From the IMG/VR virus record IMGVR_UViG_3300016472_000494: a DNA stretch of 16,992 nucleotides; one strand, given 5' to 3'. Each line of letters begins with the position of its first letter. Within the stretch, counting starts at the first letter, position 1. Positions 1 through 16,992 of the stretch are shown in pieces. Made by a program: the position numbers and the translations under genes. The notes below the pieces were generated by a model that was not told the DNA's origin, did not search any database, and saw only the letters and a program-made list of their open reading frames with translations. Origin of the DNA: a virus (lineage: Duplodnaviria; Heunggongvirae; Uroviricota; Caudoviricetes).

Positions 1-2
1 AA

Positions 3-389
3 AACGCTAACAAGTTGCTTTATGTATGCAAGGTTGTGGATCCTAATTCCACACAATACAAAAAGTCTACTCCACTTGATATTCTCTATGACAACATGGA
101 TAAATATATCAACGGAGAAACAGTTGACAAAGACAAGCGTAAAACAGCACAGCGCTTTTTAGAAGTTGTTTCTTTGGATATGGAAACGCTCAAACTGCGT
201 TCTATGGTGAAAGACGCAAATTTCTATAAGATTATTGCTACGCGTGGTGATGGTTTTATATACCACATGAAGAGCGGTTCTATGCTAGGCAAAAACGCTT
301 CTGATGTGGTTGAATATCTGAAAAATCCTCTAAATGAGGAAATTCTCACAGATATCACCAAAAATGTTGAAAAACTTTGGAACGCTTAA
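3..389 (+). CDS. Conserved crAss-like hypothetical protein, C-terminal part only (position of the gene after the major capsid gene)
   Basis: The frame is open from base 3 (AAC GCT AAC AAG TTG...), so the TTG at 15 is probably not the real start. Ends ...VEYLKNPLNEEILTDITKNVEKLWNA-TAA. Family call rests on position and recalled similarity. Confidence 0.65.
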   Translation, partial: NANKLLYVCKVVDPNSTQYKKSTPLDILYDNMDKYINGETVDKDKRKTAQRFLEVVSLDMETLKLRSMVKDANFYKIIATRGDGFIYHMKSGSMLGKNASDVVEYLKNPLNEEILTDITKNVEKLWNA

Positions 390-407
390 TCAGTGCCCTA
401 CTGAGAA

Positions 408-1106
408 ATGAACAACAATCTATTACAGATAAAGATCAAGCAGCGGCTTAACAAGCTTGCTTCTCTGGACTATGACAACATTGAGTGTTGGCAGATTGCT
501 GAAGCGTTTAATAAGGCTCAGATAGAGTGGGTGCGACGTCAGTTGCAAGGTAACAACCTCAGAAAACAAGGTGATGAGTCTACAATAATGCTGATAGATG
601 ACTTGCAAACACTTCTGACAGAAGTTCCTATGACTGGTACAAATCAGGATTTGCATTTTGAAACAACTACTCTTCCGTCTAATTACTTGCATTTCAAGTC
701 ATTAGTGATTGATAGTAGAACAGAGTGTTGTCCTGATGCAATGATGAGTTGCTATTTGGTAGCGGTTGCAGATGTTAGTTCTTTGCTTTCAGATCCATTT
801 AGAAAACCTAGTGCAGATTGGGGTGAAACTTTTGTAACGATGCAGGGTAATCGTTTGAGAATCTATCATAATGATGAGTTTCAAGTAATTAACCCACGTC
901 TTACATTCTATAGGTTTCCTACTCCTGTAAGTTTTCTAAATTGTGTAAATCCTGCTACAGGTGCTGTTACTGCAAATGTAGAGTCAGAACTCAAAGATGA
1001 TATTGTTGAGATGATCATTGACGAAGCAGCTTCTATCTTGGCCGGTGACACAGAACTGTTTAACCAGTATCAACGCGCTAAGACAAACGCACAAACAAAT
1101 AACTAA
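408..1106 (+). CDS. Tail ring (head-tail connector) protein, crAss gp34/gp35-like
   Basis: 232 aa. The N-terminal pattern FNKAQIEWVRRQLQG..GDEST..IDDLQTLL and the C-terminal I(V)EMIIDEAASIL helix resemble crAss-like ring proteins. Confidence 0.7.
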   Translation: MNNNLLQIKIKQRLNKLASLDYDNIECWQIAEAFNKAQIEWVRRQLQGNNLRKQGDESTIMLIDDLQTLLTEVPMTGTNQDLHFETTTLPSNYLHFKSLVIDSRTECCPDAMMSCYLVAVADVSSLLSDPFRKPSADWGETFVTMQGNRLRIYHNDEFQVINPRLTFYRFPTPVSFLNCVNPATGAVTANVESELKDDIVEMIIDEAASILAGDTELFNQYQRAKTNAQTNN

Positions 1107-1549
1107 TGGAAACATCTTTAGCTACTTATAGACTTAAGCGTCCCATGGCAACGCCTGTTGCTGATAGTTTGGAGGGCAAAACAGCAGCTCTTGTATCAGA
1201 ATTGATGAACGCTTCTGTATCTACCCACAAACTTCATCTGAAGATAACAGGGCCTGGTTCATATGCTGCCCATACAGCACTGGCTTCTTTTTATGAAGGA
1301 CTTCCAGGCATGGTTGACAGTATTGCTGAAGGTTTTCAGGGCGCACGTGAAATGCTTCTTGATTGTTCTTCAGAAAAATCACCAAGGTCTTTGTATTCTG
1401 TAGAAGATTGTGTAAATTATATGAGAGAGCTCTATACAATGGTCAATGAGTTACAGACAGTAATGCCTTACTCAGAGATTGTGAATGATCTTGATTTAAT
1501 CAAGAGTCTGATCAATTCAACCAAGTATAAACTCTTGTTCTTACAATAA
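1106..1549 (+). CDS. Ferritin/Dps-like four-helix protein (DUF5856-type)
   Basis: 147 aa. THKLHLKITGPGSYAAHTALASFYEGLPGMVDSIAEGFQG and DLDLIKSLINSTKYKLLFL match the phage ferritin-like H-x2-H...SYAxHxAL..FY..L...D..AE..QG pattern. Coupled to the ring gene by TAATG. Confidence 0.8.
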   Translation: METSLATYRLKRPMATPVADSLEGKTAALVSELMNASVSTHKLHLKITGPGSYAAHTALASFYEGLPGMVDSIAEGFQGAREMLLDCSSEKSPRSLYSVEDCVNYMRELYTMVNELQTVMPYSEIVNDLDLIKSLINSTKYKLLFLQ

Positions 1550-1551
1550 AC

Positions 1552-1593
1552 AACCCTTTAACCCTTTTTTTCTTTTAACCCCTAATCTTTTAA
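1552..1593 (+). repeat. Short AACCCTTT / TTTTAAC repeats in the leader of the 454-aa gene
   Basis: AACCCTTT at 1552 and 1560, TTTTAACCCT at 1573, TTTTAAC at 1587. Confidence 0.45.
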
Positions 1594-1597
1594 CAAA

Positions 1598-2962
1598 ATG
1601 GCTTATTTTCCCCACGCATTTCAAAAAATGCTTGTTGGAACCGCTGGTTTCAACAGTACTCCTGGCAGCACTCTTACGTTGACTGCTGGCCAAATTGGCG
1701 TTGTCAGAGCTTCTGACCACCAAATTCAAAACCTTGCAGGTACTCCTACCTACACAGGTGCTTCAGGCAATCCGCTTTTTTATCTTGCCCAGGGTAGTTT
1801 TCACACTACCGACAAGATTGGTCCTTTCCATGGTGGATACAAAGAGACTGTAAAGTCAAAAGGCATCAACCCAAAGTACGTCAGTGCTTTCTACGTTACT
1901 GAGCCTGCTGCCCCTGTAAATGATGTTGTTGGCGTATCTGTGCTTGACTGTACAAAGATTGCATGCGACACTACTTATCGTTTGCGTCTTGATGTAAAAG
2001 GTTCGCCAGCACTGCGTTTTCTGACTCACAACTTGTATCAGACCCTTGATGCAAAAACTCCTTGCTGTGATTCAAGCAACAACAATGCAGATCCTGTAGG
2101 TGTATTGCTTCAGTGGAAAGATCAGATCAACGAGTCTCCTATCGTGAAGGACTTTATCAGCGCAAAAGTTTTCAACTTTAAAGTTGGAGGTTTTGCTGGC
2201 GCTGCTACTACCAACAGCACTACATTGACCATTGACGACACGTCTGGCGCAGGTGGATCTACTCCTGCAAATCTTGCTGTAGGTCAGATGATCACTGGTG
2301 CTGGTATTCCACAAAACACCTTTATTACAGCTGTTTCCGGTGGCACACTAACCTTGAGCAAAGCTGCTACAGTTGCTGGTGCTACTGTTGCTTTGAAAGT
2401 ATACGAGGAAGTTTTGACTTCAAGCTACGTTCTTGAAACAGGTGCTTCTGCTCCTGATACTAATGACGCAATGTTGGTTTTGACCGGTGCCTATGTTGAC
2501 ACTACATTTGGCAACTGCTCTTTCTCTCCAATGGATCATTATGAACTTGAGCCTATTCAAATTTATGCAGCTGTTGTAGACACTGAAGGTGATCCTTGTC
2601 AAACTTCTTGTTTTACTGTCACTGAATTGCAGAGTGCATATCAAGGCAAAGGTTTTGGTGAAACATTGATTCGTGAACTTATTCTTTCTAAGCGTTATGC
2701 TCAAGAGCCATTCCAAACTGATCCACGCATGCGTGAAGTATTGGATGACACCACATTGTCTGATTTGAGCCGCACTACTCGTTACTTTGCGTATCACATT
2801 CTGCACAGTGTACCTCGCACAAGCAACCCATCTGGAACGATGGATGCTGACCAGTATCTGGTAAAAGTTGTTGTGTCTGCTCGGAGCACTCCTTTTGAGA
2901 CTTACATGAACGCTTTGCTAACCAGTGCCGGCAATCATGTACAACTTGCAGTACAGCTTTAA
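1598..2962 (+). CDS. Major virion structural protein, probably auxiliary capsid protein (crAss gp36-like) with an inserted beta module
   Basis: 454 aa, Thr/Gly/Ala-rich and beta-strand-like. Follows the ring gene, has a long AT-rich leader and its own terminator, as expected for a high-copy virion protein. The exact assignment is positional. Confidence 0.6.
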   Translation: MAYFPHAFQKMLVGTAGFNSTPGSTLTLTAGQIGVVRASDHQIQNLAGTPTYTGASGNPLFYLAQGSFHTTDKIGPFHGGYKETVKSKGINPKYVSAFYVTEPAAPVNDVVGVSVLDCTKIACDTTYRLRLDVKGSPALRFLTHNLYQTLDAKTPCCDSSNNNADPVGVLLQWKDQINESPIVKDFISAKVFNFKVGGFAGAATTNSTTLTIDDTSGAGGSTPANLAVGQMITGAGIPQNTFITAVSGGTLTLSKAATVAGATVALKVYEEVLTSSYVLETGASAPDTNDAMLVLTGAYVDTTFGNCSFSPMDHYELEPIQIYAAVVDTEGDPCQTSCFTVTELQSAYQGKGFGETLIRELILSKRYAQEPFQTDPRMREVLDDTTLSDLSRTTRYFAYHILHSVPRTSNPSGTMDADQYLVKVVVSARSTPFETYMNALLTSAGNHVQLAVQL

Positions 2963-2983
2963 GGCTTACAAACAATTGTAATT

Positions 2984-3030
2984 GCAAAAAGGAGGCGAAG
3001 GGTCAATTCTCTTCCCTCCTTTTTTGCTTT
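2984..3030 (+). terminator. Intrinsic terminator, possibly bidirectional
   Basis: GCAAAAAGGAGG-C-GAAG...CTTC-CCTCCTTTTTTGC inverted repeat, A-tract before and T-tract after, directly downstream of the 454-aa gene. Confidence 0.85.
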
Positions 3031-3041
3031 TACCCTAAAAA

Positions 3042-3062
3042 TTTTGTAAATTCTAATGTAGA
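3042..3062 (+). promoter_or_regulatory. Candidate promoter motif TTTTGTAAATTCTAATGTAG
   Basis: GTAAATTCT starts 26 nt before the ATG at 3072, right after a terminator. A near-identical motif sits 24 nt before the ATG at 8921. Confidence 0.4.
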
Positions 3063-3071
3063 GGTTTTATC

Positions 3072-3638
3072 ATGGCAACTATCAGACACACACTTGCACT
3101 AGACATTCCTGACACAGCATGTGACACCATTCTTCGCGTTTGGGATGCATCTGTGTATGGCCAGGGTCTTGATGTAGACTGCCCACGACTAGATATATGG
3201 CTACCAGGTTTTTTAGTGCCAAAGTACTACACTGACTTGCAGCCTGATTTTGTCAAAAACCTTAATGCTAAAGATCTTGGATTGCAGCATCCTTTAGCTG
3301 AAACACCACTCAGTCTTCCTGATGGCTTGTATAAAATTCGTTATAGTGTATCTCCAAATGACAAGGTGTTTGTAGAGTATCATCACTTGAGGACTACCAA
3401 TATCATGAACATATACTATCAGGAAATATGCAAGGTTCAGCTTGAGCCTTGTGAGCCTGGTCCAGAACAACATCAAAAGCTTCATGATCTGCGTTACATC
3501 AAAATGTACATAGACGCTGCTAAGGCAAAAACAGAGTATTGTCATGCTCCTAAACAGGGTGTAGACATGCTGGCGTATGCTGAGAAACTTCTAAGGTCTT
3601 ATATGACAGGTGCTTGCTTGTCATGTCATAACCAGTAA
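3072..3638 (+). CDS. Virion protein, probably tail hub A-like (fibre attachment)
   Basis: 188 aa. Beta-rich N-terminal domain, then helical C-terminus (NIYYQEICKVQLEPC...YIKMYIDAAKAK...YAEKLL) and terminal CxxC. Layout and position resemble the crAss tail hub protein as recalled. Confidence 0.5.
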   Translation: MATIRHTLALDIPDTACDTILRVWDASVYGQGLDVDCPRLDIWLPGFLVPKYYTDLQPDFVKNLNAKDLGLQHPLAETPLSLPDGLYKIRYSVSPNDKVFVEYHHLRTTNIMNIYYQEICKVQLEPCEPGPEQHQKLHDLRYIKMYIDAAKAKTEYCHAPKQGVDMLAYAEKLLRSYMTGACLSCHNQ

Positions 3639-3663
3639 TCAATAACCAACAACCAATAAAAAT

Positions 3664-3840
3664 ATGTGCCCAAATTGTCACACAAAACTTTCTTGCAGTT
3701 GTCAGTTGAAAACTGCATCAAACGGAACTCAAGTTTGCTCAAATTGCATTACTGCTTATGAGCAAAGTTTAAAGCAAATTGAGAATAAGAGTTCTTCAGA
3801 CAGCTTGCAGAGTAGTTATCCTCTTAAGACAACATCCTAA
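3664..3840 (+). CDS. 58-aa Cys-motif protein (putative zinc-binding), absent from the ORF track
   Basis: My translation: MCPNCHTKLSCSCQLKTASNGTQVCSNCITAYEQSLKQIENKSSSDSLQSSYPLKTTS*. A-rich leader; fills the gap exactly; its TAA overlaps the next ATG (TAATG). Confidence 0.8.
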   Translation: MCPNCHTKLSCSCQLKTASNGTQVCSNCITAYEQSLKQIENKSSSDSLQSSYPLKTTS

Positions 3841-4061
3841 TGAACCTGGCATCTGTTAGTATTAATAGACTATTTGCTGATGCCGTTTATGCTGCATACA
3901 GGAAGAAGCGTTACGGCATTAAAAAATGCAGGGTAACGTATAGCGCTGACATGTTGAGTGATCTCAAAGAGATTCATAAAAGAGCGTTAGAGATGAAATC
4001 TTGTGACAGGAACTTTTGTTGTGGGCTTTCTACCATTGAAGAAAAAATTAAGACTTTGTAA
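3840..4061 (+). CDS. Small virion-associated protein, possibly tail hub B-like
   Basis: 73 aa, coupled by TAATG on both sides. FADAVYAAYRKKRYGIKKC helix and a CC motif. Function inferred from position only. Confidence 0.55.
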   Translation: MNLASVSINRLFADAVYAAYRKKRYGIKKCRVTYSADMLSDLKEIHKRALEMKSCDRNFCCGLSTIEEKIKTL

Positions 4062-5632
4062 TGATACCTGTCAATACTAATACTTCTGTAAAGGCAAAGG
4101 ACGCATGCATGCCTGTGTCATCTACATGTGTTATCTGGAATGGTCCAGACATACCTTGCATTAATCTTTGCCAAGGAGATTCTATTGACATTGTGTTGCA
4201 TCAACTTGCTGAACTACTTTGTGAGAGTACGACAGGTGTTATTGATGTGACGTCTCTTGACTTTAAATGTCTTGTTGAACAAAATCAGCAAAATCCTGAT
4301 ACGTTACTTGAAGTATTGCAGGCTTTAATAAACAAAATCTGCGATATTGAAGATAATTGCTGTGGTGGTGAAGTAGGACCTGCACCGGTTACACCAATAC
4401 CACTGCCGTCATGTCTTTATTTCACCCAAAATGGAGATCAGGTAACCCAGTTACTTCCAAACGCGTACAGCGCATATCTTGCTGATAGGATATGCACAAT
4501 ACTTACCACCATTGCGAGTGTACAGTCAGCGCTTACATCTCTTACCACAAGAGTTACAACTATTGAAAATACGTTGGAGGGAATAGGAGGGGGGACTCCC
4601 GCGAGTATAACAGTTACCACACAGTGTGCAAGTGGCAACTCGCCAGGGTTGGTACTTCCTATTGCACAAGCTTTTTCTAATTTTGAGCAAAAATTTTGCC
4701 AGCTGCATTCTGTACTGGGCAGTCTTTCATCATTAAACGCTGCTATCAACCTGGAATGTCCAGATCTTGACCAAGCTAATCAACTCTGCGACACAGAGCA
4801 AACAATGTCTCAGTTGCCTGGTTGGGTGTCAAATCCAACCACTATTGCTAGCACAATTGTCAACATGTGGTTAACTATCTGTGACATGCGTTGCGCAATG
4901 CAAAATTTGATTAGTGGTGGAGGCGGCATAGAATGTGTGCCACTTCCCCCTACCAACGTGCAAATTGCTGAACTCTACGCAAATGGTTGTAAGGTTACAT
5001 GGAATCAACCACAAACAGGTTCTTTTGAAGACCCTGTTGCTTATGAAGTTACAATAACAGAGTGGAACGGAACAACTACTGTTGGCGTTCCAATTGCTTC
5101 TGCTGAGTTAAGTCATCCTGCTACAGAGTTTATATTTCAAAACTTGAACGCAGATCCTGTCAAAAATTACATTGTTGAGGTTTATGCGGCTTACAGTTGC
5201 GGTGATTCTTCAAAAGCATTTGTTGTAGGTAAGGTAAAACTAAGCTCAATTCAGTACATATTGAATGTTGCTGATCAAGTAACTACTGCAGAAATTACAT
5301 ACCCTTGTGATGGTCAGAACTTGCCTGCAACACAGCGAGCTACAACAATTACGTTGTACAATCCTGCAAATAATCAAGTAGCCATAAACAACGGAGTATC
5401 AATCACAGCAGTGTTAAGATTTGCTGTTACTGGTGATTGTCCTAACTCTGCTACAGAAGATGTTTTGGTAAACATTCTGACTGGACAGTCTTCAGCAACA
5501 TACACTTACATTGGAGAGCGTATGGTAAAATGTGGTCAAGATCCCTGCACGTCAGAGATCAAAGCATTCCTTTGTGTTGTTTCGCTCAGTTCTACGGCTG
5601 TAGCATTACATCCATCAGTTCCTTTATGTTAG
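4061..5632 (+). CDS. Cys-rich fibre protein with coiled coil and an intact FN3 domain
   Basis: 523 aa. N-terminal CVIWNGPDIPC module; heptad segment ILTTIASVQSALTSLTTRVTTIENTLEG; complete FN3 (CVPLPPTNVQI..CKVTWNQP..YEVTI..NYIVEVYAAYSCG, about 4934-5240); Cys-containing C-terminal beta domain. Confidence 0.7.
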   Translation: MIPVNTNTSVKAKDACMPVSSTCVIWNGPDIPCINLCQGDSIDIVLHQLAELLCESTTGVIDVTSLDFKCLVEQNQQNPDTLLEVLQALINKICDIEDNCCGGEVGPAPVTPIPLPSCLYFTQNGDQVTQLLPNAYSAYLADRICTILTTIASVQSALTSLTTRVTTIENTLEGIGGGTPASITVTTQCASGNSPGLVLPIAQAFSNFEQKFCQLHSVLGSLSSLNAAINLECPDLDQANQLCDTEQTMSQLPGWVSNPTTIASTIVNMWLTICDMRCAMQNLISGGGGIECVPLPPTNVQIAELYANGCKVTWNQPQTGSFEDPVAYEVTITEWNGTTTVGVPIASAELSHPATEFIFQNLNADPVKNYIVEVYAAYSCGDSSKAFVVGKVKLSSIQYILNVADQVTTAEITYPCDGQNLPATQRATTITLYNPANNQVAINNGVSITAVLRFAVTGDCPNSATEDVLVNILTGQSSATYTYIGERMVKCGQDPCTSEIKAFLCVVSLSSTAVALHPSVPLC

Positions 5633-5654
5633 CCACCTGCAAACGAATAACAAA

Positions 5655-5936
5655 ATGTATCCTAATCAAAACTGTCAGCCTTGTCAGCCTGAGTGTCCTC
5701 CAGTAGAGGTTCCATTACCACCTGCTTGTACGGGAGAACCATGCGAGGAGGTAGTTACAGGTCTTTGCGTAAAGTACACAGGGCCAAATATACCATGTGT
5801 AGGTATTACAACTAATATGACATTTAATCAGGTAGTGCAGCTTCTTGCAGCAAAAATCTGTGAATGTTGTGAGGGCGATCCTCCGCCACCACCCTCTTGT
5901 CCTGCTCCAGTATCTCTTACAGCGTCTGCTGTATAG
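5655..5936 (+). CDS. Small Cys/Pro-rich fibre adaptor ending in an orphan FN3 A-strand
   Basis: 93 aa. Contains CVKYTGPNIPC...QLLAAKICE, paralogous to the N-terminus of the 523-aa protein. Ends PPPPPSCPAPVSLTASAV*. Confidence 0.7.
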   Translation: MYPNQNCQPCQPECPPVEVPLPPACTGEPCEEVVTGLCVKYTGPNIPCVGITTNMTFNQVVQLLAAKICECCEGDPPPPPSCPAPVSLTASAV

Positions 5937-5975
5937 TAATATTTTTTTCTTAAAAATTTAAAATTATAAACAATT

Positions 5976-6542
5976 ATGGCAAACATTTCAATTACTTGGA
6001 CTCCAGGTGGAGGCTCCAATGTTACTGGTCAACAGGTTCAACGCAAGACACCTTCTACCAGTTTTACAACAATAGCAACTGTTGGACCAACTGTAAACAG
6101 CTATACTGACACTACAGTTCTTGATAATGTTGTTTACATTTACAGAGTTTTGTCAATTTGCACAACTGGAGGCCCTACTGCTGGAAATGAAGATTGTTCA
6201 GGAGGACTGGTTTGCCCTGAAGGAATTACTGCAACTCCCTCTGGAAATGTTGTTACATTTTCTCTTCCTGCGCTTGGGGACGGTGTGCAATATGATGTGG
6301 TAAGAATTTATCAAGGTCCAAATACATCAAGTCCGTTGGTTCACACGCATTCATTAGACATAAATGGTCCTACAACATTTAGTGTAACACTTTCTTATTC
6401 AACATCTTACTTCTATCAGGTTGTCTTAGAAGCACCTTCATGTCCTGAGATGGGCACTCGTATTTGTGGTGGAAACTGCACAACTGGCCCTGAACCCTCG
6501 TGCCCTGCTCCAACAAATTTGACAGCTGTTCTTACAGACTAA
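5976..6542 (+). CDS. Two-FN3-domain fibre subunit (first domain lacks strand A; C-terminal orphan A-strand)
   Basis: 188 aa. Starts at the B-strand (NISITWTP), followed by GQQVQRK, NSYTDT and YIYRVLSIC. A second FN3-like domain starts at CPEGITAT. Ends SCPAPTNLTAVLTD*. Confidence 0.75.
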   Translation: MANISITWTPGGGSNVTGQQVQRKTPSTSFTTIATVGPTVNSYTDTTVLDNVVYIYRVLSICTTGGPTAGNEDCSGGLVCPEGITATPSGNVVTFSLPALGDGVQYDVVRIYQGPNTSSPLVHTHSLDINGPTTFSVTLSYSTSYFYQVVLEAPSCPEMGTRICGGNCTTGPEPSCPAPTNLTAVLTD

Positions 6543-6559
6543 TGTACAACACATGAACC

Positions 6560-7351
6560 ATGGCGATACAACTTAATATTAATTTTACACCTGTTGCTGG
6601 TGCGACAGGGTATACAGTGTGTCATAGACCACAGGTAACACCTTTGCCAACATATGAATGCACTTCTGTAAACGCAGTTGGTCTTACTCTACCTATCGTT
6701 GTTACATCATACAACAGTAATAGTCTTCAATATAGCACCAATTATGATGTAACGGTGCAGGCTATTTGTGATAATGGTTTGACAAGTTCTGTTGTCTCAA
6801 CAATGGCGTTTAAAATAGAACCTCAACCTCCAACAGGTTTTTGCTATGATGTTAATCTTTTTCAAGAAATAACTCAAGTGTACCCTGGATCTCAAATTCA
6901 ATACACTCCTCCTGGAGGATCTTTGACAAATGTAGACATTTCTGTCTTGCCCTACAATATGAATAACTTTTATCAGATTAATCTCTGCAGTGAAACACCT
7001 ATTATAATTGTAGATAACCAAGGAAACCCTATTACATACACAACAAACGGGTCAGGAATAACAGGAGGTTCTGTGGTTTGTACTCAATCAAGCGATTGTG
7101 GACAGCTTCTGTATAACATGCACACTAATGTAGGTCTTGGAAATGGTAATGGAGCATGCAGTAACCAAACTCAAACTATTTATTCTAACTGTCCTACGTT
7201 TGGAATATCACATGTGGGCTGCTGCCTTTATTACGATAGCGCTGGGCAAGTGCCTGTTACAGGAATGACAAAGTTCTGGATTGATGGTATACTATACGAC
7301 CTGGACCCTATTCAAGGATGCATCACAGGATTCGCTGCAGTTCAGTGTTAA
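6560..7351 (+). CDS. Putative fibre tip / receptor-binding protein (A-strand-less FN3 plus Cys-rich C-terminal domains)
   Basis: 263 aa. Starts QLNINFTPVAGATGYTVCHR...LQYSTNYDVTVQAICDNG (FN3 strands B-G). Continues with beta-rich, Cys/aromatic-rich domains; no terminal CPAP strand. Confidence 0.68.
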   Translation: MAIQLNINFTPVAGATGYTVCHRPQVTPLPTYECTSVNAVGLTLPIVVTSYNSNSLQYSTNYDVTVQAICDNGLTSSVVSTMAFKIEPQPPTGFCYDVNLFQEITQVYPGSQIQYTPPGGSLTNVDISVLPYNMNNFYQINLCSETPIIIVDNQGNPITYTTNGSGITGGSVVCTQSSDCGQLLYNMHTNVGLGNGNGACSNQTQTIYSNCPTFGISHVGCCLYYDSAGQVPVTGMTKFWIDGILYDLDPIQGCITGFAAVQC

Positions 7352-7409
7352 CATGTAAAAAAATATCATTGCGCTGGTTTGTTGGTTTTCCAGTAATATG
7401 ATGAGGGAG

Positions 7410-7441
7410 CCCCTGGTCAAAAGCCAGGGGTCTTCTTTTTT
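7410..7441 (+). terminator. Intrinsic terminator closing the fibre operon
   Basis: CCCCTGG (7410-7416) pairs with CCAGGGG (7424-7430), followed by TCTTCTTTTTT. Confidence 0.85.
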
Positions 7442-7472
7442 ATTGACAGAAACAACTTCTACAAAACATTTG

Positions 7473-7480
7473 TAAATTTG
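7473..7480 (+). promoter_or_regulatory. Bacteroidota-type -7 promoter element candidate (TAnnTTTG)
   Basis: TAAATTTG lies between the terminator and the ATG at 7514. No well-spaced -33 TTTG was found. Confidence 0.4.
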
Positions 7481-7513
7481 TAGAGTTTGCTAACTTAACT
7501 CTATCCTTATCCT

Positions 7514-8857
7514 ATGAACATCATTGAAGCAGTTTATCATAGCCTGAAGCGCAAAAAATCAGCTGATATTGAAGCTGAGCGCCTGGGTATACCTTTGAGC
7601 CAGTATCAAAGAATAAGAAGTGAGATCATCACAGCAATCAACAAAGTAGGCCAGCAGATGGATGATATCATCCTAAAGCTGGTACAAAACAATCTTTCTG
7701 GCGCCAAATCAGAGCTTTCTGCAGAAGAACAGCTTTTTGAAATGGAACAGCAGCTGGGCATTACAGGTGATATGCGCCATCATGCTGCCAAACCTACTTC
7801 TGTGGTAGAAGTACATGAGGACCTGGAAAGCGGTACCTCTAAGATCACCGGTATCTCTGCTACAGAGCCTCGCAGTGCAGAAGAGATTATCAAGATCCTT
7901 AAGATAGATACTACCAAGTGGAAGCTTTCGCAGTACTGGAACAAAGAAAAAGGTACTAAGTGGCTTGTATCAGCGCTGGTGACCAGGATCCCACAGGCAG
8001 AGCAGGTGCAGAACAACTTTTTAGAACTGCTTTCAGAATACAAACTTCCTCAGTTTGAGCCCATTGACCCCGCAGCTTTCTGGATTAACGCCACGTCTCC
8101 AGAAAGAGTTTGCGGGGTTCTTTCTTTACAGGACCTGCACTTTGGCAAAGTGGGGAATGAAGACATGGGTGAGATCTTGAAAAACTCTATTGAGTACCTG
8201 GTAGCCAAGGGTTACAAGAACTACATGATGGAAAAAGTGATCATGATCATTGGTCCTGATACGCTCAACATGGACACGTTCTCTGGAACCACTACCAAAG
8301 GCACACCGGTGGAGAACTCAGAAATGGCCACAGAAGCGTACTTGAAAGCCTTTGAAGCGCTATCATGGACGATTGCTCACGTCAGACAGTTTTGTGAGAA
8401 CCTTGAAGTGGTGTTTATTTCAGGAAACCACGACAGATTGTCTTCTTTTCACCTGTTGCACGCGCTGTCACAGACATTCAAAGAATGGCCCAACACAGTG
8501 TTCAATATTGACTACGCAGAACGAAAAGTGATCACCTATGGGGACAACATGCTTTGTTTTGAACACGGGGACGTCACCGCTAAGAATAACCCTTTGGTCT
8601 ATGCTGTAGAGTACCCCCAGCAATGGGGTGCTTCCAAGCACCGCATGCTCTATACAGGACACTATCATGGACGCAAAACCAAAGAGGTTATTACAGAAAA
8701 CGAAGAACATGGCTTTATTTCCAGGATCATACCTGCATTGACCAACTCAGACTATTATCATTATCACAACAAGTTTGTAGGCAACAAGCGTTCAGCAATG
8801 TTGCATTTGCATGAAGCTGATAAAGGTTTGATATCAGAGTTTGTATACACTGTGTAA
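7514..8857 (+). CDS. Calcineurin-like metallophosphoesterase with an N-terminal helical/HTH-like region
   Basis: 447 aa. Motifs DLHFG, (G)PD, GNHD, HGD and GHYH occur in canonical order. N-terminal EAERLGIPLSQYQRIR is HTH-like. Confidence 0.85.
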   Translation: MNIIEAVYHSLKRKKSADIEAERLGIPLSQYQRIRSEIITAINKVGQQMDDIILKLVQNNLSGAKSELSAEEQLFEMEQQLGITGDMRHHAAKPTSVVEVHEDLESGTSKITGISATEPRSAEEIIKILKIDTTKWKLSQYWNKEKGTKWLVSALVTRIPQAEQVQNNFLELLSEYKLPQFEPIDPAAFWINATSPERVCGVLSLQDLHFGKVGNEDMGEILKNSIEYLVAKGYKNYMMEKVIMIIGPDTLNMDTFSGTTTKGTPVENSEMATEAYLKAFEALSWTIAHVRQFCENLEVVFISGNHDRLSSFHLLHALSQTFKEWPNTVFNIDYAERKVITYGDNMLCFEHGDVTAKNNPLVYAVEYPQQWGASKHRMLYTGHYHGRKTKEVITENEEHGFISRIIPALTNSDYYHYHNKFVGNKRSAMLHLHEADKGLISEFVYTV

Positions 8858-8890
8858 TTTGTAGACCAAACATGCACAAAATGTCCATTT

Positions 8891-8913
8891 TTTTACGTAA
8901 ATTCTTATTGTAA
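8891..8913 (+). promoter_or_regulatory. Candidate promoter motif TTTTACGTAAATTCTTATTGTAA
   Basis: Second copy of the GTAAATTCT(A/T)AT motif, 24 nt before the ATG at 8921. Confidence 0.4.
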
Positions 8914-8920
8914 GGCGACT

Positions 8921-9502
8921 ATGAAAGACGCAAAAAAGCTTGATCTCCACGCGCCTCGTTTCAGAAGAATTGCTGAAGGAACCCTTAATAGAGAGTTTAT
9001 CAGCATTATTAGAGAAAGTATACCTGCTGCTAAGAATCTGACAGCTGCTGAAATTAAAGAAATTATCAGCACTTTCAATGGGGTAATGTGGCAAATGGTA
9101 GTTGACAAGCGTGATGGGGTAGAAATTCCAGAGCAAATTGGGCATCTTTTTATAGGAACTTGTCCTCCTAAGAAGCACAAGAATGTGGATTATAAAACCA
9201 CACTTGAGTACATGAAGGTCATTCAGCACCGCAACTGGGAAAGTGACCAACATCTTGCCAAGATATTCTTTACTACTTATGGGACTAAGTATCGCTTTAA
9301 GAACAATGAGCTATATGGCTTTGTGCCTACCAGAGACTTCAAACGTACTGTAGGAAAGACCTATCCTGAAAGATGGAAACAGTATGTGCAGGTAGACCCT
9401 AACATGAAAATGGCAGGGCTTTATCGTTCATTACAATATCACATGGATAGACAAGAATCAGCAAAAGAACAGGTTGATACATACAATGAGTTTGAACTTT
9501 AA
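8921..9502 (+). CDS. HU/IHF-like DNA-binding protein (crAss-type)
   Basis: 193 aa, basic. AAEIKEIISTFNGVMWQMVVDKRDGVEIPEQIGHLFI follows the HU helix2-strand pattern, then F.PTRDFKR. IHF-like genes lie among the ring genes in crAss-like phages. Confidence 0.65.
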   Translation: MKDAKKLDLHAPRFRRIAEGTLNREFISIIRESIPAAKNLTAAEIKEIISTFNGVMWQMVVDKRDGVEIPEQIGHLFIGTCPPKKHKNVDYKTTLEYMKVIQHRNWESDQHLAKIFFTTYGTKYRFKNNELYGFVPTRDFKRTVGKTYPERWKQYVQVDPNMKMAGLYRSLQYHMDRQESAKEQVDTYNEFEL

Positions 9503-9507
9503 GAAAA

Positions 9508-10179
9508 ATGATTACTATATCAGAAGCTGTATCTAGAGTACGTAACATCATAAAATCTGTAAAGCAAGATGCTTTTGTGACTGACAGGTTTTTGTATTCG
9601 CTGATCATGAAGCATGCAAAACTTTTAATGCGTCGTCAGGATAATCTGAACCGCATTATGAAGTTTAACTCTGTTTTTCAAGTGCTTGACTTTGTTGAAC
9701 TTATAGAAGTTGACCGGGCTCAAGCTGATTGTCACTGCATTACTTCAGACTGTTACATAAAACGCACCAAAGAAAAGCTTCCAGCAATGATAGAAGGTTA
9801 TTATGGACCTCTAATTAGGTCTGTAACCTCTATTGATTTTTCTGAGGAACTCACTCCCACTTTTCCTACTACTTATGAGCAGATGAGTCGCCAAAAAACC
9901 TTTAAGTACAACAAAAAGAAATACTACTGGTTTCTTAACGGTTATCTCTACTTTCCAAATCTTGAGTGGGATGCAATACGTATAGAAGGTGTATTTGAAG
10001 GTGACATCAGCCAATATAATTGTACAACTTCTGACAATTGTGTTTCTGTTCAGAATAAGACTATCAATGTTCCTGAATTTTTGTTTTCAGAAATTGAACA
10101 ACTTGTCTTGAGAGATCTTGGAGTAATGCTTCAAATACCTCAGGATACTCAGCAAGATAACAGACACGTGGCACGATAA
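9508..10179 (+). CDS. Tail ring protein, crAss gp40-like
   Basis: 223 aa. QDAFVTDRFLYSLI, FQVLDFVELIEV, RTKEKLP, GYLYF, GVFE and the C-terminal LFSEIEQLVLRDL..P.D..D follow the recalled gp40 ring pattern. Confidence 0.75.
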   Translation: MITISEAVSRVRNIIKSVKQDAFVTDRFLYSLIMKHAKLLMRRQDNLNRIMKFNSVFQVLDFVELIEVDRAQADCHCITSDCYIKRTKEKLPAMIEGYYGPLIRSVTSIDFSEELTPTFPTTYEQMSRQKTFKYNKKKYYWFLNGYLYFPNLEWDAIRIEGVFEGDISQYNCTTSDNCVSVQNKTINVPEFLFSEIEQLVLRDLGVMLQIPQDTQQDNRHVAR

Positions 10180-10191
10180 ACAAGTTAAGCA

Positions 10192-11286
10192 ATGATGACT
10201 GAAGTACAATACAGAAACTTTGACGATGTTCTTGACAGTGTCAGGATTGATCTAAGAAGCTTTGATCTTGAGGGTATGATTGATGCTCAACAGCTCATCA
10301 AGGTTGCCATAAGAGTGAATTACGAACTTGGCCTTAGGGTTAATCCTTCGCGTTCAAAAGCTATAGAGATACACAAAGGCAAGGGCAAATTGCCTAACGA
10401 CTTTTACGTACTCAACTTTGCGCTGCTTTGCGAAGGACATAACGTGCATGACATAGAGCATCCTGACAAAACAAAAACTTATACAGAAGGGTTGCTGGAA
10501 GGTGCTGCTATGGGTCAACAGTCTGCGTTTTATGCACTTGGAAACGTAGTACAGCAACAGACAGTTATTCAAACCCTTGCGCCCGGTGTTAACAATATTA
10601 GTCATGGTCTAAACTCTCAGAACCTTATAGTGCAAGTTATAGGGCCTGATGATACTATTCTTTCATTCAACATACTTACACCAACTACGTCGCTGCTTCA
10701 AATTATTTCTGATGCTCCTGTCAGTATTTCTAATGCTAAGATTATCATCATGGCATCAAGACCTGTTTTTACAGGAGTAAATTCAGCTGTCATTGAGCAA
10801 GATCATGATGGAAAGCACATTATGGCATATAACACGCCAGGAAGACGACATACTTACAATGTGCTTACACCTATGCGCATTGAAAAATCCAAAAGTGTAT
10901 CACCAGACTGCATCAATATTAACAGTAATGACTGGCATACAGCTGTTATAAAGAATGGTTTTTTGGTGACCAACTTTGATGAGGGTGTTGTGTACATAAA
11001 CTATCAGTCTTTAATGGAGGATGACGATGGAAACCTTATGGTGATGGATCATCCTTTAGTAAACGAGTTCTATGAATATGCAATCAAACAGCGCATTTAT
11101 GAGAACCTGTACATGAGTGGTGAAAATGTGGCAAATTTCATGCAACTAGTAGAGCAAAGACTCAAGGCGGCCAGAAATAATGCACTATCCTTTGTTAATA
11201 CACCAGATTTCAGAGAACTTAAGCAGGTGTGGGAAATGAACCGCAAGGCTCAATACCACAAGTACTACAACATGTTTAAGAGATAA
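10192..11286 (+). CDS. Tail ring / tubular protein, crAss gp43-like (P22 gp4-like), with internal insertion
   Basis: 364 aa (start may be 10195). GKLPNDF..L, GFLVTNFDEGVVYINYQSLMEDDDGNLMVMDHP...EYAIKQRI and TPDFREL match the ring-1 pattern. Confidence 0.78.
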   Translation: MMTEVQYRNFDDVLDSVRIDLRSFDLEGMIDAQQLIKVAIRVNYELGLRVNPSRSKAIEIHKGKGKLPNDFYVLNFALLCEGHNVHDIEHPDKTKTYTEGLLEGAAMGQQSAFYALGNVVQQQTVIQTLAPGVNNISHGLNSQNLIVQVIGPDDTILSFNILTPTTSLLQIISDAPVSISNAKIIIMASRPVFTGVNSAVIEQDHDGKHIMAYNTPGRRHTYNVLTPMRIEKSKSVSPDCININSNDWHTAVIKNGFLVTNFDEGVVYINYQSLMEDDDGNLMVMDHPLVNEFYEYAIKQRIYENLYMSGENVANFMQLVEQRLKAARNNALSFVNTPDFRELKQVWEMNRKAQYHKYYNMFKR

Positions 11287-11290
11287 TGCA

Positions 11291-11665
11291 ATGGCCAGTA
11301 AGATATTTAAGCGCAAAATACCTGTTTCAATTTACAGCAGGTACGCAAATCTTTGTGTTGTAAAGAACATGGAAGATATGCAGGCTCAACTTGATAAGAA
11401 GTGCAACGGAATGATAAATGTGATGGACGCAGACGGCGTTGTTTTTGAGTTGTTTAGTTCTAAAGGGCATGAATATTACATAGTTCTGGTTGAAGAACAA
11501 CTTTCTCACAATCTCATTGCGCACGAGGTTTTTCACCTTGCTGTAAAGATGACTTCTGATATTGAAATAAAAGATGAAGAGTCTACAGCATGGCTTATAG
11601 GATATCTTACAGAAGAAGTATACAAGGTGTTGAAATCTAAAAACTACAACATCAAAGAACAATGA
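11291..11665 (+). CDS. Small zincin-like metallopeptidase-fold protein (HEXXH)
   Basis: 124 aa. IAHEVFHLA (H at 11522, H at 11534) with downstream DEESTAWLIGYL, which could supply a third Glu ligand. ATGA overlap with the muzzle gene. Confidence 0.65.
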   Translation: MASKIFKRKIPVSIYSRYANLCVVKNMEDMQAQLDKKCNGMINVMDADGVVFELFSSKGHEYYIVLVEEQLSHNLIAHEVFHLAVKMTSDIEIKDEESTAWLIGYLTEEVYKVLKSKNYNIKEQ

Positions 11666-14600
11666 GCGAGAACTTTAGCAAAAGCAGTGTAACTGAGACG
11701 AACAGTTTTCACAAAGGTATGGTCAAAGACTATACTGACATTTATATGTCAGAGGGGCTTTGGCTTAACGCTGTGAATGCTATCAACAACTCTCATTATG
11801 GAGAGTCAGGCTCTATTGGAAACGAACCTTCTAATGAGTTTTGTGCTACTGTTCCTTACAGCATTATAGGTTTTGCCAATATTTCTCAGACCCGCTGGGT
11901 GATATTTTCCACCAATGACAGTTCTTCAGAGATAGGAATTTTTGATGAAAGTGACTGCAGTTACTCGTTAGTTGTTAACGCAGCATGCCTTAATTTCAAA
12001 AAAACGCACATGATTAGTGCAGTAGTCAAAGGTAACTATGACTGTACTACTTCTGTATATTTTGCAGACAATCTGAATCCTGATCGTGTTCTGAATCTTG
12101 ATCGTGTGCCATATAAAGTAATAGGAGATGCAAATCCTGATCCTAATTGCTATGAACCACTTTATTCAGAAGAGCTGGACTGTGACGCGTTAAGGCTTCA
12201 TCCTTTGGTTACACAACCTTGTGTAAACGTCAACAAAGCTCAAGGCGCAGGTCAGCTAAACAACGGCAGTTATATAGCATGTGTAGCTTATTCTGAAAAT
12301 GGAGTGCGTCTTACAGACTATTCTATTCCAAGCAATCCTCAAGCTATTTGGGATCACTCAGGCATTGGTGGTTCTATTGATATTACTGTTACAAATCTTG
12401 ATCAGAATTTTGAGGAATATGAATTGGTAGTAATAGCTGTTGTCAACCAACAGACTATAGCCAAAAAGATTGGATATTACTCTATACGACAAAGCAAAGT
12501 TACGCTTGATCTGTTTTTACAAAGTCTGCCAACAGTTGACATTAGTCAGATACCACTTAAATCTGTGGTATATGAAAAGAGTGAAAAGATGTTTGAGGTA
12601 AATGACTATCTCATTAGAACAGGTGTTACTACACAACCATATTTTAACTATCAGCCTTTAGCAAATCAGATTAGAGCGTCATGGGTAGCCGCTGAGTATC
12701 CTGTTGACTATTACTGGGGCGGTGGAAACACAGTTGGTTACATGCGTGATGAAGTGTACTCATTTTTTATACGTTGGGTATACAGAACTGGTGCGCGTTC
12801 AGCGTCTTATCATATACCAGGACGTGCAGCTAATTCACTTGACACAACTACTGTTTCTGGTCCAGACTTGCTGACACCTTCTCAAAACAAGGTGTGGCAG
12901 GTGTATGATACTTCTACAAGGTACAACGCCGGTGGAACAACAGCTGATGGCGGTGTTATTATTGCTAAGGGTGACATGTCATACTGGGAGTCTACAGAAC
13001 GTTATCCTGATGATAAGGAACCTATTTGGGATACATTATGTGGCAAACCTATCAGGCACCACAAAATGCCTTCCAATGAAACAATTCATATTCATAATCA
13101 AGGAGGTACAAAAATTATTGTTCTTGGTGTTGAGTTTTACAATATTGCTCATCCTGTAGATGAAAATAATCAGCCAATAACAGACATTATTGGTTATGAG
13201 ATTCTGAGAGGTTCGCGTGAAGGCAACCGTACTATTGTTGCAAAAGGCTTGTTTAACAACATGCTGGAGTATAATCTTGCAGGTAACAACTCAAGAAAAG
13301 GTCTTATTCAGAACTATCCTTATAATGATCTGCGTCCAGATAACTTTCTGACAGATGATTATTCTATTTTAGATAGTGGCAGTGCTAACCCAGGCACAAT
13401 TGAGTCAGCATCAAAGCTCTCTAACTACAAAAGAGATATTTTTTCTTTTCACTCTCCTGAGACAAACTTTGTAAAACCTTACCTGGGTGGAAACTACGTA
13501 AAGCTTTACACAGAAGAGAGAGGCACTGTTACAGGTCGTTATGAATTTCCAGAAAAGCACCCCAAACATGTATTGCTTTCAGACGGAGCTTTTGCTATTG
13601 CAGCAGTTGTTGGAGCTGGTATAGCGTTACTAAATGCTCTTGGTAAAACAACTTATTCAGGTACAGTTGAAGCAGGAGTTGTTGTTGCAGGTGCTTCTAC
13701 AGGATCTTCAACAGAGTCTGGACCTGCCACTATTTTACCTGCGCTTATCGCAGGAGCAGTTCAAAATCCTGTAGGCGCTGGTGTTAATGCTGTTGGTGTT
13801 GGACTATTGGCAGCAAGCAGTCTTTACTATTTTGGTCAAGGAATAGACCAGGTTTTAGAAGTTTTGAGAAACCTGTCTAAAGATCGCCAGTACATGCTGC
13901 AGTATAATTCTCATGGATTTTACTCTAGTTTTTCTAATGTGAGTAATAGTTCTGTGCCAGGAGGATTACAAAAGTCTATTAGACGTCAAATTGTACCATC
14001 ATCTGCCAAGTATGTAGGATCAGGCTTGCACGATTTTGATGCAACATATAGGATTAACAATCTTAATCGCAACAAGTATGTAGCATTAAAACTTTCATCA
14101 ACTGTGTCAGACCCTGTGAGTGGACAAGATAATACAAAGCATAGAGTAAAAGATGGTGGTGTTACTCACAGTGAACCTTTGAAAAATGAAATCACTACAA
14201 CTACTGTTGCTTATTATGGTGCTGTAAAGGTAGATTTTCAAAACCAATATGGCCAATTAAGTTCAGTTGTACAGATTCCTACGGGATCATGTGTGTTTTT
14301 GACATCAAGTGAAACAGAGCAAAGATTTACATCAGGTCCAATTTTTGGTGGAGATGTGTACATAAATCGTTACACAGAAAAGAATCCTTACATGTTCTTT
14401 AACACCTGGATGTATGACATGCCAAACAGGACTGAGTATGATTATCGTAACTATGTAAATGGTCCTGTGCCGCGTTACTGGGTAAATTTTGAAAAATATG
14501 ACGCGCAAGACTTTACCATACGCGTTTTTCCAAATGGTATTTTTACATTACCTATAATTGACATTAACACACCAAGTGACTTTCATCGCTTAGATCGTCC

Positions 14601-16329
14601 AAGTTCTATAACAGGGGCTTTGACAGTAAAAAATAGTTATGCGTATTTGTTTCACAATGGTGTGAGAGATTTCTTTACAGAGAGTGAACTGAACATGGCA
14701 TATCGCGACTATGGTCAGGAATCTTATGAGAAATTCTATGATGTTTATGGAAATTCCTTTAATGATTTGAGCACAATGTTCAGATCTGATCTTATCACAA
14801 AACCAATCTTTTTTAAGTATGACTTATCTCTCAGCGCATCAAAACTTTTCAACAACTTTGCATCATGGGCTTCTATACTCCCCCGTGACTACGACCCTAG
14901 GCTATACACCACATGCTTTGAATATTACCCTGATAGAGGAATATACTCCCTCCAACAGCAGTCTGGACTTAGACGAGATAATTGGAGAAATTATCTTGCG
15001 CTTAACTACAAAGACTTCTCAGGAAAAATAAGTACAATTAAGAATCTTAATGCTACAGGCGCTATGATTCTTTTTGAGGATGCTGAACCTGTAATGTTTG
15101 TAGGTGTAGATCAGCTTCAGACAACAGGGGGTGTTAAACTGACCATTGGCGATGGAGGTCTGTTTCAAGGAAACATGCAAGCTCTTGTTAATGCTGATGA
15201 CACCATTGGATATGCAAGTAGCATATCATCTAGGGCAGCAGTTAACACACCTCATGGTTTATTTTTTGTTTCACAGCAGTCAGGCAAAATTATGCAGTAT
15301 GCTGGAGGAATGACGGAAATTTCACGCAATGGTATGAAGTTTTGGTTTAATGAAAATCTTCCCAGCAAGTTTTTAAAAGCATATCCTGACTATCCATACT
15401 ATGACAACCCTGTTGTTGGAATTGGTATACAAGCTGTATATGATCCACAATATGAACTTGTGTATTTTACAAAGCGTGACTATGTGCCGTTAAGAAACGA
15501 CCTGATGTTTGATGATCCTTCAGGTGTGCCTTACTTTGTGACTGTGTCTGGTTCTGGAAATAATCCTGTAATTACCAAAACTTTTTGTACTTTTGACAAT
15601 CCTGCAGTATTCAAGCCTTGTCACTGGACAGTGAGTTATGATCCTAAAAATAAGCAGTGGATAAGTTTTCATGATTGGAAACCAACTCTGTTAATACCTT
15701 CCTTTAGACATTTTCTTTCAATTAAAGACAATGCTATTTGGAGACATAACAACCGCTGGGACAGTTATTGCAATTACTATGGCACAAACTACGCATGGGA
15801 AATTGAGTATCCTGTGGTTACGCCAAACGCTGTAACCACGCTTAGAAGTGTAGAATACACCTTGGATGTTTACAAGTTTTACAATGACGGGAAAGATTTT
15901 CATCATGTTATTGATGAGAATTTTGACAGGGCTGTGCTTTACAATTCTGAACAGATTTCAGGGCTTCTTAAATTAAGAATTAAAGGCAAGAATGCTCCAT
16001 TAGACTTGGTCAACTACCCACAAATTTCTACCAGTGGTATAGAGATTCTGTTTTCAAAAGAAGAAAACAAGTACAGGTTTAATCAGTTTTGGGATGTTAC
16101 AAAAGATCGCGGTGAATTTACAACTGCGCGTGAACCAATGTGGAATACAGAATGTGCTGGTGTTCAGAAGATTATTAACCCTGACTACATTGATTACTTT
16201 AAGTCACCACTGGAGCGCAAGAAGTTTCGTCACTACGGCAACAACATTATCCTGCGCAAAAACGTCAGTGGTGACAAAAAGATGATCTTAAAACTCACAA
16301 ATAGCAAGCATCTCAACAGCTCCAGGTAA
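11662..16329 (+). CDS. Muzzle / tail stabilisation protein (crAss gp44-like, P22 gp10-like)
   Basis: 1555 aa following ring 1. Motifs FHKGMVKD, YMRDEVYSFFIRW, GYEILRG, FHSPE, FGGDVYINRYT, propeller-like C-terminal repeats and W.SFHDW.P are typical of crAss-like muzzle proteins. Confidence 0.85.
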   Translation: MSENFSKSSVTETNSFHKGMVKDYTDIYMSEGLWLNAVNAINNSHYGESGSIGNEPSNEFCATVPYSIIGFANISQTRWVIFSTNDSSSEIGIFDESDCSYSLVVNAACLNFKKTHMISAVVKGNYDCTTSVYFADNLNPDRVLNLDRVPYKVIGDANPDPNCYEPLYSEELDCDALRLHPLVTQPCVNVNKAQGAGQLNNGSYIACVAYSENGVRLTDYSIPSNPQAIWDHSGIGGSIDITVTNLDQNFEEYELVVIAVVNQQTIAKKIGYYSIRQSKVTLDLFLQSLPTVDISQIPLKSVVYEKSEKMFEVNDYLIRTGVTTQPYFNYQPLANQIRASWVAAEYPVDYYWGGGNTVGYMRDEVYSFFIRWVYRTGARSASYHIPGRAANSLDTTTVSGPDLLTPSQNKVWQVYDTSTRYNAGGTTADGGVIIAKGDMSYWESTERYPDDKEPIWDTLCGKPIRHHKMPSNETIHIHNQGGTKIIVLGVEFYNIAHPVDENNQPITDIIGYEILRGSREGNRTIVAKGLFNNMLEYNLAGNNSRKGLIQNYPYNDLRPDNFLTDDYSILDSGSANPGTIESASKLSNYKRDIFSFHSPETNFVKPYLGGNYVKLYTEERGTVTGRYEFPEKHPKHVLLSDGAFAIAAVVGAGIALLNALGKTTYSGTVEAGVVVAGASTGSSTESGPATILPALIAGAVQNPVGAGVNAVGVGLLAASSLYYFGQGIDQVLEVLRNLSKDRQYMLQYNSHGFYSSFSNVSNSSVPGGLQKSIRRQIVPSSAKYVGSGLHDFDATYRINNLNRNKYVALKLSSTVSDPVSGQDNTKHRVKDGGVTHSEPLKNEITTTTVAYYGAVKVDFQNQYGQLSSVVQIPTGSCVFLTSSETEQRFTSGPIFGGDVYINRYTEKNPYMFFNTWMYDMPNRTEYDYRNYVNGPVPRYWVNFEKYDAQDFTIRVFPNGIFTLPIIDINTPSDFHRLDRPSSITGALTVKNSYAYLFHNGVRDFFTESELNMAYRDYGQESYEKFYDVYGNSFNDLSTMFRSDLITKPIFFKYDLSLSASKLFNNFASWASILPRDYDPRLYTTCFEYYPDRGIYSLQQQSGLRRDNWRNYLALNYKDFSGKISTIKNLNATGAMILFEDAEPVMFVGVDQLQTTGGVKLTIGDGGLFQGNMQALVNADDTIGYASSISSRAAVNTPHGLFFVSQQSGKIMQYAGGMTEISRNGMKFWFNENLPSKFLKAYPDYPYYDNPVVGIGIQAVYDPQYELVYFTKRDYVPLRNDLMFDDPSGVPYFVTVSGSGNNPVITKTFCTFDNPAVFKPCHWTVSYDPKNKQWISFHDWKPTLLIPSFRHFLSIKDNAIWRHNNRWDSYCNYYGTNYAWEIEYPVVTPNAVTTLRSVEYTLDVYKFYNDGKDFHHVIDENFDRAVLYNSEQISGLLKLRIKGKNAPLDLVNYPQISTSGIEILFSKEENKYRFNQFWDVTKDRGEFTTAREPMWNTECAGVQKIINPDYIDYFKSPLERKKFRHYGNNIILRKNVSGDKKMILKLTNSKHLNSSR

Positions 16330-16992
16330 TGAAAGGCAATAAGGCAGTGCTTATGAAGTTTCTCTCCACTCAGGCGCAAAAGCTTGCTGGTGAGGATAAC
16401 GTCTTTGTAGACAAAAGCTCTATTGAAGGACAGGGTCTTTTTGCAAACAAAGGTTTCAAAAAAGGTGAGATCATAGGTCTTGCTCACCAGCAGGGACAAC
16501 CTGTAGGACTTACAGGAAACTTTCACAACCATTCATCTTCACCCAATGCTGTCAGTGTAAAAAAAGGTAGCAATCGCTTTCTGGTGGCTGCAAAGAACCT
16601 TCCTGCCGGTGCAGAGATCACATCAGACTACCGCATGCAACCAGAGCTGGAGCAACCTTCTGCTAACTGGATGCAACGTGGTGGATTAACATTTCAACCG
16701 TATTACACGCCTGCTGCTGAATCTACAGGTGCAAACTATACACCAACAATGACTATGCAAGCTGCTGAAAAACTCAAAGCACAACGTGATGCACAGGAGT
16801 TAGCTAGAAGAAGACAGGCAATACAGGCTAGTCAAGCAGCAGCTTCAAAACCTCTTAGAAAACGTTTGACACCAGAAAACTTAGCTCAAGAAACTGGTGC
16901 TACCGGTGATAAACTCAGATTCTTTCCAAATGACCCTGATAGTTTTATTGATGACTATTTAAACCCCTTAAAAATGGTGGGAGATATGGCAT
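16329..16992 (+). CDS. SET-domain-containing protein at the cargo/ejection-protein position; 3' truncated, absent from the ORF track
   Basis: Starts at the TAATG overlap and has no stop through 16992 (221 codons). MKGNKAVLMKFLSTQAQKLAGEDNVFVDKSSIEGQGLFANKGFKKGEIIG...GNFHNHSSSPNA...LVAAKNLPAGAEITSDYRMQPELEQPSANWMQRGG... shows SET motifs GxGLFA, NHSxxPN and EITxDY. Confidence 0.85.
   Translation, partial: MKGNKAVLMKFLSTQAQKLAGEDNVFVDKSSIEGQGLFANKGFKKGEIIGLAHQQGQPVGLTGNFHNHSSSPNAVSVKKGSNRFLVAAKNLPAGAEITSDYRMQPELEQPSANWMQRGGLTFQPYYTPAAESTGANYTPTMTMQAAEKLKAQRDAQELARRRQAIQASQAAASKPLRKRLTPENLAQETGATGDKLRFFPNDPDSFIDDYLNPLKMVGDMA

Follow-up and report, generated by a model that had tools for sequence, protein, structure and literature searches.

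Candidate split fibronectin type III joints between fibre proteins of an uncultured crAss-like phage

In chaperone-usher pili such as Fim and Pap, the subunits are missing the C-terminal G strand, an N-terminal donor extension takes its place in an assembly that requires a periplasmic chaperone and an usher, and the resulting filaments are mostly homopolymeric. The type V pilins of Bacteroidota, such as FimA and Mfa1, are lipoproteins from which a protease removes the N-terminal strand before polymerisation. SpyTag/SpyCatcher is an engineered split CnaB2 Ig-like domain, a single pair whose two parts become linked by an isopeptide bond. Strand completion is also found in phages. In the baseplate tripod of the Lactococcus phage Tuc2009, the C-terminal beta-hairpin of BppU completes a beta-sheet of the domain 2 sandwich of BppA, giving a composite titin-like domain (PMC4742702). 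In the split nozzle of the Pseudomonas podophage A1002, incomplete beta-propeller blades are completed in trans (PMC13730344).

Fibres set what a phage adheres to. Those of crAss-like phages are resolved less well than any other part of the virion, and their flexibility put them out of reach of the cryo-EM study of crAss001, a phage whose head fibres and tail fibres bind via short N-terminal segments (PMC10172136). In the full-text literature, which we searched for donor-strand or strand complementation in connection with phage fibres or Crassvirales, we came across no account of split fibronectin type III (FN3) joints in series. Here, we analysed a stretch of 16,992 nucleotides (hereafter, the window), which belongs to an IMG/VR virus record of 26.5 kb (IMGVR_UViG_3300016472_000494). 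We consider it likely that three separate polypeptides encoded by this DNA, of 93, 188 and 263 aa, join head-to-tail into one virion fibre via composite FN3 joints.

Layout of the locus

The window corresponds to a crAss-like structural module, that of an uncultured phage, given its matches to CrAss_Ring_2 (positions 9508-10179, E = 2e-19) and CrAss_Ring_1 (positions 10192-11286, E = 5.9e-12) and, downstream of these ring proteins, a 1555-aa protein that matches virion-protein PHROGs. The two ring genes adjoin the gene of this giant muzzle-like protein, as in the structural module of Crassvirales, and the synteny is common to three of the relatives described below (L012, L014 and L028). Gene position and domain types suggest that the fibre is present in the virion. 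Neither the locus nor the 523-aa protein encoded just upstream of the trio (Table 1) has a match among GenBank phage records (blastn, tblastn), and the 523-, 93-, 188- and 263-aa proteins match no PHROGs family.

Table 1. Positions of the fibre genes, their domains and the neighbouring features in the window
Feature	Position	Strand	Content
523-aa paralogous putative fibre protein	4061..5632	+	Context and internal control; single uninterrupted FN3, both Cys in the same chain
93-aa protein	5655..5936	+	Cys-rich N-domain (putative virion anchor), poly-Pro linker, donor tail
Donor tail 1	5898..5933	+	Cys82 (codon at 5898) and 11 residues; putative FN3 strand A for the 188-aa protein
Spacer 1	5937..5975		39 nt, AT-rich; TAG stop and two more in-frame TAA
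188-aa putative adaptor	5976..6542	+	Acceptor FN3, intact FN3-like domain 2, donor tail 2
188-aa acceptor FN3	about 5976-6209	+	Starts at strand B; acceptor Cys62 (codon at 6159)
188-aa intact FN3-like domain 2	about 6213-6480	+	Cys80, Cys164
Donor tail 2	6501..6539	+	Cys176 (codon at 6501) and 12 residues; putative strand A for the 263-aa protein
Spacer 2	6543..6559		17 nt; 6 nt ahead of the ATG, a TGA in the frame of the downstream ORF
263-aa putative tip protein	6560..7351	+	Acceptor FN3 and Cys-rich C-terminal domain; without donor tail
263-aa acceptor FN3	about 6560-6823	+	Starts at strand B; acceptor Cys70 (codon at 6767)
Operon end	7365..7445	+	Conserved hairpin with invariant loop, then GC-rich hairpin and T-run, terminator-like (about 7400-7445)

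The 523-aa protein has, in this order, a Cys-rich N-domain (GPxIPC), a coiled-coil-like stretch, the uninterrupted FN3 (Pfam fn3 at residues 296-383, 26.6 bits for a cut-off of 25 bits) and a C-terminal domain. Its N-domain and that of the 93-aa protein are alike (BLASTP, 3e-6). Since a single protein thus combines one complete fn3 with an N-domain like that of the 93-aa protein, the trio has the appearance of a paralogue, split in three, of a fibre protein that is a single chain.

Where are the cuts? The 93-aa protein ends with Ser-Cys-Pro-Ala-Pro and then about nine residues, the 188-aa protein starts with Met-Ala-Asn-Ile-Ser-Ile-Thr-Trp-Thr-Pro and has a similar tail at its end, and the 263-aa protein starts with Met-Ala-Ile-Gln-Leu-Asn-Ile-Asn-Phe-Thr-Pro. 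The N-terminal part of the latter (residues 7-74) matches Pfam fn3 (PF00041) at profile positions 18-74 only, with an E-value of 2.7e-4 and 21.5 bits, below the 25-bit cut-off. Because the match begins at profile position 18, strand A is missing. No Pfam family matches the 93- or the 188-aa protein. An earlier note on this DNA had claimed that the 188- and 263-aa proteins start at FN3 strand B, strand A being left on the C terminus of the product of the upstream gene, and our analysis bears this out; the three ORFs, their ends and starts, and the four junction Cys codons of Table 1 are also as it had given them. The Cys-rich C-terminal domain of the 263-aa protein probably has a role in binding, and its search in the ESM Atlas retrieved only unnamed viral clusters (score 0.78, below the useful range). 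Rfam gave nothing at gathering score within the window. A snoRNA-like Rfam match in the downstream spacer (E = 0.056) was judged to be due to chance.

Conservation of the cuts in relatives

We gathered relatives of the locus by a word search, an HMMER search run exhaustively with the 263-aa query, contig look-up and an alignment-based scan of IMG/VR. The scripted census of these data covers 15 loci, some of them near-duplicates, which correspond to about ten independent crAss-like lineages. We defined the tail motif as Cys-x3-[TSVL]-[GNDS]-[LVI] plus 4-16 residues at the end of an ORF. It ends 31 of the 165 ORFs at the 15 loci, and each of these 31 tails is followed, 1-62 nt downstream, by an ORF starting at strand B (30 scored by regular expression and the one of L028 by eye). 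This succession of a tail and a strand-B start is far beyond chance. The arrangement that the earlier note had described in the window recurs in all of the more distant relatives. The commonest number of residues after the donor Cys is 11. Both cuts are kept in homologues from independent assemblies at 93, 73, 66 and 33-46% identity.

The proteins on either side of the cuts differ in how much they vary. The homologues of the 93-aa protein range from 91 to 555 aa; they have the N-domain in common and carry the tail wherever the C terminus is seen. The family of the 188-aa protein is of almost constant length (177-190 aa), and M1, W8, C62, C80, C164 and C176 are invariant. Distant homologues of the 263-aa protein (164-246 aa) all start at strand B, and the tip gene of two loci (L007 and L019) encodes the FN3 remainder alone, in 81-85 aa. 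The polar arrangement of a donor-only, an acceptor-and-donor and an acceptor-only protein, as proposed for the window, is conserved in the relatives, whose hetero-chains are defined and comprise from two to at least three links.

Among close relatives, a search with the read-through protein as query found no fused homologue of junction 1, coverage never crossing the junction. The search did lead to a distant crAss-like relative (locus L028), which encodes a protein, P0041, in which the Trp-type domain of junction 1 is uninterrupted: a Cys is followed by 11 residues, Gly-Gly, and the strand-B motif ending with Trp-Thr-Pro-Gly-Gly-Gly, and FN3 domains of the PDB align to it from strand A onward. 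The stop, the spacer and the Met-Ala of the window sit exactly at the Gly-Gly turn of P0041. Hence, the stop and the start replace the A-B turn. P0041 also terminates in a donor tail, and 1 nt behind it begins a 408-aa protein whose first strand is strand B. Fibres thus differ in how often they are cut: once in L028, twice in the window, and three or more times in L023 and L025.

Do the tails pair with the acceptor encoded next to them? Trans complementation could also take place outside gene order, with 188-aa proteins joining one another into the homopolymeric, variable-length shaft that the earlier note had proposed, or with promiscuous pairing that results in mixed fibres. The tails 1 and 2 are very alike, and near-identical in two loci (L026 and L007), which would fit such exchanges. 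So would the two Phe-type tip genes that start at strand B behind a single donor in L025, and the one acceptor without an adjoining donor in each of L023 and L024. We nevertheless regard pairing outside gene order as unlikely, since the acceptor gene lies directly downstream of the donor in all 31 cases and since the acceptors are of two distinct types, each of them conserved: the Trp type of the 188-aa protein and the Phe type of the 263-aa protein. Furthermore, the longer chains of relatives add different link genes, such as one encoding a 103-aa link, with no obvious repeat. Joining in the order of the genes remains our preferred reading.

Structure predictions and cysteine pairs

To model junction 1, ORF1 and ORF2 were translated across the stops and residues 1-275 were given to AF2 with a 17-row alignment, which was built without the short tails of family 1. 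Without an alignment, the read-through fusion had a mean pLDDT of 43.7. With it, both FN3 domains were above 90 and the artificial linker below 50. Residues 86-93 of the 93-aa protein were predicted to form a beta strand (mean pLDDT 79 for residues 81-90), and domain 1 had the seven strands A-B-C-C'-E-F-G of an FN3, tail 1 included. In VIA-align, single FN3 structures covered the model from residue 79/83 to 184/188 (85-96 residues aligned, rmsd 1.9-2.6, Z 11.2-13.3); 4u3h, 6hyf, 8fn9 and 6pog, for example, matched 87-96 residues from residue 79-83, which is in the tail, with Z of 11.2-11.9 and rmsd of 1.9-2.4. Since these structures align from residue 79/83 onward, tail 1 is in the model at the place of strand A of a complete FN3. 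The chains being tethered by an artificial linker, the model speaks to fit and not to affinity.

Junction 2 was modelled with separate chains in an ESMFold2 complex prediction, because the frames of ORF2 and ORF3 differ. The 188-aa protein was entered as residues 156-188 and the 263-aa protein as residues 1-95, with shallow alignments that we had made ourselves. The ipSAE values of the three runs were 0.56, 0.46 and 0.53 (median 0.53), in the range up to 0.60 that the tool's own calibration rates as weak support, and the best of three controls had 0.00. At least 98% of the contacts were common to the runs, and the pLDDT of the partner was at least 70. The mark used for such scores is reached by 58 of 80 solved complexes and by 2 of 110 mismatched pairs, counts that are approximate when user alignments are given. 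The predictions for the two pairs, 93 with 188 aa and 188 with 263 aa, both agree with the completion in trans that the earlier note had put forward.

These models bear on a different explanation, in which there is no joining by split domains. The acceptors would be six-strand domains, and the Cys-bearing tails would dock to the capsid or tail, or would be the remnant of a flexible linker. The complex score of junction 2, being in the weak band, leaves some room for it, but several observations point the other way. MAFFT, unprompted, puts the tails of family 1 on tail 2 and on strand A of the intact domain 2 of the 188-aa protein, an alignment in which the tails appear as homologues of strand A of intact domains. 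Their modal length is 11 residues and they always adjoin a domain that lacks strand A. In addition to the placement of the tail as strand A by AF2, an FN3 without this strand would expose the edge of its core. Proteins that do not join by the split domains are, in our view, about as improbable as pairing outside gene order.

The Cys residues suggest that the composite domains could be locked. The donor Cys is invariant (C82 in the 93-aa family, C176 in the 188-aa family), as is the acceptor Cys, which lies eight residues after the Tyr of strand F (C62 in the 188-aa family, C70 in the 263-aa family). In the earlier note, this pair was set against the two Cys of the uninterrupted domains, and we find that its position is the corresponding one, the intact FN3 domains of these families having both Cys in a single chain. 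A single-domain link of 103 aa (L023) has exactly two Cys, one per junction position, and a 180-aa adaptor (L012) has exactly four. We found no case of joint loss of the donor and acceptor Cys among the relatives. In an FN3, strand A begins at the pole where the F-G turn also lies, which makes an interchain bond plausible. Together, the invariance and the counts of Cys and this topology make a disulfide between the donor Cys of one chain and the acceptor Cys of the next probable. The tail of crAss001 is stabilised by interchain disulfides (PMC10172136).

The proposed fibre among known systems

Could the three genes yield a single polypeptide? The two first ORFs are in the same frame in the window. 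Spacer 1 is 8-62 nt long in relatives and its frame offset varies. In three IMG/VR contigs that are about 92% identical to the window, both cuts are kept and spacer 1 has 34 nt instead of 39; being 5 nt shorter, it gives a different frame relation. Across the junctions of the census, the offsets 0, 1 and 2 are all present. The sequences of the spacers are unrelated, and the ATG is conserved at every start. Of the marks of programmed recoding, we saw neither a fixed frame relation nor a matching pair of codons for take-off and landing, and instead of a single leaky stop there are several in-frame stops; at the junctions of relatives that we looked at, in-frame stops are likewise present.

A single polypeptide made by readthrough, frameshift, ribosomal bypass or RNA joining, or stops that result from assembly error or recent decay, would fit the shared frame of ORF1 and ORF2 and the programmed frameshifts by which, as Fraser et al. 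are said to have described in 2006, Ig-like domains are sometimes added to phage proteins, but is very improbable in view of the three in-frame stops of spacer 1, the in-frame TGA ahead of the ATG of ORF3, the variable offsets and unrelated spacers of 1-62 nt, the conserved ATG, the lack of any visible take-off/landing codon pair, spacers too short for introns and without any Rfam match, and the recurrence of the same cut in more than ten independent assemblies. Since relatives keep the cuts with varying spacers and offsets, we can exclude, at the level of the sequence, readthrough, frameshift, bypass and introns as well as recent decay or an error of assembly, and the 15-locus census upholds at this level the separate genes of the earlier note.

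If the three proteins are made separately and joined in gene order, how would the fibre be built? Each upstream protein would end, just after the last strand of its final domain, in a Cys and some 11 residues that constitute strand A, and the downstream protein, starting at strand B, would give strands B to G. The tail would fill the open edge of the downstream sandwich, a trans strand complementation, and the order would lead from the 93-aa anchor to the 188-aa adaptor and to the 263-aa tip. The interchain disulfide would form once the particle reaches an oxidising medium. The cuts at gene boundaries would allow the swapping of anchors (91-555 aa) and tips (81-335 aa) around a conserved adaptor. 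We also considered the complementation of the 188-aa protein by its own tail, in cis, and rejected it: the last strand is followed by the donor Cys after no more than 3-8 residues, and the termini of an FN3 are at opposite poles, so that the tail cannot reach the acceptor of its own chain.

Such joints may have several implications. Joining by a shared domain would account for swaps of anchors and tips without redesign of the interface, and split-FN3 joints would predict which neighbouring ORFs of metagenomes make up one fibre. They would also provide a small natural pair of peptide and domain, possibly self-locking by a disulfide. More tentatively, and with a probability that we put clearly below even, split FN3 domains could be a general plug-and-socket in a broad crAss-like group, in which a tag of a Cys and 11 residues fits any FN3 lacking strand A and is then locked by a disulfide. 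Phages could in that case mix anchors, adaptors and tips, including alternative tips on one adaptor (as in L025), and repeated links would perhaps lengthen the fibres. Such a system would then be what SpyTag/SpyCatcher is among engineered pairs, with a covalent lock but of natural origin, and one could turn it into a tag for protein ligation.

How does this compare with the systems described so far? Chaperone-usher pili have in common with our locus an incomplete Ig-like fold that is combined with a strand of the neighbour, giving a polar chain in which the tip only accepts. Here, in contrast, strand A is missing, the donor tail is C-terminal and each link is encoded by a different gene. The features that define these pili, i.e., a missing G strand, an N-terminal donor, and a chaperone with an usher, are not those of the locus, and we found no chaperone or usher family among the proteins of the window (Pfam, PHROGs). 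Type V pili are closer in the direction of the donation, with the C-terminal strand of one subunit filling the groove of the N-terminal strand of the next, and they occur in Bacteroidota, the likely host phylum of crAss-like phages. The proteins described here differ in having a plain FN3 fold that starts directly at strand B with Met-Ala/Pro, and the acceptors are without signal peptide, hydrophobic leader or lipobox Cys. As in SpyTag/SpyCatcher, a strand on a separate chain would dock into the remainder of an Ig-like domain before a covalent lock, but our locus has a natural split, a disulfide as its putative lock, and several joints in series.

Among phages, the split nozzle of A1002 resembles the locus in that a tail domain is left unfinished in one gene product and its strands are supplied by another, and differs in its fold, in its site in the virion and in not being a repeated fibre connector. 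The likeness to Tuc2009 goes further: two proteins of the adhesion device share one Ig-like sandwich, and a C-terminal extension completes the sheet of the partner. The earlier statement that no phage fibre was known to be built in this way is thus too strong in view of the composite domain of BppU and BppA, while the separate genes, the upstream strand A, the conserved polarity and the Cys placement stand. There are also clear differences. In Tuc2009 there is a single joint, the donor is a hairpin of two strands, the acceptor domain is at the C terminus of the partner and there is no Cys lock, whereas in our loci the donor would give one strand only (A), the chain is cut at the A-B turn, two or more joints follow in series and both junction Cys are invariant. 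Furthermore, Tuc2009 is a siphophage of a Gram-positive host, and the loci described here belong to crAss-like podophages. Hence, the principle of strand completion was already known, and what is new is probably the use of serial, probably Cys-locked split-FN3 connectors in crAss-like fibres. This would carry donor-strand complementation over from secreted pili to a viral structure assembled in the cytoplasm.

Possible further link and unequal partners

A conserved Cys lies at, or a few residues from, the C terminus of the 523-aa paralogue. In two related crAss-like loci, L025 and L026, the tail of this paralogue resembles a truncated version of the strand-A motif, Cys-Pro-Gly-Glu-Ile-Thr-Cys. 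The 93-aa gene, whose product has a Cys-rich N terminus, starts 22 nt 3' of the 523-aa gene. An additional link at this boundary is possible.

The local numbers of donors (C-terminal Cys plus strand A) and acceptors (FN3 domains starting at strand B) are sometimes unequal in the relatives. L025 has one donor followed by two successive acceptor proteins, of 178 and 255 aa, of the Phe type, the class of the 263-aa protein. L023 and L024 have a 189-aa acceptor of the Trp type, the class of the 188-aa protein, with no donor gene immediately upstream, and a second chain close by, of 407 aa then 269 aa.

Coordinates of the features (L, related crAss-like loci; P, related proteins)
Feature	Position	Remarks
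523-aa paralogue, C terminus	window 5590-5632
523-aa paralogue relatives	L025:218-1786; L026:413-1975
Unequal donors and acceptors	L025:4073-5381; L023/L024:3501-4070
Cys-rich module of 263-aa protein	window 7100-7348	last ~80 residues
Conserved hairpin, GC-rich hairpin, T-run	window 7365-7445	directly 3' of fibre operon
TAAATTTG motif in short repeat TTGTAAATTTGTAGA	window ~7460-7495	between terminator and 447-aa gene
447-aa protein	window 7514-8857	PHROG 704 "DNA repair exonuclease" (E 2.6e-45); weak Metallophos_2 match
ORF after muzzle-like gene	window 16329-16991	SET-domain match (Pfam E 1.6e-7, above cut-off)
First-gene homologues with thrombospondin type-1 repeats	L025:1802-3469; L026:2005-3468	also P0034, P0036-P0038

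The region 3' of the fibre operon

The hairpin sequence GGTTTGTTGGTTTTCC is invariant 3' of the tip gene in the window and in L007, L011, L012, L014, L019 and L026. Conservation of the element is much higher than that of the proteins on either side, which share 35-66% identity. The stem bases flanking it covary (CTGG/CCAG versus AGG/CCT), and a GC-rich hairpin and then a T-run follow. Rfam gave no match for the element. Further downstream, the TAAATTTG motif fits the Bacteroidota -7 promoter consensus, TAnnTTTG; TTTGTA is kept in 5 of 7 aligned relatives. The 447-aa gene lies between the fibre genes and the ring-protein genes, a synteny kept in all relatives.

Accessory domains

The Cys-rich C-terminal module of the 263-aa protein, for which Pfam has no family, also occurs in other proteins of the representative library, at or near the C termini both of much longer ones (336-1267 aa) and of short ones (112-169 aa), and is probably a mobile binding module. 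Some homologues of the first gene (234-555 aa) have an N-domain and a donor tail separated by three to five thrombospondin type-1 repeats (TSP1_spondin, E 1.5e-56), an uncommon domain for a phage fibre.

Follow-up and report, generated by a model that had tools for sequence, protein, structure and literature searches.

A swappable mini-SET domain at the head of the gene directly following the muzzle gene in an uncultured freshwater crAss-like phage

The window analyzed here, a stretch of 16,992 nucleotides, belongs to an uncultured freshwater crAss-like phage, and a megablast search revealed no near-identical DNA among cultured phages. All features described below lie on the plus strand of this window. 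The genes for tail ring protein 2 (9508-10179; Pfam CrAss_Ring_2, E 2e-19) and tail ring protein 1 (10192-11286; Pfam CrAss_Ring_1, E 5.9e-12), as judged by these profile matches, mark a Crassvirales tail module (9508..11286). They are followed by the gene for a 1555-aa homologue of the muzzle, the tail-tip gatekeeper (11662..16329), which matches PHROG 37948, a virion structural protein, at E 5e-70. The tblastn alignment of this homologue covers 82% of gp042 of Cellulophaga phage phi4:1, an MS-verified structural protein, and BLASTP gives weak but collinear matches to PhiCrAss001 gp44 (E 6e-6 and 0.014). The order Ring2-Ring1-muzzle is found directly upstream of the gene that is the subject of this work. 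Its ORF starts at 16329 and, being open at the 3' end, runs for 221 codons to the end of the window. The ATG and the muzzle TAA overlap by one base, which forms the TAATG junction between the muzzle gene and the cargo gene (16327..16331), read directly from the sequence. This coupling of an unannotated ORF to the muzzle stop had been pointed out in an earlier note on the same DNA and is fully borne out. The junction AG(A/G)TAATGAA also occurs in five other phage contigs, the muzzles of which are 35-69% identical, and in all seven sampled contexts the cargo gene starts on the stop of the muzzle homologue with the same overlap.

The N-terminal part of the encoded protein is a genuine SET domain. 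This mini-SET protein-lysine methyltransferase domain comprises residues 23-113 (16395..16667) and is supported by Pfam, profile, AF2 and Foldseek analyses. The Pfam SET model (PF00856), the search proposed in the earlier note, matched the ORF with 32.1 bits (E 1.6e-7) through the C-terminal half of the model, above the gathering cut-off of 22.4 bits, and was also matched by 47 of 49 large relatives. When a family profile made of 77 sequences was compared with solved structures, 123 SET chains were obtained at E<=1; the best of them was vSET (3.4e-7), and the best 60 of the 123 matches were SET lysine methyltransferases, of which 4rz0 is only a putative one. The motif peptides noticed earlier at 16401-16631 are indeed present and correspond to residues 25-101. 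The GQG motif (residues 34-36; 16428-16436) aligns with GYG of vSET, the HNHSSSPN motif (residues 66-73; 16524-16547) aligns with NHSKDPN, and Tyr101 (16629-16631), which closes the EITSDY motif (residues 96-101; 16614-16631), aligns with Tyr105. In 160 mini-SET copies, S30, I32, G36, G50, H53, G63, E96, T98 and Y101 are invariant, G34 is found in 84%, and H66, N67, H68 and P72 are conserved at 95-98%, while the HNH triplet (66-68) and the QPELEQP tail (16638-16658) are near-invariant. The conserved core contains no indels across these copies, even though their identity is only about 50%. Judged from this comparison, the catalytic motifs are clearly under purifying selection. The size of about 77 aa originally proposed for the SET unit proved too small: the motifs lie within it, but the conserved unit is about 90 aa long (residues 23-113) and includes the YRxQPELEQP tail. 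The near absence of an i-SET insert and the lack of a post-SET Cys cluster, on the other hand, were described correctly, as residues 1-125 contain no Cys and the segment matching vSET residues 31-63 (about 34 aa) is reduced to only 12 residues. Mini-SET is very probably active, but as the segment that lines part of the lysine channel in vSET is so strongly shortened, its activity is not assured, and its SAM binding and lysine methyl transfer are predicted.

The predicted structure points to the same family. In the AF2 model of the SET head, pLDDT was above 90 in the core and 83 for the model as a whole, while the C-terminal tail was of low confidence (pLDDT 40-69). In the Foldseek comparison of this model with the PDB, vSET was the top match (E 8.5e-7, TM 0.65/0.66); 193 matches were obtained at E<=1e-3, and the best 50 were all SET enzymes, including 4rz0, a putative histone methyltransferase. 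Matches in BFVD were viral SET proteins, among them a 971-aa protein of an uncultured virus (TM 0.78 normalised by query). vSET (A612L) of Paramecium bursaria chlorella virus 1 (PDB 1N3J/3KMA) is the best match in both sequence and fold. The two share a viral SET core of stand-alone size without pre-SET or Cys-rich post-SET regions and have the same GxG, NHS..PN and catalytic Tyr. vSET, however, is a free, dimeric enzyme of 119 aa from a eukaryotic virus and methylates histone H3K27, whereas the host of this phage has no histones. Mini-SET is also about 20 aa shorter, is set apart by an invariant H53 and YRxQPELEQP tail, and forms the N-terminal domain of a much larger phage protein (about 870 aa).

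The full length of this protein was recovered from a near-identical genome record, in which the gene comprises 871 codons (L002:328-2943:-). The earlier note had asked for this comparison, and the ORF turned out to be long and of the cargo/polyvalent type; the computational outcomes named there as unfavorable, namely a missing SET match or fold, or a short ORF unrelated to cargo proteins, were not observed. The 650 codons past the window are taken from this record, which has 75 mismatches to the window, and as the locus is also mosaic, the true continuation could differ. Of these mismatches, 33 fall within 16001-16500, all at or before 16379, that is in the 3' end of the muzzle gene and in the leader. 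The modules of the 871-codon protein are arranged in the order of leader, mini-SET, Gly-Gly hinge, helical and Gly/Ala-rich hydrophobic module, zincin-like HExxH module, DUF5872, and a tail bearing W-L-x-K-Y tags; the SET domain (23-113), the zincin-like module (about 470-680) and DUF5872 (698-763) are thus carried by one protein (P0002). In tblastn searches with the full protein, only matches of DUF5872 size were found, in marine podophages, and no functional literature on DUF5872 was found. The zincin-like assignment is based on the motif AAHETGHYY...NE.RER, which is invariant in 25 relatives, on the VIA list, which consists mostly of zincin metallopeptidases with a top Z of only 6.0, and on AFDB, where a "Large polyvalent protein associated domain" protein was matched. 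Foldseek found nothing in the PDB for this module at E<=1e-3, Pfam gave no match, and its profile compared with PDB sequences produced a chance-level match only.

Mini-SET behaves as a swappable cassette placed between a short conserved leader and the Gly-Gly hinge. Comparison of N-termini showed that the leader (residues 1-19, MK..K..LMKF.STQ..K; 16329..16385) is kept when the head differs. The MQRGG hinge (residues 115-119; 16671..16685) separates the SET cassette from the module that follows, and the mosaic break point falls at residues 116-120. Downstream of it the shared scaffold begins with an Ala/Gln/Arg-rich helical stretch and the conserved GDKLRFFPNDPDSFIDDYLNP block (residues 120-221; 16686..16992), and the gene continues past the window; MQRGG and the stretch behind it had both been noticed before and are present as described. 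Residues 116-311 show 82-93% identity to P0024, P0026 and P0028, all of which carry a different head. GG is found at the hinge position in 73-81% of the 160 mini-SET copies, and the family contains 401 instances of Q.GG, where shuffles yield 53 +/- 7. Adenain-type (M/L/I)xGG cleavage was considered for the MQRGG hinge and rejected because the hinge is out of register, with Gln instead of Met at P4, which leaves a loose analogy only. The default head replaced by SET in the same frame is a beta-rich domain of about 55 aa, while in some proteins SET is placed after the default head, not instead of it. A near-isogenic phage with identical neighbor gene sizes has in the same slot the default head together with DUF5872, LysM and YkuD, and another lineage has ART-PolyVal in the post-muzzle slot. 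The cassette is widespread, being detected in 807 protein clusters (E<=1e-3). It is N-terminal in 126 of 160 re-scanned copies, mostly on proteins of about 1000 aa. Further domains carried by mini-SET proteins are tail lysozyme, SLT, LysM, YkuD and ART-PolyVal.

In PhiCrAss001, the post-muzzle product is cargo protein C1 (gp45), a virion component whose N-terminal part occupies the tail barrel (PMC10172136). The packaging of PhiCrAss001 cargo was demonstrated by MS and cryo-EM, and its ejection is a model (PMC10172136). The SET-headed protein resembles gp45 in being encoded directly after the muzzle gene, in its length (871 vs 842 aa) and in having a Gly/Ala-rich hydrophobic segment in the N-terminal third, but gp45 has no enzyme domain at its N-terminus. 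BLASTP detected no homology between the two proteins, and hhalign of gp45 with the 116-330 module gave a probability of 0.5%; the protein is therefore not called a gp45 homologue. As regards the earlier note, the cargo position stands, since the gene is in the gp45 slot, and the injection of a methyltransferase acting on host proteins, offered there as an inference, keeps that status. Some scaffold relatives that share DUF5872 gave weak matches to gp45 356-448 (E 5e-6 to 8e-4 in a 12-sequence database). The link to cargo proteins is based on gene position and on the head swap with a domain of an MS-verified virion protein of phi4:1. This protein, gp040 (YP_008240628.1), is verified by MS/MS and encoded two genes after the muzzle homologue, and its N-terminal ~85 residues show 36-49% identity to the default head of scaffold relatives in the same slot. 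It is devoid of a SET domain, and no similarity to the 116-330 module was found outside the swapped head (hhalign 0.3%, BLASTP nothing). The SET-headed protein itself does not have the default head that ties its relatives to gp040.

In its architecture the SET-headed protein is a typical polyvalent protein of the kind catalogued for phages and conjugative elements (Iyer, Burroughs, Anand, de Souza, Aravind 2017; PMC5512222). Such proteins likewise combine several unrelated enzyme modules in a single large polypeptide whose gene neighbors virion genes, and a zincin-like HExxH module is probably shared with them. ART-PolyVal is found in sister proteins of the SET-headed protein, and the predicted fate is the same, namely packaging and delivery with the DNA. 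SET and protein-lysine methyltransferase modules are absent from the published catalogue ("lysine methyl" and "protein methyl": 0 occurrences), and crAss-like phages are outside its scope ("crAss": 0 occurrences) (PMC5512222).

The best reading of these results, to which a probability of about 0.6 may be assigned, is that the gene encodes a modular "polyvalent" cargo protein whose SET head would methylate a host protein after ejection. The protein would be made late, together with the muzzle, packed into the virion and, on infection, extruded with its N-terminus in front. After refolding, the SET head would use host SAM for lysine methylation on a host protein, in the way in which T4 Alt ADP-ribosylates host proteins. 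Alt, a virion-carried ADP-ribosyltransferase which modifies proteins of the host as infection begins, may serve as the functional model (PMC5512222). The two differ in chemistry (NAD-dependent ADP-ribosylation vs SAM-dependent methylation), are unrelated in fold and belong to different types of phage, and the activity of Alt is proven while that of the SET head is predicted. A more detailed version of this reading is offered tentatively: mini-SET would head the protein that leaves the virion first and would mark a protein of the host nucleoid, transcription, translation or defence in the first moments of infection, making it a methylation counterpart of T4 Alt across hundreds of crAss-like lineages, and the Q-x-G-G hinges might also be cleavage sites for the protein's own zincin-like module or for a phage protease, which would free the modules after delivery.

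To our knowledge, no activity except virion RNA polymerase has been assigned to the cargo proteins of crAss-like phages, which carry several megadaltons of protein in head and tail. The conserved SET cassette of about 90 residues fronting the first cargo gene, which can be exchanged for peptidoglycan enzymes and ADP-ribosyltransferases, is a concrete candidate for such an activity. The literature searched contained nothing linking SET domains to Crassvirales, crAss-like phages, polyvalent proteins or phage virions, and we know of host-protein lysine methylation as a tool of this kind only in eukaryotic viruses and in effectors of intracellular bacteria. If the protein is injected and active, host lysine methylation would be a tool of phage take-over or counter-defence in bacteria, and mini-SET would rank among the smallest SET enzymes and help define the minimal catalytic core.

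The SET head may instead act in the producing cell, where it would methylate the phage's own virion or cargo proteins or itself, for instance in protease hardening or in the guidance of assembly; the earlier note had already raised this option for virion proteins. Such a role would agree with the translational coupling of the gene to the muzzle in a late structural operon and with the presence of SAM in that cell. It is considered rather improbable, because the same slot or scaffold elsewhere holds LysM with YkuD, tail lysozyme, SLT and ART-PolyVal, relatives of which act on host structures, and the N-terminal position suits a first-out effector in the PhiCrAss001 model. Slightly less probable still is that the protein is not an internal cargo at all but an external or tail-associated structural protein, or an unpackaged late cytoplasmic enzyme, with SET active only in the producing cell. 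The missing direct homology to gp45 fits this explanation, as does the annotation of phi4:1 gp041, a post-muzzle gene, as a tail protein. All four phi4:1 genes after the muzzle homologue, however, encode MS/MS-verified virion proteins, and scaffold relatives share the gp040 head; the multi-enzyme, hinge-separated build with a zincin-like module is that of the packaged polyvalent type (PMC5512222), and a SAM-dependent enzyme on the exterior of the virion would be without its cofactor. It is quite unlikely that the SET-like head lacks catalysis and serves as a plug of the tail channel or for docking there, a task in which the default head could take its place: SET does replace a small non-enzymatic head in the same frame and its i-SET region is almost absent, but some proteins add SET after the default head, and the invariants across 160 diverse copies are the GxG, HNHS..P and E-x-T-x-x-Y cofactor and catalytic motifs, which a purely structural role would not need.

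A 100-aa "stand-alone" mini-SET located by transporter genes (P0132) was considered as a possible free bacterial enzyme and rejected, as the gene upstream of it encodes a muzzle homologue (41% identity, E 1e-146) and the two are joined by the same TAATG. Given this neighbor and the 1.49x long-read assembly, P0132 is probably a truncated or chimeric call. The best viral predicted-structure matches were UniProt A0A218ML49, the uncultured-virus "SET domain-containing protein" mentioned above, whose SET match takes up only about 100 of its 971 residues, and the SET protein of Marseillevirus LCMAC101; both carry automatic annotation only, and no context, function or publication was found for either. 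The LCMAC101 protein is about 100 aa long, so SET proteins of this size exist elsewhere.

The N-terminal domain of the 3'-open reading frame that follows the muzzle gene is a SET domain. The peptides quoted in the earlier note were found at residues 25-101 (16401-16631), and the domain assignment made there from the sequence alone was upheld by a match to the Pfam SET profile at 32.1 bits (gathering score 22.4; E 1.6e-7). The chlorovirus protein vSET was the top PDB match in the single-sequence search. A profile built from 77 copies of this mini-SET domain matched 123 solved SET chains at E≤1 (vSET, 3.4e-7), and the 60 of the 123 that were listed were all SET lysine methyltransferases save one putative. 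The AlphaFold2 model from the 77-copy alignment reached a mean pLDDT of 83, and >90 over a core of ~80 residues; its best 50 Foldseek matches in the PDB were SET methyltransferases (one putative), with vSET first (TM 0.65/0.66). In a viral structure library, the top match was an uncultured-virus protein of 971 aa annotated as 'SET domain-containing protein', with giant-virus SET proteins (about 100 and 128 aa) next. Residues 1-125, used as the query of a wide phmmer search, returned 807 clusters at E≤1e-3, of which 254 reached E≤1e-10, counted as 50% identity representatives.

The frame runs for 221 codons from 16329 to the window end and begins on the stop codon of the 1555-aa gene upstream, with TAA and ATG overlapping as TAATG; the proposed coupling to the muzzle stop can be read directly in the sequence. 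An antisense ORF of 99 codons (16233-16532, minus strand), overlapping both the junction of the muzzle and cargo genes and the part that encodes the SET domain, is probably spurious, because the plus-strand frame is conserved at the protein level. The window corresponds to G000:C1:2277-19268, minus strand, of a 26.5-kb virus record, in which the full frame, whose recovery the earlier note had proposed, comprises 871 codons (protein P0002, gene L002:328-2943:-). The part beyond the window is most likely the true continuation, although it falls short of certainty because the locus is mosaic. All 75 mismatches between window and record lie upstream of 16380, and the final 613 bases are identical. 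Within 16001-16500, 33 of the 75 are located in the muzzle 3' end and the cargo leader, none beyond 16379, and a further 31 form two patches in the muzzle gene (12001-13500). The leader is of the P0004/P0005 type in the window and of the P0007/P0019 type in the record. Such mismatch clusters and leader variants look like recombination joints between co-circulating strains.

Upstream of the cargo gene, the order is tail ring protein 2, ring protein 1 (crAss-type, Pfam), a 124-aa gene and the 1555-aa gene (11662..16329, plus strand). The latter matches PHROG virion structural families, aligns over 82% of its length with the MS-verified structural gp042 of Cellulophaga phage phi4:1, and gives a weak but collinear match to gp44, the PhiCrAss001 muzzle. 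Among six further relative contexts sampled (P0043, P0014, P0019, P0026, P0123/P0128 and P0132), the gene starts exactly on the upstream stop in all six; a muzzle homologue (35-69% identity) precedes it in 5/5 loci with DNA, which also share the junction AG(A/G)TAATGAA. For P0019 and P0128, where gene order only was considered, the gene comes after Ring2-Ring1 and a muzzle-size gene. The structural block also holds two genes that are odd company for tail genes: 7514-8857 (plus strand) encodes 447 aa and matches a PHROG 'DNA repair exonuclease' (E 2.6e-45), and 1106-1549 (plus strand) encodes 147 aa and matches a Dps-like 'starvation-inducible regulator' PHROG (E 4e-19).

In PhiCrAss001, the post-muzzle gene encodes cargo protein C1 (gp45), which MS and cryo-EM place in the virion, its N-terminal part lying inside the tail barrel, and which, in the authors' model, exits N-terminus first (PMC10172136). 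We propose, with a probability of roughly 0.58, that the window's gene encodes a modular cargo (polyvalent) protein. It would be made late, coupled to the muzzle, packed into the virion and extruded N-terminus first, and its SET head would then methylate a host protein with host SAM, an action for which T4 Alt is a functional precedent. The data show the identity and conservation of the domain, the position of the gene and the exchange of cassettes, while packaging, ejection, activity and target are inferred. Alternatively, the SET domain might modify proteins of the phage itself inside the cell that produces it, which we consider unlikely. That the protein is never packaged is slightly less likely still. 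The proposed comparison with crAss cargo proteins bore out the C1 slot after the muzzle, but the shared scaffold module yielded no homology to gp45, nor to gp040 (MS/MS-verified in the virion of phi4:1); this weakens the cargo reading, as does the lack in this protein of the default head, through which relatives are linked to gp040. A periplasmic role for the SET head is unlikely because SAM is absent from the periplasm.

In a local re-scan, 160 domain copies contained zero indels within the conserved core. S30, I32, G36, G50, H53, G63, E96, T98 and Y101 were invariant, and HNH 66-68, P72, R83 and a Y-R-x-QPELEQP tail nearly so. The invariant positions coincide with the SAM-binding and catalytic motifs of SET domains (GxG, NHS..PN, catalytic Tyr) and therefore suggest that the enzyme is active and not a relic, the completeness of the lysine channel being the main biochemical doubt; a non-catalytic plug is a very improbable role for the head. 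The stretch from the first beta-hairpin to the NHS motif is 12 residues long, against about 34 (31-63) in vSET, and residues 1-125 contain zero cysteine, in agreement with the near-absent i-SET insert and missing Cys cluster described from the sequence. The QPELEQP-aromatic tail, strongly conserved and of low confidence in the AlphaFold2 model, may be a small post-SET that orders upon cofactor binding. Two mini-SET copies stand in tandem, about 120-330 residues apart, in P0123, P0124, P0125 and P0126, giant proteins of 676-1952 aa.

A BLAST map of 120 relatives resolved P0002 into a SET module (1-120), modules at 116-311, 241-462 and 450-700, a DUF5872 module (692-780) and a C-terminal module (780-871). 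Relatives share an N-terminal frame in which the leader MK..K..LMKF.STQ..K is followed by a head and then by MQRGG, which was located, as noted earlier, at residues 115-119 with an Ala/Gln/Arg-rich part next. In most relatives the post-muzzle protein starts with a default head, a ~55-aa domain (RNSPD..IPSG..ITM..V..PV.G) carried by P0007-P0011, P0019, P0024-P0029, P0076, L003:17704-20391 and L004:13566-15053. It shares 36-49% identity with the N-terminus of gp040 and 31-48% with that of the protein encoded first after the muzzle in Leptolyngbya phage Lbo-JY46, and may be a tail-docking part. The SET domain replaces it in the window phage and a minority of relatives, and in some others stands behind it with a GG hinge between. 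In one phage whose neighbouring genes are of identical size, a 1555-aa muzzle among them, the slot holds the default head with DUF5872, LysM and YkuD; in another lineage it holds ART-PolyVal. Further domains among 49 mini-SET proteins comprise tail lysozyme, SLT, LysM, PG-binding, YkuD, ART-PolyVal and a putative metallopeptidase. Databases contain SET-annotated phage ORFs, and SET enzymes, polyvalent proteins and crassvirus cargo were all known before. The 2017 polyvalent-protein catalogue includes no SET or protein-lysine methyltransferase module (PMC5512222), and our literature search found no paper tying SET domains to crAss-like phages or virion proteins; the window contributes a clean cassette-swap case and the family size.

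The best-conserved part of the 116-330 region of P0002 is a Gly/Ala-rich hydrophobic segment at 237-262, outside the window (QGNYG.AAL.VA.PLA.GALAG.GAK), similar in composition to the predicted transmembrane helix region of gp45. In 25 relatives, AAHETGHYY is invariant within residues ~470-680, and NE.RERAAQLKD is kept downstream of it. The model of this HExxH module (AlphaFold2, pLDDT 77.5) had no Foldseek match in the PDB; among AFDB clusters it matched uncharacterised proteins at E 7.5e-5 and, at E 0.03, a 'Large polyvalent protein associated domain' protein. Zincin metallopeptidases made up most of the matches from an independent aligner, the top Z being only 6.0, and an Atlas lead pointed to LPD23. 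The module is a probable, still putative, zincin-like peptidase, the hub domain of polyvalent proteins (PMC5512222). The C-terminal half of DUF5872 lies in the cargo gene and the N-terminal half in the next gene, and DUF5872 therefore seems to consist of two separable sub-motifs. That next gene (L002:1-282:-), a second modular gene 3' of the cargo gene in the record, is cut by the contig end and starts a modular protein with this N-terminal half; it also carries MMKNGG, KERGGGW and EMGG.

Q-x-G-G motifs lie exactly at P0002 module borders: MQRGG (window 16671-16685; Gly-Gly 118-119), QDGGQHGG (about 692-699; Gly-Gly 695-696/699-700) and KQDGG (774-778; Gly-Gly 777-778). The family contains 401 occurrences of Q.GG where shuffles gave 53 ± 7, an about 7-fold excess that is inflated by the relatedness of the sequences. 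These motifs might serve as flexible hinges, mark recombination joints or be cut by proteases. W-L-x-K-Y is found in P0002 at 781-785, after the third (DGG) hinge, and at 865-869, at the extreme C-terminus; 24 of the 120 relatives contain it, with 42 occurrences in all, where about 0.5 would be expected.
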